This document shows, piece by piece, positions 1-64,000 of a DNA stretch of 64,000 bases (positions within the stretch are counted from its first letter, which is position 1; every line of letters starts with the position of its first letter). A program made the translations under genes and the position numbers. The notes under the pieces were generated by a model that worked only from the letters and a program-made list of their open reading frames with translations, was not told the DNA's origin and did not search any database. Location: assembly GCA_963800495.1 (NCBI GenBank), contig CAWDBB010000004.1, positions 194,741 through 258,740 of the forward strand, in the 5' to 3' direction. The stretch comes from Candidatus Bathyarchaeota archaeon. Its GTDB lineage: Archaea > Thermoproteota > Bathyarchaeia > Bathyarchaeales > Bathycorpusculaceae.

Positions 1-1309
1 GAATTTTCACAGCAAGCACAACAGGTTGAAGTTTTTTGCCCTTACATGTAGCGCAAGGACGAGAAGTCATGTATTTTTCGATGTCTTCTTTGCGCCAATC
101 ACTCTCTGTTTGCCGATACAACCGCATGGTCTGGGGGATTACGCCTTCCCAACCGTCACGCATCCACATGCTGGCGCCGTTTGACCAGTTGCCATTGATC
201 GGTTCTTTATCTCCGTATAGAAGAACCTGAAGTTGCTCTTCAGTAAAGTCTTTGATTGGCGTAAAGACGTCAAAGCCGTATTTTTTGCCTACTGTGGCTA
301 TTTGTTGTGCCCGCCAACTAAGCTCCATGGTGCCCTTGTAAACTGCTAAGGCGCCATCCATAATGGAGAGGCTTGTGTCGGGAATCACTTTGTCTGCGGT
401 TACCTCGGTGATTTCTCCTAGGCCGTGGCATGTTGGGCAAGCGCCAAACGGAGAGTTAAAACTGAACATCCGAGGCTCGAGGCTTTCAAAGACGATTTCA
501 GGGTGGTTTGGGCACGCGCCAAACGTGCTATACATTGTTTCGTCTGTGAAGCGTTCAAGCTCCTTTTTCTTTTCGCCCTCAGCCTTTTGAGCGTCGATAA
601 TTATCATTGTTCCTTTGCCGACTTGAAGCGCCTGCTCCACAGCTTCTGAGATGCGTGAGCGCTCTGCATCCTCTATTGCCACGGTATCGATGACTGCTTC
701 AATCCAGTGTTTCTCGTAACGAACTAGCTTAACTTCTTCTTTGATGGAGTCGGACTCGTAGATTTTTTGGTCAGCACGGATTTTTGTGTATCCTTGTTTT
801 TTGAGGTCTTCGAAGATTTGTTCGTGGTTTCCTTTTATTCCGCGTATGACAGGGGCAAGGAATGTGAGGGTTTTACCTTTTTCAGCCATCACGAGGCTGG
901 TAATGTTTTCTGCACTCTGAGGGTGGATACTGCTACCGCATTTGGGGCAGTGATGAACGCCTATTCTTGCGAACAATAGTCTGAGGTAATCGTAGATTTC
1001 AGTTACTGTTCCGACTGTTGACCGCGGGTTCTTGCTGGTGCTTTTCTGCTCAATCGAAATTGCTGGAGAAAGCCCTTCAATCGAATCCACATCGGGCTTA
1101 TCCATCAAACCCAAAAACTGGCGGGCATAAGCGCTTAGGCTTTCTACATACCGCCTTTGGCCTTCCGCGTAAATCGTGTCGAAAGCCAACGTGGATTTTC
1201 CTGAGCCTGAAAGCCCAGTTATAACTATGAACTTGTTTCGGGGCAACTCTAAATCGATGTTTTTTAAGTTGTGTTCCCGTGCACCTTTAACAGAAATGTT
1301 ATCTCTCAT
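1..1309 (-). CDS. uvrA: Excinuclease ABC subunit A (5' part; runs off the window start)
   Basis: Manual translation from ATG 1309: [57 protein letters not shown], plus [17 protein letters not shown] Zn-finger. Absent from the ORF track because it has no stop in the window. Confidence 0.97.
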
Positions 1310-1382
1310 AACTTAAACCAAATTCCTTCTAATTATTTTGTAGTGTTTGACGGGGGGATTAGAACCTTTTTGCGGTAAATCC

Positions 1383-3341
1383 TTAATTTTCTGGCTGCAC
1401 CATGTCATTTTCTAGTTTCCGAGACAGCGCTTTGTTGAGCTCAGCAATGGCATCCCGCAATTCGATAGCGCGTTCAAAGTCCAATTTCTCCGCTGCTTCC
1501 CGCATCTGCGCATCCAACTCTACCATCTGGCGTTTCATGTCAGATTTAGGCAGATGTTTGGTGCCTCTAATTACACCTTCCTTCTTGGAAACACTTTTAA
1601 CGATGGTTTTAGGGGTTATACCGTGTTCCTGATTGAAGCGTCTCTGGAAGCTGCGACGATACCACGTGGTTTCCACGGCGCGCTTAATCGATTTGGTTTC
1701 TATATCGGCATAAAGGATTACTTTGCCGTTGACGTTTCTTGACGCGCGGCCGATAGTTTGGATGAGACTTCGTTCGTCTCGCAGGAACCCTTCTTTGTCA
1801 GCGTCCAGGATGAATATGGTTGCGACTTCGGGAAGGTCTAAGCCTTCGCGGAGCAGATTGATTCCGACGAGGACGTCGAAGTCGCCTATACGTAGCTGCC
1901 GTATGAGTTCGATGCGATCGAGGCTTTCGATTTCCGAGTGCATGTACCTGACGCGGAAGCCTTCTTTAGACAAATAGTCCGCGAGGTCTTCAGCCATGCG
2001 CTTGGTCAGGGTTGTAACGAGTACGCGGTCGCCCCGTGCGATGGTTTTCTTGGCTTCCACCATCAAATCCTGCATCTGCCCCTCAATGGGACGCATCTCC
2101 ACCTCAGGGTCCAAAAGACCCGTGGGACGAGTGATCAATTCGACTGGTGGACCACTCTTTTCCAACTCGTATTCGGCTGGGGTTGCAGAGACAAAAAGAA
2201 CCTTACCCATTTTCTTCTCGAACTCATCAAACTTGAGCGGACGGTTGTCGAGTGCACTTGGAAGTCTGAAGCCAAAGTCAACTAGGTTCTTTTTGCGTGC
2301 AAAGTCGCCGTTGTACATAGCACGAGACTGGGGAATTGTCTGGTGGCTTTCATCGATGATTAACAGGTAGTCTTTTGGGAAGTAATCCATCAAGGTGAAG
2401 GGCGGCTCGCCGGGTTTGCGTCCATCGAAGTGGCGACTGTAGTTTTCCATTCCCGCACAGAAACCCACCTCCTTAATCATTTCTAAATCGTAGTTTGTGC
2501 GTTGTTTTAGCCTTTGAGCTTCAAGTGGAGGCAAATTAGGCAACTGTGCTTCCAACTCTTTTTTAATGAGCTCAAGGGCTAAGGCATGCTTCTCTTCAGG
2601 CACCACATATTGGCGAGCTGGATAAAGTGTAAATTTGTCGAGCGCCGTTTTTAAGTCGCCGTTTAATAGGTTAACTTCTTTTATTTTTTTAATGGTGTTT
2701 CCTTCGAGTTCGACGCGTAAAATTTCATTCTCATAAGAGGGAACGACGTCCAATGTGTCTCCTCGGACACGGAACCTTCCAGCCTCAAGAACCATATCGT
2801 TTCGTTCATACTGCATGTCCACGAGTTCACGGATAAGCTGTTGCCTTGAAATTTGCTTCCCGACCTCGAGTTCAGCCGCCATGGTCTTGAAATCATCAGG
2901 GTTGCCTAAGCTGTAGATGCAGCTTATGCTAGCGACGATTATTGTATCGTTTCGGCTAACGATGCTGGAAACGGCGTGCATGCGCATCTTCTCTATCTGC
3001 TCATTTACCGTGGAATCTTTTTCAATGTACATGTCTTGAGCAGGTAAATATGATTCAGGCTGGTAATAATCGTAAAAACTAATGAAGTATTCCACTCGGT
3101 TATGGGGAAAAAGTTCCTTTAACTCCGCATACAGCTGGGCTGCCAAGGTCTTGTTGTGAGCGATGATGAGGGTTGGTTTTTGGAGTTTGTTAATTACGTT
3201 TGCCATAACAAATGTTTTGCCGCTGCCCGTAATTCCCAAAAGCGTTTGTTTGGGTTTTGTGGAGAAGTTTTTCACTAACTGGTCTACAGCGGTTTGCTGT
3301 CCAGTCGAGATTTGAAATGGTGCGATAAGTTCGAATAGCAC
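1383..3341 (-). CDS. uvrB: Excinuclease ABC subunit B
   Basis: GITGSGKT Walker A, YYDYYQPE beta-hairpin, DESH, GFRLPSALDNRPL, C-terminal UVR motif DFERAIELRD. Confidence 0.98.
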   Translation of the reverse strand: MLFELIAPFQISTGQQTAVDQLVKNFSTKPKQTLLGITGSGKTFVMANVINKLQKPTLIIAHNKTLAAQLYAELKELFPHNRVEYFISFYDYYQPESYLPAQDMYIEKDSTVNEQIEKMRMHAVSSIVSRNDTIIVASISCIYSLGNPDDFKTMAAELEVGKQISRQQLIRELVDMQYERNDMVLEAGRFRVRGDTLDVVPSYENEILRVELEGNTIKKIKEVNLLNGDLKTALDKFTLYPARQYVVPEEKHALALELIKKELEAQLPNLPPLEAQRLKQRTNYDLEMIKEVGFCAGMENYSRHFDGRKPGEPPFTLMDYFPKDYLLIIDESHQTIPQSRAMYNGDFARKKNLVDFGFRLPSALDNRPLKFDEFEKKMGKVLFVSATPAEYELEKSGPPVELITRPTGLLDPEVEMRPIEGQMQDLMVEAKKTIARGDRVLVTTLTKRMAEDLADYLSKEGFRVRYMHSEIESLDRIELIRQLRIGDFDVLVGINLLREGLDLPEVATIFILDADKEGFLRDERSLIQTIGRASRNVNGKVILYADIETKSIKRAVETTWYRRSFQRRFNQEHGITPKTIVKSVSKKEGVIRGTKHLPKSDMKRQMVELDAQMREAAEKLDFERAIELRDAIAELNKALSRKLENDMVQPEN

Positions 3342-3518
3342 ATTACTTCCCCACTAATGACAAGAAATGTTCCAATTAAGATTTAAATTAATAAGTATTG
3401 TCTAAAAAGATTGTTTTCTTAGCCAGTTTTTATTAGGGCTGAATATTTAATTTAGTATAGCGATAAAAATTTCCGCTTCTATAAATTAGAAAAACCGGAG
3501 CGGATTACTAACCTTTCT

Positions 3519-3812
3519 TTATTCGACGGTTAGTTTTCCAAATTTGCCAACGTTAAGCTGAATTTCGCTCTTAAAACTCGTAACGTAGCCGTTTTCGATT
3601 TTTATGTTGTCTCCAACATTGATTTGGTCAATTTGTTCATTCCAAAGTGTTAGTTTTACGCTGCCAGATTCATCAGCAACTACAGCGTCAACTATTCGGT
3701 AAGTTTCATCTTTGAATCGTGATTTAACTTCTCGTGGGTCGCCTTTGTCGACAACTTTGGCTTCAACGCTAACCCGCTTCATGCCATCTTGTAAATCTTT
3801 AATCGCAACCAT
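3519..3812 (-). CDS. ssb: Single-OB-fold single-stranded DNA-binding protein (crenarchaeal-type SSB)
   Basis: IKDL...DESGSVKLTLW...GDNIKIENGYVTSFK..QLNVGKFG. Start taken at ATG 3812 after GAAGGA. Confidence 0.85.
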   Translation of the reverse strand: MVAIKDLQDGMKRVSVEAKVVDKGDPREVKSRFKDETYRIVDAVVADESGSVKLTLWNEQIDQINVGDNIKIENGYVTSFKSEIQLNVGKFGKLTVE

Positions 3813-3940
3813 CTTAATTCCTTCTTTTAAACTGTTCACTAACAGTCGGTTTTCAATTGCAAAGGTGACCTGCAATCATATAAATCTTGCTAACTAAAAA
3901 AGAAATGAAAAATTGTTGGGTAAACGCCTTTTGGCGTTGC

Positions 3941-5308
3941 TTAAACTGATCCGACCAAGAAGATCAAGAGCAGAATCACTATTGCTAAGCTGACTGCAGA
4001 TATGGCAATGCGTTTAACCATTGATAGCTCGGGTTTAAGTGCACCAATAACCATGGCGCCCACTGCACCCAGCCAAACGTAGGACACAATGGCCATTCCT
4101 GAAACTATAGTTCTGAAAGCTGAAGTTGCAGCATCAATATTGTGGAAGATAGCCTGTGACATGGCAGGTAATACTCCTAATGCGTCTGGAGGGAAGTACA
4201 ACGCTGCGAATGGGTCAAAGCGTACACCTAATGATAGGTCGAATGGGTAATAGACGTTTGACAGAGTAAAGCTTGCAGCAAGGTTAACTAATGCTCGGAC
4301 GACCATAATCATCATTGCGAAGCCTAATGCAGTGAAGAGAGGTTTCCAGAATACTTGACTTTTTAGTAGTCTGCAGATGAGGTAAATTATTCCAGTAAGG
4401 ATGAACCAACCAAAGATGAACTGTAAGGAGAACAGTTGTAGGAATTGAAGCAAGACTCCGGTGCTATTGTATTGGAGCGGTGAGAGATATTGACCGTGGA
4501 AAAATAATGCGCCAATCTGAATTGATATGTTGGAGTTTGAGGAGTAAGTGAAGCTAAGTGTAAGTGATGTTATATTGCTCCAGGTTGGGTTACCAGTACT
4601 TGTCCACCCGGTTGCATTGGGACCAAGAGTTAGGGTCAGATTGTTCCATTGACCGATTAATGATGCGTTTGATAGTAAAGGAGTTAAGTTATACTGGTAG
4701 TAGTCAGCGTCAGTTAGTGAATATAGCGTTAAAGTTGCACTTTGGGGCACTGCTTGAGGTTGGTCTTGTTTTAATGTAATTGAGAGGTTCTGGAAAGCGT
4801 TTGGACTGCAGTCAACAGTTAGGCTGGAAAGAGGCGTAAGCTTTTTGTCAACTAAACTTTGGTTAAGGCTGTTTAAGGCTGATTTGATGTCTAATCCTGC
4901 GGCTAAGGAGTTTGTGTTGTTTGCAGCCATTTCGAGACTGCTGTTTCCAAAAAGCTTGTAGTATGCGTTCGAGTCCGTTGTGGGAAGACCAAAACCGGCT
5001 ACGTAAACACTATAATTGTAGAAATCGTTAAAGTTATTAGTTAATGCAACATTAGGGCTACTTCTCCACACTGTAGTAACATTATCAATTCCCGTTAACG
5101 TAGCATTAGTAAATGTTGCCAACTGGTCGATTGATGGATTGGTTTGCTCTGTGTACGTTTTAGAAAACTGTGAATATTCATAACCTATGGACAGGCCTAT
5201 GAATAGAACTAAAACAAGTACTGCGCCAAGGTATTTTGGGTTTGCAACAATATCTTTGAAAACCTTATGCGGCGCATAAATGACTTTTAGTAGGTCATTA
5301 AGTATCAA
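3941..5308 (-). CDS. Yip1-like membrane protein with large inserted extracellular Asn/Ser/Thr-rich domain
   Basis: N-terminal P..F..I motif + TM helix, ~230-aa polar domain with many N-x-S/T sequons, 4 C-terminal TM helices. Confidence 0.6.
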   Translation of the reverse strand: MILNDLLKVIYAPHKVFKDIVANPKYLGAVLVLVLFIGLSIGYEYSQFSKTYTEQTNPSIDQLATFTNATLTGIDNVTTVWRSSPNVALTNNFNDFYNYSVYVAGFGLPTTDSNAYYKLFGNSSLEMAANNTNSLAAGLDIKSALNSLNQSLVDKKLTPLSSLTVDCSPNAFQNLSITLKQDQPQAVPQSATLTLYSLTDADYYQYNLTPLLSNASLIGQWNNLTLTLGPNATGWTSTGNPTWSNITSLTLSFTYSSNSNISIQIGALFFHGQYLSPLQYNSTGVLLQFLQLFSLQFIFGWFILTGIIYLICRLLKSQVFWKPLFTALGFAMMIMVVRALVNLAASFTLSNVYYPFDLSLGVRFDPFAALYFPPDALGVLPAMSQAIFHNIDAATSAFRTIVSGMAIVSYVWLGAVGAMVIGALKPELSMVKRIAISAVSLAIVILLLIFLVGSV

Positions 5309-5490
5309 TCTTTTCTCTCCCTTTGCAATGTGAAGTTACTCGGCATTTATTAAGGGTTATTCACATCTCCAATAAAGCGGACGATAAGCTGCATAATAGC
5401 CAAGCATAAAATCGCTAATTCGGCGATAACAAGTCAGCGCTGTATAATAAAGAAAGGGAAAATAAAACGGAAAAATACTTTGACTTACGG

Positions 5491-6999
5491 TTACATTCCT
5501 GATTTGAGCCGTCGATAGGTTGTGTAATCCACATATTCTATGAAGGGATTTTCGGCTTGGAATTTTACGGTGATCTTCTGTCGTTTCCGTTTGTCAAGAA
5601 GCTGGCTTGTCGTTCTAAGCAGGTATGAATCGCTGCCAGCGCCTGAACCGTAACTTGTAACCAGAATGCGTTCGTCAGGTTTAGCAACATCGAGAACTGC
5701 AGCTAAACCTACAAGCGAGGCACCCGAGTAAGTATTGCCGAACTTTGTTATTTGAAGAGCAGGCAAATATTGCTCATCTTTAAAGCCAAGTTCTTTTGCA
5801 ACCCTTACTGGAAAAGTGGGGTTAGGCTGATGAGGAACAAAATAGTTTAAGTCGGCGGCTTTAACGTTGAAGCGTTCCATGAGTTTAGTGGCGGCTTTAC
5901 GAACATGTTTATGGTATGCTGGGTCGCCTGTGAATCTTCCGCCATGCATGGGGTATGGTTCACCGTCTCGACGCCAAAAGTCAGGAGTATCAGAAGTGCA
6001 GGAGTACCACCCTTCAACTTCAGCGATTACATCCTGTTTTCCATAGATGAATGCTGCGGCGCCATATCCGACAAAAGAATCTAATTCACCACCAGGGCAT
6101 CCTCGGGGTGCTGCTTGAGAATTATCTGCACCAATAACCATTGCGTACTTTATGCCTGATCGAGGGTAACTAACAAGGGCAGATGCATCTTTGAACATAC
6201 TTGTGGCTGCTTTACAAGCAAACTCTGTATCCACTGCATCAACGCTTTGAACGTCACCATCTTCTTCCCCTAACTGTAGAACCTGAGCTACTTTAGACGC
6301 TATGGGTTTAACGGCATAAGGGTTAGATTCTGAGCCAACGTAAACTTTTCCAACCCACGCACTATCAAGTCCTGAATGGATTAGGGAAAGTTTTCCAGCT
6401 TCAACCGCCGCTGTAACAGAATCTTCATCTATAAAAGGAACAGCACGTTCTAACCCGCCGTCTTTTATTCGGAAACGTGAGGAGTAAGCTCCATAACCTA
6501 CAATCCCGGGCAACTCGTAGTCTTTGGTTGGCTGAATCACCTTGTATTCCTGATGTGGATAATACTCATCAGCTAAAGTAAAAGCTAAAGAAATCGTTGG
6601 AACAACCTCGCTTTTTCCTACAGAGTAACGTCTGCGGAAGCGAGGAATTACTTCCCGTCCCTCAAGGCTCGCAAAATCCACGTCGTCACCATCACAAATC
6701 AATTGATCTGTTAGCCGTGCAGGCACACGGATTTTGCCGTCATGGAAAGAAACAATGCCGTAAACATAACTAGATAGTTTCATGAATTTGTTTGTAGGCT
6801 CATTAACGTAAGTGCAGAGTTCCAATTTGCCCTTATCATAGAACAAATCGATGCTATCCATTTTACCGAAGCTTTTTCTGCCGCAGTTGCTGCAGTAGTC
6901 GCGCACTTCAAAGTATTCTTTGCCGCAACTTTGACAACGACATGCCTTTAGGCGGTCGCCTAAGTAAGAAACACGTCGCTCTATTGGCTCACTACTCAT
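5491..6999 (-). CDS. DUF35 (Zn-ribbon/OB-fold)–hydroxymethylglutaryl-CoA synthase fusion
   Basis: N-terminal CQSC...CSNC + OB fold with RFRR; C-terminal archaeal HMGCS with GSES, EFACKAAT, TPDFWRR, HQPN, GNTYSG. Confidence 0.9.
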   Translation of the reverse strand: MSSEPIERRVSYLGDRLKACRCQSCGKEYFEVRDYCSNCGRKSFGKMDSIDLFYDKGKLELCTYVNEPTNKFMKLSSYVYGIVSFHDGKIRVPARLTDQLICDGDDVDFASLEGREVIPRFRRRYSVGKSEVVPTISLAFTLADEYYPHQEYKVIQPTKDYELPGIVGYGAYSSRFRIKDGGLERAVPFIDEDSVTAAVEAGKLSLIHSGLDSAWVGKVYVGSESNPYAVKPIASKVAQVLQLGEEDGDVQSVDAVDTEFACKAATSMFKDASALVSYPRSGIKYAMVIGADNSQAAPRGCPGGELDSFVGYGAAAFIYGKQDVIAEVEGWYSCTSDTPDFWRRDGEPYPMHGGRFTGDPAYHKHVRKAATKLMERFNVKAADLNYFVPHQPNPTFPVRVAKELGFKDEQYLPALQITKFGNTYSGASLVGLAAVLDVAKPDERILVTSYGSGAGSDSYLLRTTSQLLDKRKRQKITVKFQAENPFIEYVDYTTYRRLKSGM

Positions 7000-8188
7000 T
7001 TTTCTGCACTCCTAAAATGGATACGTATGCTTTAGTTCCAAAGCCCTCAAACTCCAATACCCCGCCATTATGGGGTAAACTATTGCCATCGTGAACTTGT
7101 CTTTCACCTGCTTCACCACGAAGTTGGCGGAAAATCTCATAAATCTGTGCCCCCCCAGTTGCACCCAACGGGTTACCGTCTGCCTTTAAGCCGCCATCTG
7201 TGTTTACATAAAGCGGTTTTCCACTTATGTCATAACAGTTTTGGCACCCATGAATACTTTTCCATGCAGTACCAGGTTGGCAGAAGCCCAAGTCTTCAAG
7301 AGAAACCATCTCCATAACAGTAGATTGATCGTAAACTTCGAGAATTTGCAAATCCGAAGGTTTAACCTTAGAGGTTTGGACAGCGTTTTTCATTGCAAGC
7401 TCAGCAGCAACAAAATGTGATAAGTCTTCTCGTTTTGGATAGTTCAGATAGTCAGTTGCTGAACCGATGGCTAAAACTGAGACTGGTTGCTTGGTCTTTT
7501 TTTTGGCGACTGAGTCGCTTGTTAGAATTAAAGCTGAGGCTCCATCCGAAATTGGGGCAAAATCGTAGAGTCCCAAGGGTTTATGGGCGGTTTTTCTTGC
7601 GCTTAGAACTTGTTCGATGGTGATTTTTCTTTGAAATTGCGCATATTTGTTTTTAGTTGCGTTTGCATGGTTCTTAACAGTAATCTCTGCCAAAGCCATG
7701 TTCAACTTGTCGAGGTTTTCGCCCGCAATATGGTGTTTCTTTATGTAAGCTCGAAGCATGAGTTCATGGTTTGATTCAGGTGTGCCACCTGCATAATAAC
7801 TCCACGGATCATCAAGTAACATGAGGTCGTCGCGGATTTTGTCCCAGCGATCCGTCATCTTCTCTATACCACCCACCAGAACCGTATTGTAGACTCCAGC
7901 CTGAATCGCGTGGCAAGCGGTTAACAGAGCAGCGCTGAAGGAGCGGGTAACTTCCATGGGAACATGAAGTTCAGTTAATTCGGACAGAAAACCCTCTTCA
8001 AGCCCTAACTTGTTAGTGATGGGAAGAAAACAATCTGATAGGTAACAAGCTTCTAGGTCTTTGCGTTCGATGTTACATTCGTTTGAAGCGGCAAGCCAAG
8101 ATTCCTCAATTAGTTTTTCCGGTTCTTTGCCGTAGTGTTCTCCAAACTTAGTGCGGCCAACAGCAACGATGGCTGGGCAGTTTTGCAT
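6992..8188 (-). CDS. Archaeal acetoacetyl-CoA thiolase-family protein with degenerate catalytic motifs
   Basis: TKFGE, GIEKM, PISDGASALIL, EDLGFC, GGLKA.G.PLGATG..Q scaffold motifs; overlaps the downstream fusion gene. Confidence 0.9.
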   Translation of the reverse strand: MQNCPAIVAVGRTKFGEHYGKEPEKLIEESWLAASNECNIERKDLEACYLSDCFLPITNKLGLEEGFLSELTELHVPMEVTRSFSAALLTACHAIQAGVYNTVLVGGIEKMTDRWDKIRDDLMLLDDPWSYYAGGTPESNHELMLRAYIKKHHIAGENLDKLNMALAEITVKNHANATKNKYAQFQRKITIEQVLSARKTAHKPLGLYDFAPISDGASALILTSDSVAKKKTKQPVSVLAIGSATDYLNYPKREDLSHFVAAELAMKNAVQTSKVKPSDLQILEVYDQSTVMEMVSLEDLGFCQPGTAWKSIHGCQNCYDISGKPLYVNTDGGLKADGNPLGATGGAQIYEIFRQLRGEAGERQVHDGNSLPHNGGVLEFEGFGTKAYVSILGVQKNE

Positions 8189-8316
8189 TACATTTTCCCC
8201 TTTTTGGATAGCATAACAGGTTTTCCAAAACGACTATTAAGGGTTTGCCATATCCACAAGAAAAATACGAATAACAAAGTCAAAAACAAACCGTAAAAAA
8301 ATTAACTTAACCCTCT

Positions 8317-9714
8317 TTATGGGACTCCATTGGTTATCTCATTTTTAGTTAACTGAAACCTTGTTGTTTCCACTAGATTTTGAAGGTTTTGACTCAACTC
8401 CACTGGGTATATTGGAGCATCCCTCAATGTCTTAAATTTGTCTGGAAGTTTTGATAGATTTTCTGAAGCTGTAGCGCGGATTTGCTCAAGCGACGGCAAA
8501 CTGTAGGATAATTTGCCTTTTTCCATGACTTTAACAAGCAAACCTTCACCTGCTACAGTCTCATTAGCCAAGGCAATAACATCTTTTTTGAAACATCCAG
8601 CTTCATCTTTGAAACGGTAAACTTGCTTTCGCCCAGGAAGAGTGATTTTGTCCTTGCTTAGCTTCATAATTGGCGAGAAATTACCGTCAACTGTCATGGT
8701 TTCGCAGAGCTTGTAGATGACATCAAGGTATGGGCGGTCCGCAGAAGTACCCATTTTCGTCCCAACGCCAAACGCGTCAATCCTGGCATTGTCTTTTAGG
8801 AGTTGTGTAATTTTGAATTCATCCAAGTCGCCGCTAACAAAAATTTTAACGTTCCCCAAACCATTGTTATCCAAGATTTTTCTAACCTTTTTGCTTGTTT
8901 CTGCTAGGTCTCCACTGTCCAATCTGACGCCGCCAAGACTGTAGCCTTTTGCTTCGAGTTCCTTGGCGACGATGATGGCTTTTTCTGCGCCTGCCATGTC
9001 ATCGTAGGTGTCTATGAGGAGGGTAGATTTGGTTGGGAAAGTTTTGGTAAACGCTCGGAAGGCCTCAATTTCTTTAGGGTAGGACATGATGAACGAGTGT
9101 GCCATGGTACCGAAGACTGGAATGTCGTAAGCCATGCCTGCTAAAACGTTACTAGTTCCTTCGCATCCAGCAATATAGCTTGAACGGGCCACCTTCATGC
9201 CAGCGTCTACCCCGGGTTCTCGACGCAAACCGAACTCAATAACTGATTTGCCTTTAGCCGAATGAACCACACGTGAAGATTTGGTGGCAATCATTGTTTG
9301 TAGGTTAATGGTATTTAATAGAAAAGTTTCGACGAGTTGTGCCTCGATTATGGGCGCGGTTACTCGAATTAAGGGTTCGTTGGGAAACGCTACAGTTCCC
9401 TCGGGAACAGCCCAAACCTCACCAGTGAACTTAAACTTGGAAAGATAACTAAGGAAATCCTGACGAAAACCCTGCTTTTTTAGATACTCCAAATGTTCCC
9501 CAGTAAACTTTATTCGCTGCAAGTACTGCAACGCCTCTTCTAAGCCTGCGAAAAGAAAATAGCTACGGTTTTCGGGTAGCCGTCGGATGAAAAGGTCGAA
9601 TGTTGCAGGCTCAAAGTTTTTGTTGTCAAAGTAACTTGCGCACATGGTCAATTCGTAATAATCGGTAAATAAGCTCATGTTTTCCGCTTTTAAATAGCCA
9701 AGAAAACTTTTCAT
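8317..9714 (-). CDS. pncB: Nicotinate phosphoribosyltransferase
   Basis: FTDYYELTM, EFGLRR, GTMAHSF, LIDTYD, GVRLDSGDL, FGVGT. Confidence 0.95.
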   Translation of the reverse strand: MKSFLGYLKAENMSLFTDYYELTMCASYFDNKNFEPATFDLFIRRLPENRSYFLFAGLEEALQYLQRIKFTGEHLEYLKKQGFRQDFLSYLSKFKFTGEVWAVPEGTVAFPNEPLIRVTAPIIEAQLVETFLLNTINLQTMIATKSSRVVHSAKGKSVIEFGLRREPGVDAGMKVARSSYIAGCEGTSNVLAGMAYDIPVFGTMAHSFIMSYPKEIEAFRAFTKTFPTKSTLLIDTYDDMAGAEKAIIVAKELEAKGYSLGGVRLDSGDLAETSKKVRKILDNNGLGNVKIFVSGDLDEFKITQLLKDNARIDAFGVGTKMGTSADRPYLDVIYKLCETMTVDGNFSPIMKLSKDKITLPGRKQVYRFKDEAGCFKKDVIALANETVAGEGLLVKVMEKGKLSYSLPSLEQIRATASENLSKLPDKFKTLRDAPIYPVELSQNLQNLVETTRFQLTKNEITNGVP

Positions 9715-10009
9715 GAACTAGTAGAGAAGGCACTTATGATTTAATTGTTTCTAGCCTACCAAGCGATGAAATGCTGAACTCTAAAGAGAGACGTTGATGG
9801 CCTGTATGAGGTCAAGGAAGGTCTCAAAGAAGAGCTCTCCAGAATGGGTGCTATTCCACCGTAAACACTCCTAATTTTCAAATAGGCATCAGTTAATTAG
9901 AACAGAGTGGTTTTCACTTTCACTTAACCCTCCACTATGAAAAATACTCTGTTACTCGTGTGTTTTAAATATCTCTAACCATACATCAACACTAAATGTG
10001 TGAAGTTTA

Positions 10010-11056
10010 ATGTCAGAAGACTCCGACGCTCAACCTCAAGAAGAACAAGAAGAATCTATACTTGAAAGAAACAAGAAAAAATATGAGTTCATAGAAGACC
10101 TGCCAGGAGTTGGCCCAGCAACAGCAGCAAAACTCAAAGAACTCGGCTACCACACCGTAGAATCCTTAGCCATGGCAACTTACCGTGAACTCGACCCAGT
10201 CGGAGTAAGCGAGAAAAAAGCCTTCCAAATCATCGAAGCCGCACGCTCATCCATCGGCATCTCATTTATTCGAGCAGACGAACTCTTCAAAATGCGCCAA
10301 ACTGTTCTGAGGGTAACCACAGGAAGCAAAGCGTTAGATAAAATCGTGGATGGCGGCCTAGAAACCCAAACCATTACAGAATTTTATGGTGAATACGGCA
10401 GCGGCAAAAGCCAAATGTGCCACCAACTATGCATCAACGTACAGTTGCCCCCAGAAAAAGGCGGACTTAATGGTGCAGCTTTGTACATTGACACCGAGAA
10501 CACTTTCAGGTTGGAGCGCATCGTTCAGATGGCAAAGGGCGCAGGATTAGATCCAGCTGAAGCCGTTAAAAAAATTATTTATGCCGAAGCCTACACTTCA
10601 GACCACCAGATGTTCCTACTTGAGAACGCTGATGAAATTATCAAAGCAAACAACATCAAACTCATAATAGTTGACTCATTAACTGCCCACTTCCGAAGCG
10701 AATACATTGGAAGAGAAATGCTCGCGTCAAGACAACAAAAACTCAATAAACACATGCACAAACTCATCGCCTTAGCTCGAGCATTTAACGCGGTGGCAGT
10801 TGTAACCAACCAAGTCATGGCTAAACCAGACCAATTCTTCGGCGATGCAATCCACCCGATAGGAGGAAACATCGTCGGACACACAAGCGCCACACGAATC
10901 TATCTAAGACGCGCTTCGCATGGACCAATCCGGATCGCAAGATTAGTTTCAAGCCCATATTTGCCTGAAGGTGAGGAAATCCTTAAAGTAACCGAGAACG
11001 GAATAGAAGATGTCTCTGAAGAAGAGAAAGCAACTAAACCATCTCGTGGACGCTAA
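10010..11056 (+). CDS. radA: DNA repair and recombination protein RadA
   Basis: N-terminal HhH (DLPGVG), GEYGSGKS Walker A, YIDTENTFR, IVDSLTAHFRSEY, ARLVSSPYLPEGE. Confidence 0.98.
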   Translation: MSEDSDAQPQEEQEESILERNKKKYEFIEDLPGVGPATAAKLKELGYHTVESLAMATYRELDPVGVSEKKAFQIIEAARSSIGISFIRADELFKMRQTVLRVTTGSKALDKIVDGGLETQTITEFYGEYGSGKSQMCHQLCINVQLPPEKGGLNGAALYIDTENTFRLERIVQMAKGAGLDPAEAVKKIIYAEAYTSDHQMFLLENADEIIKANNIKLIIVDSLTAHFRSEYIGREMLASRQQKLNKHMHKLIALARAFNAVAVVTNQVMAKPDQFFGDAIHPIGGNIVGHTSATRIYLRRASHGPIRIARLVSSPYLPEGEEILKVTENGIEDVSEEEKATKPSRGR

Positions 11057-11058
11057 AT

Positions 11059-11526
11059 ATGCCGATTTCACAAGCCTTAGTTACCAGGTACTTTCAACTC
11101 ATAGTTAGCAGGCAATTCACAGAAGCTGAACGTGAGTTGGAACGAGTTAAACAAAAAATGCAGAAAACCGAGTGGAACAGGGGATACTTCCGAGCACTCT
11201 ACGGCATGTATCTTTCACGCAAAAACAGCGCCACAGACGACTACGCTTTTTTTTCAAAGGTAGATTTAACTGACAAAGTAAATTTGCATGCTTACCGAAA
11301 AGAATTCCTTGAGCATATGGGCAACGGTTTGCATGGAGACTTTGACCGTGGATATTTTTCTGCATGGGCAGATTGTATGCGTATAATTGCACGCATGGAT
11401 GTTCCAAATCAGAATGGTAATAGCAAACCTTCAGGCGAAGGAGAAAAAATCGAAACTTTAAGAAGCGATAAAAGTCAGGCAACTATAGCGAATTTTCTGA
11501 AGATAACTGAAGATAAAGAAGAATAA
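11059..11526 (+). CDS. Uncharacterised helical protein directly downstream of radA
   Basis: 155-aa ORF starting 2 nt after the radA stop; duplicated RGYF motif. Confidence 0.75.
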   Translation: MPISQALVTRYFQLIVSRQFTEAERELERVKQKMQKTEWNRGYFRALYGMYLSRKNSATDDYAFFSKVDLTDKVNLHAYRKEFLEHMGNGLHGDFDRGYFSAWADCMRIIARMDVPNQNGNSKPSGEGEKIETLRSDKSQATIANFLKITEDKEE

Positions 11527-11547
11527 GAATTTTAATTCTTTTTTGAA

Positions 11548-11838
11548 TTAAAAAGATTTAACTGCTGTGTAAAACAGCACAAAGAAAGATAGCCAAGAAA
11601 AGAAGTACATACCTATTGCTGTACTGAGGATTTTGGATTGTTTCTCGATTTTGTTTTTGAAGTATCCTCTCATGATGTAGTATGTTATGAAGTAGATTAG
11701 TAAGGCTACTGTGATGCTGTTTACGAGTGTTGTTATTTCATTTTCGGCGCCAAATAAACCTGCAATAACTGCAGTTATTGCTCCTGCAACAATACCTAAT
11801 GCAACTCTTAACCAGTAAAGCTGAACAACAGGTGTCAT
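11548..11838 (-). CDS. Small 3-TM membrane protein, EMC6/Rab5ip-like
   Basis: YWLR-led TM1, basic loop, GMYFFSWLSFFVLFYT terminus; resemblance judged by eye. Confidence 0.6.
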   Translation of the reverse strand: MTPVVQLYWLRVALGIVAGAITAVIAGLFGAENEITTLVNSITVALLIYFITYYIMRGYFKNKIEKQSKILSTAIGMYFFSWLSFFVLFYTAVKSF

Positions 11839-11972
11839 GTAAATCGAATCCTTGATTTTGTATATTGTTCTTACTTAAAAAAGATGCCTAAGTATTAATC
11901 ATTTCTGATACCCAAAAAAGCTCGATTCCCGCAATTTAACGAGTTTTGGTGAAAATGGTTATTTTATAGTCA

Positions 11973-14066
11973 ATGACTATAGATTCCATTACAATAGCGG
12001 TGCCTGCCTTGCGCAAAAAAGACTTCTCAAGCTTTGACATTGCCGCAGCAATCAAAGAACTAAAAACCACGTTAGCCGACTCCAGAGTGAACAACATCTA
12101 TCAACTTGACGAGAAAACCGTAATCTTCAAACTCCACAAAACAGACATGCCACCAATTCGATTAGTGATGGAGGCCGGCAGGAGATTACACGTCACTAGT
12201 TACGCAGAAGAAAACCCCTCTGAACCACCAGCATTCTGCATGGCACTTAGAAAATACTTGCGCAACGCGTGGGTAGCTGGAATCGACCAGTACGAGTTTG
12301 AAAGAATCGTAACTGTAAGCTTTCGCACAAAAACAGGCGTGTTAAAGTTGGTTGTGGAGCTTTTCGGCGAAGGCAATCTTATCCTAACAAACGAGCAGAA
12401 CGTGATTATTCACGCTTTAGCTTTTAAAAAAATGCGTGACCGCGACATCCTGCACAACATCGTCCTTCAACTTCCCCCTTCAAGCGGCAAAAACCCCTTC
12501 AAAGTAACCCAAAGTGAACTTGAAGAAGCCCTCAAAAACGCAGGGGAAACTGAAGTGGTAAGGTCTATAGCCCGTTTTTTGGGGGTAGGTGGAGTCTATG
12601 CAGAAGAAATACTGCTTCGAGCTAATGTGGATAAAACTAAGCATTGCAATACCATAACAAACGATGAAGTTAATGGGATTTTTGCAGCCCTACAAACTTT
12701 ACTGACCGCGGTTTCAGGGGGCAACTTGGAGGCTTGCATAGTTCTGGGTGATGACGGAGACTTTCTGGATGTTGTACCTATCAAACTGAAACGTTATGAA
12801 AGCTGCAAACTTCAGGTTTACAACTCATTTAATCAGGCTTTAGACGAATTTTACCTGAGAGTAATCACTGCAGAGAAAGCGTTTGCAAGCGTTGAAGTTG
12901 ACAAGTTAAAAAAAGAAGCCGAACGACTAAGACGAATGGTTGCGGAACAAGAAAAATCCATTCATGAAGATGAAGCCAAATCTGAACGCGACAAACTCAT
13001 CGGCGACACCATCTACGCTCATTTTAACGAGCTTCAAACATTCCAAGAGCAACTGATAAAAGCAAACCAACAAGGACACGACTGGGACATAATCATCACA
13101 ACGGTCATGGCTACAAAGAAAACAGGCAAAGTGCCAGCGGCTTATGTTGAAGGGTTTGACGGCAAAAACCTCGCACTTAATCTCGGCGTAGATAATTTCC
13201 ATTTCAGTTTCAACTTGCGAGATTCGCTCTTCGATAATGCCAACAGGTACTATGAACATGGTAAACACGCTAAAGAAAAAGCTCAAGGTGCTCTCTCAGC
13301 TCTTCAGGATTCTAAGAGGAAACTCGCTAAGATCGAGCGGGAACTGGCTGAAGCCGAAGCGCTCAAGAGCTTAAAACCAGCTGAAATGATAGAAGCACTC
13401 TCCAAACGAAAGGTAGAAATGGAAAACAAGGAGTGGTACGAAAAATTCCGCTGGTATATTTCCTCAGATGGCTTCTTAGTGGTTGCAGGTAAAGACACTG
13501 TCAGCAATGAAGTGCTTATAAAAAAGTACACTATACAAGAGGATGTGGTTTTTCACGCTGAAATCACAGGTTCACCGTTTGTAGTTATCAAATCGGAAGG
13601 AAGACCAATCAGTGAACAAGCGTTGAAGGAAGCGGGCGAGTTTGCCGCTTCTTTTTCGAGAGCTTGGCGGGAAAACCTTGGAACAGCAGACGTTTACTGG
13701 GTAAAAGTTGACCAGCTAACCAAAAGTGGTCCATCTGGAGAATCAGTTCCGCATGGAGCGTTTTTTGTTGTGGGGAAACGCAATTGGTACAGGAATACAC
13801 CATTAAAAGTTGCAATCGGAATAATTGTTGGTGAAGAAACGACTTTTGTTGGTGGTCCAGTCGAAGCTGTGAAGGCGAAAACCAAAACTTACCTTGTCAT
13901 GTTGCCTGGAGATTTAGCCGGCAAAGAACTACTTAAGCAAATTCTCAAGTCCCTGATGTTAAAGTTGCCCAAGGAACAACGGGAAAAAGCTGGAAAAACA
14001 TCTATCGAGCAAGTTCGCGAGTTTGTGCCGTATACAAAAGGAACGATAAACCTAAAAGCAACTTGA
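11973..14066 (+). CDS. rqcH: NFACT-family ribosome quality-control protein (RqcH/Rqc2/NEMF homolog)
   Basis: FCMALRKYL, ERIV, ELFGEGNLIL, coiled coil, WYEKFRW..SSDG.LVVAGKD, NFACT-R FHAE..GSP. Confidence 0.93.
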   Translation: MTIDSITIAVPALRKKDFSSFDIAAAIKELKTTLADSRVNNIYQLDEKTVIFKLHKTDMPPIRLVMEAGRRLHVTSYAEENPSEPPAFCMALRKYLRNAWVAGIDQYEFERIVTVSFRTKTGVLKLVVELFGEGNLILTNEQNVIIHALAFKKMRDRDILHNIVLQLPPSSGKNPFKVTQSELEEALKNAGETEVVRSIARFLGVGGVYAEEILLRANVDKTKHCNTITNDEVNGIFAALQTLLTAVSGGNLEACIVLGDDGDFLDVVPIKLKRYESCKLQVYNSFNQALDEFYLRVITAEKAFASVEVDKLKKEAERLRRMVAEQEKSIHEDEAKSERDKLIGDTIYAHFNELQTFQEQLIKANQQGHDWDIIITTVMATKKTGKVPAAYVEGFDGKNLALNLGVDNFHFSFNLRDSLFDNANRYYEHGKHAKEKAQGALSALQDSKRKLAKIERELAEAEALKSLKPAEMIEALSKRKVEMENKEWYEKFRWYISSDGFLVVAGKDTVSNEVLIKKYTIQEDVVFHAEITGSPFVVIKSEGRPISEQALKEAGEFAASFSRAWRENLGTADVYWVKVDQLTKSGPSGESVPHGAFFVVGKRNWYRNTPLKVAIGIIVGEETTFVGGPVEAVKAKTKTYLVMLPGDLAGKELLKQILKSLMLKLPKEQREKAGKTSIEQVREFVPYTKGTINLKAT

Positions 14067-14120
14067 ATGAATGTCCCCTAAAATTTCGGGGTATGGTCAT
14101 TTTAAGGTTTGAAAAGTTGA

Positions 14121-14453
14121 TTATTGTGTACGCTGGAACAGTTCTGTTGAGAATACACGGTAGTTTTCGATTCGAGGTGGTCTTTCAAGTTGGTCTTGGA
14201 CTTTCTGGGTTGCGCGTGCAAATACATCGAGCTCAGACTTCTTAAGAGCGTCTTCGTCTTGCCAAAGCGTAAGAATCGTTACTGCGTTTGGGTTTTCATG
14301 AGAAAGCATCGACATGTAGCCGCGAAAACCCTGTGAATCCTGTGCTAAAGTATTAAGAATCTTATCAAGCTCTGAAAAGCCTTCTTCACGTTTTCCTGCT
14401 TTGAAATACCAAAAAGACATTCGAGCTAAAACCACAAATTCACCTAAAAACAA
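14121..14453 (-). CDS. ABM-type (dimeric alpha/beta barrel) protein
   Basis: KAGKREE...GFRG...TILTLWQD pattern; start uncertain. Confidence 0.7.
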   Translation of the reverse strand: MFLGEFVVLARMSFWYFKAGKREEGFSELDKILNTLAQDSQGFRGYMSMLSHENPNAVTILTLWQDEDALKKSELDVFARATQKVQDQLERPPRIENYRVFSTELFQRTQ

Positions 14454-14525
14454 TTGTTGCTCCTTTAATTTAAAGTTTTAACGTTGACATTTATGGGATT
14501 AAGCAGTTAAACGATTGCTATGTTG

Positions 14526-14557
14526 TAGTGCACTAGTTTTTTATTTTCAGTGCACTA
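14526..14557. promoter_or_regulatory. Tandem palindromic operator (TAGTGCACTA / CAGTGCACTA) upstream of the GyrI-like gene
   Basis: Two AGTGCACT palindromes 22 bp apart flanking a TTTTTATT box, ending 3 nt before ATG 14561. Confidence 0.6.
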
Positions 14558-14560
14558 AAT

Positions 14561-15190
14561 ATGAAAATGGGTGGTTTATTGGATAAGGTTGACTTAAAAA
14601 AAGAGCTAAAGATCCTCTACAATCCGTCGGCAAAAGAAGTTACGACCATTGACGTTCCAGCGATGAATTTTCTGTTAATTGATGGTGAAGGTGCGCCCAC
14701 TGCGCCGCAATTTAGCGAGGCTATTGAGGCATTATTTAGTGTCTCGTATACACTCAAATTTATGGTTAAAAAAGGCAAAGGTATCGATTACACGGTTATG
14801 CCTCTGGAAGGCTTATGGTGGGTAGATGACATGACCAAGTTTAACGCGGACCGAAAAGACGAGTGGAAATGGACAGCGATGATTATGCAGCCCAAATACG
14901 TTTCAACGAACGATGTTAATTTGGCGGTTGAACAAGTTAAAAAGAAAAAGAACCCTGTTGCCCTCTCCAAAATTCGGTTTGAAAATCTCACGGAGGGACC
15001 TGCCGCACAAATAATGTACATTGGACCCTTTTCGGCCGAAGGACCAACCATAACAAAAATGCACACCTTCATCGAAAACAGCGGACACGCATTAAGCGGC
15101 AAACATCACGAAATTTACTTAAACAACCCAGCCACGACAGCCCCAGAAAAATTAAAAACCATCATAAGGCAACCTATGAAAAAAACTTAA
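14561..15190 (+). CDS. GyrI-like small-molecule-binding domain protein
   Basis: DLKKELK.LY.P, VMPLEGLWW, WKWTAMIMQP, GKHHEIYL, KLKTIIRQP. Confidence 0.88.
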   Translation: MKMGGLLDKVDLKKELKILYNPSAKEVTTIDVPAMNFLLIDGEGAPTAPQFSEAIEALFSVSYTLKFMVKKGKGIDYTVMPLEGLWWVDDMTKFNADRKDEWKWTAMIMQPKYVSTNDVNLAVEQVKKKKNPVALSKIRFENLTEGPAAQIMYIGPFSAEGPTITKMHTFIENSGHALSGKHHEIYLNNPATTAPEKLKTIIRQPMKKT

Positions 15191-15705
15191 GTATCAATTG
15201 CTGTAATTTGCTTCGCTAATTCAGCGATTTGTTGCCTGAATTTTTCGCGCATTTTCGTGAAGCGCATAGCGGCCGAAGGATGAATGATCTGGATGTATTC
15301 TATTCCATCTATTCGCGGGGTTTCTTTTGCTGATGCACCCAAAAGCACGATTATTTCTGGTTTAATAAATTTAATTTGTGTAATTAAGTAAGGTAAACAT
15401 GCTTTAACTTCGTCGTCAAATGGTTTGCGGTTTTTTGGAGAAACATGCTTAACAATATTAGTTATGTAGACGTCTTCACGTTTTATGCCAAATTCGCTTA
15501 AAGTTTTTGTCAGGTATTTTCCTGCGCGTCCAACAAATGGCCTGCCTAATTCGTCCTCGTCTGCGCCTGGATTCTGCCCCACAAACATTACGTTAGCGCT
15601 CAGTGGTCCTTCGCCTGGAACTGCATGTTTTGCGTCTTGCCAAAGCATGCATTTTTGGCAACCGTAGATTTGCAGGTTCAATTCGTCCATAGACATATGT
15701 ATCAT
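15187..15705 (-). CDS. udg: Family 4 uracil-DNA glycosylase
   Basis: CQKC Fe-S ligands, VPGEG, GQNPG, GRPFVGRAG, TNIVK, HPSA. Confidence 0.88.
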   Translation of the reverse strand: MIHMSMDELNLQIYGCQKCMLWQDAKHAVPGEGPLSANVMFVGQNPGADEDELGRPFVGRAGKYLTKTLSEFGIKREDVYITNIVKHVSPKNRKPFDDEVKACLPYLITQIKFIKPEIIVLLGASAKETPRIDGIEYIQIIHPSAAMRFTKMREKFRQQIAELAKQITAIDT

Positions 15706-15820
15706 CTTTGTGGTTGGCTATTAACAGTCACGCAACCTTAAAAAATAACTCCTAACTACTAGTAAACCAAGTTCTTGCTTGACAAAACAGGAACAGATTT
15801 GGTAGTTTTAAGGCTTAATT

Positions 15821-16138
15821 TTGCGAGGAAAAGAAATGACAAACGAAGAAACAGTGTCTGAATCCTTAATCAGCAGTGCGGTTCGAGTTCTAATGAGAGT
15901 CGCTTTTGTCTTTGAGCCCTTAGCGCCAACAGCCATCACAGCTCTGATGAATCAGCAATTGCACAAGTATAAGCAGGCAGGCGTAATCGGAGAATACAAA
16001 GCCCATACCAAACGCTTAGGTAAATATCACTACCGAATCGTAATTGATTTAGATTTGACTGGGATGCAGGCAGTTCATCTTTTGAGTAACTTGTTTCCTA
16101 AACAATTAAGCAGATTCAGGAGGTGGTTCCATGACTGA
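15821..16138 (+). CDS. Hypothetical protein
   Basis: ORF with GAGG RBS (likely ATG 15836); overlaps the next small ORF. Confidence 0.65.
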   Translation: MRGKEMTNEETVSESLISSAVRVLMRVAFVFEPLAPTAITALMNQQLHKYKQAGVIGEYKAHTKRLGKYHYRIVIDLDLTGMQAVHLLSNLFPKQLSRFRRWFHD

Positions 16139-16283
16139 AATGCCAGAAAAGAAAGGAAAGTTGAAAGTAACCGTTGAACTCGAAGTTAACGAGGAATTGA
16201 TGAGTGTAGTTAAAGACGCAATGTCTAAGGCTTCCACAAAGATTCCAGAGATGATGAGGCGAGGCGGAGAAAACAAACAATAA
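16131..16283 (+). CDS. Small hypothetical protein (50 aa), not in ORF track
   Basis: MTEMPEKKGKLKVTVELEVNEELMSVVKDAMSKASTKIPEMMRRGGENKQ; strong AGGAGGTG RBS; overlaps upstream stop; followed by T-rich tract. Confidence 0.75.
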   Translation: MTEMPEKKGKLKVTVELEVNEELMSVVKDAMSKASTKIPEMMRRGGENKQ

Positions 16284-16412
16284 AATATTCGCCATATTTC
16301 TAATATTTTTCTTTATTTTTTTAAAAAAAAACAGCCCAATAGCAGAACAGATGTTTTTGATTAGAGAAAGACTTTATACCTTAAAACAGTTTCACTAATA
16401 TCAAGGATAATT

Positions 16413-16724
16413 ATGAAGTTTTTAATAATACAAAAAATCAAGCGGGATGTTCCTATAGAAAAATGGGCAAAACTGCTTCCTTTGCAATTCATTTATTTTG
16501 AAAAGTTGGAAAAAGAAAAAGCACTTGAAGTTTACTATCACCTTATTGGGCAACAGGGCAGTATGCTTGTTGTCAACGTGGACTCAGACGAGAAACTCTC
16601 CAAAATCATCGGACAAGACCCAATGTTCTTCGATTCTGAACGCGAAATCTACCCCTTAACCACACGGCAAACACACGAAAAACAAATACTCGAACTTCTA
16701 AAGCCCGAACCCGCAGGTTTTTAA
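16413..16724 (+). CDS. Muconolactone isomerase/DUF3303-like small protein
   Basis: MKFL...G..GS.LVVNVDS.E.L......PM.....EIYPL ferredoxin-like pattern. Confidence 0.55.
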   Translation: MKFLIIQKIKRDVPIEKWAKLLPLQFIYFEKLEKEKALEVYYHLIGQQGSMLVVNVDSDEKLSKIIGQDPMFFDSEREIYPLTTRQTHEKQILELLKPEPAGF

Positions 16725-16726
16725 TT

Positions 16727-17284
16727 ATGGGTTGCCACGGCGGATTCAGCCTCGACGAAGCCACACGACGATCATGGTACAATCCCGAAGCCATTATAGG
16801 TAAAAAACTGCATTCTGGCATGGTGTTTATTGATATCGGCTGCGGCGATGGCTTTTTTAGTATTTTAGCTGCAAAAAAAGTAGGTGAAAAAGGCAAAGTC
16901 TTCGCCGTAGACATAGATGCCCAAGCAATTGAGAAACTAAAAAACAAAGCGACTTCTGAAAACTTGACAAACATTACCGCCAAAGCAGGCAGAGCAGAAG
17001 ACACCGTTTTTTGCAAACAATGCGCCGACATCATATTTTACAGCATGGATCTGCATGACTTTAATGACCCCCTAAAAGTTCTCCAAAACGCAAAACAAAT
17101 GATAAAACCCCAGGGAACTCTAATTGATTTGGACTGGAAAAAAATCACTATGCCCTTTGGCCCACCTGTCTCTATAAGGTTCAGCGAAGAAAAAGCCTCT
17201 GGGTTGATAACTTTGGCAGGATTCAGGGTGACAAATACAAAGGAAGTTGGACCTTATCATTACGCTCTAACTGCATCGCCTTAA
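16727..17284 (+). CDS. Class I SAM-dependent methyltransferase
   Basis: IDIGCGDG motif I, VFAVD, DW....FGPP...R. Confidence 0.9.
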   Translation: MGCHGGFSLDEATRRSWYNPEAIIGKKLHSGMVFIDIGCGDGFFSILAAKKVGEKGKVFAVDIDAQAIEKLKNKATSENLTNITAKAGRAEDTVFCKQCADIIFYSMDLHDFNDPLKVLQNAKQMIKPQGTLIDLDWKKITMPFGPPVSIRFSEEKASGLITLAGFRVTNTKEVGPYHYALTASP

Positions 17285-17294
17285 CCGCGATTGT

Positions 17295-17924
17295 TTATTC
17301 TTCGTTTGCATAAAGCTCAAGCAAATCATGCTTAAAGCGGTCAGGCAGATCTTTGTAAGCGGAGTGGTTTGCCCCATCATAGACTATGAGTTTTGCCTTG
17401 GGCAATTTATCGGCTAGTGTTCGCATGTCTTCGTTTGCTACTATGTTGTCTTGGGAGCCCCAAATTATTGTTGTTGAAAACTTGAATTGGCTGTATTTCT
17501 GCACAAGGTCAGGTTCAAGGGCTCTTGCAGGCGAAACCAAAAGTAAGCCCTTAACTGGAAAACACGCTGCATACCTCAACGCGATATTACCGCCTATACT
17601 GGCGCCAACGAGTACGGGGGCTACTGAACCAAAAAGAGTTTTAACTGCATCATTCGCATATGTAATGTTTTTTTCTGGGTCACGGGTTTTGGGTTGGCAT
17701 TGGCTCTTTAAACCGTAAGGCATGTCTAAGGCCAGAAAAGGTATGCGTTTTTTCATTAACAAATCTGTTACGCCTATTCGTTGCCAAATGTCGGAGGTGT
17801 ATGATAATCCGTGAAGAAAAACTATTGGAGTTCCAGAAGATGTGTAATACAAAGCGGGGCACTTGTAGCCTGCAACATTTAATGTTTTCTCCAAGCCAAT
17901 CGCTCCATGATTTGCTATGCACAC
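17295..17924 (-). CDS. Alpha/beta hydrolase (ABHD14-like)
   Basis: FLHG, GASIGG nucleophile elbow, WGSQD, GANH; true start may be ~17894. Confidence 0.88.
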
Positions 17925-17998
17925 GGCCTCTTATAACATTTAATTCGGTTTGCGAAAAGCATAATAAACTTAAAAAACCAATTGAGTACAGTGATTTT

Positions 17999-18475
17999 TT
18001 GACAGTCAAAGTCGGAGATAAAGCACCAGATTTCACACTTCCCTCCCAAGTGGGCGACAACGTAACGCTTTCAGAGTTTTTTGGCAAAAAGAATGTAGTG
18101 TTATACTTTTATCCTAAAGATGAATCGCCAGGCTGCACAAAAGAAGCATGCACTTTCAGGGACAGCTATGAGGAACTAACAAATCTGGGCGCTGAGGTGC
18201 TTGGGGTAAGTGGGCAGAGTGTGGAATCCCACAAATCCTTCGCCACCCATTATGGGTTGCCGTTTATTCTTCTCAGTGACCAAGACCACAAAGTCAGAGA
18301 ATTATACGATGTGCCTTCAACTATGGGATTAATTCCTGGACGAGTCACATTTATCATCGATAAGAAAGGCGTAGTTCGCCACGTTTTTAATTCCCAAACC
18401 CAAGCCCAGCGACATGTGGAAGAAGCAAAAAATACTCTAAAACAACTAGAACAGGAAGAGAAAGCTACCGCTTAG
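17999..18475 (+). CDS. bcp: Peroxiredoxin Bcp/PrxQ
   Basis: [31 protein letters not shown]; start set at TTG 17999. Confidence 0.93.
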
Positions 18476-18489
18476 AAGGAGAATCAACC

Positions 18490-19725
18490 TTGCTCAATAT
18501 CTACAATACGCTAACTCAGAAAACTGAGCCGTTCAAACCTGCAGAGGACAAAGAGGTTAAGATGTATACTTGCGGCCCATCAACTTACCAACCAGCGCAC
18601 ATCGGCAACTACCGAACCTTTCTCTTTGAAGATATTTTTCAACGCTACCTCGAATATTCAGGATTCAAGGTTACCCGACTGATGACGCTAACTGACGTAG
18701 AGGACAAAGCATTAGCGCAGGCCAAAAAAGAAAAACTTACAATTGAAGAGTTAACACACAAGAACGAGACAGTTTTTTTTGGGGATTTTGAGCTTTTGAA
18801 AATCAAGAAGCCCGATTATGCTGTTAGGGCTTCATCTGCTGTGGATCAAGCGGTAAACTTGATTTCAAAACTTGTGGAAAAAGGAACCGCATACTTTTAT
18901 GCTTACAACTGTGCAAGAAACGTTTATTTTGACCCTTTAAAATTCGGGGGATTCGGTAAACTTGCCCGTTTAGATATGAGCAAGTGGCCAAAGAAGAAAC
19001 GTCGCTTCCACAAGGACACTTACCCAGGCACACCATGGAACCGTGGTGATTTTGTGCTTTGGCATGGATGTAACCAAGACGACGGGTGTTTCCAAACGTC
19101 GATAGGAAAAGGGCGGCCTGCGTGGAACATTCAAGATGCAGCTATTGTTACTAAACATCTGGGATTCTCAGTCGATGTTGGGTGCGGCGGAATCGACAAT
19201 TTGGTTAGGCACCACGATTATACGCTTGCGGTTGCAGAGGCGGTTTCAGGTAAACAGTTCTCACGCTATTGGTTGCATGGCGGGCACCTGTTTGTTGATG
19301 GAAAAAAAATGTCCAAAAGCAAGGGCAACGTGTATTATCCAAGTGACTTGTTAGCAAGAGGATTTAGTGGTGGGCAGTTGAGGTTCTTTCTTATCTATGG
19401 ACCGTATAGGAAAAAGCTGAATTTCACATTAGAACGGTTAGCTGAAAAGATTCATAAGCTTGATTCTTTGAAAGACATGATTGCAGTGTTACAAAATACA
19501 AAATCAAATGGACAAACTGAATTGCAAAACACCTTAACCAGCGCCATCGTTTCTGATTTTGAAAATCACATGAACAACGATTTGGACGTAAAATCTGCCT
19601 TCGACAGCCTATACAGAACAACCAGTCAACTTTACGAAATGCGCCAATCCTTGAGTTCAATGGACATAAAAAATATGTTGAAGGGCTTATGCAAAGTTGA
19701 TAGCGTGCTACAATGTATTTTTTAG
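18490..19725 (+). CDS. Cysteinyl-tRNA synthetase-like paralog (catalytic domain, no anticodon domain)
   Basis: YTCGP, HIGN, DFVLW, KMSKS present; GRPGWHIEC replaced by GRPAWNIQD; ends after the helical bundle. Confidence 0.85.
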   Translation: MLNIYNTLTQKTEPFKPAEDKEVKMYTCGPSTYQPAHIGNYRTFLFEDIFQRYLEYSGFKVTRLMTLTDVEDKALAQAKKEKLTIEELTHKNETVFFGDFELLKIKKPDYAVRASSAVDQAVNLISKLVEKGTAYFYAYNCARNVYFDPLKFGGFGKLARLDMSKWPKKKRRFHKDTYPGTPWNRGDFVLWHGCNQDDGCFQTSIGKGRPAWNIQDAAIVTKHLGFSVDVGCGGIDNLVRHHDYTLAVAEAVSGKQFSRYWLHGGHLFVDGKKMSKSKGNVYYPSDLLARGFSGGQLRFFLIYGPYRKKLNFTLERLAEKIHKLDSLKDMIAVLQNTKSNGQTELQNTLTSAIVSDFENHMNNDLDVKSAFDSLYRTTSQLYEMRQSLSSMDIKNMLKGLCKVDSVLQCIF

Positions 19726-19970
19726 ACGAGTTCGCCTATTAGCTTAACTCTAGCGAACGTTTCCTCGCGATGCGGCGCCATTTCAAGTTCTTCAGTTAAA
19801 TCTTTGCCGGCATCATGCATACCCATGTGGTCGCCTTCCATCCAGAAACTGCTATCTGTGACGTCGTAGACTTTGCCTTGATGTACAATGTAGGCTGGCT
19901 TACCATTTTTTCCGTTATTTTCTTGTAGTTCTTGACGTGTTACTTTTTTTGGTTGTGACAAAAAATTCAC
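19722..19970 (-). CDS. Cytochrome b5-like heme/steroid-binding protein
   Basis: GKVYDVT, W..G.H...H.AGKDLT, APH. Confidence 0.88.
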   Translation of the reverse strand: MNFLSQPKKVTRQELQENNGKNGKPAYIVHQGKVYDVTDSSFWMEGDHMGMHDAGKDLTEELEMAPHREETFARVKLIGELV

Positions 19971-20030
19971 CTTTTCTTTAAGGTCTAAAAGTTTAAGGAT
20001 AGTTTTAAAGGTTTAGGGATTAGCTAAAAC

Positions 20031-21101
20031 CTAATTTCTTATGCTAGGGCTAGTTGATGACGAATAGATTGCGTTTATGTTGATGCTACCAAGATTTGTT
20101 CGGCAGTTTATTTCGATGTTGCTAGCTGCTGGGTAATTGTCAGATTGTATAGGTGATTGGTTGCCTGAAAAATGCTGTACATTCGGATGTATGCTTCCCA
20201 AGTTAGTTTGTGAAACGATTTTGGCTCCAACAGCGCCATCGAGTTGTAAACCAACAGTGACGGAGCCCAAATCTGTGACAGAGTTTATCTGAAGATTTCC
20301 CTGAAGCGTCTTGGTTTGAGTTATGTCCATGTTTATGGAGCCAGCGTTTGAGTGCAATTCAACTGTCTGGTTGCCTAAAACATTCGCTTGGTTGGACCCA
20401 AAGTATACTGTTCCAGCTTGAGTTTGGAGGGTAAAGTTTCCTGAGATTGTGGCGTTTTGCAGGGTTGCTTCAACAGCTCCCGCATTCGTATGAAGGTTCA
20501 GTGATTGAAAAGTTGCAGGTGTCTGGGAGGTTAAGGTGATTTTTCCTGTTTGAGTAGTGACGTTAAGGTTTAGGTTTAAAGCGGGGTTAACATAGACAGT
20601 GCAGATTACATGGCGATTGCTAATGAAGGAGCCGGTTGTGTCGGTTACTTTTGTGTTGACAGTCAACACATTGTTTTCTGTATCGTTAGAAAAAGTTACA
20701 GTGACGAAGTTGGTTGAGCCGAAGATGCTTCTGGACCCTGTTGCTGAAGTAGAGATCAAGATGTTTTGATCATTTATTTTTTGGGTTATGATGTTGACTT
20801 GGGCCGAATCAGCTTGCAAATTTAAGTTTAACGTGTCAACGTTAGGATGGCTATCCTGATTGGTTTGATCAAAATTCAACGTTGAGGCAGGAGCAAAAAG
20901 TATAGCACTCACAATAACCGCTGATATCAACAGGACAATTAACACGATGGCAGCTATCACGAACGGCTCTTTTCTTATTGGCCGAACAGGTTTTATTGGC
21001 GCTGCAGGAACGGGAATAAAAACTGCGACTGGGGTTCCGCATTTATGGCAGAAATGTGCGTCTTCGTCAAGTTTGGTTCCGCATCTTCTACAATAGGGCA
21101 C
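20031..21101 (-). CDS. Zn-ribbon + TM + DUF4097-like beta-solenoid membrane-anchored protein
   Basis: YCRRCG...FCHKCG, one TM helix, repeated T.xG.I beta repeats. Confidence 0.75.
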   Translation of the reverse strand: MPYCRRCGTKLDEDAHFCHKCGTPVAVFIPVPAAPIKPVRPIRKEPFVIAAIVLIVLLISAVIVSAILFAPASTLNFDQTNQDSHPNVDTLNLNLQADSAQVNIITQKINDQNILISTSATGSRSIFGSTNFVTVTFSNDTENNVLTVNTKVTDTTGSFISNRHVICTVYVNPALNLNLNVTTQTGKITLTSQTPATFQSLNLHTNAGAVEATLQNATISGNFTLQTQAGTVYFGSNQANVLGNQTVELHSNAGSINMDITQTKTLQGNLQINSVTDLGSVTVGLQLDGAVGAKIVSQTNLGSIHPNVQHFSGNQSPIQSDNYPAASNIEINCRTNLGSININAIYSSSTSPSIRN

Positions 21102-21266
21102 TGTGAGTCCTCAATTACAGGGTATCATGCCTTGGAAATTTAAGGCTTACCAAAATCATGGCTGATTTTATTGATAACTTTGCAATGGCGACCTACTCCT
21201 CAAATAATTCATGCTCAGAACATCGGTTAAGATCCAAATATTCGGGTTAATGCGAATACTTTTTGT

Positions 21267-22175
21267 TTGCCCATCGCTCATCTAATAGTAAGTGACCGTT
21301 TGGTGCCGTTGATTTCGAGCTTTGACCCTTGGCGTTCAGGCCTCTGCACATGCCCGCCTAAGCTAACGTTTAACCCTTACACGGGATGCGACCATAAATG
21401 CACTTACTGCTACGCGTCGAGCTACATCCCAAACTTCAAAGAATGCCACCCAAAAAAAGATGTTCTCCCCATGCTCAAACGCGAAGCATCCAAACTCAAA
21501 GGCGAAACTATCTCCATCGCCAACTCATCCGACCCTTACCCCCGTACCGAAGCTACTGAAGGCTTGACGCGGCGGTGCCTTGAAATCTTGGCTGAAAGCA
21601 ACTGCAAAATTCAAATCATTACCAAAAGCAACCTTGTAACCCGAGACGACGATCTCCTAAGTAAGGTTCCAGCAACGGTTGCATTAACGATAACCACTGA
21701 TGACGATAATTTGGCAAAAGTTATTGAGCCATTCGCCCCTTCGCCTTCCCAGCGTCTAAGAGCGGCTCAGGACTTAATCAAAGCAGGAATCCCAGTTTTA
21801 GTGAGAATAGACCCAATAATTCCCTCAGTAAATGACCAGCCGCAAAAACTCATCTCAACCCTCGCCAGCATTGGCGTCAAACACGTAACCTGCTCAACCT
21901 ACAAGGCTAAAGCGGACAATTGGATGCGGCTCTCGCAAGCGCTACCCAAAGTAGTTGAACAGCTTAAACCGCTCTACTTTGTACAGGGCGAAAGAATAGG
22001 TGGCAGTGCACTTTTGCCCAAAGAGCTAAGATACAAAATCCTCAAAGCAATCCGAGATTTTGCTGAAACTAATGGAATGAAGTTTGGGGTTTGTCGCGAA
22101 GGCTTAACCCAACTAAACACTGCAACATGCGACGGCTCATGGCTTATGCCCAAGCCGAAAGGAGGTTTAGGCTGA
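21267..22175 (+). CDS. Radical SAM protein, SplB/Rv2578c-like family
   Basis: NPYTGCDHKCTYCYA, SSDPYP..E, ITKS, IEP.APSP..RL, RIDPIIP. Confidence 0.88.
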   Translation: MPIAHLIVSDRLVPLISSFDPWRSGLCTCPPKLTFNPYTGCDHKCTYCYASSYIPNFKECHPKKDVLPMLKREASKLKGETISIANSSDPYPRTEATEGLTRRCLEILAESNCKIQIITKSNLVTRDDDLLSKVPATVALTITTDDDNLAKVIEPFAPSPSQRLRAAQDLIKAGIPVLVRIDPIIPSVNDQPQKLISTLASIGVKHVTCSTYKAKADNWMRLSQALPKVVEQLKPLYFVQGERIGGSALLPKELRYKILKAIRDFAETNGMKFGVCREGLTQLNTATCDGSWLMPKPKGGLG

Positions 22176-23275
22176 TGCAGACCCGCGTAATAATGCTGGC
22201 AGACTTTGACTACTTCTTTGCCCAATGCGAGGAGCTCCGAAACCCAACCATAAAAGAAAAACCTGTCGTTGTCGGCGTTTATTCGGGACGCACTGAAGAG
22301 AGCGGTGCAGTCAGCACAAGCAACTACATTGCTCGCAAATACGGCGTCAAATCTGGGATGCCACTTTTTCTTGCAAAGCGCAAACTGGAAGGCACCGAGG
22401 CTGTTTTCTTTAAAGTTGACCATGAATACTATGATCAAATCAGTGACCTCATTATGCAGATTTTCCGTGGCTACGCCAGTAGTCTTGAGCAGGTCAGCGT
22501 TGATGAGGCTTATTTGGATGTTACCGAGCAAGTTGAAGGAAGCTTTGAGAAGGCAAAGGATTATGCCCAGAAAATTAAATGTGACGTCAAAAACCAAGTC
22601 GGAATTTCCTTCACCATAGGCGTTGGACCAAACAAGCTCATTGCAAAAATTGCGTGTGACAACCAAAAACCCGACGGCTTAACCGCCGTCAAACCCGAAG
22701 AAGCGCAGGCTTTCCTTGAACCGTTGGATGTTGACCGCCTTTTAGGGGTCGGCAAGAAAACCTACATCAGGATGACAGAGTTGGGCATAAAAACTATCGG
22801 CGACTTAGCCAAATATGATTGTCAAAGGCTCATCGAAATTTTCGGCAAAGTCTTAGGTATCTATTTCCACAACTCCGCTAACGCAGTTGACAATGAACCC
22901 GTTCAAGAACAGGGTGAAGCAGAATCAATCAGCCGCATCGGCACTCTAAAACAAGACACACGCGACTTAGAATTCATCTTGCAAAAAACTGACGAACTAA
23001 CCGAATACGTTGCAAAAGAGGCTAATGAGAAAGGCTTGAGCTTCAAACTGGTGTCGATTTATGTAGTTAATGTGGATTTAAGCAGTAAAAGCCGTTCCAT
23101 AACCCTTGAGCAACCCGCCAAAGACAAAGAAACAATTAAGCGAAATGTCCGCAACCTCTTCGAGAAGTTCTTGGCTGAGTCGCACCTTGAAGTGCGCAGA
23201 GTTGGCGTTAGAGTCGCTGGCTTTAGCAAAGAAGAACCAAGACAAAAGCAGCTGACAAGTTTTTTCCAATCTTAG
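22175..23275 (+). CDS. dinB: DNA polymerase IV (Y family)
   Basis: DFDYFFAQ, SNYIARKYGVKSGM, SVDEAYLD, KLIAKIA...KPDG, C-terminal PIP box QKQLTSFF; TGATG coupling to the radical SAM gene. Confidence 0.95.
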   Translation: MQTRVIMLADFDYFFAQCEELRNPTIKEKPVVVGVYSGRTEESGAVSTSNYIARKYGVKSGMPLFLAKRKLEGTEAVFFKVDHEYYDQISDLIMQIFRGYASSLEQVSVDEAYLDVTEQVEGSFEKAKDYAQKIKCDVKNQVGISFTIGVGPNKLIAKIACDNQKPDGLTAVKPEEAQAFLEPLDVDRLLGVGKKTYIRMTELGIKTIGDLAKYDCQRLIEIFGKVLGIYFHNSANAVDNEPVQEQGEAESISRIGTLKQDTRDLEFILQKTDELTEYVAKEANEKGLSFKLVSIYVVNVDLSSKSRSITLEQPAKDKETIKRNVRNLFEKFLAESHLEVRRVGVRVAGFSKEEPRQKQLTSFFQS

Positions 23276-23318
23276 AGGTAAAGCAAACTTTTTCTTTCCC
23301 CAACACTTTAGGTAATTA

Positions 23319-23915
23319 GTGATGATTTTGTCTTCGAACAAACAAAGGTTGCCGCCTGACCAGCAGGTTACAGACAGAATTTTGCGTTGGGGTACTGACC
23401 ACCCTGGAATAACTTCAATCAACCCGCAAGTTAAGCTTGAAACTTACACATTAACCGTTACCGGCGAAGTCGAAAACCCCACAAAACTCAGCTGGACTGA
23501 TTTTATGGAGCTACCTAAAACGGTTTCGGTTAGCGATTTTCATTGTGTCGAGGGCTGGAGCGTGTTGGATTGCAAGTGGGAGGGGGTGAAAATCAAAGAA
23601 ATCGAAAAACTCGTCAAACCCAAAGAGGTAGCACGTGCAGTTACTTTTGAGTGTGCAGACAACTACACGACTTCACTTTTTAGAGAGGAGCTTGCTGGTG
23701 ATGACGTACTATTAGCTTACAAACTTAATTGTGAGGCTTTGGACGAAGGGCTGGGTTTTCCTGTGCGCCTTATCGTGCCGAAAAAATATGCGTATAAGAG
23801 TGCTTTGTGGGTTGTTGGTTTGCGGTTTACTCGGACCAAGGAGCTTGGATTTTGGGAGCGACGAGGGTACAGCGACAGCGCGGACGTTTGGAAAAATGAT
23901 CGTTACAGGCGTTAA
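23319..23915 (+). CDS. Molybdopterin-dependent oxidoreductase (sulfite oxidase/MsrP-like)
   Basis: LPP.Q, DFHCVEGWS, WEGV, GFPVRLIVP..YAYKSA.W, GFWE.RGY. Confidence 0.9.
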   Translation: MMILSSNKQRLPPDQQVTDRILRWGTDHPGITSINPQVKLETYTLTVTGEVENPTKLSWTDFMELPKTVSVSDFHCVEGWSVLDCKWEGVKIKEIEKLVKPKEVARAVTFECADNYTTSLFREELAGDDVLLAYKLNCEALDEGLGFPVRLIVPKKYAYKSALWVVGLRFTRTKELGFWERRGYSDSADVWKNDRYRR

Positions 23916-24064
23916 CTTGAGAGATCTGTTTTGATTTAGTCATCCGCTGGATCGTTTTATTTGATATAATAAGTATATAGTCTCTATTGAACAGTTTTAA
24001 AAGCACGGTAACATTTATAAGCATAATCTAACAACTCAGTTGGCTCTTTAAGAGGTTGAAAAAT

Positions 24065-24214
24065 ATGCCACAGAAAAGTGAAGTAAGGCAACGATCAAAA
24101 AGCCAAGTAACCGTTGAAACTACGGTTGCCTTAGCTAACATCAGCAGTTCGAACGTGCCTTCACAGAAACAAAAAGAAGACGCTAAACAAATTTTATACT
24201 TCAACAGAATATAA
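24065..24214 (+). CDS. Possible small protein (49 aa), not in ORF track
   Basis: MPQKSEVRQRSKSQVTVETTVALANISSSNVPSQKQKEDAKQILYFNRI, preceded by TTTATAA and GAGGTTGA. Confidence 0.4.
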   Translation: MPQKSEVRQRSKSQVTVETTVALANISSSNVPSQKQKEDAKQILYFNRI

Positions 24215-24302
24215 ATTCTCAAAAGTTTCCTAAAAGAACACTTTTGCCAAGTTTAATTCTTTTATATTTGACTCTCTCCGTTTTAACCCAGAGGCTAAAC
24301 CC

Positions 24303-24749
24303 TTGAATTACACCGAAGCAAACCTAGGAAGAATCTTCATACTAAGACTCCAACCAACCGAAACCCTTCACGTGGAATTAGAAAAATTCGCAGCTGAAAA
24401 ACAAATCCAAAGCGCCCTCTGCTTCTTTCTCGGAGGCGCTCAAGACAAAAGCAAAGTCGTCGTTGGCCCAAAAGACGGTGACGCAGCAACCATTGAACCA
24501 ATGGTTACTCTTTTGAAGGGTGTGCATGAGGGCTACGGTGTAGGCACAATCTTCACCGATGAAACAGGAGTGCCAAAGTTGCATATGCATGCGAGTTTTG
24601 GAAGAAACGACAACACAGTTACAGGTTGCGTTCGAGTAGGCGTTAATATTTGGTTAATAGGCGAAGTGGTTATTCTCGAATTAGCTGGAAATTCCGCTAA
24701 ACGATTAAGAGATAAAGCAACTGGTTTTGAATTACTCGAAACAAAATAG
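24303..24749 (+). CDS. PPC/DUF296 domain protein
   Basis: GRIFILRL, GVGTIF, LHMHASFG, EVVILEL. Confidence 0.85.
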   Translation: MNYTEANLGRIFILRLQPTETLHVELEKFAAEKQIQSALCFFLGGAQDKSKVVVGPKDGDAATIEPMVTLLKGVHEGYGVGTIFTDETGVPKLHMHASFGRNDNTVTGCVRVGVNIWLIGEVVILELAGNSAKRLRDKATGFELLETK

Positions 24750-24752
24750 TCC

Positions 24753-26459
24753 TTACCCTAAAAAGCGAACAAGGAAGATCCTGTATCCCATGTTACCATA
24801 GAAGTCGCCCCAGAATGGCTGGTCCTGTGGATCACCGAAACGACCCGTCTGGTAAATCATGTTTTCAACTTGGGTGTAGTCAAGTGTTGTGTTGAAGAAT
24901 TGGGTGTGGATTCCGTAGTCAAAGAGTATAATGTATTTGACGTTTCGTTCTTGGCAGAGATTTACGAATTGGGTAATGTTAAAGTTAGGTGTAAAAGAGT
25001 CAACAGGCAAAGCGGGGTATTGCCAAATTTGGTCACTTGACATGTTTGCAGGCGTATAAAAGCGGAACATATCTTGACTGAGAAGGTTGAAACTGCAAAC
25101 TAAAACAGCGGATTGGTTTTGATCAAGATGGGTCGCCAAGTATGAGGTGGCTTCTTGGATTGGAATGTGAATTTGGTCCCGGACAGTCATCTGATAAGAA
25201 TTATAGCTTGCATAAGCAACTGCACCTCCGATTATAGCAATGAAACCGACAGCAGCCAGCTTTTTTAAGCGATCAGCTTTAATGCCCACACGCGGGACCT
25301 TCCACGCCCGAACTCTACCATAGAGAAACATTATGAAACATGCAGCGGAGATTGCCAAAATCGGGAAAAGCGGAGTCACATAACGCCATTGCCTATTGGG
25401 AATAAAGGTGAAGAAAACATAAATAACCAAAAACCAGGTTAAGAAGAAGATGTCTTGTTTTTTTCTCCGGAAAGCAAATAACCCCAAGCCACACAAACCC
25501 AAAATCATAATTGGAAGCGAAATCGGGTTCACGGGAATGTCATTGAAGGGCCAAGTCATCTCTACCAAGTAAAAGACGGGTATAGGTTGGAATCGGTTGC
25601 TGTAAGCTGGGCGATCTTGTCCGCCTTCAGTCATTACGTATTGGAGGGTTTGAAATTTTGTTATGCCGTCATATTGGTAGACCATTAAAACCCATGGTGC
25701 CACAACCAAAGCCACTATAACGATAATCAACAGATACTTTGCCAAATTGATCTTTAGTCGTTTTCGGCACAAAAACAGGATACTGAGCAGCATAGCTATG
25801 GCGGCGACTATGAGCTGATACTTCGCTAAGACACCAATACCTAAAGCAACACCTGTGAAAATAAGTGTCTTGTAACTATCTTTGATTATCCACGAATAAA
25901 ACCCAAACATAACAAGCGTGAAGAAAAATATGAGCATAGTTTCTATCATGGTTACTCTGGAAAGCCAAAAGAACCCAGGCATTGTGCCCAAAAGGATGCT
26001 TGCGATTAACGCGTTTTTTGTTCCGTAGGTTTTTTTGGTGAGCTCGTAGAGAATCCAAATTGCCAAAACCGAAAACGTTACTGCAACCAATCGTCCAGCA
26101 ACCTGGGTTGCTCCAAAAATCTGTATATACAAAACTGTAAAGAAATCAAAGACCGGCGGGTAATAGCCGTAAGTGGTCATGTAATTCCATGTTTGTCCAT
26201 GGATAAGCATTAAGGCGCCGTTAAGGTGGGGCATTTCATCCCATTGAACCGACATGTAGCCTAGATTGTAAAGGGCGGAAATGGTGAAGATAATTAAGAA
26301 AACCAACAACGCCAATATGTACTGATGTTTTTTTGCGAACATTAGCTTACCATTCGGTGGTAGCTGTTCGCTGGTTTTGGCGGTTTGGGTGATGTTTAGC
26401 GACCCCTTTTTAGAGTGAGAATTAGTAGTGGCATCTAAAAAGAGTTTGCAATAGCCCAA
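24753..26459 (-). CDS. GT-C fold glycosyltransferase (ArnT/PMT, family 39-like)
   Basis: WDE, YPP, GRL, multiple TMs, AKY, RY..PL.P; true start probably ~26342. Confidence 0.85.
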   Translation of the reverse strand: MGYCKLFLDATTNSHSKKGSLNITQTAKTSEQLPPNGKLMFAKKHQYILALLVFLIIFTISALYNLGYMSVQWDEMPHLNGALMLIHGQTWNYMTTYGYYPPVFDFFTVLYIQIFGATQVAGRLVAVTFSVLAIWILYELTKKTYGTKNALIASILLGTMPGFFWLSRVTMIETMLIFFFTLVMFGFYSWIIKDSYKTLIFTGVALGIGVLAKYQLIVAAIAMLLSILFLCRKRLKINLAKYLLIIVIVALVVAPWVLMVYQYDGITKFQTLQYVMTEGGQDRPAYSNRFQPIPVFYLVEMTWPFNDIPVNPISLPIMILGLCGLGLFAFRRKKQDIFFLTWFLVIYVFFTFIPNRQWRYVTPLFPILAISAACFIMFLYGRVRAWKVPRVGIKADRLKKLAAVGFIAIIGGAVAYASYNSYQMTVRDQIHIPIQEATSYLATHLDQNQSAVLVCSFNLLSQDMFRFYTPANMSSDQIWQYPALPVDSFTPNFNITQFVNLCQERNVKYIILFDYGIHTQFFNTTLDYTQVENMIYQTGRFGDPQDQPFWGDFYGNMGYRIFLVRFLG

Positions 26460-26517
26460 AGAATTGTGCTACCAGATTTTTTGGGGAAATACACAATTCA
26501 TTTATGTTTAGAAACAT

Positions 26518-27276
26518 TTGTTTTTCCAGTTTAGAAAGGTCGAAAATGAATTGAAACGTTGGGTACCTAACAAAGAAATTTCAATCCTGCTGCCAGCATA
26601 CAACGAAGCGGCACAGATTGAAAAATGCGTGCAGGAAGTTGAAGCCGCCGTTAGGTCCTTTTCTAAATCCTACGAAATAATTGTGTCTGAAGACGGCAGC
26701 ACAGACGGAACAGAAGTCATTGTTTCAAAAATGGCTAAGTCCAATCCAAACCTTGTCCTGCTCCACTCAAGCTCTCGTTTAGGGAAAGGAAAAGCCATCA
26801 AAAACGCCCTCACTGCCTCTAAAGGCAAAATCATAACCTTCATGGATGTAGATTTAGCCGTTGACCTTGATTCTTTGCCAGCACTCTTAAAGGCAGTTAA
26901 AGCAAACGGTGGGATGGCAATTGGATCAAGACATATTAAAGGTTCAGTTGTTCAGCGGCGTGCCTCTAGATCAGTGTTCAGCTTAACCTACAACCTCTTC
27001 GTCAGGTTCCTTTTCCTCGATGGCATCCACGACCACCAATGTGGATTCAAAACCATGAGCCGTGAAGTTGCAGAAGTAGTTTTAAGCAACTCCAAATATG
27101 ATGGCTACTTCTTTGACACAGAAATGATTGTGCGCTGCAAACAACTTGGTTACCCCGTTGTAGAAGTCCCGGTGAGATGGGCTGAAAAAAACAAAGGTGG
27201 CTCTAAAGTTAGCCCAGTCAGAGACTCAAGAAAGATTGGTCGCGATATGCTGGCTTTCCGCCTCAACCGCAAATAG
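26518..27276 (+). CDS. GT2 dolichyl-phosphate hexosyltransferase
   Basis: LPAYNE, EDGSTDGT, GKGKA, DVD, GSR, DHQCGFK, FDTE. Confidence 0.9.
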   Translation: MFFQFRKVENELKRWVPNKEISILLPAYNEAAQIEKCVQEVEAAVRSFSKSYEIIVSEDGSTDGTEVIVSKMAKSNPNLVLLHSSSRLGKGKAIKNALTASKGKIITFMDVDLAVDLDSLPALLKAVKANGGMAIGSRHIKGSVVQRRASRSVFSLTYNLFVRFLFLDGIHDHQCGFKTMSREVAEVVLSNSKYDGYFFDTEMIVRCKQLGYPVVEVPVRWAEKNKGGSKVSPVRDSRKIGRDMLAFRLNRK

Positions 27277-27292
27277 CATCCAAAAAGTTTTT

Positions 27293-28024
27293 TTACCATT
27301 TGCCCGTTGAACCGCCGCCGCCTGAACGGCCTCCCCTTGTTTTACCCCCAAAGACCCCACCGAAAACCCCCACCAAAGCAAGCACAACAACTAGCCAAAG
27401 AGGCATACCGTAGAAATTGTAATCCCAAAACGGCGTTGAGGTAGCTGCTGGTTCAGAGGTGGCTTCATAGTAATAGTATCCTCTTACCGGCAGATTGTTT
27501 GGTTGATTACTAGATGGGATTTGTTCGCCTAACGCTACAACTGTGTCATATAGACCTTCGCCGTAGTTGCCGTCCTGAAAGGCGGGAATAAGATACTTTT
27601 GAGCAATCAGGTTTGTTTCGATGTCTGTTATGTCTCCTTCCAAGCCATAACCCACCTCGATTCGCCATTGTCGCTCATCTAAAGCAACCAAAACCAAAAT
27701 GCCATTGTCTTTTCCGCTCTTTCCAATTCCTGTTTGTGTTCCATCATATACATCCAGCGGCATGTTGTTGAAAACATAAACTCCAAGCTGAACGATGTCA
27801 TTGATTTCTTGTCCCGAATTATCCTTAATGCCATGTCCATAGAGAGACTGGAAAACGCAGACTACAATTTCGGCGGATGTGTTAGAGTCAACCCCGGAAG
27901 CATAGCCTTCTATACTATCCACCCAAGTAGAATCCACGATATCTGCTTTGACTGGAAAAACAAAAAGCGTCGGCGACAACATCAAAACAATAATGATGAG
28001 TGTGTAACCGCGTTTACTAAACAA
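27293..28024 (-). CDS. TPM domain protein
   Basis: GIGK.GKDNGILVLVA..ERQWRIEVGYGLEG, C-terminal TM and GGRSGGGGSTGKW. Confidence 0.9.
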   Translation of the reverse strand: MFSKRGYTLIIIVLMLSPTLFVFPVKADIVDSTWVDSIEGYASGVDSNTSAEIVVCVFQSLYGHGIKDNSGQEINDIVQLGVYVFNNMPLDVYDGTQTGIGKSGKDNGILVLVALDERQWRIEVGYGLEGDITDIETNLIAQKYLIPAFQDGNYGEGLYDTVVALGEQIPSSNQPNNLPVRGYYYYEATSEPAATSTPFWDYNFYGMPLWLVVVLALVGVFGGVFGGKTRGGRSGGGGSTGKW

Positions 28025-28044
28025 ATCTCTTCCTCAATAACCAC

Positions 28045-28626
28045 TTAAAGGTTCACAGGTGGCACCGCAGCTGAGCCAACTTGGGCTTGGAAGTATGATT
28101 TACTGTTATAGCCCCACCCTGTAGTCCATAGGTTTGCTGGGAAAACATGGATAGCTGTGTTGTAGCTTCTTACTGCATCGTTGAATCTTATGCGTTCGGT
28201 GGATATCCTGTTTTCTGTACCTTCCAAAGTAATCATCAAGGATTGCACGACATCTGAGGCCTGCAAATTAGGGTATGCTTCGAAAGTAACAACAAGTGAA
28301 GAAATTCCTGACTCCATTGCACTGGTAGCGCTGTTAATTGAGTCCAAATTTCCGCTTTTTTCAGCAGTCATCCATTGACTACGCAACGCTGTTATGTTTT
28401 GTAAAATTGAACCTTCATAGGTTATGTAAGCTTTGGCGGCATCCACAACGTTAGGAATTAAATCATATCTTCTTTGAAGCTGGACATCGACATTTGCCCA
28501 TGCATTATCCACTGAAGCGTTTAATCCGACAATGTTGTTGTAAGTGCTAAAATACAAACCTGCAAAACTTGCAACTAAAATAACAGCAACAATTACAACT
28601 GCCGCAATGATAATTTTACCCTTCAT
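28045..28626 (-). CDS. lemA: LemA family protein
   Basis: YN, AWANVDVQLQRRYDLIPN, EAYPNL, TENRI..ER..FN. Confidence 0.93.
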   Translation of the reverse strand: MKGKIIIAAVVIVAVILVASFAGLYFSTYNNIVGLNASVDNAWANVDVQLQRRYDLIPNVVDAAKAYITYEGSILQNITALRSQWMTAEKSGNLDSINSATSAMESGISSLVVTFEAYPNLQASDVVQSLMITLEGTENRISTERIRFNDAVRSYNTAIHVFPANLWTTGWGYNSKSYFQAQVGSAAVPPVNL

Positions 28627-28717
28627 AACTGCCTTCCCAACGCTAAATCAGGTTTTCTTTCATATATCTATTTTGTGTTCTGCTGATGAAAAGAACCTCA
28701 ATTATAAAAGAAGGATT

Positions 28718-29380
28718 CTAAATATTATCTGTTTTTTTAATCATCCGCTTTATCCTTTCAAGCTCCATTTGAAGGTTCAAAATGACAGGCACTGGTTGAC
28801 CGAAAGCTTGGCAATGTCCATCAACTATGGCTTTTACAATGGCTTCAACGCTGGGCTCAGCTACTTCAATAACGGTGAAACCATAGCCAATTTGAGGACC
28901 ATAATGAGCGTCGGTTCCCCCCACCATTGAGAGGTTGAGGCGTTCTGCCGTTTCGGTGGCTTTTTTGACGCTTCGCTTGAAAGGGAACGCTCGGGCATTT
29001 ATGATTTCTATTGCATCAAAGGTTTCGCAGACATTTTCGTTGAGGGAGCCTTTAAAGTAAACGTAGGGGTGGCATGCAATTGCGACTCCGCCTGCTTTAT
29101 GGATCCGATTGACAGTCTCAGGGGCGCTGTAGCCTCTGGGAATAATTTCCTTAACATTTAAAGCAACAATGTGACCGTCAAGACTGGAAACTTCCATACC
29201 GGGTATGACAAGGAAATCTGTCTCTTTGGCAATTTTGTAGGCACCTTCCAACTGATTGTGGTCAGTGACGGCAACCGCGTTCAACCCACGTTTTTTGGCA
29301 AAATAAATGAGGTCTTTTGGACTTATCAGTGAATCTTTTGAATAGGTTGTGTGAACGTGGAGGTCCGCTTTTATCTGCAT
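28718..29380 (-). CDS. PHP-domain metallophosphoesterase
   Basis: DLHVHT.YS.D, TDHN, GH, HP, GGTDAH. Confidence 0.9.
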   Translation of the reverse strand: MQIKADLHVHTTYSKDSLISPKDLIYFAKKRGLNAVAVTDHNQLEGAYKIAKETDFLVIPGMEVSSLDGHIVALNVKEIIPRGYSAPETVNRIHKAGGVAIACHPYVYFKGSLNENVCETFDAIEIINARAFPFKRSVKKATETAERLNLSMVGGTDAHYGPQIGYGFTVIEVAEPSVEAIVKAIVDGHCQAFGQPVPVILNLQMELERIKRMIKKTDNI

Positions 29381-29390
29381 TACATAGCCT

Positions 29391-31115
29391 CTATTTTGGA
29401 GGTGTCTTTGCTCTTATCTGCGTCAGCATCTCTTCGAGTTTTGTTTCGTCGGAGTCGATTTTGTGGAATAGCGGTGTTGGTTTGGCGATTTTGTGCCCTG
29501 CCTCTATGGGTACTAATGCGTCGCTCCAATTGCTTTTCTCTACGCTTCCCTCAAGATTTAGGGTTTGCCAAAGTTGCTGCGCAGTCTGGGGCATGAAAGG
29601 TTCAGAAACTACGGCGACTGCCTTAACGACTTGCGCTGCCACGTAAAAGATTGTTCCCGCTTTCTCCTTATCAGTCTTCATGAGGTTCCATGGTTCCTTG
29701 GTGTTCAGGTACTGGTTACCTATGCGGCTTATGCCGATGAGCGTGTTTGCGGCGGATTGCAGCCATGAATCCTCAATTTCCTTCGCAGCCTGCTCTACCT
29801 TCTCTTTTATTGCTTGCAAAAGTACTTCGTCGTCTTTTTCGAGTTTGGTTGGCGCTGGGATTTGTCCATCGAATTTGCTATAGATGAATGAGAGTGTTCG
29901 GTGGATGAAGTTGCCAAAAGTATCATTGAGGTCAGCGTTGATTTTCTCCATGAACGCAGTCCATGTGAAGTTGGTGTCTTTGCTTTCAGGTCGGGTGGCT
30001 ATGAGGAAGAAACGCCAGTAGTCGACAGGGAACATTTCGAGAGCTTCATCAATCCAGATGCCGACTCGTTGGCTTTTAGAGGCTTTTTGACCTTTGAACT
30101 GAAGGAACTCGGTTGCGGAAACGTTCCAGGGCAAGTTGTAGCCTTGACCCGACGCCAAAAGCAGCGCGGGTAAGATGATTGTGTGAAAGGGAATGTTGTC
30201 TTTGCCAACAAAATAGAGAGTTCGGGCTTGTTTATCAAACCAGAATTCGCGCCATTTTTCAGGCTGCCCCAGACGCTGGCACTGCTCAATGGTAGCTGAA
30301 ACGTAACCTAAAACAGCGTCCACCCAAACGTAGATAGTTTTGCCTTCTGCCCCCTCAAACGGCGCGCGAATACCCCATTCAACGTCGCGGGTGACGGCTC
30401 TGGGTTTTAAGCCTTCTTTTATCCAGTTTAAACTAAAGTTTTTCACATTCGCTGGCAGTTGTTGGTTTTCTTTTAGGTATTCGGTTAATGGTTCGGCTAG
30501 TTTTGAGAGGTCAATGTACCAGTGCCGCGTGGTCTTCACTGCTGGTTTGCTCTTGCAGATAACGCAGTAAGGATCAATCAAGGCTGTGGGTTCCAGAAGT
30601 TTGCCGCAGATATCGCATTGGTCGCCGCGAGCTTTCTCACACCCGCAGTATGGACATTTGCCTTCTACAAAACGGTCGGGCAAGAAGCGTTGGTCGTGCT
30701 CACAGTAGAGCATCTGTGTATCTTGCGCGAATATGAAGCCGTTCTTTTGGATCTCTAGCAGGGTTTTTTGGACGAATTCCTTGTGTATTGGGCTCTCGGT
30801 GCTGGTGTAATTGTCAAATGAGGCGTCCCATCGGCGGAAGAGTTCGGAGACTTTCGCGTGGTTGCGGTCGGTTAACTCTTTGGGTTTGATGCCTTGTTTT
30901 ATGGCTTCCACTTCTATGGGGGTGCCATGGGTGTCTGAACCGCTCACCATCAAAACGTCGCTCCCTTTTAGCCTGTAGTAACGGGCTGTAACGTCGGCGG
31001 AAAGGACTGAGCCGACAAGGTTACCCAGATGTGGGGTGACATTGATGTAGGGCCAAGCGGATGTAACTAAAACTTTTTGGGGCAAAGATATCATCAACAA
31101 ATCGTTTGGTGCCAA
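29391..31115 (-). CDS. metG: Methionyl-tRNA synthetase (short form)
   Basis: AWPYIN..PHLGN, GSDTHGTPI, Zn knuckles, GKDNIPFH, KASKS. Confidence 0.96.
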   Translation of the reverse strand: MAPNDLLMISLPQKVLVTSAWPYINVTPHLGNLVGSVLSADVTARYYRLKGSDVLMVSGSDTHGTPIEVEAIKQGIKPKELTDRNHAKVSELFRRWDASFDNYTSTESPIHKEFVQKTLLEIQKNGFIFAQDTQMLYCEHDQRFLPDRFVEGKCPYCGCEKARGDQCDICGKLLEPTALIDPYCVICKSKPAVKTTRHWYIDLSKLAEPLTEYLKENQQLPANVKNFSLNWIKEGLKPRAVTRDVEWGIRAPFEGAEGKTIYVWVDAVLGYVSATIEQCQRLGQPEKWREFWFDKQARTLYFVGKDNIPFHTIILPALLLASGQGYNLPWNVSATEFLQFKGQKASKSQRVGIWIDEALEMFPVDYWRFFLIATRPESKDTNFTWTAFMEKINADLNDTFGNFIHRTLSFIYSKFDGQIPAPTKLEKDDEVLLQAIKEKVEQAAKEIEDSWLQSAANTLIGISRIGNQYLNTKEPWNLMKTDKEKAGTIFYVAAQVVKAVAVVSEPFMPQTAQQLWQTLNLEGSVEKSNWSDALVPIEAGHKIAKPTPLFHKIDSDETKLEEMLTQIRAKTPPK

Positions 31116-31179
31116 CCTTATTAAAATTCCTATAACTCTCGGAATCCCAATAAGCTAATAGGTAAAGAATTAACTTTTC

Positions 31180-31827
31180 ATGTTAAAAGGAAGAATAATG
31201 AGTCCAAACGAGAAGCCCAAAACTGTTTACTGGCTGGACAATACACTTTATCTAAATATAACTAACCAATGCTCAAACAGCTGCTATTTCTGCCTCAAAC
31301 GTTATAAACGCGGCGTTGGCGGCTTCAACCTCAAACTAACCCAAGAACCCAGCATATCGGAAATCACGACTGAACTATCGGAGGTTTTGCACATGCGAAA
31401 TTGGGATGGATTAGTCTTCTGCGGTTTCGGCGAACCAACGGAGCGGCTGGATATTTTATTGGCAGTTACAAGGTGGGTGAGACAACATTATGGGAGACCA
31501 TTGCAAATCCGCATAGATACAAATGGACACGGTTACGTTTTGAATTCTGAAAGGGATGTGTCTTTTGAATTGAAAGCAGCTGGAATTGACAAGGTAAGTG
31601 TCAGCCTAAACGCTGGAGATAAAGAAATTTACATGGAGATTTGCAAGCCCACCTTCCCAGACGCATACGAAGCAATGTTGGATTTTATCGGCAAAGCCAA
31701 GTTGGTTCTCGAAGTTGAGGTTACGGCTGTGAGAGTACCTGAGGTCGATTTGGAGAAGGTACAGGCTGTTGCGAGCAGTTTAGGAGTGGCTTTGAAGGTT
31801 AGGGAATACATCCCATGCTTCTATTGA
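31180..31827 (+). CDS. TatD-associated radical SAM protein
   Basis: LYLNITNQCSNSCYFC, VFCGFGEPT.RLD, TNGHG, SVSLNA. Confidence 0.88.
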   Translation: MLKGRIMSPNEKPKTVYWLDNTLYLNITNQCSNSCYFCLKRYKRGVGGFNLKLTQEPSISEITTELSEVLHMRNWDGLVFCGFGEPTERLDILLAVTRWVRQHYGRPLQIRIDTNGHGYVLNSERDVSFELKAAGIDKVSVSLNAGDKEIYMEICKPTFPDAYEAMLDFIGKAKLVLEVEVTAVRVPEVDLEKVQAVASSLGVALKVREYIPCFY

Positions 31828-31891
31828 CCCAATCGACCGAAAAAATTCTAATAGTTAAGGCTGAGCGGTACAGATTTCTTTTTATTAAATG

Positions 31892-31915
31892 CTTAATTTA
31901 CTATTAGTAATTAAG
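31892..31915. promoter_or_regulatory. Imperfect palindrome upstream of the heavy-metal ATPase (candidate operator)
   Basis: CTTAAT-T-TACTA-T-TAGTA-ATTAAG between the TATA-like TTTATTAAAT and the start. Confidence 0.45.
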
Positions 31916-31932
31916 GAATTTTTCAGCAGATT

Positions 31933-33909
31933 TTGGATGAGAAAATGGGCACGTGTGAAGAAAAACCAGAGACGGGAAAAGCCGTACTCGGTGAAGAGGA
32001 ACACAATAGGGTAGTGTTGGTTGGGTTTGCTTCTTGGCTTGGCATAACTATCATAGTTAGCGGCTTATTGGACTTGTTTGCTAAAGGGCTGCTGCTTGGT
32101 TTCACCATGCCAGTTCTAAACGCTCCTGCCACAGTATCGATGATTCTTTATTATGTGGCAATCCTCACTGCAGTAATTTACATCGGCGTAATCGGGTTAA
32201 AAGAATTGATTTTGGAGCGGCGTTTCAGCGTCGAATTCTTGATGGCAGTCGCAGGTTTAGGTGCCCTTTTTCTCGACTACCGCTTTGAAGCAGCTACCGT
32301 ACTATTTCTCTACTGTATAGCAGAGTATTTTGAAGGCTACATACAAGACAGAGCAAAACGAACAGTTGAGAAAATATCGAAAGTTATTCCTGAAAATGCC
32401 CGCGTAATAAGTGAAGGCACGGAAAAAAGTGTTAAGGTCAACGAAGTGGAAATAGGAGCAGTTCTACTTGTTAAGCCAGGAGAAAGAATCCCCTTAGATG
32501 GTAATGTGACCGATGGATTCTCGCATGTTGACCAAGCGTTAGTCACGGGTGAATCGGTGCCCGTTCCCAAAAACATTAATGACTGCGTATTCGCAGGCAC
32601 CCTAAACACCACTGGCGTCCTTAAGATTATCGTTACCAAGAAAGCTACTGAAACTTTGGTTTCGCGGATTGTTCAACTTGTGGTTGAATCTCAAAAGCGA
32701 AAAGCATCAATAGAGCGGTTGGTTGACAGATTTGCGAAGGTCTATGTACCCATAGTAGTTGTGCTTGCTATTTTTACCGCTGGAGCCTTGCCATACCTTT
32801 TTGGCGGGACTTTTCGAACCTGGTTTTACCGCTCGCTAATCCTGCTTGTGGTCTCATGCCCCAGCGCATTCATAATTTCTGTTCCAGCCACCGTTTTCAT
32901 AGCCATAACAATCGCAGCCAAAAGAGGCGTAATAATTAAGGGGGGAATTTTCATCGAAAAACTTGCACGCGTCAAGACAGTGGTTTTTGATAAGACGGGT
33001 ACGTTGACGCTTGGGCGTCAAGCTGTCCATGAAATTAAGCGCCCAGATACCTCTACAAGTGAAATTGAAGCATTAACTTACGCTGCCGCTTTGGACCAGT
33101 TTTCTAACCATCCAATCGCGCAGGCTATCGTACGCAAAGCGTTAGAGCGAGGTATTGACCTTAGCAAAGTCAAAGTGACTGATGTTTTGGAGGTTCCAGG
33201 CAAAGGCATCGTGGGTTTAGTGAACGGTAAACACGTTGCAATCGGTAACTTGGAGTTAATGCGTGAGTTGGGCTGCGATTGCACTGAAGCCTTTGAAGTT
33301 ATTGCAGGTGATGCCCATACTGCGGTTTGTGTTTCTGTTGGGAAGACGGGTTTGGCTGCTGTTTGCGTGGTTGACGAAGTTAGAGAAGACGCCTTGAAAG
33401 CTATCCGTTTGTTGAAGCAGTCGAACATAAAGACTGCCATGTTAACAGGCGATAGAGCTGAGATTGCCAATGATACGGCGCATGCGCTAGGTATTGACGA
33501 TGTCCACTCTGGACTGTTCCCCGAAGACAAGTTGCAATGTATCGAGGACATGAAGGGCAAAGGCTCGCTTGTAGCAATGGTTGGCGACGGCGTAAACGAT
33601 GCTCCTGCACTTGCTGCTTCAGATGTTGGAATTGCCATGGGCGCACACGGAGTTGACGTTGCCTTGGAATCAGCAGATGTGGTGCTTGTGAAAGATGAGC
33701 TTGCACAAATTCCTTACTTGCTAAAGTTAAGTGACAAAACAATGGTAATTGCAAAACAGAACATTGCAGCGTCGCTGGTTGTTAAGTTGATTTTGGGTGC
33801 TTTGGGCTTGATGGGGTTGACGCCACTGTGGTTCACGGTGGCTTCAGGCGACGACGGAGTAACCATGTTGCTACTGCTGAATACGCTGCGCCTTGAAAGA
33901 ATAAAATAA
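31933..33909 (+). CDS. Heavy-metal P1B-type ATPase (CadA/ZntA-like)
   Basis: TGES, SCPS, DKTGT, HP, GDGVNDAP. Confidence 0.93.
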   Translation: MDEKMGTCEEKPETGKAVLGEEEHNRVVLVGFASWLGITIIVSGLLDLFAKGLLLGFTMPVLNAPATVSMILYYVAILTAVIYIGVIGLKELILERRFSVEFLMAVAGLGALFLDYRFEAATVLFLYCIAEYFEGYIQDRAKRTVEKISKVIPENARVISEGTEKSVKVNEVEIGAVLLVKPGERIPLDGNVTDGFSHVDQALVTGESVPVPKNINDCVFAGTLNTTGVLKIIVTKKATETLVSRIVQLVVESQKRKASIERLVDRFAKVYVPIVVVLAIFTAGALPYLFGGTFRTWFYRSLILLVVSCPSAFIISVPATVFIAITIAAKRGVIIKGGIFIEKLARVKTVVFDKTGTLTLGRQAVHEIKRPDTSTSEIEALTYAAALDQFSNHPIAQAIVRKALERGIDLSKVKVTDVLEVPGKGIVGLVNGKHVAIGNLELMRELGCDCTEAFEVIAGDAHTAVCVSVGKTGLAAVCVVDEVREDALKAIRLLKQSNIKTAMLTGDRAEIANDTAHALGIDDVHSGLFPEDKLQCIEDMKGKGSLVAMVGDGVNDAPALAASDVGIAMGAHGVDVALESADVVLVKDELAQIPYLLKLSDKTMVIAKQNIAASLVVKLILGALGLMGLTPLWFTVASGDDGVTMLLLLNTLRLERIK

Positions 33910-34021
33910 AATTTGGCAATTAGTTATTTTAGCTCAACATCCGTTTCGACGTACCTTGGTTGAGCATTATGTTTGACAGTACATGAAATATTAATAAGCG
34001 CAAAACCTCGACTTAACCTTC

Positions 34022-34510
34022 ATGCCTAAGACTCAACCTAAACAGTATCCAAAGAAACAGAAAAAGACTCCACCAAAGAATCAACAACCGCCAAGCCTTT
34101 TCAAAAACAAATACTACTGGATAATTTTGACTTTAACTATTCTAGTTTTCACAGTTGCCTTTGGATATTTAAACCAAGTTTCTGCAGAAAGAGAAGCGCT
34201 GCTTTTGGGCTGTGATTTGTCGGTGATAGGTTTTGCGTTCTATATCTCGCTCATAGCTACTGCAAGTTACGATAAACGGGCAACTTTCATTTTTGCTGGG
34301 GCGTCCATAATTGGCTTTAGCATTTGGGTTGCAATGGTGCTTGCCTTAAATGCAACTGGGCTGATAACTAGAGTTGTAAGTTCAATTGGCGACAGCTTCT
34401 TTGCCGTAACAACCCTGATAATATGCTTGATTTTAGGAGCATTAGTCGGTGATTTGATAGGCAAAAACAGAGCTGCCAAAGCTTTGTCTTTGGAAAAACC
34501 CCGAAAATAA
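34022..34510 (+). CDS. Hypothetical 4-TM membrane protein
   Basis: Lys/Pro/Gln-rich N-terminus followed by 4 hydrophobic helices. Confidence 0.7.
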   Translation: MPKTQPKQYPKKQKKTPPKNQQPPSLFKNKYYWIILTLTILVFTVAFGYLNQVSAEREALLLGCDLSVIGFAFYISLIATASYDKRATFIFAGASIIGFSIWVAMVLALNATGLITRVVSSIGDSFFAVTTLIICLILGALVGDLIGKNRAAKALSLEKPRK

Positions 34511-34624
34511 TTAGTTACCTTGTCAATAAAAAACGACAAAGCCAGTTTTTTCCACGCCCCCCAGAAACTTTAAGAGCATAATCCGTCAGCATGTTCTAAA
34601 GACTAACGCGAGGATCGACCAGCA

Positions 34625-35503
34625 TTGAAATTTGGAATAATGACGCGGAACATGGAAGCATGGAGCTCCACGCAAGTTCGGGAAGCACTAACAAAGAGGG
34701 GCATCCCATACGAATGCTTTACTTTTCCAAGACTTGTTGCACGGTTAGCATACAGACCTTACTTTAAAGTTAACGGCACCAGCATCCTTGACGATTTAGA
34801 TGCACTTATTATTCGACCAATCGGGCGGGGTTCGCTTGAGGAACTAGTTTTCCGAATGGACATGCTCTACAAATTGGAACGCAAAGGCTTCTATATGGTG
34901 AATCCACCCACAGCCATTGAGCATTGCGTCGACAAATACGACATTCTTGCCATTCTTGAAGATGTAGGCGTTCCTGTACCACGCACATTAGCTACTGAAA
35001 GCGTCAACGAAGCGCTTAAGGCGTTTAACGAACTCGGCGGCGACATCGTCGTCAAACCAATCTTTGGCTCACGCGGGCAAGGCGCCACGCGTGTTAACGA
35101 CATAGACATCGCTGACACTGTCTTCAAAGCCATAACCTTTCACCACGGCGTAATCTACATGCAAGAATTTGTCCCCCACGGAACCTCAGACATACGTGCC
35201 TTTGTTATCGGAGACCAAGTGGTTTCATGCATGCGCAGAGTAGCTACAGGATGGAAAACCAACTACAGCCAAGGAGCCAAACCAGCACCAGCAACAATCA
35301 GCAAAGAATTCGAAGAAATAGCTGTGAAATCTGCAAAGGCAGTTGGCTGCAAAATAGCGGGTGTAGACATCCTGGAAGGACCAGATGGACCGCGCATCGT
35401 GGACGTGAATAGCCAACCGGGCTGGAAAGGACTTCAGGTGGTTGCGAAAGTTAACATAGCCGAAGAAATAGTCAACTTTGTTCTAAAAGAACTAAAAAAA
35501 TAA
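34625..35503 (+). CDS. RimK-family ATP-grasp glutamate ligase (possibly MptN-like H4MPT:glutamate ligase)
   Basis: DKY, VPRT, VVKPIFGSRG.G, YMQEFV, DIRAFVIG, W.TN.SQG, AGVD, VNSQPGW. Confidence 0.88.
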   Translation: MKFGIMTRNMEAWSSTQVREALTKRGIPYECFTFPRLVARLAYRPYFKVNGTSILDDLDALIIRPIGRGSLEELVFRMDMLYKLERKGFYMVNPPTAIEHCVDKYDILAILEDVGVPVPRTLATESVNEALKAFNELGGDIVVKPIFGSRGQGATRVNDIDIADTVFKAITFHHGVIYMQEFVPHGTSDIRAFVIGDQVVSCMRRVATGWKTNYSQGAKPAPATISKEFEEIAVKSAKAVGCKIAGVDILEGPDGPRIVDVNSQPGWKGLQVVAKVNIAEEIVNFVLKELKK

Positions 35504-36502
35504 TTATCTTCCTGACAGAATTCGGGTATATGGGTCTTCGGCAACTTGCGGAAAAGGCGTTTCTTTTCCTTTTCTAATTAGAATACGTTCTTTGTTTTCG
35601 GTAAATTCCCCCAAAAAGTAGACCGAGAGCCCGAGCTCATTTAATGCGGTTTTTACTTTCTTTTGCGCTTCAGGAGCTACTCCACCCAAAATCGTTCCTG
35701 TCGAAGACATCGCGAGTAACTGGTCATCTGTTAGTTTAAAATGTTCTTTTAGCACGCCTGCTTCCTTTGGCACAGGAATTTTTTCCCAATCTACACTAAA
35801 CCCAACCTTTGAAGCCTCAGCCAACTCGTTGAGCGCCGCCACAAACCCACCTTCAGTCGCATCATGCATCGCATGAACACCCTCAACATTGGCAAGGCGA
35901 ATAGCTTCTTTAACGCAGCTCTGCATGCAAACCAGTTTGGCGAGTTCTTCTTGTTTGTCAACGCCAAAGAGCTCCTGCGCCTTCTCCGAATAGGTTAGTG
36001 AGAAGTTGGTGATTGTTTCTAACCCCAAGGGCTTTGTGCACAAAATCAGGTCTCCCGACTTGGCGTTTCCCGGCGTTATCAACTTCGTGGGTTCTACTGT
36101 TCCGTAAACAGTGCAGACTCCAAGCATATCATTGATACTGCCGTACATTCCTGTGTGTCCACGAACGATGGCGATGCCTAATTCTTCGGCTGCGCTGCAG
36201 GTTTGATTCATGATTTTTTGGAATACTTCAGGTTTTGTTCCTATTGGTCCAAGGAGATTTATGGTACAGAATTCTGGTTTTGCTCCAAACAGGGCCACAT
36301 CTGAAGCAGGATAATGAATCAAGAGCCAACCGAACCAATCTTCAGGAACCCCAGTACAGGGATCAGTTGCAACAGCCACGTACTTGCCATGTAAAAGGTG
36401 AACTCCTGCATCGTACCCAACCATAGGCGGGACTATGACTCGGAAATCCTTCTTGATGCAGCTTAATAGTTTTTTAAGGTCTTCCGTCGAGAGTTTTCCC
36501 AT
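35504..36502 (-). CDS. AIR synthase (PurM/HypE/ThiL)-fold protein
   Basis: MGKL, G.DAGV, TDP, SDVA..GA.P, GHT, GDLI..TK, MHDATEGG, SSTGT. Confidence 0.88.
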   Translation of the reverse strand: MGKLSTEDLKKLLSCIKKDFRVIVPPMVGYDAGVHLLHGKYVAVATDPCTGVPEDWFGWLLIHYPASDVALFGAKPEFCTINLLGPIGTKPEVFQKIMNQTCSAAEELGIAIVRGHTGMYGSINDMLGVCTVYGTVEPTKLITPGNAKSGDLILCTKPLGLETITNFSLTYSEKAQELFGVDKQEELAKLVCMQSCVKEAIRLANVEGVHAMHDATEGGFVAALNELAEASKVGFSVDWEKIPVPKEAGVLKEHFKLTDDQLLAMSSTGTILGGVAPEAQKKVKTALNELGLSVYFLGEFTENKERILIRKGKETPFPQVAEDPYTRILSGR

Positions 36503-36512
36503 TTTTCTTTCC

Positions 36513-37091
36513 TTAAAGGTAAATGTTTAGAGTTTTACTTCTCTGCAATAAGACAATAACGAATGCGCAGATAATAATGCTTGGCACCATGTACGTCGCA
36601 TTGTATATCGCTGAGTAAACAATTGGGCTCATTCCTGCTGGTGCATAGTTGGGAAAGTAGATTACGCCTGAAATGAAGTGAGACAGGAAACGACCTGTGC
36701 CGCCAACCACGACGCCGACAACTGGACCGATAACTTGGGGTTTTCGGAAAAAGCCTGCGAGTCCAAGACAAGCAAAGGCTAACGGATAATCAAGAATAAA
36801 TTGTGCTGGATTAACCACAAAAGGCTCAATTGCAAGGTCCACTACACCGAATACGGCGCCTGCAAATATACCGATTTTGGGTCCTCTTCGCAGTGCAAGC
36901 CAGAAGATAGGCACCATTCCAAGGTTTATTGAGCCTCCTTGAGGAAGACCAAAGAAGGAGTGGCTTACAAGAGCTAATGCGCCAGCCATAGCGACAAAGA
37001 TTATTATTTCTGCAAGAATTTTTGTTGGAAAGATAGTTTGACGTTCAGTTTGGAAGATATTTTCTTTAGGTTGTTCAGTATTTTGACTCAT
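36513..37091 (-). CDS. thiT: ECF transporter thiamine S-component ThiT
   Basis: LPQGGSI, P.Q.ILDYPLAF, RFLSHFISGVIYF..YAP.GM....YS..YN..Y; ATG 37091 follows GGAGGGA. Confidence 0.93.
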   Translation of the reverse strand: MSQNTEQPKENIFQTERQTIFPTKILAEIIIFVAMAGALALVSHSFFGLPQGGSINLGMVPIFWLALRRGPKIGIFAGAVFGVVDLAIEPFVVNPAQFILDYPLAFACLGLAGFFRKPQVIGPVVGVVVGGTGRFLSHFISGVIYFPNYAPAGMSPIVYSAIYNATYMVPSIIICAFVIVLLQRSKTLNIYL

Positions 37092-37095
37092 TGTT

Positions 37096-37190
37096 TTTCC
37101 CTCCGCCAGTATTACCTGGTTCAGGTTCCTAAGGGTCGACACCAAACAGGCGTCCTCTCAGCCGAGTCATTTTCCCAGCTCCCCAAGAAC
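37096..37190 (-). ncRNA. TPP (thiamine pyrophosphate) riboswitch
   Basis: Minus strand reads UUCUUGGGGAGCUGGG...CUCGGCUGAGAGGACGCC...GGUGUCGACCCUUAGGAACCUGAACCAGGUAAUACUGGCGGAGGGAA, containing the GGGG, CUGAGA, ACCC, ACCUGA, GUAAU and GCGnAGGGA consensus blocks. Confidence 0.95.
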
Positions 37191-37346
37191 TACGGAAAAT
37201 ATGGGTTTCTGTAACATATTAGGTTTGCTAAAGCTGATTTTTCTAGTTGTTGTCAAAAAACCCGGTTAAATAACAACGAACAGGTCACGAAGCATACAGC
37301 TCTGTGGTAAACCAACAAACGCAGTTCTCACATTTCTATAGCTGGT

Positions 37347-37380
37347 AGTAGTAGTCTAGTAAACCTCCTAGACTACTACT
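37347..37380. repeat. Perfect 13-bp inverted repeat with 8-nt spacer
   Basis: AGTAGTAGTCTAG-TAAACCTC-CTAGACTACTACT. Confidence 0.9.
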
Positions 37381-37556
37381 TCTAACTTTCAGTTTTTGTT
37401 TTGGGAAGATTGAAACAATTCTGTTCTTGCAGTGCAAAAGAAATCGATAAGCTGCTTCTCTTTTTCGCTTAAATCCTATTTTTCTTTCTTTTCTTGTTAG
37501 GGTAACGTTTTTAGGTTTTAGCATAGTTTGCTGATAGTCAAACAGTAACTACAGGA

Positions 37557-40051
37557 TTGATTAGCATGCAGCCTTTGCCTAAGGAATACAATTTTGCTGA
37601 GATTGAGCGTAAGTGGCAGCAGAAATGGGAAGAAATGGGCATTTACCATTATGACTGGAACGATAAAGTGCGGGTTCCTTTCAGCATAGATACACCGCCG
37701 CCTTACCCTTCAGGCGAATTGCATATGGGCAACGTCCTTAACTGGACATACTTTGACATGGTAGCACGGTACAAGCGCATGCAAGGCTTCAACGTTTTGT
37801 TTCCACAGGGGTGGGATTGCCACGGACTGGGCATAGAAATCCAAGTTGAAAAAGCCAGAAACATTCGCAAACGCGATGTCCCACCAGACCAATTCCGAGC
37901 CTGGTGCATTGAACTAGTCGAGAAGTACATTGCAATGATGAAGGAAGGCATCCTCAAGATGGGTGCAAGCATAGATTGGACCACCGAATACAAAACGATG
38001 GACCCAGACTATTGGCGCCGCACTCAACTTAGCTTCATTTTGCTTCATAAAAAAGATTACATGTATCGGGGAACTCACCCAGTCAATTGGTGTCCCAGAG
38101 ACGAAACCGCCATCGCCGACGCAGAAGTTGACCACATAAAAAAGGAAGGCACACTTCACTATATCCGGTTCCACCTTGAAGGAAGCAACGAATACCTTCT
38201 AATCGCCACTTCACGCCCCGAGTTTATCCCAGCATGCGTTGCAGTGGAAGTTAACCCCAAAGACGAACGCTACAACAAATACATCGGCAGAAAAATCTCT
38301 GTACCCCTCATGAACCGCGAAGTAACCATCATCCCCGAGGAGTCAGTGGACCCCTGTTTTGGCACGGGCGTCGTCCAAATCTGCACGTACGGCGACAAAG
38401 AAGACGTTAAAACCGTCATAAAACACAAACTCCCAGTCATCAGGCTCCTAACCACAAACGGGCAAATCAGCGAAGCAGGCTGCAAATACGCGGGTTTATA
38501 CGTTAACCAAGCACGCGCAGCCATAGTTGCCGATTTAACCGCTGCAGGACTGCTCGAGAAAACCGAGAAGATTCAGCAGGAAGTCGGCGTCTGCGATCGC
38601 TGCAAAGCCCAAGTAGAAATCCTCGAGGTTAAACAGTGGTTCATGAAAGTTCTACCATTATCCGACGCCGTAGTGAATAACGCCCTCGAAATCCCTTGGT
38701 ACCCCGACTACATGAAAAACCGCTTAATCGACTGGACCCGCGCCTTGGATTGGGATTGGGTTGTCAGCCGCCAACGCCTGTTCGCGACGCCGATTCCAGT
38801 GTGGTACTGCAAAAGCTGCGGCGAAGTCATCGTGGCAGAGGAAAGCTGGGTGCCGATTGATCCCCGAATGGAAAAACCAAGAATTGACAAGTGCCCCAGA
38901 TGCGGCGGAACGGAATTCACGGGTGAAACCGACGTGCTTGACACGTGGATGGATAGCTCAATCACCTGCGCTGTACACGCTGGCTGGCCCGACCGCCCAG
39001 ACTGGAAACACCTGTTCCCCGCAAGCATGCACCCGTCAGCGGCACAGACATAATCCGAACCTGGGCATACTACCTCATGGTACGCCATTTAGCCTTATTC
39101 GACCAGCGACCTTTCAACAGCGTCCTCATAAACGGCATGGTTCTCGGCGCTGACGGCAGAAAAATGAGCAAATCCCTCAAAAACTACGCTGCAGCACCTG
39201 AGGTTCTAAACAAAAGCGGCGCCGACGCAACTCGACAGTGGGCGGCTGGCGGAGGAGCAACAGGCTCAGACATTCCCTTCCGCGTCCAAGACGTCGAATA
39301 TGGCAGACGCTTCCTGACCAAGCTCTGGAACGTCGCTGGGTTTGCAAGTAACCTTTTGGCAGACTACGACCCTAAAGCCTACGCCCAAGTTGACCTGCAA
39401 CCGCTTGATAAATGGATTTTAAGCAAAACTGAAAATCTCATTAAAAAAGTCACCGAAGCTTATGAAAAATGCCAATTCAACATAGCCATCGAAGAAATCC
39501 GCAACTTCACCTGGCACGTCTTCTGCGACTACTACATCGAATCAGTCAAAGACCGACTCTACCGCCAAGAAACAGAAAACCTGCCTGCAAGACGAGCTGC
39601 GCAGCAGACTCTCCACGACGTCTTCTACAAGATTCTGCAGTTGCTAGCACCCATTACACCCCATTTGACTGAGGAAATATACCAAAACATGTACGCTCAA
39701 GCTAAGGGCTTTGTAAGTTTACAAATCACGCCCTGGCCAAAAATGGACAGTGCACTCGTTGATAATACGGCGGAAGAGGAAGGCGACAAAGTGATGGCAC
39801 TAATTGAGGACTTGCGAAGAAAGAAAGCAGCCCAAAAGCTGCCGCTGAACATTCCCATTCTGTCGCTGGAAGTCTACACAACAAACCAATCAAACGCCGA
39901 CCTAATCAACCAAAGCAAAAACGACATAGCCGGAACACTCAAAGTTGTAGGAGACTTCAAAATAATTCCACAAGCTGGCACGGGACAAGAAGTGCCGCAG
40001 TTTCCAGGAGTAATTCCCGTCGCTGTTTTTGGAGTGGCAAATAAAAAATGA
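37557..40051 (+). CDS. valS: Valyl-tRNA synthetase (apparent frameshift at ~39040)
   Basis: DTPPPYPSG.LHMGN, GWDCHG, W.VSRQR, DVLDTWMDSS; second frame resumes GTDIIRTWAYY...KMSKS. Confidence 0.93.
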
Positions 40052-40782
40052 AACGTGTCGGGCTAATTGGCTGCGGCGCAATCGGCACTGTCCTCGCAGA
40101 AGCGATTGAGCGAAAAATCGTGGTCTGCGATGAACTCGTAGTTTTCGATGTCGATTCCGCCAAAGCAAAGAAGCTTAAGGATGCGCTCGATTTTCCCATT
40201 AAGATAGCAGAAAGCGTTGATGAGCTCCTCGCAGCCAAACCCATGGTAATTGTGGAAGCGGCTGGTCAACAAGCCGTCCGCGAATACTATGATAAACTTT
40301 TGGCGTCAAAAGCTGATTTCATCATTATGAGCACGGGCGCACTTTTAGATTTAAACACAAATACGCCTCGACTGCATTTTCCTTCAGGAGCCATTGGAGG
40401 CTTAGACGCGCTCTCTCCTGCCGCTTTAGCTGGAATCAACGAGGTCACGTTGACATCCCGCAAACCCCCAAAAGCACTGGGAAAAACCAACAGCCAAGAA
40501 GAAACCGTCTACGAGGGCTACGCAGAGGAAGCCGCAAGACAGTTCCCAAGAGAAATGAACGTTGCAGCAACATTAGCGTTAACCGTTAAACCCACCAAAG
40601 TCAAAGTGCAAGTAGTATCCGACCCAAGCGTCACACGCAATACCCACCAAATCCACGTCAAATGGCGCTACGGCGAAATGACCATGCAATTCGCTAACGA
40701 CCCCCACCCAGACAACCCCCACACCAGCGCACTCGCAGCATGGTCAGCCATCAACCTGCTAAAATCGCAACTAGAAAAATAA
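40048..40782 (+). CDS. nadX: L-aspartate dehydrogenase
   Basis: GCGAIG, VEAA, STGAL, PSGAIGGLD, RKPP, FP..MNVAATL, NP.TS.LAA.S. Confidence 0.9.
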   Translation: MKRVGLIGCGAIGTVLAEAIERKIVVCDELVVFDVDSAKAKKLKDALDFPIKIAESVDELLAAKPMVIVEAAGQQAVREYYDKLLASKADFIIMSTGALLDLNTNTPRLHFPSGAIGGLDALSPAALAGINEVTLTSRKPPKALGKTNSQEETVYEGYAEEAARQFPREMNVAATLALTVKPTKVKVQVVSDPSVTRNTHQIHVKWRYGEMTMQFANDPHPDNPHTSALAAWSAINLLKSQLEK

Positions 40783-40952
40783 CAACACCAAAAGCTCAGA
40801 ACATTTGGGAAAGCGATTGAACAAAGCAATACCCCACTAAAATGGTATCCATTTCCAATGAGATAGGCACAAACATAAAGAAAGAAACTGACAGTTAAAA
40901 CAAAAATAAAATTTTTAACAAAAAAGAAAAGAAAGAAGAATACGGTTTTATT

Positions 40953-43824
40953 TTACTCAGTTGTGTTTTCGTCGTCTGCGTCTGCTTGGGGGGTTTGGTC
41001 GTTGTTGTCCGCTTCCGTTATCAGTTCCGAATGCGCCGCCTGGGATGCTTCTGAAGGGTGGGACGGAATGTGTGCCTCCCTCCACCAATGAAATAGTTTC
41101 TATTGCTGGTTCTTCAAGAACTTTTTCAAGGGTAGTTTCGATTGGAGCTTGCTCTGTTACTTCGAAGGCTTGGAGTGGAGCTTCAATTACGCGTTGTTCT
41201 TCGTGGGCTGCTTCTGCAATTGCCTCGTTTGCGATGATTGCCTCCGCTTGAGCTTCGACTGGTGTTTCGATTATTGGAGCTGGTTCAACAACTGGAGTTT
41301 CTATCGCTGGAGCTTCTACTGCAATTTCAACTGCTGGAACCTCAATAACTGGAACTTCTTCCACTGCGATTGTTGGTTGCTCGATTGGAGCTGCTTCAAC
41401 AACTGCTACTTGAGCTTCCTCAACGATTGCGGCTGGCACTTCAACTGGTGCTTCGATGATTGGAGCAGCTTCGATTACTTGTTCTTTGACTGTTGGCTCT
41501 GCGATTACTGATTCGGTTACTATTTCAACTGCTGCTTCTGGCTCAGCTGCAACTACTTGAGCATCTTCTATTGGGGCAGCTTCTACAATTGGAGTTTCTT
41601 CAACGATTGGAGCTTCAATTACTGGAGCATCTGCAATGGTTTCAACTGCTGGAGCCTCAACAATTGGGGCTTCCTCAACTGGGATACCTTCAATTGGAGC
41701 TGTCTCTATTGGGGCGGCTTCTTCGACAACTGGAGCTGCTTCAACTGGTACAGCTTCCTCAACAATTGGGACTGCTTCTACAACGATTTCAACTGCTGGA
41801 GCCTCAATAACTGGGGCTACTTCAACAACTGGAGTGCTTTCAACTACTGGAGCGGTTTCAACTGGGGCTTCGATCGTGGCTTGCTCAACTTGAGCTTCCA
41901 CTGGGGCCTCTAAAGGGACCGCTGTCTCCACTGGAGATGCTTCTGCAACTGGAGCTTCAACTGAAACAGTTTCTACTGGAGCACACTCAATTGGGGCCGC
42001 TTCGGCTACTGGAGCTTCTGCAGGGGCAGTTTCAATTGGCGCTGCTTCAACTGGAACTTGCTCGATTGGAGAGGCTTCTTCAACCAGAGCGACTGGAGCT
42101 TCTTCTGCGATTGCTACTGGGACTTCGACTGGTGTTTCAATTATTGGGGCTGCTTCCACTGGAGCTGCTTCGACAACTGGAGCTTCTGCGATTATTGGAG
42201 TTTCGACTGCTGGAGCCTCAACGATTGGAGCTTCCTCAATTGTGGCAGTTTCAACTGGAGCTGCTTCAACTGGTACAGCTTCCTCAACAATTGGGACTGC
42301 TTCTACAACGATTTCAACTGCTGGAGCCTCAATAACTGGGGCTACTTCAACAACTGGAGTGCTTTCAACTACTGGAGCGCTTTCAACTGGGGCTTCGATC
42401 GTGGCTTGCTCAACTTGAGCTTCCACTGGGGCCTCTAAAGGGACCGCTGTCTCCACTGGAGATGCTTCTGCAACTGGAGCTTCAACTGAAACAGTTTCTA
42501 CTGGAGCACACTCAACTGGAGCTGCTTCAACAACTGCTACTTGAGCTTCCTCAACGATTGCGGCTGGCACTTCAACTGGTGCTTCGATGATTGGAGCAGC
42601 TTCGATTACTTGTTCTTTGACTGTTGGCTCTGCGATTACTGATTCGGTTACTATTTCAACTGCTGCTTCTGGCTCAGCTGCAACTACTTGAGCATCTTCT
42701 ATTGGGGCAGCTTCTACAATTGGAGTTTCTTCAACGATTGGAGCTTCAATTACTGGAGCATCTGCAATGGTTTCAACTGCTGGAGCCTCAACGATTGGGG
42801 CTTCCTCAATTGGGGTAACTTCGATTAGAGCTGTCTCTATTGGGGCGGTTTCCTCGACAATTGGAGCTTCAACTAATGCAGCTTCATCAATAATTGGGGC
42901 TGATTCTGCGACCATTTCGACTGCTGGTGCTACTTCAACTATAGCTGGAGCTTCTGCGGATGCGGTTTCGACTGGAGTTGCTTCAACTGGAGCGGCTTCT
43001 TCTATGATTATTGCGGGAGCTTCTTCAACAATTGCCACTGGAGCTTCAATTGGTGTTTCAATTAGGGGAGCTGCTTCAACAACTGGTGTGCTTTCGATTA
43101 CTGGAGCGGTTTCAACTGGGGCTTCGATCGTGGCTTGCTCAACTTGAGCTTCCACTGGGGCCTCTAAAGGGACCGCTGTCTCCACTGGAGCCGCTTCAAC
43201 GATTGACGCAGTCTCTGCTGGAGCACACTCAACTGGAGCTGCTTCGGCTACTGGAGCTTCTGCAGGGGCAGTTTCAATTGGCGCTGCTTCAACTGGGCAA
43301 GTTTCTATAATTGGCGCTGTTTCAACAGGTGTAGCTTCCACGGGGACCTCTAAAGGGACCGCTTCTACCGCCGTTGGTTGAACTGCTGGAGCTTCCATTA
43401 TTGGAGCTGGTTCGGGAGCTTGAATTTGTTGGGCGCAGGGAAAAATTTGGTCAATTGCTTGTTTTATTACGCCTAATTCTGTTCTGGTTGTTTCGAGCGT
43501 GTTTGAGAGAAGATTTATTTCTCGACCATAGCTTTCCTCATCTATTTCTCCTACGACATGTTGGATTTCGTAGTTAGCGAGGAGGGTTTCTAAGGTTTTT
43601 AGTTGACCTTCAAGTTCCAGGGTTTTTGCTTGCATTTTTTCTGCGAGGTCTTTTCGTTGTTTTTCAATTTCAATTATTGCTGAGCTTATGTCGCCTGTGA
43701 ATGAGTCGCGTGTGGCTTGTGAGATTTTGCCTGAAGTAAAAAGGTTGTCTAAGGCTTGCTTCTTTTTATTTGCTATTTCGTATTCTTCATTTAATCGTTT
43801 AAATGTATATTTCCATGAAATCAC
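40953..43824 (-). CDS. CdvA-like coiled-coil protein with very long E/A/P/V/I-rich repeat tail (probable frameshift near 41080)
   Basis: N-terminal KKQALDNL...GKIS...LE.L......HVVGEIDEE.Y...I..L resembles the CdvA coiled coil. GTG 43824 is the likely start. Removing one G gives the acidic end ...DADDENTTE* at 40953. Confidence 0.75.
41386..43200. repeat. Intragenic long direct repeats
   Basis: ~275-bp near-identical copies at ~41386-41661 and ~42517-42792; ~260-bp copies at ~41729-41990 and ~42255-42515; a partial further copy at ~43090-43190; all built on a short 'actggagc..cttca' unit. Confidence 0.9.
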
Positions 43825-44158
43825 GTTTAGGGCACCGTAGCATCCATAGGATAGTTGAGAATTAACGTTTGTTAACATGCACATATATCGCTAACTATTA
43901 ATTTCGGGTGGGTTAGCAGAAAAATGGAAATTTTAACGTTAAAACGGGTTGGGTTTGTATGGGTTTATGTAAATAAATAGTGAAATTTTTCTTGAAATTA
44001 ACCCCAATAAGATAACACTTCTATGTTAACTATCACGTATGCAGAGCAATGTTATGTAGCTATACATGAAAATCAGTTTGAGGATATTCATGAGTGTTTT
44101 TCTTTAGGTTTGACGGGTTCGAGGTTCGTGGAGCAGTTTAATTTGTACATACTTTTCT

Positions 44159-44174
44159 ATGTCTGTTATAACAT
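44159..44174. promoter_or_regulatory. PadR-type operator ATGT-N8-ACAT
   Basis: ATGT-CTGTTATA-ACAT about 70 nt upstream of the PadR gene. Confidence 0.5.
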
Positions 44175-44242
44175 TTTATTCTAAATCAGAATAAATCTTA
44201 TATGTCTAAACAAGAATAAACAATAATAGGAGAGAAAAAAAC

Positions 44243-44614
44243 ATGGTAGCATTAACAATCACAGTAAACGGAGAAAAATCCGAAGCAAGAATAATCAAAA
44301 AAATGCATGAACGCGTAATCAAAAGCTTCATGGACACAATAATAATGTCGGAATTACAAAATGGACCCATAAGCGGATACGACGTGATCTCGTTCATACA
44401 CAACAAATTCGGTTTCCTCGCCAGCTCCGGTACAGTCTATTCCCTACTCTATTCACTTGAACGCAATGGCTTAGTCGAAGGAATATGGATCGAGCGTAAA
44501 AGAGTCTACAAACTCACCGAAAAAGGAGCCAAAACTATCGCAACCATTCTCAACTCACAGGAAAAAATCAAGGGCTTCATGTCAACAATCCTCTCAGCCC
44601 AAATAACCCATTAA
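44243..44614 (+). CDS. PadR-family transcriptional regulator
   Basis: GP.SGYDVI, SSGTVYSLLYSLERNGLV, RKRVYKLTEKG. Confidence 0.9.
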   Translation: MVALTITVNGEKSEARIIKKMHERVIKSFMDTIIMSELQNGPISGYDVISFIHNKFGFLASSGTVYSLLYSLERNGLVEGIWIERKRVYKLTEKGAKTIATILNSQEKIKGFMSTILSAQITH

Positions 44615-44694
44615 TTGTTTCTTTTTACCACTTAAGCAATAGAAATACTAAAAAACCCCTTCGTGTTTTCCTATCAGCCGCAACGAATCTTTGC

Positions 44695-44769
44695 GGGTCC
44701 GTAGCTCAGTCAGGCTAGAGCATCGGACTTTTAATCCGAGGGTCGCGGGTTCAACTCCCGTCGGACCCG
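44695..44769 (+). tRNA. tRNA-Lys(UUU), intronless, CCA not encoded
   Basis: Acceptor GGGTCCG/CGGACCC, D arm GCTC..GAGC, anticodon arm TCGGA-CTTTTAA-TCCGA, T loop GGTTCAACTCC. Confidence 0.96.
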
Positions 44770-44950
44770 CTAAAATTTCGTTACTCGTGTTTTTGTTAGC
44801 GCTCGCGCCCAATATGGTGCCCAGCAGATATGGCTCACGCACTTAAAAACAACTTTTAGGGCAGCCCTTAAGATTTTGAAATTCGCATTTTTAGGTCTCA
44901 TGACTGCGCAACGAGTGGCTTACAATTCTGTTATTGCTAGCTGGTTCTTG

Positions 44951-47180
<2,230 letters not shown>

Positions 47181-47316
47181 TTAAGTCTTAACTATATTAG
47201 ATAAAATACGCTATTGAATAATGAAAGTAGTCCCTCTGCCGCTTTGCTTTCAAAAGTTATTATAACACGATCAAGGGATAACAACAATTTCCCTAACGAC
47301 ACAGCTGGATAGAAAA

Positions 47317-47559
47317 TTATTTTTCCTTTTTGAAAATAACTACTCGTTCTTTATAATTAACCTTACAAGTGTAACTTGAGGAAAGCCCAAGAAGACTTTG
47401 AACACGTTTTTTATTCTTAGGATTTTCCCAAAACACCCGGTAATTAATCGCTGTTTTAGGCAACTGCAAACCCAGTATAGCTCTAAATTCTTGAGATGTG
47501 AATGTAACAGTTTCATCTGGATTACCAAGATGACCTGAATATGACTGGTTTTTGTACAT
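47317..47559 (-). CDS. Small hypothetical protein
   Basis: 80-aa ORF with GAGG RBS; VTFT..E...ILG..LP..A.....FW.N pattern. Confidence 0.5.
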   Translation of the reverse strand: MYKNQSYSGHLGNPDETVTFTSQEFRAILGLQLPKTAINYRVFWENPKNKKRVQSLLGLSSSYTCKVNYKERVVIFKKEK

Positions 47560-47700
47560 TCGCTAACCTCGATTATTATAGTTTGAATGTCTCGAGGTAA
47601 TGCTAAAAGACTTATGAATTCAAGATTCACAAAAATTAAGGCACACATTACTTTGTTAATAATCCGTAAGATAGAAAAAGGCATCCACCGAAATACAATT

Positions 47701-48471
47701 ATGCCAAAACCTAATCAAGTCCATGAAACCCCAAAGCCCCGTTGCCTGTGGCTCGATGAATTAAGCACCGTTGAAGCAGAAAAAGCCGCAAAAGACGGCT
47801 CAGTCGTGATTTTTCCTGTAGGAAGTGTCGAAGAACACGGCGACCATTTGCCCCTTTGCACCGACAGCATACAGCCCGAATACATCGCATTAGAAGTTGC
47901 CAAAAAAACCGGCTGCCTAGTCGCGCCCCCCTTCAGATACGGCATATGCAACGCCACCCGCAATTTTCCTGGAACCCTAACCATAGAGTTCGACACGCTC
48001 TACAGAGTAGCGCATGATGTTTTGTCGGAGCTTGTCCGCAACGGCTTTTGCCGAATCATTGTGTTAAGCGGTCACGCCGGAAACTCGCATATGGTTGCGT
48101 TGAGGCTTGCAGCCCAAGACATCATCGTAAAAAATGATGAGCCACAGGGTGTGGGTAAAGTGCGGATTATGGTGTTGTCTGATTTTGATTTTGCGGAAGA
48201 ATTAACTCCTAAATACGCCAGCGTAAACGACGGGCACGCAGGCACGCTTGAAACATCACGTGTTATGGCGATTAAGCCTGAACTAGTTAAAGCTAAAGGC
48301 AAAGCAGACATTTGGCGTATGCCCCGTTTTGAGGTTGTGTCGCATCCTGAACTTTATTTTCCAAGCGGAGTCAACGGAGACCCAACAGCAGCATCTCAAG
48401 AGAAGGGACAAAAAATAAACGAGTACATCATTAAGCAGGTAGAGAAGTTAGTAAAAGAGCTTAAACAATAA
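47701..48471 (+). CDS. Creatininase/ArfB/MftE-family amidohydrolase
   Basis: PVGSVEEHGDHLPL.TD, FPGT, GHAGN, HAG..ETS, SGV.GDP..A; start set at ATG 47701. Confidence 0.9.
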   Translation: MPKPNQVHETPKPRCLWLDELSTVEAEKAAKDGSVVIFPVGSVEEHGDHLPLCTDSIQPEYIALEVAKKTGCLVAPPFRYGICNATRNFPGTLTIEFDTLYRVAHDVLSELVRNGFCRIIVLSGHAGNSHMVALRLAAQDIIVKNDEPQGVGKVRIMVLSDFDFAEELTPKYASVNDGHAGTLETSRVMAIKPELVKAKGKADIWRMPRFEVVSHPELYFPSGVNGDPTAASQEKGQKINEYIIKQVEKLVKELKQ

Positions 48472-48524
48472 TTAGTTTGGATAAAGAAAAAGGAAAAATA
48501 GTATGAAAAGCGATGAATGATTGG

Positions 48525-48704
48525 TTACTTCTTAGGCTTCACTGGAGCTTTAGAAGCAGCACTTTTTGCTGAAGCTTTAACTGGCTTCATGGGTTCTTCG
48601 CAACAAATTAGTTCGCAAGTTTCGTCACATTCGCATGGATTCTCGATCAAAACGACAAGGCCGCATTCATCACACTTGTACTGTTCACCTTTCTTTTTTG
48701 CCAA
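48525..48704 (-). CDS. Desulforedoxin-like Cys-rich small protein (59 aa), not in ORF track
   Basis: MAKKKGEQYKCDECGLVVLIENPCECDETCELICCEEPMKPVKASAKSAASKAPVKPKK; TTG start after AGGTGA RBS. Confidence 0.85.
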   Translation of the reverse strand: MAKKKGEQYKCDECGLVVLIENPCECDETCELICCEEPMKPVKASAKSAASKAPVKPKK

Positions 48705-48911
48705 AAAATCACCTTCTAAAAAGCAGCTATATAATGGATTGTTTTCTGAAAATATAAGAATTTCTAGTTGACTAATTTTCTACTTAACTTAAGTTTTGAA
48801 TAACAGAAAAAGTTTAAAGGTCACACAAAAGATAACTAATTAGTGATTTTATGCAGTTTTTCACTTTAACGGACCAATCAAGCGTTAAAGCATAAGGTTC
48901 TCGTCGTACCT

Positions 48912-49283
48912 TTGAGCCAAACAGAAATGAATGAGCTTGTGGGTAAATGCGAGAAATGTATGCCCTCAATCTCTGTTTCGTCTATAATTCAAATTGGACA
49001 CCCATACCTGACCGTTGATTTCGGCGGTGCTGATGCATGGAAAACAGCTATTGCTCTTGACAAAGAATCTGAAGATGGACATAAAATTGGGGATGAACTT
49101 GAGGTTGGAGACATTTTAAATGTGATTTTAACCTCGGACCCTAAGGCTCTAAGTGTTTCGAAGGAAAGAGTTTACATGAACGTGCCTTTGGAAGCGGTTT
49201 TAGCGTTCAGTGTTCTCTACACTGCAGACATCGCAGAGAACTATGCATTATTCAAGATGATTAAGCAGCCTAAAGCCGAATAA
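48912..49283 (+). CDS. Hypothetical protein
   Basis: 123-aa ORF filling the gap; no motif recognised. Confidence 0.6.
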   Translation: MSQTEMNELVGKCEKCMPSISVSSIIQIGHPYLTVDFGGADAWKTAIALDKESEDGHKIGDELEVGDILNVILTSDPKALSVSKERVYMNVPLEAVLAFSVLYTADIAENYALFKMIKQPKAE

Positions 49284-49293
49284 AGGATCTTCG

Positions 49294-49944
49294 TTAACGA
49301 AGGTAACGCAGAAACCAATCGGCTGAATACTTTGCTACTTCTTCAAGCGTGCCAGACTCCTCAAAAAGATGCGTGGCACCAGGAACAATGACTATTTTCT
49401 TTTCATTAGTCATTTGATCCATGGCAAGGCGGTTTAATTCAATAACTTCAGTGTCTAAACCTCCCACTAACAGCAGAGTTGGCGCCACAACTTTTGGAAG
49501 GTATTCTCCTGCGAGGTCAGGGCGTCCTCCACGCGAAACTACTGCTACAATCTCATCTGGAAGTTTTGCAGCCGCTATCAAAGCCGCAGCCGCCCCTGTG
49601 CTTGCCCCAAAGTAGCCGAAAGAGAACCTTTTTGTTAGAAGATCATTTCTCAGCCACTCTGTTGCTCCGATAAGGCGTTTAGCAAGTAAGGTAATGTTGA
49701 ACCTGTATTCAGCAGTTACCATATCTTCTTCTTCCTCTTCGGGAGTAAGAAGATCAAAGAGTAAGGTTCCGATTTTGGCTTTGTTAAATTCTTTTGCAAC
49801 ATATTGATTTCTTGGGCTAAACCTACTGCTACCGCTGCCATGGGCAAATAAAACAACTCCTTTAGCACCAGATGGCAAAGTTAATGTGCCTTCCACTATT
49901 ACGTTGCCGACTGGAATTTTCATTTCTGTTTGGTTATGAATCAT
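49294..49944 (-). CDS. Dienelactone hydrolase-like alpha/beta protein (PRTase-associated)
   Basis: FAHGSGSSRFSPRN, GYFGASTG, VSRGGRPDL, GATHLFEE. Confidence 0.9.
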   Translation of the reverse strand: MIHNQTEMKIPVGNVIVEGTLTLPSGAKGVVLFAHGSGSSRFSPRNQYVAKEFNKAKIGTLLFDLLTPEEEEEDMVTAEYRFNITLLAKRLIGATEWLRNDLLTKRFSFGYFGASTGAAAALIAAAKLPDEIVAVVSRGGRPDLAGEYLPKVVAPTLLLVGGLDTEVIELNRLAMDQMTNEKKIVIVPGATHLFEESGTLEEVAKYSADWFLRYLR

Positions 49945-50612
49945 ACCACAACCGTCCTTGTTGACTTGCGCGCTGTTTGCTTACTTTCGCGTAGCAGTTT
50001 TATTACTTCTTCATCTTCGGTTTGGGAAAAATTAGAGTAGAATTCGCCTATAGCTTGGAAATATTCAGGCTCATACAGACACACCACGCGGTCAGCTATT
50101 TCATTTAACTCTTCAATGGTTGACGGTGGACCAACAGGAACCGCAACGGTCACACTAACGGCGCCCCTATTTTTCACTGAAGCCAAAGCAGCTTTCATGG
50201 TTGACCCAGTTGCTATCCCATCATCCACAACAATAACGTCAAGCCCTTTCAGGTTAGGGTAAGATGTATCATGTCTATACAATTTTAGCCTGCGCTCAAT
50301 TTCCTTTATTTGTCGAGCAGTCTCTTCTTTGATGTATTCTTTGCCGACACCCAAGTAAGCGATTAAGCGATTATCAAGAATAGCGGTTCCGTCTTCGGCA
50401 ACAGCACCTATAGCCAACTCTGGGTTATCAGGGGCGCCAATCTTTCGGGGAATAATTACATCGAGCGGAAGATTGAGCACTTTAGCAATCTCGTAGCCTA
50501 CAACTACGCCGCCTCTCGGAATCGCCAAAACAATACCTTTTTTTCCGGAAAAATCCTTCAAAGATGAAGCTAAACGCTTGCCAGCGTCAACGCGGTTCGT
50601 AAAAAAAGCCAT
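49941..50612 (-). CDS. Phosphoribosyltransferase family protein
   Basis: F.NR.DAG, PRGGV, RKIGAP.NPELA.GA, VDDGIATGST. Confidence 0.9.
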   Translation of the reverse strand: MAFFTNRVDAGKRLASSLKDFSGKKGIVLAIPRGGVVVGYEIAKVLNLPLDVIIPRKIGAPDNPELAIGAVAEDGTAILDNRLIAYLGVGKEYIKEETARQIKEIERRLKLYRHDTSYPNLKGLDVIVVDDGIATGSTMKAALASVKNRGAVSVTVAVPVGPPSTIEELNEIADRVVCLYEPEYFQAIGEFYSNFSQTEDEEVIKLLRESKQTARKSTRTVVV

Positions 50613-50878
50613 TTAAAATTCCTCAATATCTGATAAAATAAATAGTGAAAGGAAATATAAAAAGTGGATACCAACAACTTTTCCTTGCAAAAGGGTTTCA
50701 CAGAGCATTCAAAAAGCACGAGATAGGGTGTTTTCTTTCAAAAAAAGTTTTAGGACACATGTAAAGAAGAGCAGTTTCCAAAATTCTAAATTAAATAATT
50801 CTGTCTAACTTTGCATGCTTGAAAGGACAAAAGATAAGAGAATTCAAGCGTAATACAAACGCGGTACAGTGGCAACTA

Positions 50879-51809
50879 ATGGAAGTCGTAAATGTCCGTT
50901 TACCCGACAAATTAACTGCAGATATAGACAAACTGGCAAAGAAACACGATCTCACCCGATCAGAAGTCATGCGCCAAGCATTAACCATCTATCTGCACCT
51001 GACAGAAAACGTCGGCACCATGCTAAGACCAATAGTTTTTCAAGTGAAACCTGCCCAAATAACCTACACTCGCAGAGGCGACGTCTCAATCCTAAAAGTT
51101 CCCACAGGACACGCCATCGTGGCAGGCTCAACCTCAAGCGGCGCTGTTGGCCCCAAAAAAATGGACAAGGTTCAAGTGGAAGGGCACGTGCTGGGAAAAT
51201 TCTTGGCAAGAGTTGCCTTAATGGATGTGACTGCAACGGGCGCGTTTCCATTTCTTTTGTCCGTTACATTAGGCGTAGAAAAAGAACCCACTGGCAACGC
51301 AATAATTGAGGGAATTCGACGTGAAGCCAGAAGCATAGGTCTTGACCCAAATCAAGCTCTTATGGAGAACACCGAAGACAATTTTGAAACGGTACAAACT
51401 GGCGTTGGATTAACCGTGGTTGGCTTTGCAAATGATGAAGATCTTAGGCTTGGAAAAACAATGCCGGGCGACTTAATAGTAGCAATTGGCAAACCCAAAG
51501 TTGGAGACGAAGTATTAGCCGCAGAAACACGCGGAGAAATTGCGGACCTCAAAAACGTCACACAACTATCCCAGAGAAAATATGTACATGATATTGCACC
51601 AGTTGGGGGGTTTGGGATTGCAAGTGAAGCAAGAATGATGGCTTATGGCGTTGGGAGGCAACTAAAACTCTACGAGGTGCAAGGGGTTGGATTTGAGTAA
51701 GTCAGCGGGTCCAGCAACAGTTGTTCTTGCAACAATTGACAAAGAGAAGCTCGAAGATTTAACTTCGTTAATTCCTAAACCAATTAATGTTGTTGGAGAA
51801 ATACTCTAA
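50879..51809 (+). CDS. Ribbon-helix-helix domain fused to alpha-ribazole kinase (CblS)-like PurM-fold domain (apparent frameshift at ~51685)
   Basis: MEVVNVRLP......ID.LA......RSEVMRQAL, then SGAVGPK..D, ARVALM, EPTG..II.GI, TEDN..TVQTG, PKVG.EV; shifted frame gives DLSKSAGPAT...GEIL*. Confidence 0.75.
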
Positions 51810-51817
51810 ACAAAAAT

Positions 51818-52301
51818 TTATTTTTGAATGCTCTTTAGCATGTGCCCGTTACGGTCGATTTCTCCACTGCGAATTCGCGTAGTCGAGATAGGAGTGTTAT
51901 TTTCTGCCTCAACCATGTCCACTGCGACAATTTCGAGCGGTGGCAACCCAGCTTTTCCGCGTGTTGACATTAATAGCGCCTGCTGTTCGGGCAGTTTCTT
52001 TGCTCACGACTAATGCCTCTAAACCTCTGCCCTTAATTGTCAAGCCATACGAGTCGGTTAACGGTACAATTTCAGCTCTATCGGCTAAACCCATTTCTGT
52101 CAAATAAGTGGCTAATTCATCTCGGCGTTCAGCGTAAGAGGCAGTTATGTGGGGTTTGCCCATTTTCTTGACAAACTCATCAGAAGATAAGCCTATGACA
52201 ACTTTATCTCCGACTTCAAAAGCTCTGCTGAGTAATGCTTTGTGGCCTCTATGGAGTTCATCAAAAGTTCCTCCGACTGCAACTTTCTTGTATTTTTTCA
52301 T
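51818..52301 (-). CDS. coaD: Archaeal phosphopantetheine adenylyltransferase (apparent frameshift at ~51962)
   Basis: VAVGGTFD.LHRGH, GLSSD, LVVS.ET; shifted frame gives GLPPLEI...ISTTRIRSGEID. Confidence 0.9.
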
Positions 52302-53232
52302 TTTACCAGCCTAACGCCCTGAAAATCAATCTTGCTAACTATCACTTGTTTTGAGGGCAAGGTTTGCTTAAAAGCTTCTGCTACCAAGTCAGCGTTATTT
52401 TCATGTACGACGGCGTGAACTGCTTCTCCAATCATGTTTTGGGCTGCACCGACCGCACCAGCCTTCTTCGCCACGGCCACCAGCTCCCTTATGTTTTGGG
52501 TTGCGAAACCTGCTTTTTGCGAGAAATCCCAGCAGCAATCAAGAAAATTCTCCAAGCTGGGCTCGGCAAGGATAGCGTCTAGGGTTTTTTTGCCGTAGCG
52601 GTTTATTTCCTGCTTTTTCTTTGGCGAGGAAAGGACTGATTTTTTTGGGATGTCGGATTCTAAAAAAGCCCGCAACAACCATGTAATCAGGCGTTATGGG
52701 GATTCGGTCGATTTGGCAAATGCCTGGAGCGCCAGGTTCCACAACCAGAACGCAACCGCCACTAAAAGTCAAAGAGCTTACCGTGCCCAAACCTGTTAGG
52801 CATTGAATCTCGGCAACATGTGCGATTTTGCCAATCTGATTATACGTCAAGGGCAACCCTAAAGCGTCTCTAAGCGCTAATCCTGCGGTTAACGCTCCTC
52901 CTGCACTGGTGCCAAACCCGGTGCCAATGGGAACTTCAATTTGATGTTCGACTGTGATAGCATAGTTTGCGTTTGTTTTGGCCAGAAGGGTCGCTATTAC
53001 TTGCCTTGTGGTTTTTGCTTCTGTTAGCGGGTTTAGAATTAATGAAAACGTTAATGCTGTTTGTCTGTGCTTCTTCAGCGGTCACTGTTGTTGTGACGCC
53101 TTTTTCTAGCCCAAAACCTCCCCCTATGGCACCAACTTTCTCCAAATCTGTAATCGGTTTGCCGTCTTCGTTGTCGTGGATTTCAAAAAAACTCGAAATT
53201 GCTGCGGGCGCGAAAGCTTTAGCTTTTTTCAA
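52298..53232 (-). CDS. pok: Pantoate kinase (GHMP family; two apparent frameshifts at ~53030 and ~52665)
   Basis: AFAPA.ISSFF, GAIGGG, PIGTGFGTSAGGAL, AHVAEI...TGLGTV, GAPG, AQNMIGE. Confidence 0.85.
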
Positions 53233-53980
53233 CGTTTGTCACTTGTTTTTCCTTGCGTCTCAAGCTTGGGAATGCCCTATAGCATGCTTTGATGACAGGT
53301 GGTCCAACAAGCAAAATGAATGGGAGTTCTGTTGCGAATGTCCATACAAAGATTGGTAGAACGAAGGTTGCGGAAACTGGACCACTGACAAAAAACGATA
53401 GAAAGTAAGGACTAACTGCCCACACTGTAACTGATAGTAAACCCGCTCCTGCAGCTTGACCAATCACTGCGGCTATCGCGTAACTTCGCCATTCTTTCCA
53501 ACGAACGGCTGCCACTGCTATAATCGATAGACTAAGTATAACTGTTAATACAAAAGCGAGGAGGAACCATTCGGCTGACAAACCTGTAAGTAAGGATAAG
53601 TCTGGAAGTAATAGTATAGCTGGTACTAAGAGAGCAACGGCTGATACTATTATCCCAACCATGGCTTGTTTTAGGCTTATGTTTCTATGAGCTATGTATC
53701 CGATTAAAAAGAATAGTATAAAGTTTGGAGGAACTCCTGCTGAGAGACTTAAAAGAGGGATGCCATGGACAAACATGTCTCTAATGAAGATTCCAAGTGC
53801 TCCGCTAATTCCGCCAACCCATGGACCATACAATACGGCGAAAATTGCAGGTATAACAACCGCAGGCAAAAATCCTATACCTAAGAAAGAGAAATTGGCA
53901 GTTAAGATTCCAAATGCAGCATAAAGCGCTGCACAAATGCCAATAACAACGATATCTTGTGTCTTAAATCGGGTATTCAA
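53219..53980 (-). CDS. ECF-type S-component membrane protein
   Basis: AALYA, PAVVIPAIFAVLYGPWVGG..GA.G, multiple TMs; overlaps the pok start. Confidence 0.75.
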   Translation of the reverse strand: MNTRFKTQDIVVIGICAALYAAFGILTANFSFLGIGFLPAVVIPAIFAVLYGPWVGGISGALGIFIRDMFVHGIPLLSLSAGVPPNFILFFLIGYIAHRNISLKQAMVGIIVSAVALLVPAILLLPDLSLLTGLSAEWFLLAFVLTVILSLSIIAVAAVRWKEWRSYAIAAVIGQAAGAGLLSVTVWAVSPYFLSFFVSGPVSATFVLPIFVWTFATELPFILLVGPPVIKACYRAFPSLRRKEKQVTNVEKS

Positions 53981-54146
53981 TACTTATCCCTTTAAACTTT
54001 AAGCTTAACTTTCAGATAAGGGGAGCCAATTAAGGATTCCGTTTATAATGTTTAAACATGATTAAACTTTGACCATGGCTAAAACCGTGATTCAGAAAAA
54101 CTTCTAAGCAATTCATAAATTAAGAAAATAAGAATAATGGATTTGG

Positions 54147-54491
54147 CTACTTCTTGTGCCTTTTGATTCTTTCTTGCCGTTGAGTTTTTTTGCGCCAGTC
54201 TTTCTTGCGTTGAGTCTGCATTGAGAATCTTTCTTGGCGGGGAACATCTAACTTTCTGAAGCGAGAGACGTTTCCGTAAAAGGTTTCAGCTGATATTTTG
54301 TTATCTTTCAAATCTTGAAGATTCTGGTTTAATTCCTCTTTAGATTCGGCATCACTTGTCTTGTCGAATGCTTCTTCATAAACAAGGTATGCGGCATGGA
54401 ACTGAAAGTTCATGAGGTCATCAATTAAAAGTTTCTCTGTTTGAGGGGATGATTCATTATTGTTGTTTTGCTCATTGGGTTGTTGAGTCAT
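54147..54491 (-). CDS. Hypothetical protein (acidic core, very basic C-terminus)
   Basis: 114-aa ORF. Confidence 0.7.
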   Translation of the reverse strand: MTQQPNEQNNNNESSPQTEKLLIDDLMNFQFHAAYLVYEEAFDKTSDAESKEELNQNLQDLKDNKISAETFYGNVSRFRKLDVPRQERFSMQTQRKKDWRKKTQRQERIKRHKK

Positions 54492-54668
54492 GTATTATCC
54501 AGCTTTTGATTAGAGCAATGATTGTTTTTCATCCTTTTATAGGTGTGCCTAATTTTCTGGCAAAAGAACCCTTGCTTACTATAGCCCTCTCAGAGAACTG
54601 CCCTCTTCCATATATAGAAACATGCGAATGTTGAACACCGGTTAAGCTTGATTGATTTGTTTTTGATT

Positions 54669-55106
54669 CTATATCCCAATTTGATTTCTAATTTTTTGGG
54701 CATCTTGTTCTAACGCTTCTGAATCACGCGGATTTGTGAGGTCTCGATAAGCCTTGCCATGACTGAAACCTTCGTGGGGCTTCATTGGGATAACATGCAC
54801 ATGTAAATGAAAAATCACTTGTCCAGCTGCCCAACCATTATTCTGTACAATCCGGATGCCTTCTGCCTCCATGGCATCCCTAACCGCATTGGCAACTCTT
54901 TTAGCAACTTTAAAGAGATAAGCCGTTTCTTCCTCGGAAATTTCATAGATGTTTTCGTAATGTTTTTTGGGAACCACCAAAGTGTGCCCTTCGTTCACCG
55001 GGCGGTTAGTTAAAAAAGCAACTACGTCCGCATCCTCATAGATTATGTTTGCAGGCGCTTCTTTACGGATTATCTGACAGAATATGCATTCAGACATCGC
55101 AGTCAT
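54669..55106 (-). CDS. HIT-family nucleotide hydrolase
   Basis: CIFC, GHTLVVPKKH, NNG..AGQVIFHLHVHVIP. Confidence 0.93.
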   Translation of the reverse strand: MTAMSECIFCQIIRKEAPANIIYEDADVVAFLTNRPVNEGHTLVVPKKHYENIYEISEEETAYLFKVAKRVANAVRDAMEAEGIRIVQNNGWAAGQVIFHLHVHVIPMKPHEGFSHGKAYRDLTNPRDSEALEQDAQKIRNQIGI

Positions 55107-55169
55107 ACCTTTCAGCTGTTTGTTGGTAGGATATAGCTTTAATAGAAATTCGTCAGTCAATAATACTTT

Positions 55170-56201
55170 ATGGAAACTTTAGTTGACGATATTGGCAGTT
55201 TTCCGTTACCCACAGGGATTAAAAGAGAAACTTTTAGCAAGGCCTATGAACTTGCAAGAGAAGCAATCCTCGAAGGCAAGGACATAACCAAAGAGGATTT
55301 TTTGCAAGAAAATTTCTGCAAAGTTGTGATTGACTCCTTTAGGAAAAAATTGTCTACGGGCTTAGATGTTATAAATTTTCCTCAGCACTACAGTGGAATT
55401 AAACAAGTTGGTGACGCTGTTCATGAGGCAATGGCGAAAGGTTCCTTTGTTGTCGATAAAGAAAAAGCATTCCTCCCCGAAATCTACGTGCTCAACCAAG
55501 AAGCCAAGCGTCTGAGCGAAGAATTCGGCAAGAAAATTCAGTTGAGGGTTTCAATTTTTGGCCCCATCGAACAATATTTGGCTGAAGTTGGAACAACAGC
55601 TTTCCAAGACGTATTAGATGGGTTTGCTCAAACGATAAATCGGTTTGCCAAAAACTCTATTTTAAACAACAAATACATTGAAACCAAGGTAATTTCCATC
55701 GATGAACCAAGCCTAGGTCATACCAACCTCTCAGCTACACCAGATTTAATTGGTGAAACTCTCGAGAAAGCCTACGACTTTCAAGGACCAATAAAGCAAA
55801 TTCACCTACACTTCGCCTCAGGAATACATGATTTACTCGCCGTAAAAGGTCTTAATGTATTATCGTTTGAGTACGCGGCGTCTCCAAAAAATATCGACGC
55901 AATCCCAAAAAGTATACTTGAAAAAGCTGACAAGCAAATCCGGGTGGGCATTGCAAGAACAGACATCGACTCTATTTGGGCGGAACTTTATGAGAAAGGC
56001 ATAACCAAACCATCAAACGAACATTTAGTTGAAACGATAGAAGCGATAACAAAAAGATACAGTATTGCCAAAGAGAAGTATGGTGATAGGATGACTTTTA
56101 CAGGTCCTGACTGTGGTCTTGGCGGTTGGCCCAATCAAGAATCAGCCGCATTGCTGCTGGAGCGCGTCGTGAAAGCAGTAAAATCAAATCCTCAATTTTA
56201 A
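55170..56201 (+). CDS. Single-barrel MetE/UROD-like protein (archaeal methionine synthase-like)
   Basis: DDIGSFP, GLDV..FPQ, SIDEPS, IHLH, GIARTD, GPDCGL. Confidence 0.75.
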   Translation: METLVDDIGSFPLPTGIKRETFSKAYELAREAILEGKDITKEDFLQENFCKVVIDSFRKKLSTGLDVINFPQHYSGIKQVGDAVHEAMAKGSFVVDKEKAFLPEIYVLNQEAKRLSEEFGKKIQLRVSIFGPIEQYLAEVGTTAFQDVLDGFAQTINRFAKNSILNNKYIETKVISIDEPSLGHTNLSATPDLIGETLEKAYDFQGPIKQIHLHFASGIHDLLAVKGLNVLSFEYAASPKNIDAIPKSILEKADKQIRVGIARTDIDSIWAELYEKGITKPSNEHLVETIEAITKRYSIAKEKYGDRMTFTGPDCGLGGWPNQESAALLLERVVKAVKSNPQF

Positions 56202-56241
56202 TTGTTTTTACTAAAAATAAAAAAGAAAGAAGAAAAATCTT

Positions 56242-57111
56242 CTATTCGGGAGTTTCTTCGGATGGTGATGGCGGCATGGGTTCTTGTCGAGGCATCGGTT
56301 TTTTCTTTGCTAGAGCCTGTTGCGCTTGAGTTAGGTCTTTGAAGCCGTAGGTTCCAATTGGAGGCCAACCTGCTTCAGGCATAGATGCTGGAATAAGCAT
56401 TATGGTATTTGTTTGTGATTGCTGGCCAAGCTCGTAGAGTATGTTCATCCATCTCAGTCTTAGACCTTCTGGGCTTGATTCGTAAGCTTTTGCTGCTTCA
56501 ATCATTTTTGTTGATGCTTCAAACTCGGCAGTGGCTAATGTTACTCTTGCTATGCGTTCCCGTTCAGCCTGTGCTTGGCGACTCATAGCGTCTTGCAGGT
56601 TGGCTGGGATAATTACGTCGCGGACTTCGACGGAGGTGACTTTTATTCCCCATGACTCTGTTTTTTCGTCGATAATTTCGCGTAGACGAGCTCCGACTTT
56701 CTCGCGTTCTGCAAGCAACTCGTTTAGGCTAACTTTGCCGATTACTTCCCTGAGGGTTGTTTGGGATGCCAATTGGGTGGCTTGGTAATAATTTTCTACT
56801 GCCAATACTGCCTTTTCCAAATCTACAGGTTTCATGTATAATACGGAGTCAACGTTTACAGGAACGTTGTCTTTGGTTAAGGTGGATTCAGTTCGGAATT
56901 GTATGGTGTCTAATCTTGTGGAGATTTTTAGGGGCGCTCTATCAATTAAGGGAACTAGATAGATTATTCCTGGACCCTTCAAGCCTACATAGCGTCCAAG
57001 CCTTAAAACGGGCATTCGTTCCCATTCTTTAAGCACTCGAATGCCGCTTAATAGGAAAAGTGCAACAACTATAGCTATAAAACCAATAATAGGAGTTAAA
57101 ACATCAACCAA
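56242..57111 (-). CDS. SPFH/stomatin (slipin) protein
   Basis: EWER..VLRLGR, GPG, TKDNV, QTTLR.VIG, WGIKV..VE, QAQAERERIA. Confidence 0.93.
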   Translation of the reverse strand: MVDVLTPIIGFIAIVVALFLLSGIRVLKEWERMPVLRLGRYVGLKGPGIIYLVPLIDRAPLKISTRLDTIQFRTESTLTKDNVPVNVDSVLYMKPVDLEKAVLAVENYYQATQLASQTTLREVIGKVSLNELLAEREKVGARLREIIDEKTESWGIKVTSVEVRDVIIPANLQDAMSRQAQAERERIARVTLATAEFEASTKMIEAAKAYESSPEGLRLRWMNILYELGQQSQTNTIMLIPASMPEAGWPPIGTYGFKDLTQAQQALAKKKPMPRQEPMPPSPSEETPE

Positions 57112-57150
57112 TCTTTATTCCTCAACTATTGGTATGTTATGATTGGGGAA

Positions 57151-57546
57151 TTAAGCTTTATGCTCGGTCGGTTTTACCAACAGGAACATCCCGTCCATGC
57201 CTACAACTTCGACGTCTTGACCACTGGCTATCTCGCCCTCTTTGGTTGTGGCTTCCCAGAACTCGCCCAACACGCGGATTTCACCTTTAGGTTTAAGATC
57301 TGTTGTTGCTACGCCTTTAGCGCCGATTAATGCTTCTTTTCCTGTTTTTACACGCCTAAACTGAGCTTTAACTCCAACGTAGAAAATGACCGCAACAATT
57401 AAAGCAACAATTATTAGAGTTATTCCAAGAGTCACTTCAACTGAAACAGCTAAGCCATAATAGGTTGTGCCAGAAATTCCAGCATAAAATAGAAACGCCG
57501 CTATGGTTGCTAAGATGCCTATGATGAAAGCTAATCCAGCATGCAT
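57151..57546 (-). CDS. Short NfeD-family protein
   Basis: 2 TMs + TGKEALIG..G......P.GEIRV.GE.W.A OB fold. Confidence 0.88.
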   Translation of the reverse strand: MHAGLAFIIGILATIAAFLFYAGISGTTYYGLAVSVEVTLGITLIIVALIVAVIFYVGVKAQFRRVKTGKEALIGAKGVATTDLKPKGEIRVLGEFWEATTKEGEIASGQDVEVVGMDGMFLLVKPTEHKA

Positions 57547-57700
57547 GTTAATCCCTTAAACTGTGATAGGTTGAATATGCTTATAAGGTATTTCGGATGG
57601 CAACTATCCAAGTTTTAAAAAATCAATTTGTGGTTGGAAAAGATAAAGAACACAAATTTTGATTGAAAGTATACTAAAAAAAGAAGAAAATGTTTGTTTT

Positions 57701-57838
57701 TTAGTTCCAGCGTTCGTTTATGAATAATCTGAGCGATGGGTCTTTTCTTGGGACGATGCTAAGTTGGGGCATTGGGGATGGTCGTCTGCGTAGTGGCGGT
57801 GCTGGCATTGGGGATGGTGGATCAATTTCTAATGGCAT
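57701..57838 (-). CDS. Possible Pro-rich peptide (45 aa), not in ORF track
   Basis: MPLEIDPPSPMPAPPLRRRPSPMPQLSIVPRKDPSLRLFINERWN; starts 8 nt after the HtrA stop. Confidence 0.55.
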   Translation of the reverse strand: MPLEIDPPSPMPAPPLRRRPSPMPQLSIVPRKDPSLRLFINERWN

Positions 57839-57846
57839 TTTGCTTA

Positions 57847-58779
57847 TCAGTCTTCTTCGCCTCCATGAACGGTTGGGACGATAGTTGTTTCGATTAGGCT
57901 TTCTCTGCGTATGATTGTTAAGGTGGTTTCTTTGTTGATGACGTCTTCGCTTAGTAGTCGGGGTAGGTCGTAGAATTCTGTAACGGGTTTGCCGTTGAAT
58001 TTGACAAGTACGTCGCCCATAGCTAAGCCTGCTTTACGTGCGGGTGAGCCTGCTTCAACGCTGAAAATCATAACGCCTGTTTCTTGCTCTAGTCCTGCTT
58101 GTTCAGCGATTTCTTCTGGAATTGCAACTGTGTTTGCGACTATGCCGAGGTATCCTCTTTGTGCGACTTTGCCTGTCATTAGGCGGTCAGTGATGGCTTT
58201 TATTTTGTTTACTGGAATGGCGATGCCTCTTTGCCACACGTAAGCGGTGTTTATTCCGATTAGTCTACCTTGGACGTCGATGAGAGGTCCCCCGCTAAAG
58301 CCGGGGTTTAGTTGGGCATCGGTGGCGATGACGTTTTCCATTGCAGTTGATCCTCGCCAGCCTCGGATGCTACTGTTTACGCTGGTTACCATGCCACTAG
58401 TTGCTGTTGGTTGATTGCGGTTGAAAGGGTTAGCGAGAGCCAGAACATATTGGCCTACATTGAGTTTTTCTGAATCGGCAAGTTCTATTGGTGTAAATTC
58501 GCCTTTCTCTGCTTTGAGAACAGCGATGTCGTTGTATGGGTCGGTGCCCACGATTGTTGCGTTGAAAGTTTTTTCTCCTTGCCCAATTTTGATTGCATTG
58601 CATCCTTGAAGGACATGGTTGCAAGTGACTATGTAGCCATCTTTGGTTAAGATAACACCTGTGCCCCTGGACATCTGCGCTTTGACGCTAACGACTGACT
58701 CGGAAGTTTTTTTGATGAGTGTGCTTGTTGCTTCTGAGAGCGATTTTAAGACTTCTAATGGGTTAACTAATTGAGTCAT
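57847..58779 (-). CDS. HtrA/DegP-like serine protease with one PDZ domain, no signal peptide
   Basis: TCNHV, DIAVL, NPGFSGGPL triad; GYLGI and SPA..AGL..GD PDZ. Confidence 0.92.
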   Translation of the reverse strand: MTQLVNPLEVLKSLSEATSTLIKKTSESVVSVKAQMSRGTGVILTKDGYIVTCNHVLQGCNAIKIGQGEKTFNATIVGTDPYNDIAVLKAEKGEFTPIELADSEKLNVGQYVLALANPFNRNQPTATSGMVTSVNSSIRGWRGSTAMENVIATDAQLNPGFSGGPLIDVQGRLIGINTAYVWQRGIAIPVNKIKAITDRLMTGKVAQRGYLGIVANTVAIPEEIAEQAGLEQETGVMIFSVEAGSPARKAGLAMGDVLVKFNGKPVTEFYDLPRLLSEDVINKETTLTIIRRESLIETTIVPTVHGGEED

Positions 58780-58852
58780 ATTTTTTCACAGAAGTACTAA
58801 TGATCAAAATAGTATTTGTTGACTAAGGAATAGGCAAAGTCAGTCACAAAAA

Positions 58853-59485
58853 TTAGGAGGGCATCATAGAATCGCCAAAGTAACCAACGTTTCTTGCCAT
58901 AACTTGTCTTCTGGATTGTGAGGCTATGCAGAGTTTACCGATAAGCGACATTAGCTGGTAGGAAGCTTTCAGCGCCATGTTTACGTTGTTGTTGGTTAAG
59001 AATTTGGCTTCGATGTTTAGGGCGGTTCCTTGGATGTTAGCAGCTATTTGGATTGCGCCATCCTCTGTGATCCATTTTAGGGTTATGCCTTGGTTGTTTT
59101 CAGATATACCTAGCCAACGGAGCATACCGAACCATTTGCCTTTAAGCGATAAAATCAGCTGTTGCGTCATTAGGTCTGAGGGTAGGAATGTCTGAATGAG
59201 GGGTGTGGTGGGAGTTTCTTTGTGTGGTTGGTGGAGTTTTAGTTCGGTTATTTTTGGGGTTACTTGGTAACCTTCATGTACCTTTTTCACGATGCCTTCT
59301 TGTTCCAGTCGACTTAGGATGCGTGAGAGGGTTTCTGAGTGCAATCCTGTTCTTCTTTTGAGCCCATCGAAGGTGAATGTGGCTAATTCCTCGGTTTCTA
59401 TTAGCGCCAACACGTCAGCGTCGCGTCCGCTAAGACTGTAGTCGGCGTCGGGGCTTTGCCAATTAACATTCAGAACAGGATTCAT
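58853..59485 (-). CDS. Winged-HTH domain protein
   Basis: FTFDGLKRRTGLHSETLSRILSRLEQEGIV.K...GY. Confidence 0.75.
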   Translation of the reverse strand: MNPVLNVNWQSPDADYSLSGRDADVLALIETEELATFTFDGLKRRTGLHSETLSRILSRLEQEGIVKKVHEGYQVTPKITELKLHQPHKETPTTPLIQTFLPSDLMTQQLILSLKGKWFGMLRWLGISENNQGITLKWITEDGAIQIAANIQGTALNIEAKFLTNNNVNMALKASYQLMSLIGKLCIASQSRRQVMARNVGYFGDSMMPS

Positions 59486-59853
59486 TGATCAATGGAGTGT
59501 TGAAATGTTGCTTTTGAAGGTTACTCATCGATGATGCTAAAACGATGTTATGTTAGTTGTAGGTGATTTGGCAATTTTAACGGGTTAACCAGTTTCCTTT
59601 CAACATTGTTTTCGCTCTAATCGTGTTTTTTGTGTGTGGGGAGTTGGGTTGGTTCACACAAGTATGTTGGATTGTATGTTGGGCTGTTTGGGTGTAGTGT
59701 GGGGACATGTTGGATGTCTGGCGGGGTAACGTTTAGGTTTAAGCAGATTGTATTCTGGTAGTTGTAGATGAAGTGGGCTGCAACAAAATACGGTTATGTA
59801 ATAAGTTCGCATTTCAGAAAAAGTCTTAACTACAAAGAGGTTAATCTTGCATT

Positions 59854-60390
59854 ATGGAAGAAATAGAAGTCAAGATTCTTGAAGTAAACAGAACAACTCT
59901 TGAGAGAAAACTCGCCGAACTAGGCGCCAAAAAAGTTTTCGAGGGAAACATTCAAACTTTCTTCTTTGACTTCAAAGATGGGACAATAATTAAACAAAAA
60001 AACGTATTACGTTTAAGGAAAGAACAAGACAAAATCGAATTAACTTACAAAAAAGTTCAAGTGACCCCAACAGCAAAAACTGCACAAGAATATTCCGTAG
60101 AAGTTTCAAGCCTGGAAACGATGAGGGAAATCTTGGAAAAATTGGGTTTATCAATTATTGACAATACGCAAAAGCAACGAGTCAGCTACACTCTTGAGGG
60201 TGCACGATTTGACTTTGATTGTTATTTGGGAGACTTTGGATATATTCCTGAGTTTTTGGAAATAGAGGCTAAAAGCACCGAATTGATATACAAATATGCA
60301 GAGCTTTTGGGTTTTAGGGCTATGGATTGCTTAGCTTGGTCAACAACTGATTTGATCAAGCATTATGCTTACAAAAAAGTTGTCCAGTAG
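59854..60390 (+). CDS. CYTH-domain protein (class IV adenylate cyclase-like / triphosphate tunnel metalloenzyme)
   Basis: EIEVK, LRLR, LTYK, K.R..Y, FLEIE. Confidence 0.9.
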   Translation: MEEIEVKILEVNRTTLERKLAELGAKKVFEGNIQTFFFDFKDGTIIKQKNVLRLRKEQDKIELTYKKVQVTPTAKTAQEYSVEVSSLETMREILEKLGLSIIDNTQKQRVSYTLEGARFDFDCYLGDFGYIPEFLEIEAKSTELIYKYAELLGFRAMDCLAWSTTDLIKHYAYKKVVQ

Positions 60391-60428
60391 CAAGTTTCGT
60401 TGTCAAGAAGAATTAGGGGTTTGGCAAG

Positions 60429-60875
60429 TTATTTGCGGGCTGGGCGAGGCTTGGCAACTTTTGTCGCTATTTTTGGCTTTGGTTGAGGGCTTGGTGATGC
60501 TTTCTTTGAGATGTTCCAAGCGGGGTATTCGCCATGCTCTTTTTTGAAACTTTCTAGAAGTTCTTGTTGGGATACCTTCGGATTATCACTGGGCATCCAG
60601 CTTATAACCACTTTTTCTAGATATCCTTCATTTAGGAGCATTGAATTTATTTTTCGGGTTGTTTTGCCTCCATATCCTGCTAGGTATCCGCCAAATACTC
60701 TTTTAGATGGCTTCTTTGATTTGCCAATGTAGAGGATACCAGAATTTGGTTTGCCAGTTAGTGCTGAGTCAGCTAAAATCAAAACGCTACTTTCGCTGGG
60801 CAGGGTTGAAAAGGAAATTCCTTTAAGTGGAACAAAATCGGCGAAGCCGCTTTCTTTAAGAGACAAAGAATTCAT
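60429..60875 (-). CDS. Hypothetical protein, distant GIY-YIG-like
   Basis: LP..S.V.I...ILYIGKS....R...LL..FK..HGEYP.WN; basic tail. Confidence 0.55.
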   Translation of the reverse strand: MNSLSLKESGFADFVPLKGISFSTLPSESSVLILADSALTGKPNSGILYIGKSKKPSKRVFGGYLAGYGGKTTRKINSMLLNEGYLEKVVISWMPSDNPKVSQQELLESFKKEHGEYPAWNISKKASPSPQPKPKIATKVAKPRPARK

Positions 60876-61219
60876 ATTCTTTAGTAAAGAGCGAGCGAGA
60901 TTTAACCTTTCCTATATAAACTATTTATAGCTATATATTCTATTTTCAGAGCCCTTAATCATAACGCCTACCTATTGAAGGCAGGTGTGCTTGGAATGAA
61001 CAAAAAAACTCCACTTTTCAAGTATGAAACATTTATAGTTCGCCGACCAAAATGCGCGGAAACCCACGATTCGTTAAGGAAGCACGAACGCTGATTTCGC
61101 ACACGACTTCATCGGTGAATATTTTTTTTATTATGTTTCCTTTATAAAATGCAATAGTCATTATTCCTTCATTAAGATAGAAAATTACAATGGAGACGAT
61201 AACCAGTGGGTAAAGTGTT

Positions 61220-63355
61220 TTGTTAGCGCCAAAAAACCTTGATTCAGATACAAATGCTGCCTTAACCCAGAAGAAAATACTAGATAATCCAAGCTATTAT
61301 ATCAATAGGGAACTTAGCTGGATAAGATTTAACGCCCGCGTCCTTGAGGAAGCACGTGACCTGTGGCATCCTCTATTGGAGAGGGTTAAGTTTATTGCTA
61401 TCTGCGGCAGCAACCTTGACGAGTTCTTTATGACACGTGTAGCTCGACTTGTTAAAAAAGTCAAATCAGAATCAGACGACAAATCGATGGATGGGATGAG
61501 TTACATTGAACAAATCCAAGCCACACGTAAAGAAATAATTCCACTTATTGAAAATCATTCAAAGTGCTGGAAAGACGAAATTATTCCTGCTTTGTCCAAA
61601 GAAGAGATTTATGTCAGCAGCTTTGAACATTTATCAGAAAAAGATAAGGAAAACTTGAGAGAGTTCTTCGAGACAGCTATTGCTCCATCAATTAGGGTTC
61701 CTAAAGTGGGCTTTGATAGTGTTTCAATTGAGAACCTGCATATAACTCTCTACATTTCCGGTTTTCATAATCAGTTTTCAAACTTCTGCATCTTGCTAGA
61801 TGTTCCCGCCGAAAAATTTGGAAGACTAATAAGTATTCCAAAAAGCCAAATCATGGAAACCAAAGAAAGTAAAGAGCACCATTTTGTACTATTGGAAGAT
61901 TTGATTATAAATAATCTAAATGTGATTTTTCCAACAGAAAAAAACCTGACCGCATATCCATTCAGGTTAACGCGTAATGGAGAAATAGATATCCTGATGG
62001 ATGAATCTGCGGACTTCCTTAATACTGTACAGAAAAGTCTTTCGACTCGAAAAGCCGGATTTCCGACAAGACTTGAATTTGATAAGAAAATGCCTATTCA
62101 ATTAAGGGATTTAATTTCCAAAAAATTGGGTTTGCCTGAATATTTAACTTATGAGTTTGATGGACCCCTTGGGCTTGTTGACCTTTGGCAATTGCTTAAA
62201 ATAAATCGTCCAGACATTAAAGACAAAAGCTTCTTCCCTTGTATTTCGCCGTTAATGATCTCAAAAAACAACATTTTTGAGACCATCGCTAAACAGGACT
62301 TTGTTCTCTACCATCCCTATGATGGCTTTGATGTAATAATTGACCTATTAAGAGAAGGAGCTATTGACGATGATGTTTCGGAAATCTGCATAACAATGTA
62401 TCGAATGGATCATAAATCACCTATTGTTGATGCATTGATTGAAGCTGCCAGGAATGGCAAAAAAGTCACCGCCATAGTTGAATTGAAAGCTAAATTTGAC
62501 GAAGAAAACAACATCCTTCTGGTCACGAAACTTCAAAGCGGCGGCGTAAACACAGTTTACAACTTCCCAAATTTCAAGGTACACGCAAAACTGTGCCTAA
62601 TAACTAGAAAAGAAAAAAATGAGGTAGTCAGATACTCTCACATTGGCTCGGGAAACTATAATGCAGTTACAGCGAAAATCTACGGCGACATAGGCTACCT
62701 TACAGCAAACCCTGAAGTAGGGTTGGAACTTGAAGACTTATTCAAAGCAATAATAAATGGGCTTCAAGAAAAAGAGACTAAACATCTACTAGTAGCTCCA
62801 AAAACGTTGAAGAGTGAAATTCTTAGGCGAATAGATAAAGAAATAAGCTTTCACCAAAAAACAGGACGAGGCTATTTAGCGTTTAAACTAAACAACTTGG
62901 AAGAGAAAGGAATCATTCAAGCCCTTTACAAGGCATCGATGGCAGGAATCAAAATTGACCTCAATGTTCGAGGCTTATGTTGTTTAAGACCTGGAATTGA
63001 AGGAGTAAGCGACAACATTTCAGTTATTTCCATAGTGGGACGATTCCTTGAGCATGCCCGAATCTACTACTTCCGTTATGATACTGAAGACGAAGTGCTC
63101 ATCGGCAGTTCAGATATGATGTTTAGAAACCTCAACGAAAGAATCGAAGTCCTCTTATCCGTACCCGACCCCTACCTGCGACAAACTATCCTCGAAGACA
63201 TGCTTAAAATTCATCTTCGAGACAACGTTAAAGCAAGACGACTACTTCTGGATGGAACCTATGAAAGAGTCAAAGTAAAAGAAGGCGAAGAAGTCATCAA
63301 TTCTCAAGCTTGGCTAATTGAGAACAGAGGCATCTGGAATGAACGCCCACATTAA
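61220..63355 (+). CDS. ppk1: Polyphosphate kinase 1
   Basis: YINRELSW..FN.RVL, SNLDEFFM.RV, HPY, VELKAKFDEENN, KVHAK, GNYN, GRFLEH.R. Confidence 0.96.
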   Translation: MLAPKNLDSDTNAALTQKKILDNPSYYINRELSWIRFNARVLEEARDLWHPLLERVKFIAICGSNLDEFFMTRVARLVKKVKSESDDKSMDGMSYIEQIQATRKEIIPLIENHSKCWKDEIIPALSKEEIYVSSFEHLSEKDKENLREFFETAIAPSIRVPKVGFDSVSIENLHITLYISGFHNQFSNFCILLDVPAEKFGRLISIPKSQIMETKESKEHHFVLLEDLIINNLNVIFPTEKNLTAYPFRLTRNGEIDILMDESADFLNTVQKSLSTRKAGFPTRLEFDKKMPIQLRDLISKKLGLPEYLTYEFDGPLGLVDLWQLLKINRPDIKDKSFFPCISPLMISKNNIFETIAKQDFVLYHPYDGFDVIIDLLREGAIDDDVSEICITMYRMDHKSPIVDALIEAARNGKKVTAIVELKAKFDEENNILLVTKLQSGGVNTVYNFPNFKVHAKLCLITRKEKNEVVRYSHIGSGNYNAVTAKIYGDIGYLTANPEVGLELEDLFKAIINGLQEKETKHLLVAPKTLKSEILRRIDKEISFHQKTGRGYLAFKLNNLEEKGIIQALYKASMAGIKIDLNVRGLCCLRPGIEGVSDNISVISIVGRFLEHARIYYFRYDTEDEVLIGSSDMMFRNLNERIEVLLSVPDPYLRQTILEDMLKIHLRDNVKARRLLLDGTYERVKVKEGEEVINSQAWLIENRGIWNERPH

Positions 63356-64000
63356 AGCTCAAAGATGCCAAAGCAACTTGAGTTATTGCAAATTTGGGTC
63401 AGAAGCACTCATAAAACTTCTCAATGTTTTTGAAGACCAAATTAGTGGAGTAATAAAAAACGACGACATCGAATATGTCCATAAAACTCGCGTCACTTCT
63501 CGAAGACTCAGAGCTACCATGCCCCTTTTTAAAGACTGTTTCCGCAGAAAAGATTTCAAAGAATGGCTATGTGAAATTAAGAAAGTCACGCGTCTGCTTG
63601 GCGATGCCAGAGACCTAGACGTGCAGATAGTCTTTGTTGAGCAGTATATACAGAAATTGGAGTCAGAGGCTGAAAGGACTGGCATTGAGAGTCTGGTTAA
63701 GAGTCATAAAGATCAAAGGAGAAGTATCCAACCATCCATTGTTAGTGGCTTGGAGCAGCTGAAGGAAAGCGATATTTTAGGAAATATGCAACAATTTTGT
63801 GAACAATCAAATGAGGAACAATCAAATGAGTTGTTTGATCCCCAAAAGGTACTGGAAAAAGCCTGTTGGCATATTTCTTTTAGAATTGACGATTTATTAG
63901 CGTTAGAGAACTATGTTCACTTAGAAAACGAAGTTTTAAAGCACCACCAAATGAGAATATGTGCAAAGAAACTGCGCTATACAATGGAATCCTTTGCCTC
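63339..64000 (+). CDS. CHAD-domain protein (polyphosphate-binding; partial, runs off the window end)
   Basis: Manual translation: DIEYVHKTRVTSRRLRA, LGDARDLDV, HHQMRICAKKLRYTME; overlaps the ppk1 end. Confidence 0.92.
   Translation, partial: MNAHIKAQRCQSNLSYCKFGSEALIKLLNVFEDQISGVIKNDDIEYVHKTRVTSRRLRATMPLFKDCFRRKDFKEWLCEIKKVTRLLGDARDLDVQIVFVEQYIQKLESEAERTGIESLVKSHKDQRRSIQPSIVSGLEQLKESDILGNMQQFCEQSNEEQSNELFDPQKVLEKACWHISFRIDDLLALENYVHLENEVLKHHQMRICAKKLRYTMESFA

Follow-up and report, generated by a model that had tools for sequence, protein, structure and literature searches.

In Firmicutes, riboswitch-thiT units such as the thiT leader of L. lactis (PMC8862789) place a TPP riboswitch directly upstream of the gene for the ECF component ThiT, and the hosts are auxotrophs that rely on uptake. 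The locus described here lies in a window of 64,000 nucleotides (the whole stretch of DNA that was analysed) from a Bathyarchaeia archaeon and shares both features, but its host is an archaeon, thiamine pyrophosphokinase (TPK) is absent where Firmicutes encode it elsewhere, ThiL is present, and the gene of a PurM-superfamily enzyme, protein P0001, is cotranscribed with thiT, a single transcript being inferred. The Firmicutes units also have a separate expression platform, whereas in the Bathyarchaeia operon the Shine-Dalgarno sequence is located inside a P4 strand of the aptamer. ThiK (YcfN; TIGR02721) of enterobacteria converts thiamine and ATP to thiamine monophosphate (TMP), which is the reaction proposed here for P0001, and it follows the same ThiK-then-ThiL logic. 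ThiK has an APH/choline-kinase fold that is unrelated to that of P0001, and P0001 would be a non-orthologous displacement.

ThiL (TIGR01379; PDB 3C9T, 5CC8, 8YKS) and P0001 have in common a two-domain PurM fold (Foldseek TM ~0.7), Asp-rich ATP/Mg motifs and a place in thiamine metabolism. The two proteins are only ~18-20% identical, the N-terminal SelD-like GK segment is found in P0001 alone, and P0001 is encoded in a riboswitch-thiT operon while ThiL is solitary in these genomes. The best neighbours of P0001 in sequence and structure are SelD (selenophosphate synthetase) and HypE (carbamoyl dehydratase), however, P0001 lacks the Cys/Sec before the lysine and the C-terminal Cys, misses both cut-offs, and has no selenium or hydrogenase genes in its genomic context. 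Archaeal ThiDN (ThiD-ThiN) and yeast THI6 (ThiE-ThiM) are thiamine kinases joined to TMP synthases and resemble ThiN-fused relatives of P0001, but the kinase part of ThiDN and THI6 has a ribokinase fold and the kinase-like partner in the relatives has a PurM fold. Unlike ThiDN and THI6, the subclade of P0001 is no longer associated with a TMP synthase and is paired instead with a thiamine transporter, in genomes that lack a TMP synthase.

The locus features a riboswitch, thiT, a 10-nt spacer and the PurM-superfamily gene, all on the minus strand, with the following elements:

37216-37221, minus strand: possible archaeal TATA box TAATAT, read from the sequence, ~24-26 nt upstream of the aptamer start
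37081-37195, minus strand: TPP riboswitch aptamer (THI element), RF00059 60.4 bits, E 2.3e-9
36513-37091, minus strand: thiT, 192 aa, protein P0002, ATG at 37091, stop codon at 36513-36515
36503-36512, minus strand: thiT-to-enzyme spacer of exactly 10 nt, coding strand AGGAAAGAAA
35504-36502, minus strand: PurM-superfamily (AIR-synthase-related) enzyme gene, 332 aa, protein P0001, PF00586 and PF02769
35494-35500, minus strand: T7 run starting 3 nt past the enzyme stop codon

The aptamer scores above the RF00059 gathering score of 54.3 over the full model (1-105) and is the single TPP riboswitch in the 2.37-Mb genome. The thiT Shine-Dalgarno sequence GGAGGG (37099-37104), located 8 nt 5' of the ATG, was read from the sequence as lying within the 3' strand of helix P4. 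P0002 matches PF09515 with 160.9 bits and meets the TIGR02357 equivalog cut-off (148.3 bits vs 108.45), which identifies it as ThiT, the thiamine-specific S component of an ECF transporter; an EcfT (CbiQ) gene is located elsewhere in the genome (C4:529255-529869, 123 bits). The spacer AGGAAAGAAA contains a weak Shine-Dalgarno-like AGGA and, at 10 nt, cannot fit a promoter or a terminator between thiT and the enzyme gene. TAATAT may be an archaeal TATA box, an assignment that is inferred from sequence alone, and the T7 run is probably an archaeal oligo-T terminator that closes the operon, although its action as a terminator is inferred. The first-pass annotation had claimed a riboswitch, thiT, a 10-nt gap and an AIR-synthase-fold gene on one strand, and all elements held, coordinates included. 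It had listed an independent promoter among the conditions that would refute its reading, and the spacer leaves no room for one. Its MGKL/TDP/HDATEGG motifs held as well, since MGKL, ATDP and MHDATEGG are read in P0001, and so did its description of the enzyme as an orphan with generic annotation: the public names of homologs are only 'HypE', 'hydrogenase maturation factor' and 'AIR synthase-related protein'.

P0001 belongs to the PurM superfamily by both AIRS domains and by its fold. PF00586 (42.9 bits) and PF02769 (78.7 bits) both exceed their cut-offs and are the sole matches. The AF2 model has a pLDDT of 97, and Foldseek returned SelD, HypE and ThiL at probability 1.0 with TM 0.7-0.8 and ~20% identity; no closer solved structure was found, all PDB neighbours being ~20% identical, and look-alikes in the Atlas carry only generic HypE or AIR synthase names. 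The residues that are invariant in the family (G2, K3, D31, D47, D68, H116, T117, D151, H213, D214, E217, G218, and G219) are all intact in P0001, including D31, D47, D68, H116, D214, and G219, which are invariant among 124 family members. K3 corresponds in alignment to Lys20, the catalytic lysine of E. coli SelD, and this alignment and the intact ATP/Mg residue set support an active, ATP-using P0001, an inference made from sequence alone. Six invariant cysteines are peculiar to the subfamily, which also has several aromatic residues; the cysteines occupy positions that are hydrophobic in relatives and are possibly just buried. Residues specific to the subfamily include H35, C49, W56, F57, Y64, Y133, N166, Q194, and N225. 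SelD is the best NCBIfam match and ThiL the second, but neither identity is supported. ThiL is ruled out by its score (TIGR01379 80.5 bits vs a cut-off of 184.15). SelD, which requires a catalytic Cys or Sec three residues ahead of the conserved Lys, is ruled out by score (TIGR00476 90.3 bits vs 125) and by an M-G-K start that leaves no position for that residue. HypE requires a C-terminal cysteine bearing the carbamoyl or cyano group and is ruled out by score (TIGR02124 74.8 bits vs 251.6) and by a C-terminus (...RILSGR) without Cys; none of 15 aligned orthologs has Cys as the last residue. ThiK or TPK by fold is ruled out because AIRS domains alone were matched, which leaves functional analogy at most. 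No paper on the enzyme or the operon was found in the full-text literature searched, in which the archaeal ThiR regulon study (PMC5287396, J Bacteriol 2017) was not covered.

Conservation of the operon is strict. All 25 relatives with a P0001 ortholog (54-100% identity) have thiT upstream on the same strand, and so do 80/80 GTDB species-representative Bathyarchaeia loci, a gene order far beyond chance, although kin genomes are non-independent samples in these counts. The riboswitch heads the operon, each carrier genome has exactly one TPP riboswitch, the syntenic RF00059 matches in relatives score 57.8-72.2 bits, and at orthologous loci thiT and the enzyme gene are mostly 2-31 nt apart as judged from tblastn ends. 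In one genome (G015), thiT and the enzyme gene are both pseudogenes and have decayed together. About 10% of lineages have a conserved KaiC-like ATPase gene between thiT and the enzyme gene. Its role is unexplained, and it is absent from the genome of the window, so the KaiC-like ATPase is not an obligatory subunit. Reasonably complete genomes of the order each feature exactly one of three thiamine states: the riboswitch-thiT-enzyme operon; an operon of riboswitch, S-component, methyltransferase, paralog and ThiE at the same locus; or de novo ThiC/Thi4/ThiDN without a riboswitch.

The thiamine genes of the carriers reveal a gap in the pathway. In the genome of the window, which is 86.6% complete, TPK, ThiN, ThiE, ThiD, ThiC, ThiM, Thi4, and ThiK were not found, and a genuine ThiL (C4:347926-348879, 255.3 bits, cut-off 184.15) stands alone outside the operon. 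TPK is also absent from all 40 relatives (41 genomes with this one), and intact ThiC, genuine ThiD, ThiE, and Thi4 were each found in 0/24 relative carriers, with this genome counted separately. No ThiK exceeded the cut-off in 16 genomes (best match 23.7 bits vs 299 for TIGR02721), although weak APH-family kinase matches (~23 bits against ThiK) occur in 6 of the 16; the absence of ThiN, ThiM, and ThiK was determined only in this genome or in a subset of the carriers. All 29 high-quality genomes have ThiL, those of every auxotroph lacking a TMP synthase among them, whereas the TPK-using controls L. lactis, T. maritima, D. radiodurans, and S. acidocaldarius yield no ThiL match that reaches E 1e-40. 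That ThiL is kept throughout in the absence of any TMP synthase, set against the lack of such a match in the TPK-using controls, argues that TMP is an obligatory intermediate. With no known TMP-forming enzyme, the conversion of thiamine to TMP is therefore an unfilled step in the carriers, which are thiamine auxotrophs dependent on uptake, and the P0001 enzyme is the only candidate for it.

More distant homologs also link the family to thiamine. For a homolog with 46% identity, a ThiB-like SBP (180 bits on TIGR01254) and a ThiP-like permease lie at a distance of 1.5 kb, one with 39% identity adjoins a ThiN-domain protein and ThiB/ThiP, and one with 47% identity is again in a riboswitch-thiT context. 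The ThiB/ThiP contexts are independent links to a second type of thiamine transporter, the ThiBPQ-type ABC transporter. Members of the 44-sequence clade that contains P0001 are often coupled to ThiN or ThiE, including overlaps with thiN or thiE, and a methyltransferase is a recurrent partner. In the wider family, P0162 and P0163 are fused to ThiN, in both orders, and P0212 is a fusion of a HAD phosphatase with the enzyme. No thiamine genes were found near P0133, P0135, and P0139 (37-40% identity), whose contigs are short or uninformative. One genome, G041, has a ThiN-coupled clade member alongside genuine ThiD, ThiM, and ThiL, so the family cannot in general be a direct replacement for ThiD or ThiM; a genuine ThiL is also present in G042. 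The coupling and fusion to ThiN and ThiE indicate that the role of the family is wider than pure salvage, and it is very likely that P0001 is a thiamine-pathway enzyme of some kind.

The function that we name as the most likely is an ATP-dependent thiamine kinase that feeds ThiL, a reading that has somewhat less than an even chance of being right; activity, substrate, and product are inferred only from context and pathway gaps. The locus would be a two-gene thiamine uptake-and-activation operon of an auxotrophic Bathyarchaeia archaeon. When TPP is plentiful it would bind the leader aptamer and stabilise the P4/P5 arm that holds the thiT Shine-Dalgarno sequence, turning the operon off, although this mode of action is inferred. 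When TPP is scarce, ThiT would capture thiamine for a shared ECF module. The PurM-fold enzyme, whose translation is coupled to that of thiT, would use ATP to phosphorylate the imported thiamine to TMP, and the separately encoded canonical ThiL would convert TMP to TPP. P0001 would then be a non-homologous functional analogue of ThiK with the fold of ThiL, SelD and HypE. What the data show directly is the operon and its conservation, the gap in the pathway, an intact set of ATP/Mg motifs, and a link to thiamine genes across the family, and the case for a kinase is supported by the strict operon conservation, the pathway hole, the complementary distribution, the co-decay, the links to a second transporter, and the intact invariant residues. 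Each check proposed by the first-pass annotation that could be run favoured its reading: every orthologous locus has thiT and a TPP riboswitch together with the homolog, more distant homologs lie beside ThiB/ThiP-type transporters, and the genome has a genuine ThiL while TPK, ThiK, and a TMP synthase were not found in it. Its claim of a thiamine kinase, pyrophosphokinase, or related salvage enzyme is supported with the exact reaction unsettled and a family role beyond pure salvage; of the complete riboswitch-controlled uptake-and-activate system that it claimed, the operon and its conservation held and the activation step is inferred.

There are several points against the kinase reading. The known acceptors in the PurM superfamily are amide oxygen, phosphate, and selenide, and no enzyme of the superfamily is known to us to phosphorylate an alcohol. 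The coupling to ThiN and ThiE and the gene set of G041 leave room for the possibility that the common reaction of the family is an unrecognised one, and the HAD fusion would run a futile cycle were the enzyme a thiamine kinase and the phosphatase active on TMP. Besides thiamine, TMP and TPP are reported ligands of L. lactis ThiT, and direct import of TMP by ThiT, which is conceivable, would remove the need for a kinase. The unexplained KaiC-like ATPase, the weak APH-family matches, and the kinship of the genomes also count against the reading, and sequence does not settle whether the exact reaction is that of a kinase, a pyrophosphokinase, or another enzyme.

The alternative that survives best, and that remains possible, is an unrecognised ATP-dependent reaction of the thiamine pathway other than simple thiamine phosphorylation. 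An example would be the activation of an amide or formyl oxygen, of the PurM or HypE type, that re-closes or repairs a ring-opened or modified vitamer from anoxic soil; in relatives this chemistry would operate beside ThiN or ThiE, and in the subclade of P0001 on ThiT imports. Enzymes of this fold canonically activate an oxygen and then close a ring or dehydrate, G041 retains its ThiN-coupled member despite having ThiD, ThiM, ThiN, and ThiL, which suggests a non-canonical step, the recurrent methyltransferase partners hint at modified precursors, and the subfamily has its own six invariant cysteines and several aromatics. However, no vitamer-repair step of that kind is known, the thiol form of thiamine closes its ring spontaneously near neutral pH, the cysteines stand where relatives have hydrophobic residues and are perhaps no more than buried positions, and the hole between thiamine and TMP stays open.

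A thiamine pyrophosphokinase analogue, which would convert imported thiamine directly to TPP and ATP to AMP by SelD-like chemistry, is unlikely. It is favoured by the lack of TPK in any of the 41 genomes, by SelD as the best NCBIfam match with an N-terminal GK that aligns with SelD Lys20, by the HAD phosphatase fusion P0212, which would fit a route from TMP through thiamine to TPP, and by the ThiN- and ThiE-adjacent contexts, which fit organisms that route TMP via thiamine. Against it, ThiL is kept in all 29 high-quality genomes whereas the TPK-using controls have no ThiL match, and a PurM-fold pyrophosphokinase is not known. Similarly doubtful is a second, divergent TMP kinase (ThiL-like) or a precursor kinase of the HMP-P type, with TMP supplied by ThiT or by another unknown kinase. 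Thiamine metabolism has no known PurM-fold enzyme other than ThiL, which is also the second-best NCBIfam match of P0001 (80.5 bits), phosphate is a proven acceptor for the fold, and fusion or close coupling to ThiN and ThiE, which are TMP synthases, fits a step next to TMP synthesis. However, all genomes examined, G041 and G042 included, already have a genuine ThiL, the thiamine-to-TMP hole is left unfilled, and an HMP-P kinase would be useless without ThiN or ThiE, neither of which was found in the carriers, ThiN having been sought only in the genome of the window or a subset. A role unrelated to thiamine, as a HypE-like maturation factor or a housekeeping enzyme riding the thiT transcript, has the public annotation as HypE or hydrogenase maturation factor and the homologs P0133, P0135, and P0139 without nearby thiamine genes in its favour, but it is very unlikely given the HypE score (74.8 vs 251.6 bits), the missing C-terminal cysteine, an operon kept in 80/80 species, the co-decay with thiT, and the independent links to ThiBPQ, ThiN, and ThiE with the ThiN fusions.

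In soils, peat, and sediments, Bathyarchaeia rank among the most abundant archaea, and hardly any have been cultured. The operon shows that a large Bathyarchaeia lineage is thiamine-dependent, names two genes for obtaining the vitamin, and adds a well-supported TPP riboswitch regulon outside the Thermoplasmatales. Should P0001 prove to be a thiamine kinase, it would join ThiK and TPK as a third type of thiamine-activating enzyme, unrelated to either, and would to our knowledge be the first alcohol kinase on the PurM fold, and it would correct a widespread misannotation as 'HypE / hydrogenase maturation factor' in well over a hundred protein clusters. The wider clade coupled to ThiN and ThiE spans many uncultured microbes, and its function could expose a missing step of B1 metabolism.

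The operon of the window is compact, spans positions 35494–37221 on the minus strand, and consists of the following features:

37081–37195, minus strand: TPP riboswitch, a full-length match to the Rfam TPP model at 60.4 bits (gathering score 54.3, E = 2.3e-9)
37099–37104, minus strand: thiT Shine-Dalgarno sequence GGAGGG, 8 nt 5' of the ATG, within the 3' strand of aptamer helix P4
36513–37091, minus strand: thiT, ATG at 37091, 192-aa ORF (TIGR02357 at 148.3 against 108.45 bits; PF09515 also passed)
Between thiT stop and enzyme ATG, minus strand: 10-nt spacer, AGGAAAGAAA, from sequence reading
35504–36502, minus strand: enzyme gene, ATG at 36502, 332-aa ORF, both AIR-synthase-related domains matched
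From 3 nt past the enzyme stop codon, minus strand: run of seven T, from sequence reading

The operon is confirmed, and its conservation is strong. The order claimed in the first-pass annotation, a riboswitch, thiT, a 10-nt gap, and an AIR-synthase-fold gene on one strand, held in the Rfam, TIGR02357/PF09515, and domain matches. The Shine-Dalgarno sequence lies inside P4 and therefore ligand binding is expected to mask it; control of this kind is an inference. No second TPP riboswitch was found in the window's own genome (a 2.37-Mb, 12-contig, 86.6%-complete assembly); the EcfT component for the shared ECF module is encoded there as well. Convergent with the end of the operon is a RimK/MptN-like ATP-grasp ligase gene (34625–35503, plus strand); the two have the T-rich, likely terminator region in common, and the ligase gene is syntenic across all locus variants seen. 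The valS gene is broken into ORFs of 498 aa and 324 aa (37557–39053 and 39077–40051, plus strand) in different frames with 23 nt between them; the syntenic valS of the relative G025 is a single 822-aa ORF, and the split in the window comes from a frameshift or from an indel in the assembly.

An ortholog of the enzyme is present in 24 of 40 same-order relatives (54–89% identity), and in all 24 thiT directly precedes it on the same strand. Carrier genomes have exactly one TPP riboswitch each, at the head of this operon; in G005, two extra genes lie between riboswitch and thiT. Additionally, thiT is upstream of the enzyme gene in 80/80 GTDB species-representative loci (L049–L128; enzyme identity 60–82%), being adjacent in 71 and separated by one inserted gene in 8, with 1 short tblastn alignment. 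The co-occurrence of homologs with thiT or a TPP riboswitch, which had been proposed for checking, held in both sets. ThiT identity to the window's ThiT across the 80 loci is banded (~31–39%, 42–62%, and 68–95%) and the enzyme remains steady; the bands suggest that thiT alleles may have been replaced or recombined ahead of a stable enzyme gene. The operon is decayed in G015 (L033), with a split thiT and 5 stops in the enzyme gene, and its riboswitch still scores 63 bits despite this. In G003 (L034) the enzyme gene alone is split, near residue ~135. The ortholog group is narrow at 50% clustering, with four representatives before the score falls from 325 to 235 bits.

Three mutually exclusive states are found within the order, the first being riboswitch-thiT-enzyme. 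The second (G004, G016, G023, and G030) occupies the same locus by the same RimK-like gene, in sister genomes without thiT and the window-type enzyme. This unit, operon 2 (L129:993–4005 in G016; also L130, L131, and L132), consists of a riboswitch, a different ECF S component of 180 aa (weak PF07155 match), a SAM methyltransferase, a 350-aa PurM-like paralog with 31% identity to the enzyme, and ThiE. ThiD, ThiM, Thi4, and ThiC were not found in operon 2 genomes, therefore its ThiE has no visible supply of HMP-PP or thiazole phosphate; thiE is broken in G004. The third state is de novo synthesis by ThiC/Thi4/ThiDN without a riboswitch. Among the order's de novo producers, G026, G025, and G036 (L041, L042, and L043) have retained thiT as a stand-alone gene, which in G025 again adjoins valS; in these three no TPP riboswitch was detectable and no enzyme gene is joined to thiT.

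The enzyme reaches no curated NCBIfam cut-off. SelD, ThiL, and HypE identities were rejected, with scores of 90.3, 80.5, and 74.8 bits against cut-offs of 125, 184, and 252, respectively. The SelD Cys/Sec position is missing because the protein begins M-G-K, with K3 aligned to the catalytic Lys20 of E. coli SelD, and the C-terminal cysteine of HypE is missing because the C-terminus is ...ILSGR. The true ThiL of the genome (255 bits) is a separate gene that stands alone 117 kb off. The AlphaFold model, for which 124 homologs were used, has very high confidence (pLDDT 97) and matches SelD, HypE, and ThiL roughly equally (TM 0.7–0.8, ~20% identity); no closer solved structure was found. The family-invariant residues D31, D47, D68, H116, D214, and G219 are all kept, as are G2, K3, T117, D151, H213, E217, and G218. 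This set is complete and therefore the enzyme is likely an active ATP user, an activity inferred from the residues. Public names for the family are only 'HypE', 'hydrogenase maturation factor', and 'AIR synthase-related protein', as generic as the first-pass annotation had stated.

The thiamine link recurs among distant homologs, with different partners:

P0124 (47% identity): riboswitch-thiT
P0125 (46% identity): ThiB-like binding protein (TIGR01254, 180 bits) and ThiP-like permease encoded nearby
P0137 (39% identity): adjoins a 309-aa ThiN-domain protein, possibly a ThiR-type regulator, and a ThiB/ThiP pair
P0150 and P0141: genes overlap a stand-alone thiN
P0136: row of thiN, methyltransferase, enzyme, and MFS genes
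P0162 and P0163: ThiN fusions, in either order, not placed in the tree
P0212: 548-aa fusion of HAD phosphatase and PurM-like protein, not placed in the tree
P0222: 493-aa fusion of YacP-like NYN nuclease domain and PurM-like protein

No thiamine genes were seen near P0133, P0135, and P0139. A quick maximum-likelihood tree (129 sequences) places the ThiT-linked group and the paralogs linked to ThiE as sister subclades within one 44-sequence clade (SH-aLRT 99). This clade is separate from the own genome's third PurM-like paralog (363 aa; G000:C1:16472–17563, L134:3973–5064), which is flanked by a PALP-PadR fusion gene on one side and a radical-SAM/SPASM gene on the other. MBL-fold hydrolase genes adjoin family members in three unrelated contexts (L045:764–1648, L047:3122–3817, and L132:4021–4980).

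TPK, ThiN, ThiE, ThiD, ThiC, ThiM, Thi4, and ThiK were not found in the 86.6%-complete own genome. TPK was found in 0/40 relatives and ThiK above cut-off in 0/16 searched; the 24 carriers have no intact ThiC (one broken thiC, in G002), genuine ThiD, ThiE, or Thi4. ThiL is present in 29/29 high-quality genomes, and in the TPK-using control genomes (L. lactis, T. maritima, D. radiodurans, and S. acidocaldarius) no match to ThiL reached E 1e-40. ThiL is retained in auxotrophs unable to make TMP, which argues that imported thiamine goes via TMP. No known gene covers the thiamine-to-TMP step in carriers, and the co-regulated PurM-fold enzyme is the sole candidate. The proposed check for thiL, thiK, and thiamine pyrophosphokinase thus returned only ThiL in the own genome.

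The first-pass annotation had inferred a thiamine kinase, a pyrophosphokinase, or a related salvage enzyme. A part in thiamine metabolism is very likely; the exact reaction is only inferred. The leading reading, a thiamine kinase, falls just short of an even chance. It is supported by the ThiT and ThiBPQ contexts and by ThiL being kept while TPK, ThiK, and TMP synthase are missing; neighbouring TMP synthases are compatible with it as a parallel route to TMP. However, no PurM-fold alcohol kinase is known to us, and operon 2 features ThiE without a visible substrate source. The unexplained KaiC-like ATPase also counts against it. Its gene (L027:776–1486, L031:713–1480, L045:1852–2562, and eight of L049–L128) encodes a 236-aa single-domain protein (PF06745, Walker A GPPGTGKT) and, in ~1/10 of lineages, separates thiT from the enzyme gene. 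The copies are 70–90% identical to one another, conserved above the enzyme itself; in the P0125 lineage the gene precedes the enzyme gene without thiT, and no copy was found in the window's own genome. A further objection is G041, which has ThiD, ThiM, ThiN, and ThiL plus a ThiN-coupled clade member, therefore the shared reaction of the clade may be non-canonical. An unrecognised thiamine-vitamer reaction accordingly remains a possible alternative. A pyrophosphokinase is improbable, since the retention of ThiL points to a route via TMP. A ThiL-like or HMP-P-type kinase is also improbable; the genome has its own ThiL. The absence of any thiamine role is very unlikely, with thiT upstream at every species-representative locus.

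The system has the same working logic as Firmicutes riboswitch-thiT uptake units joined with the ThiK-then-ThiL salvage route. Unlike these, the system occurs in an archaeal host, has its enzyme gene tightly joined to thiT, and relies on an enzyme outside all known thiamine kinase families. No published description of a thiT-enzyme system was found in the literature searched, coverage of which is incomplete. The enzyme of this conserved operon has no function assigned as yet, and its function is open to test by one straightforward assay.

Follow-up and report, generated by a model that had tools for sequence, protein, structure and literature searches.

A TPP riboswitch that probably controls thiT by direct translation attenuation in Bathyarchaeia

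We analyzed a window of 64,000 nt (that is, the whole stretch of DNA under study) from the genome of a Candidatus Bathyarchaeota archaeon (assembly GCA_963800495.1, contig CAWDBB010000004.1, positions 194,741-258,740 of the forward strand). The genome is 2.37 Mb and 86.6% complete. Directly upstream of thiT, a thiamine-transport gene, we found a TPP riboswitch that occupies the 5' leader. This riboswitch probably turns off the thiT operon by direct translation attenuation: it has no expression platform, and nucleotides of the aptamer would themselves be the ribosome-binding site. The host appears to be a thiamine auxotroph, and TPP riboswitches turn out to be widespread in its class.

In a cmscan of the window, the TPP family (RF00059) matched at 37195..37081 on the minus strand with 60.4 bits (E = 2.3e-9). 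The gathering score of this family is 54.3 bits, and the match covers the full length of the model (positions 1-105). The window's only other Rfam match above the gathering score was a tRNA, and a permissive rescan of 36900-37600 gave no further match. A search of the entire genome returned the same match (E = 2.0e-11) as the sole TPP riboswitch in 2.37 Mb. All of the motifs of the ligand pocket are present, namely CUGAGA (J3/2), ACCUGA (J2/4-P4), GCG-AGGGA (J5/4-P4-J4/1), and a UAAU-type P5 loop, and these are invariant in 20 aligned relatives. The conserved motif CUGGCGGAGGGA ends at 37098, and the P5 hairpin is present too. An earlier note on this DNA, made from the letters alone, had described a full consensus TPP aptamer in an archaeon outside the Thermoplasmatales, and both parts of this description were borne out: the covariance model scores the element above threshold, and the host belongs to the Bathyarchaeia. 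By family membership, the element upstream of thiT is a genuine TPP riboswitch, and it presumably binds TPP. The features of the locus, all on the minus strand, are as follows.

37215..37228 (-): promoter-like BRE/TATA element, GCAAACC-TAATAT-G, about 37 nt upstream of the GGGG of the aptamer
37081..37195 (-): TPP riboswitch aptamer, matching Rfam RF00059; the structural core is 37190-37093
37186..37190 (-): 5' strand of P1, GUUCU, from the Rfam alignment; it pairs with AAAAC at 4/5 positions, with one C-A mismatch
37156..37161 (-): CUGAGA (J3/2), the pyrimidine-sensor motif, invariant in 20/20 aligned relatives
37127-37121 (-): AACCUGA, a conserved motif of the TPP aptamer
37100..37125 (-): P4/P5 pyrophosphate-sensor arm, CCUGAACCAGGUAAUACUGGCGGAGG; P4 and P5 are 100% paired in 95 relatives
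37100..37104 (-): predicted Shine-Dalgarno sequence, GGAGG, formed by the G of J5/4 and the 3' strand of P4; it matches the 16S tail
37093..37097 (-): 3' strand of P1, AAAAC, from the Rfam alignment; it lies within the spacer between the Shine-Dalgarno sequence and the start codon and ends 1 nt before the ATG
36513..37091 (-): thiT, 192 amino acids, with start codon 37091-37089; PF09515 and TIGR02357
35504..36502 (-): gene of the AIR-synthase/PurM family, 332 amino acids, starting 10 nt past the thiT stop codon; Pfam AIRS and AIRS_C

The GGAGG sequence is part of the aptamer. In the Rfam alignment, it corresponds to the G of the J5/4 "CG" plus the 3' strand of P4, and it is followed by J4/1 (GA). 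Its first G replaces the consensus u, so that P4 has a G-G mismatch at its inner end. The 16S rRNA from the same genome ends with ...GAUCACCUCCU; its 3' end reads CCUCCU, and the CCUCC tail is a perfect 5-bp complement of GGAGG. The spacing from GGAGG to the ATG at 37091 is 8 nt, which is within the genome-wide peak of 7-10 nt. If we use a crude gene model (the first ATG of each long open reading frame), then GGAG and GAGG are about 4-fold enriched before first ATGs as compared to internal ATGs; by the same crude model, about 10% of first ATGs are preceded by GGAG, which amounts to a modest use of Shine-Dalgarno sequences. The earlier note was correct that the Shine-Dalgarno sequence is inside the aptamer, but had identified it with the 3' strand of P1, which is the AAAAC further downstream. 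The predicted site is within the pyrophosphate-sensor arm and outside P1.

This design is conserved. We compared 123 distinct related aptamers and term close-coupled the 93 in which a start codon is found no more than 10 nt from AGGGA. The variable position is a G, giving GGAGG, in 78 of the 93 close-coupled aptamers, versus 13 of the 30 that are not directly coupled. Also, the spacing from GGAGG to the start codon is 7-9 nt in 73 of the 93. The fixed geometry and the change from u to G, which comes at the cost of a pair in P4, indicate selection on ribosome binding. Together with the 16S match and the 8-nt spacing, the comparative evidence supports a direct translational OFF switch, as the earlier note had proposed.

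We propose that the switch would work as follows. The ribosome-binding site would be GGAGG itself, whose J5/4 G lies next to the pyrophosphate pocket, and the A-rich spacer up to the AUG would be the 3' strand of P1. If there is little TPP, both P1 and the junction would be open and the 3-bp P4 would breathe, so that the CCUCC tail of the 30S subunit could pair with GGAGG and ThiT would be made. When TPP is bound, the two sensor arms would dock, P4 and J5/4 would be locked around the ligand, and P1 would close up to 1 nt before the AUG. The Shine-Dalgarno sequence and the spacer would then be buried, and initiation would be blocked. The J5/4 G presumably contacts the pyrophosphate-Mg complex, as in the structures of thiM from E. 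coli. Upon TPP binding, modulation would be expected at CUGAGA and at the GCGGAGGG strand.

The position of the promoter-like element fits with a short leader. In many Bathyarchaeia loci, TAATAT or AAATATA and a preceding A-rich, BRE-like stretch are found at a constant distance from GGGGAGC, in flanks that are otherwise divergent. From the element in the window, we predict that the transcript starts near 37195 (within 5 nt), which would leave almost nothing in the 5' leader of the thiT mRNA besides the aptamer. A scan for bacterial sigma-70 promoters gave matches that were no commoner than in shuffled sequences; this consensus is bacterial and is not applicable to an archaeal host. We also noticed an inverted repeat at 37340-37387 (20 nt, 85% complementary, with an 8-nt loop), between the thiT promoter and the gene for valyl-tRNA synthetase (ValRS). 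A candidate long-range pairing of the 5' flank with codons 5-7 of thiT was inconsistent between species in 36 leaders compared by eye, and we rejected it.

We found no terminator-like site in 36400-37600, and no U-tract or terminator-like element between the aptamer and the coding sequence. With only 1 nt between the 3' strand of P1 and the ATG, neither a terminator nor another kind of expression platform could fit in. This agrees with the earlier note, which had reported no terminator. The mRNA is predicted to begin at or close to the start of the aptamer, which could point to another mode of action, in which TPP binds but acts mainly at the RNA level instead of by blocking the Shine-Dalgarno sequence. 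Folding at the 5' end could affect 5'-end-dependent decay, by protecting the mRNA from archaeal RNases or exposing it to them, or the aptamer might cause pausing or termination early in the coding sequence; also, P1 is too weak to be an obvious clamp on the Shine-Dalgarno sequence. We consider this explanation unlikely, given that the region lacks terminator-like elements and U-tracts, and given the fixed distance to the start codon and the lineage-specific substitution that perfects GGAGG while breaking a P4 pair.

To examine the conservation of the fold, we aligned 95 related aptamers to a model derived from 20 relatives. Standard pairs are formed in 92.1% of the cells, as compared to 84.0% in shuffles and at most 51.6% if the partners are slid, and none of 500 shuffles reached the observed covariation score. 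P3 is 99.3% paired, with compensatory changes. P3a is 96.8% paired, and both sides change at all six of its pairs. P5 is 100% paired, with an exchange of AU for GC at one pair. P2 and P4 hardly vary, with a single G-U change in P2 as the only one in either helix, and P2 has mismatches in the window's genus.

P1 is more variable. Across the class, 61.7% of its cells pair. It is strong and covaries in some other families (GGUCU/AGACC, GGUUU/AAACC, or AGGGU/ACCCU), while in the window's genus it has few A-U pairs or none, and it is nearly absent in several species. The pairs in the window (GUUCU/AAAAC) are mostly A-U, and RNAalifold did not predict P1 from 20 relatives from the genus and the order. 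With so weak a P1, part of the occlusion model depends on tertiary docking alone. The nearest-neighbor model gives -28.8 kcal/mol for the canonical aptamer fold and -37.9 kcal/mol for a species-specific alternative, a difference of about 9 kcal/mol in favor of the latter, and it has the AGG of the Shine-Dalgarno sequence paired within P4 even when no ligand is present.

The degenerate P1, the mismatches in P2, and a score that is only 6 bits above the cut-off might suggest that the aptamer is decaying or has been repurposed, so that it no longer responds to TPP and is now a constitutive structured leader that carries the Shine-Dalgarno sequence. We think this is very unlikely. The motifs of the pocket are invariant across the 95 relatives and the helices covary, which implies purifying selection on the fold. 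Also, the aptamer and promoter are 93.6% identical between two species even though the thiT reading frame has been replaced.

The earlier note had also pointed to a complementarity between UGACUC in the P3 region (37169-37164) and GAGUCA at the start of the coding sequence (37089-37084). The complementarity does exist in the window, and the two segments are paired in the predicted ligand-free MFE fold, but it is not conserved: any 6-nt match of this kind is found in just 2 of 93 distinct relatives. Locus L016 has an identical aptamer and a different start of the coding sequence, and L021 has the same start and a different P3, so the pairing is broken in both. Furthermore, this helix would break up P3 and, with no ligand bound, hide the start codon, which is the wrong logic. 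We rejected it as part of the switch and attribute it to chance.

TPP riboswitches are the rule in the Bathyarchaeia. RF00059 is present in 22 of the 24 other genomes sampled from the genus and in 6 of 16 that represent other families in the same order. Over the whole class, 107 of the 151 genomes sampled (about 70%; 48 of 76 genera) have it, with one to four copies each. In a phylum-wide sample, it was also found in four families outside of the class. PF09515 (ThiT) is present in 85 of the same 151 genomes, mostly adjoining a riboswitch. ValRS is the divergent neighbor in 49 of the loci that we fetched. The class-wide presence and this conserved synteny indicate that the unit is old within the class and is neither the product of a chimeric contig nor a recent acquisition. 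The earlier note had allowed that the contig might be chimeric here, which we reject; its suggestion that the riboswitch was probably acquired along with a bacterial-type thiT is not supported as a recent event; and the rarity that it implied was overstated. The survey of related metagenome-assembled genomes that it called for is what revealed how common the riboswitch is.

These results also bear on a composite alternative, in which the 3' strand of P1 is the Shine-Dalgarno sequence, the switch includes the helix between P3 and the coding sequence, and the riboswitch and a bacterial thiT were gained together in a recent transfer. The 6-nt complementarity that forms in the MFE fold fits with this scheme, as does the distribution of PF09515 in 14 control genomes, where Bacillus, Lactococcus, and Thermotoga had it and the remaining controls, including all four archaea, did not. 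However, GGAGG aligns to J5/4 and P4, the pairing occurs in few relatives and would have the wrong logic, and the unit is class-wide and syntenic. The helix assignment and the recent transfer are largely refuted, and we give the scheme as a whole very little credence.

With few exceptions, the best 80 ThiT loci from the genome collection belong to genomes titled Bathyarchaeia or Bathyarchaeota, which are metagenome-assembled genomes from peat and soil. Five of these 80 have other titles: two are "Thermoproteota archaeon," one is "MCG-6 archaeon," one is "uncultured archaeon," and one is "Limnocylindrales bacterium." The contig titled "Candidatus Limnocylindrales bacterium" (L036) has the same arrangement of riboswitch, thiT, AIR-synthase-family gene, and ValRS as in Bathyarchaeia, and it is probably mis-binned. 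Two AIR-synthase-family proteins titled "Chloroflexi bacterium" (P0047 and P0110) are 75-78% identical to the window's protein and may likewise be mis-binned.

In relatives, the riboswitch also precedes genes for ThiW, an NCS1 permease, a solute-binding protein, and proteins with a ThiN domain, so its targets across lineages are the ordinary thiamine regulon. In three loci (L004, L020, and L041:28-115), the same riboswitch precedes a different ECF S component, which has a weak match to PF07155 and is not ThiT-like. One of these genomes belongs to the window's genus, and L041 has both kinds of S component about 1.3 kb apart. The substrate of the PF07155-like S component is perhaps a thiamine precursor.

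The thiT product is predicted to be the S component of an ECF transporter for thiamine. It is above the cut-offs for both PF09515 (160.9 bits) and TIGR02357 (148.3 bits, with a cut-off of 108.45), and it is similar to ThiT from Lactococcus lactis (PDB 3RLB; E = 4e-15). As to the energizing module, the genome has one CbiQ/EcfT gene elsewhere (123 bits). We did not find ThiC, ThiE, ThiN, or thiamine pyrophosphokinase (TPK) in the 86.6% complete genome. Matches to Thi4 were limited to short N-terminal stretches (33-48 model positions) in larger proteins, and a true ThiL is present (255 bits). By its gene content, the host looks like a thiamine auxotroph that imports the vitamin. With ThiC, ThiE, ThiN, and TPK absent and with ThiL and EcfT present, feedback control of uptake is physiologically sensible.

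The AIR-synthase-family gene downstream of thiT is probably co-transcribed with it and hence part of the riboswitch-controlled unit. A gene of this family follows thiT, either directly or past one intervening gene, in 89 of 111 thiT loci. The protein is below every NCBIfam cut-off (SelD, ThiL, and HypE), is 26% identical to the genome's true ThiL, and carries labels such as "HypE" or "AIR synthase-related" in public databases. Because the genome lacks TPK, ThiE, and ThiN, we view this gene as a candidate for the missing thiamine kinase. A more ambitious and tentative idea, which we find less likely than not to hold as a whole, is that a class-specific salvage module combines this gene, as a thiamine kinase that feeds ThiL, with a P1-poor minimal riboswitch in which TPP and the ribosome compete for the same nucleotides, the Shine-Dalgarno sequence being the strand of the pyrophosphate pocket.

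Within the genus, the thiT reading frame has been exchanged as a cassette, as seen by comparing L001 and L016. Their DNA is 93.6% identical from the start codon upstream through the aptamer, the promoter, and ValRS, and 88.5% identical in the AIR-synthase-family gene. For thiT itself, blastn gives no match and the proteins are 47% identical. Two types of ThiT occupy this slot within the genus, with about 82-86% or about 44-48% identity to the window's ThiT. On the other side of the riboswitch, the ValRS gene (37557-40051 on the plus strand) is split into two open reading frames by a single frameshift near 39040-39075: the reading ...HLFPASMHPS resumes in another frame as ...GTDIIRTWAYY.... This frameshift, in an essential gene, is most likely an assembly or sequencing error.

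In many archaea, thiamine genes are reportedly controlled by ThiR, a transcription factor with a ThiN domain that Rodionov and colleagues are said to have described in 2017. ThiR has the same task as the riboswitch, which is feedback repression of the genes for thiamine uptake and synthesis, but it is a protein that acts on transcription. The ThiN domain (PF10120) had no match in the window's genome (86.6% complete) or in any of seven sampled genomes of the genus, so we expect neither a ThiD-ThiN synthase nor ThiR. In the window's family, the riboswitch is present in 20 of 20 genomes and ThiN in 2 of 20. Across the class, there are three regimes: the riboswitch without ThiN, which includes the window's family; ThiN without the riboswitch; and both. 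In families with both, ThiN genes adjoin copies of the riboswitch. The finding also marks out lineages of Bathyarchaeia as auxotrophs or as prototrophs for thiamine.

Archaea are commonly held to have few riboswitches, which gives weight to their occurrence across this class. Archaea are said to "sparingly use very few" riboswitch classes, and by phylum, the number of riboswitches over all classes is given as 79 for Euryarchaeota, six for Crenarchaeota, and one each for Korarchaeota and Thaumarchaeota (McCown et al. 2017, PMC5473149). We found one to four copies of the TPP riboswitch alone in most of the sampled Bathyarchaeia genomes. According to a 2021 paper (PMC8241225), the fluoride riboswitch is the only natural archaeal riboswitch that has been determined experimentally. 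Our literature search found no paper on TPP riboswitches in Bathyarchaeia; an earlier tabulation in Gupta & Swati 2019 or in Rfam species lists is possible. Judging by these genomes, the TPP riboswitch would be the normal regulator of thiamine uptake and synthesis, via the Shine-Dalgarno site, in one large uncultured class of archaea. At about 105 nt, such a natural translational switch from archaea is compact, and it could find use as a genetic tool as well.

It is useful to compare this riboswitch to known systems. TPP (THI-box) riboswitches of the Thermoplasmatales were reportedly described by Rodionov and colleagues in 2002. Likened by description, they too are archaeal and precede thiamine transport genes, but the Bathyarchaeia belong to a different phylum (Thermoproteota). 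The thiM riboswitch of E. coli has the same aptamer architecture (P1-P5, CUGAGA, and the pyrophosphate arm) and OFF control of translation initiation, but it has an additional platform downstream of the aptamer, with an anti-Shine-Dalgarno and an anti-anti-Shine-Dalgarno sequence, whereas here the start codon is 1 nt past P1. In another class of Thermoproteota (L131-L135), a TPP riboswitch precedes the gene for a solute-binding protein, with a 50-nt platform that includes a CUCCUUC-like anti-Shine-Dalgarno sequence. This is a conventional sequestor, unlike the design in Bathyarchaeia.

The closest parallel is the direct translation attenuation class of TPP riboswitches, which was described in bacteria, most often in Actinobacteria and Cyanobacteria (Barrick & Breaker 2007, PMC2258182). 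The mechanism itself is not new, and the distribution across an archaeal class is the main point of interest. As in that class, the ribosome-binding site here is in the conserved core of the aptamer, and no platform separates the aptamer from the start codon. The aptamer family and the kind of gene regulated (a thiamine transporter) are the same, and in both, a conserved, purine-rich stretch toward the 3' end of the aptamer is also the ribosome-binding site, which makes a platform unnecessary. The Bathyarchaeia differ in that the host is an archaeon and in that a G is fixed before AGGGA, which yields a perfect GGAGG at the loss of one P4 pair. The window's genus differs further in that P1 is reduced to a few A-U pairs.

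Follow-up and report, generated by a model that had tools for sequence, protein, structure and literature searches.

The window (the whole stretch of DNA that was analysed, 64,000 nucleotides) carries on its forward strand, at 50879..51809, a gene that joins a ribbon-helix-helix (RHH) DNA-binding domain to a domain related to the alpha-ribazole kinase CblS. This gene has to be read across one extra base. The uninterrupted frame covers 50879-51700 (273 aa) and meets a stop after codon 273, while intact relatives are 309 aa long. The extra base belongs to a run of four G (GGGG, 51683..51686, forward strand), which is GGG in intact relatives, as seen in the nucleotide alignment with the syntenic contig L044, and it shifts the frame into a false stop at 51698-51700. 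Apart from this base, the gene product is 96% identical to its closest intact homolog, P0001 (309 aa), which reads YEVQGLDLSKSAGPAT. The first-pass annotation had assigned the 931-nt span 50879-51809 to one fusion gene; the gene itself was borne out, and the 1-nt frameshift near its 3′ end had gone unnoticed. Among the motifs listed there, SGAVGPKKMD, RVALM, TEDNFETVQTG and GSTSSG are in frame, but KSAGPAT is present only in the +1 frame (51666-51809).

Four other 1-nt insertions relative to L044 occur within about 8 kb of each other, in katG (45583), coaD (51968), and the pantoate kinase gene (52660 and 53027). All three genes are intact in L044, at about 93-95% DNA identity. Since 1-nt insertions break neighbours that are intact in L044, the frameshift in the regulator gene most probably arose in assembly and has no biological meaning; were it genuine, the copy in the window would be a pseudogene. 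Programmed frameshifting was ruled out, as the relatives are in frame at the same site. The source genome is 86.6% complete and comprises 12 contigs. Length anomalies of one or two nucleotides in either direction were also observed in other assemblies of the fused family.

The fusion is found in more than 1100 homologs, nearly all of 309-310 aa, and at 80 genome loci, so the N-terminal RHH part is not an indel artefact, the outcome that would have undone the initial reading of this gene. Comparison of gene neighbourhoods provided no evidence tying the flanking PRTase-hydrolase pair or coaD to the regulator. The PRTase-hydrolase pair, divergent and upstream, accompanies the gene in its closest relatives only. 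The coaD gene, which is convergent with the regulator, is a conserved neighbour without an operator.

The DNA-binding domain and its predicted dimer

The RHH domain occupies aa 1-45 (50879..51013, forward strand) and continues into a long linker helix that reaches approximately aa 53. Pfam RHH_1 matched aa 4-39 (E 3.3e-8; 33.6 bits at a cut-off of 20.5). Among natural proteins in the PDB, CopG chains matched this part best by sequence, if weakly, in agreement with the original proposal of an RHH N-terminus. The AF2 model placed helices at residues 10-22 and 27-53. Arg7 was invariant in the 8 fused forms aligned, and the pattern N-x-R recurs at aa 5-7 in most of the diverse fused forms. NCBIfam offered no model for the kinase domain, fused or unfused, and gave only RHH-type matches below cut-off.

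Homodimer prediction yielded an ipSAE of 0.83, as compared to 0.00 for the best of 3 controls, a value that may partly reflect memory of solved RHH or PurM dimers. Of 30 proteins solved as pairs, 20 reached the ipSAE mark used, as did 1 of 23 solved as single chains. The dimer runs agreed in at least 86% of contacts, with a partner pLDDT of at least 86. The predicted interface draws on residues 1-42, in the RHH, and on the N-domain of the PurM part together with its GSTSSG loop. In the dimer model, the two copies touch through their residues 1-10, as would be expected for RHH strand pairing.

A PurM-fold domain akin to CblS

The remainder of the protein (aa 61-309; 51059..51806, forward strand) is a PurM-fold domain, assigned as a CblS-derived sensor on the basis of its identity to CblS, the AF2 model, and Foldseek. 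It shares 38-45% identity with stand-alone archaeal CblS proteins and was modelled with a pLDDT of about 90. Foldseek matched it with probability 1.00 to SelD, PurL, ThiL, PurM, and HypE. Pfam detected an AIRS N-terminal domain at aa 71-155 (E 4.7e-5, 24.2 bits; cut-off 24). A family-profile search of PDB sequences brought up no chain of PurM fold with an E of 1 or below, and among PDB entries it was the fold search alone that made the link. Alignments by hhalign to the ThiL and PurM of the same genome were weak (probability 0.5% and 1.2%, respectively), and the former was used as a pointer only.

The closest relatives of the fused domain are stand-alone CblS proteins encoded beside cblT. The source genome has an unfused paralog of its own, a protein of 258 aa which displays the motif ACDSAGG and whose gene overlaps an ECF-S-type cblT. 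This paralog matched putative cblS genes of Firmicutes (E 5e-19 to 5e-26). One of these is a Listeria gene located just upstream of cobU-cobS-cobC, and the other is found on the L. plantarum plasmid NZ_CP013155.2, from a strain reported with a plasmid-borne cblT-cblS-cobS-cobC operon. The nearest named Atlas clusters of the paralog are labelled 'alpha-ribazole kinase' (0.96). Both the PurM/ThiL/SelD fold and the kinship to CblS proteins encoded beside cblT uphold the alpha-ribazole-kinase-like domain that the first-pass annotation had recognised.

Loss of a conserved aspartate

The CblS motif (A/G/S)CDS(A/S)G is degenerate in the fused protein. It reads GSTSSG at aa 83-88 (51125..51142, forward strand), with Thr85 (51131-51133, forward strand) in place of the conserved Asp, a residue which we take to be a Mg-ATP ligand across the PurM superfamily. 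The Asp is kept in 0 of about 200 RHH-fused proteins and in 211 of 213 unfused CblS proteins. In all fused forms examined, as had been noticed for the copy in the window, it is absent: the Cys-Asp pair is replaced by Ser-Thr, Ser-Ser, or similar pairs, and the set includes 11 representatives that are only 26-47% identical to P0001. In the weak hhalign alignment, the position of Thr85 coincides with the 'ktD' Asp in ThiL from the same genome.

Fused and unfused forms alike show little or no variation at D68, S86, G88, G91, D96, R111, E166, Q173, and T174, which suggests a kept pocket and purifying selection. A single acidic residue was lost. The other PurM-type acidic positions (D68, D96, D116, and E166) are retained, and residual or altered catalysis is therefore possible. 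A second catalytic loss, the Lys to Asp/Glu change from STEKN to NTE(D/E)N, was considered and dropped: the putative Listeria cblS reads STEEN, so that the difference between TE(D/E)N and TEKN does not separate the two groups.

Predicted promoter and operator of the regulator gene

A TATA-like element, GATAAGAG (50833..50840, forward strand), probably belongs to the promoter of the regulator gene. It lies 9 nt upstream of an operator-like site; the corresponding element of the relatives, (c)ATAAAAG, is 10-11 nt upstream of the operator. The operator-like site GTAATACAAACGCGGTAC (50850..50867) ends 11 nt before the ATG and consists of a good left heptamer box and a degenerate right one. Its PWM score of 10.1, as compared to about 20 for good sites, is not significant alone, and its support comes from its orthologous position. 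A two-box site, GTAyTAC-N4-GTArTry, precedes the start codon by 5-17 nt in 57 of 77 loci and in 1 of 1540 shuffles, counts that overstate independence because the genomes compared are relatives. The operator persists in fused lineages that are 35-47% identical (L144 and L146). Several close relatives score below 10.1 at their own operator. Given this and the degenerate site in the window, this genus may have kept only weak autoregulation or none.

Predicted targets

In relatives, the predicted operator also precedes cblT-cblS, an operon of cobT and a transporter, and a gene encoding a 204-aa QueT-like membrane protein. The fused gene is divergent from cblT-cblS at about 19 loci, and at 5 loci from cobT (TIGR00303, 413 bits) and the 204-aa membrane gene. 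Three further genomes displayed a divergent cblT-cblS with sites scoring 19-20. In about 22 other genomes, cblT-cblS is a divergent neighbour of the fused gene and not its operon partner. In the source genome, cblT-cblS is encoded on contig C9, away from the fused gene, and the sole strong site genome-wide (PWM score 20.6) is located 43 nt before cblT. A weaker site precedes the 204-aa membrane gene by 72 nt, and orthologs of this gene in genomes G077 and G155 are also preceded by a site. The site is absent from seven genomes that have cblTS and in which no fused gene was found (G056, G032, G040, G128, G266, G329, and G272). The regulon reconstruction suggested at the outset thus led to a conserved operator before the gene itself, cblT-cblS, cobT, and a transporter. 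The regulon is not fixed in its composition, since with the queries used cblTS is missing in G077 and cblT in G155.

The source genome's own cobT-cobS cluster has no site (best score 4.8). A wider regulon in this genome was rejected: the PWM gave 17 matches scoring at least 12 and about 50 in shuffles, and besides the sites of cblT and the membrane gene most of them fell inside ORFs. A pattern scan of five relatives that tolerated 3 mismatches returned mostly noise, with fewer matches than its reversed-pattern control, and from it only low-mismatch, promoter-placed matches were used. A class-wide search for the 204-aa membrane protein found it in its own genus only; this family is narrow or fast-evolving. 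No match to the cobalamin riboswitch RF00174 was detected in the source genome at its 86.6% completeness.

A model for the regulator and its alternatives

Based on these findings, we consider it likely that the fused gene encodes a one-component regulator of Bathyarchaeia which, through a non-catalytic sensor derived from CblS, controls the supply of the cobamide lower ligand. According to this model, a paralog of the alpha-ribazole kinase CblS would have gained an RHH domain and lost the conserved Asp; it most likely phosphorylates nothing, and its CblS-derived domain would still bind a CblS-type ligand. In the modelled dimer, pairing involves the RHH ribbon as well as the PurM-type sheet, and two such dimers, one helical turn apart, would be seated on the two heptamer boxes GTAnTAC-N4-GTAnTAC. 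At the regulator's own promoter, the TATA box is followed by the putative operator and then by the start codon, an order that implies autorepression. At the target promoters the operator would cover the BRE and be followed by the TATA box about 10 nt further downstream, a position compatible with activation as well as with repression.

The presumed targets are cblT-cblS, for the uptake and phosphorylation of alpha-ribazole, cobT with a QueT-like transporter, and the transporter alone. Alpha-ribazole phosphate is made by both CobT and CblS. Because the two enzymes share this product, we infer that the effector, through which lower-ligand supply would be under feedback control, is either alpha-ribazole phosphate or alpha-ribazole. 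The fused protein is probably an unpublished protein regulator that does the job of bacterial B12 riboswitches. A broader proposal is quite possible, if somewhat short of likely: that in Bathyarchaeia and in certain more remote fused lineages a pseudo-kinase born of cblS duplication replaces the B12 riboswitch, senses alpha-ribazole phosphate, and feedback-controls every route of lower-ligand supply through GTAnTAC-N4-GTAnTAC sites abutting BRE/TATA, including a new QueT-like transporter of the free base.

The same architecture and operator could serve another effector, such as the free benzimidazole base, a complete cobamide, or ATP/ADP. PurM-fold proteins bind ATP, and among the presumed targets are cobT and a QueT-like transporter for which the free base is a possible substrate. 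In addition, one genome displayed a perfect site before an operon of ADH-like and TrpD-like genes, and a 47%-identical lineage has an ADP-ribosylglycohydrolase gene divergent to the fused one. However, the enzyme ancestral to the sensor has alpha-ribazole and its phosphate as substrate and product, most conserved pocket residues are kept, and our reasoning points to alpha-ribazole phosphate as the common product of both regulated enzymes. Hence, we regard a different effector as unlikely.

That the gene is a real pseudogene in the source organism, with a genuine frameshift and an operator degenerating as the system decays, strikes us as distinctly unlikely. The stop after codon 273, the tail in another frame, and the degenerate operator of the gene are what decay would leave behind. 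Nevertheless, similar insertions also disrupt katG and two CoA genes that are presumably needed, coaD and the pantoate kinase gene, and the draft state of this genome and the length anomalies of other assemblies of the family agree with an error of assembly. Furthermore, the coding sequence is otherwise nearly that of the intact homolog, and the target site before cblT is of perfect grade.

A bifunctional kinase-regulator that still phosphorylates alpha-ribazole or a related riboside through its other acidic residues would have a precedent in RbkR, an archaeal protein with an active kinase and a DNA-binding domain (PMC5397151), and would suit both the retention of most family-conserved residues and the genomes in which the fused protein is the sole CblS-like protein found (G077, and G155 and G190 as far as searched), but it is very improbable given an Asp that is missing from every fused form, kept in nearly all unfused ones, and placed on a conserved Asp of ThiL by the weak hhalign alignment, and given the canonical cblS that stands beside the fused gene in many genomes and would make a second kinase redundant.

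Implications

Cobamide regulation in Archaea is poorly known, and in the literature we found no publication on the fused regulator or on any protein regulator of lower-ligand supply. The regulator proposed here is a testable candidate, with a defined protein, an 18-bp operator, a small predicted regulon (cblTS, cobT, and a new transporter candidate), and few candidate effectors. It also provides a clean case of a metabolic enzyme that was duplicated and apparently turned into a sensor, in which loss of the Asp tracks the RHH fusion over hundreds of sequences. The 204-aa proteins form an unannotated membrane protein family whose likely role is to import a base or riboside for the lower ligand. 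Since Bathyarchaeia abound in peat and sediments, their salvage of B12 precursors bears on cobamide cross-feeding in the communities there.

Comparison with known systems

CblS was reportedly described by Gray and Escalante-Semerena in 2010 as the alpha-ribazole kinase of Firmicutes. Two later papers cite that work, which concerns Listeria innocua and Geobacillus kaustophilus (PMC6167548, PMC6461909), and the published surveys of CblS cover bacteria, mostly Firmicutes (PMC6461909). The fused protein resembles CblS in its PurM-type fold, in its homology through archaeal CblS paralogs, and, in about 22 genomes other than the source genome, in a genomic link to cblT as a divergent neighbour, and the two have in common the blocks G.G.K..D, R.AL(M/L)(E/D), TE.N...QTG, and K(S/T)AGP. 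It differs in that it is archaeal, bears an N-terminal RHH domain, and has its Cys-Asp replaced; its predicted role is on DNA and involves no catalysis.

The fusion is reminiscent of RbkR, the archaeal riboflavin kinase/regulator, which is described as a genuine bifunctional kinase (PMC5397151). Both are archaeal vitamin regulators, here a putative one, that join a DNA-binding domain to a domain of a pathway enzyme, address genes of biosynthesis and transport, and occur in a lineage without the bacterial riboswitch. In the present case, the fusion goes together with predicted operators before cblT-cblS, the cobT-transporter operon, the transporter alone, and the gene itself. Unlike RbkR, however, the protein uses an RHH domain for DNA binding, belongs to the cobamide lower-ligand pathway, and has a degenerate enzyme domain. 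Judging by the lost Asp and the coexistence of a separate canonical CblS, this domain would not be the functional enzyme of the cell. ThiR, named beside RbkR in the first-pass annotation, is a second archaeal vitamin regulator built by enzyme fusion.

In NikR and MetJ, an RHH dimer reads the DNA at short symmetric boxes about one helical turn apart, and control by a metal or small molecule is exerted through another part of the protein. The fused protein is predicted to share the RHH dimer, the two-box operator, and an effector part of its own, but this part would be a PurM-fold pseudo-kinase instead of an ACT-like nickel domain or a SAM site on the RHH. Finally, the cobalamin riboswitch (RF00174) is a corrinoid-sensing RNA that commonly controls bacterial genes of B12 uptake and salvage. 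The task of the fused regulator would be comparable, but it would be performed by a protein that probably senses the lower-ligand riboside.

Architecture of the fused protein and loss of a conserved aspartate

The first-pass annotation had read the gene at 50879-51809 (+) as an RHH domain joined to a CblS-like kinase fold, and this architecture was confirmed; its closest intact homolog is P0001 (309 aa). In the window copy, Pfam placed RHH_1 at residues 4-39 (E 3.3e-8, exceeding the curated cut-off) and an AIR-synthase N-terminal domain, which barely reached its cut-off, at residues 71-155. An AlphaFold2 model of P0001, built from a 40-sequence alignment, had a mean pLDDT of 89 and matched selenophosphate synthetase, PurL, ThiL, PurM and HypE (Foldseek, probability 1.00, E 1e-15 to 1e-11). 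Judging by its predicted fold, the second domain, a homolog of CblS (alpha-ribazole kinase), is a member of the PurM superfamily, whose enzymes use ATP. Sequence search detected no solved structure for the RHH-CblS family. The window holds another AIR-synthase-family gene at about 36095-36412 (G000:C4:230835-231152, minus strand; 332 aa, AIRS E 1.7e-11), unrelated to the CblS clade.

The predicted homodimer scored an ipSAE of 0.83, whereas the best of three controls scored 0.00; because RHH and PurM dimers are common among solved structures, the score may partly reflect those known dimers. Of 30 proteins with structures solved as pairs, 20 reach the mark used, as does 1 of 23 whose structures are single chains. 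Contact agreement between runs was at least 86%, and partner pLDDT at least 86. Both the RHH (residues 1-42) and the sheet of the PurM-type N-domain, with its GSTSSG loop, contribute to the predicted interface, and the model shows the two dimerisation modes to be mutually compatible within one dimer.

Where the third strand ends, archaeal and Listeria CblS carry the motif (A/G/S)CD(S/I)(A/S)G. The acidic residue was already suspected to be missing from the GSTSSG of the window, and alignments bore this out: Cys-Asp is replaced by Ser84-Thr85, with Thr85 in the place of Asp. This Asp was kept in none of the approximately 200 RHH-fused sequences examined, as opposed to 211 of 213 unfused ones, the replacement pairs being ST (187), SS, LT, YT, FT, CI, NT, CS, NS, TS, SF and AS. 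The "CD" entry in the fused tally was discarded, as it came from P0194, an unfused protein that has no RHH and whose N-terminal extension is spurious. The Asp was also absent from 11/11 fused 50%-identity representatives (26-47% identical to P0001). In a weak profile alignment with ThiL of the same genome, the lost position falls on the Asp of the ThiL "ktD", and D68 and D116 align with the GDD and D-x4-GA-x-P motifs, respectively. In ThiL, PurM and HypE, these Asp residues bind Mg-ATP. Lacking this conserved Asp, the fused protein would not count as a CblS kinase. A second difference between fused and unfused forms, TEKN versus TE(D/E)N, was rejected as a diagnostic feature, since the putative Listeria cblS has STEEN.

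The fused proteins retain other family-invariant residues, namely D68, S86, G88, G91, D96, R111, E166, Q173, T174 and the K(S/T)AGP block, and they are 66-96% identical across genera, which argues that the CblS-like domain is under selection, probably as a binding module.

Interruption of the gene in the window

The span 50879-51809 corresponds to a single gene in P0001, the nearest database homolog (96% identical), which is uninterrupted across the break (...LKLYEVQGLDLSKSAGPAT...), but the window copy is broken by one extra G. Its first ORF runs from the ATG at 50879 to a stop at 51698-51700 (+, 273 aa), and a second open frame, shifted +1, from 51666 to a stop at 51807-51809 (+). With two frames and a length of 931 nt, which is not a multiple of three, the span crosses a frameshift. 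Nucleotide alignment with L044, a syntenic metagenomic contig (approximately 93-95% DNA identity), revealed GGGG at 51683-51686 against GGG in L044, as well as four further 1-nt insertions within coding sequence: at 45583 in katG, at 51968 in coaD, and at 52660 and 53027 in pantoate kinase. These three genes are unbroken in L044 (712, 160 and 311 aa, respectively). Elsewhere in the genome of the window (G000), another interrupted gene is a second copy of cobS, and several other assemblies of this family display gene-length anomalies of 1-2 nt. Taken together, these observations make it very probable that the frameshift is an assembly error, most likely arising in sequencing, and that the real product is probably 309 aa long. 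The G000 assembly (2.37 Mb, 12 contigs, estimated completeness 86.6%) appears indel-prone, which calls for caution with any "pseudogene" or "split gene" call there.

Distribution

Among 80 genome loci, 78 derived from Candidatus Bathyarchaeota or Bathyarchaeia MAGs (peat, fen, soil, sediment), the two exceptions being labelled Crenarchaeota and Limnocylindrales; one of the 78 lies in the complete genome of Ca. Bathyarchaeum tardum. When 201 genomes of the phylum were sampled, two families, both in one order, had the close fused form, and a third family had a 30%-identical fused form. HMMER searches of 1.8 billion representatives returned 575 family members, with about ten clusters of fused architecture. 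Public annotations of the fused protein read "hypothetical", "selenophosphate synthetase-related" or "CopG family"; another, "ribosomal protein S8", is wrong.

An unfused CblS paralog in the same genome

Contig C9 of G000 encodes an unfused paralog (258 aa, 38-41% identical to the fused protein) with the motif ACDSAGG. Its start overlaps the 3′ end of a gene for a 184-aa ECF-S-component-type membrane protein (Pfam ECF_trnsprt, E 1e-13). By tblastn, the paralog matches the Listeria monocytogenes gene directly upstream of cobU-cobS-cobC and Lactiplantibacillus plantarum plasmid NZ_CP013155.2 (E 5e-19 to 5e-26). The latter is a candidate for pMF1298-5, the plasmid reported to carry a cblT-cblS-cobS-cobC operon in the strain MF1298 paper. 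The closest named ESM-Atlas clusters are "alpha-ribazole kinase" and "CblS" (0.96). These Firmicute matches and Atlas neighbours suggest that the C9 pair is cblT-cblS. In the passages of PMC6167548 and PMC6461909 that cite Gray and Escalante-Semerena 2010, cblTS is an alpha-ribazole transporter and kinase, alternative to CobT for lower-ligand activation.

A conserved two-box operator

An 18-bp element was common to the regions upstream of the fused gene in eight genomes (perfect case GTATTACAATTGTAATAC), with the consensus G-T-A-(T/C)-(T/A)-A-C-A-A-T-T-G-T-A-(G/A)-T-(A/G)-(C/T). At 5-17 nt before the start codon, 57 of 77 usable loci had a PWM score of at least 9.5, compared with 1 of 1540 shuffled controls; raising the threshold to 15 left 42/77 loci and no control. 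Each half, GTAnTAC, is a 7-bp palindrome, and the centres lie 11 bp apart, a spacing that would fit two twofold-symmetric RHH dimers on one helix face. The operator is kept at L144 (GTAATACAAATGTAAGAC) and L146 (GTAATACATATGTAATGC), whose proteins are 47% and 35% identical to P0001, respectively. The 30%-identical lineage has the box GTAACAC...GTGTCAC together with Thr in place of the ribbon residue Asn5, a single, anecdotal covariation. The window site (GTAATACAAACGCGGTAC, 50850-50867) ends 11 nt before the ATG and scores 10.1, with a good left box and a degenerate right one; several close relatives have equally weak own sites.

Target genes and promoter geometry

Regulon reconstruction upstream of cobamide salvage genes, proposed in the first-pass annotation, located the operator before cblT-cblS, cobT and a candidate transporter gene. 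In about 19 of the 80 loci, cblT-cblS is divergent from the fused gene, with starts 65-95 bp apart and the operator between them, and three additional family genomes share this layout (scores 19-20). At five other loci, the divergent operon consists of archaeal cobT (TIGR00303; 413 bits, cut-off 240) and, behind it, a gene for a 191-204-aa membrane protein. This polytopic protein (191-205 aa; C9:45285-45899 in G000, L046 1501-2115; orthologs at L029 811-1428, L036 646-1236 and L104 1218-1793) had no Pfam or NCBIfam match, and its Atlas neighbours were QueT and ECF-S-component clusters. This makes it a candidate for the transport of a benzimidazole, as base or as riboside. Where the gene stands alone (G000, G077, G155), a site lies 72-77 nt upstream.

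A whole-genome PWM scan of G000 found one strong site, 43 nt before cblT (C9:132238-132255, score 20.6), and the membrane-gene site (C9:45196-45213, score 12.1); the remaining matches were at or below noise (17 observed against about 50 in shuffles). Both promoters read operator, gcgtgaaaa, TTTTAT-type TATA box, sharing the geometry of divergent loci toward the target: operator, about 10 nt, TATA, about 37 nt, start. Toward the regulator, TATA comes first, then after about 10 nt the operator, and after about 11 nt more the ATG. The site was absent from seven genomes with cblT-cblS in which no fused gene was found (G056, G032, G040, G128, G266, G329, G272), which are mutually related, so that these counts are not independent.

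Genomes with cblT-cblS and no fused gene displayed a different palindrome right at the cblT start, e.g., GGATGGATTAACCATCC or GGATAATCC (L155, L156, L157, L010, L012, L013). Another regulator may use this palindrome as its operator, or it may form an RNA hairpin that covers the ribosome-binding site. In a same-genus genome, a perfect GTATTACATATGTAATAC palindrome (G190:C54:10720-10737) lies upstream of a two-gene operon (L047 5617-7678, minus strand) encoding a zinc-type alcohol/threonine-dehydrogenase-like protein and a TrpD-like phosphoribosyltransferase (TIGR01245, 251 bits), so that the regulon may extend to both genes, with some role in lower-ligand chemistry. In a fused lineage with 47% identity to P0001, the fused gene P0241 has an ADP-ribosylglycohydrolase-family gene as its divergent neighbour rather than cblT or cobT (L142 1-993, L143 105-1127), and the canonical two-box operator was not seen in their 64-bp spacer. 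In the window, genes for an S-component-like membrane protein, pantoate kinase and coaD form an operon convergent with the regulator (51818-53980, minus strand). Although coaD is the conserved tail-to-tail neighbour of the fused gene in most of the 80 loci, no operator or evident regulatory link joins them.

Proposed mechanism

The RHH-pseudo-CblS protein is conserved, as is the two-box operator in front of its gene. This operator recurs at the promoters of genes that serve to take up and phosphorylate alpha-ribazole, to phosphoribosylate the base (CobT) and, putatively, to transport, and operator and fused protein co-occur phyletically. These patterns support the earlier reading of a cofactor-precursor regulator. 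We propose that two dimers of the fused protein would bind the operator. In front of the regulator gene, the operator is located between TATA box and start, probably over the transcription start, and binding there would lead to autorepression. At target promoters, the operator abuts the BRE, and TFB and TBP might be either blocked or recruited; we lean towards blocking, that is, repression. The most economical effector would be alpha-ribazole phosphate as feedback co-repressor or alpha-ribazole as inducer, since alpha-ribazole phosphate is made by both CobT and CblS, and the ancestor of the sensor was an enzyme that binds alpha-ribazole and its phosphate. G000 encodes cobT and cobS; a cobalamin riboswitch was not detectable in this 86.6% complete genome.

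Comparison with known systems

Full-text literature searches returned no description of an RHH-CblS-type archaeal regulator. The closest enzyme is CblS, and the conceptually closest regulators are RbkR and ThiR. RbkR, of archaea, combines riboflavin kinase with a DNA-binding domain, and both of its functions are described as genuine (PMC5397151). Among RHH proteins, NikR and MetJ are comparable systems. We rate the fused protein among the enzyme-derived one-component vitamin regulators, where it differs from RbkR, ThiR, NikR and MetJ in its combination of RHH and PurM fold, in being a probable pseudo-enzyme beside a presumably active paralog, and in the pathway concerned.
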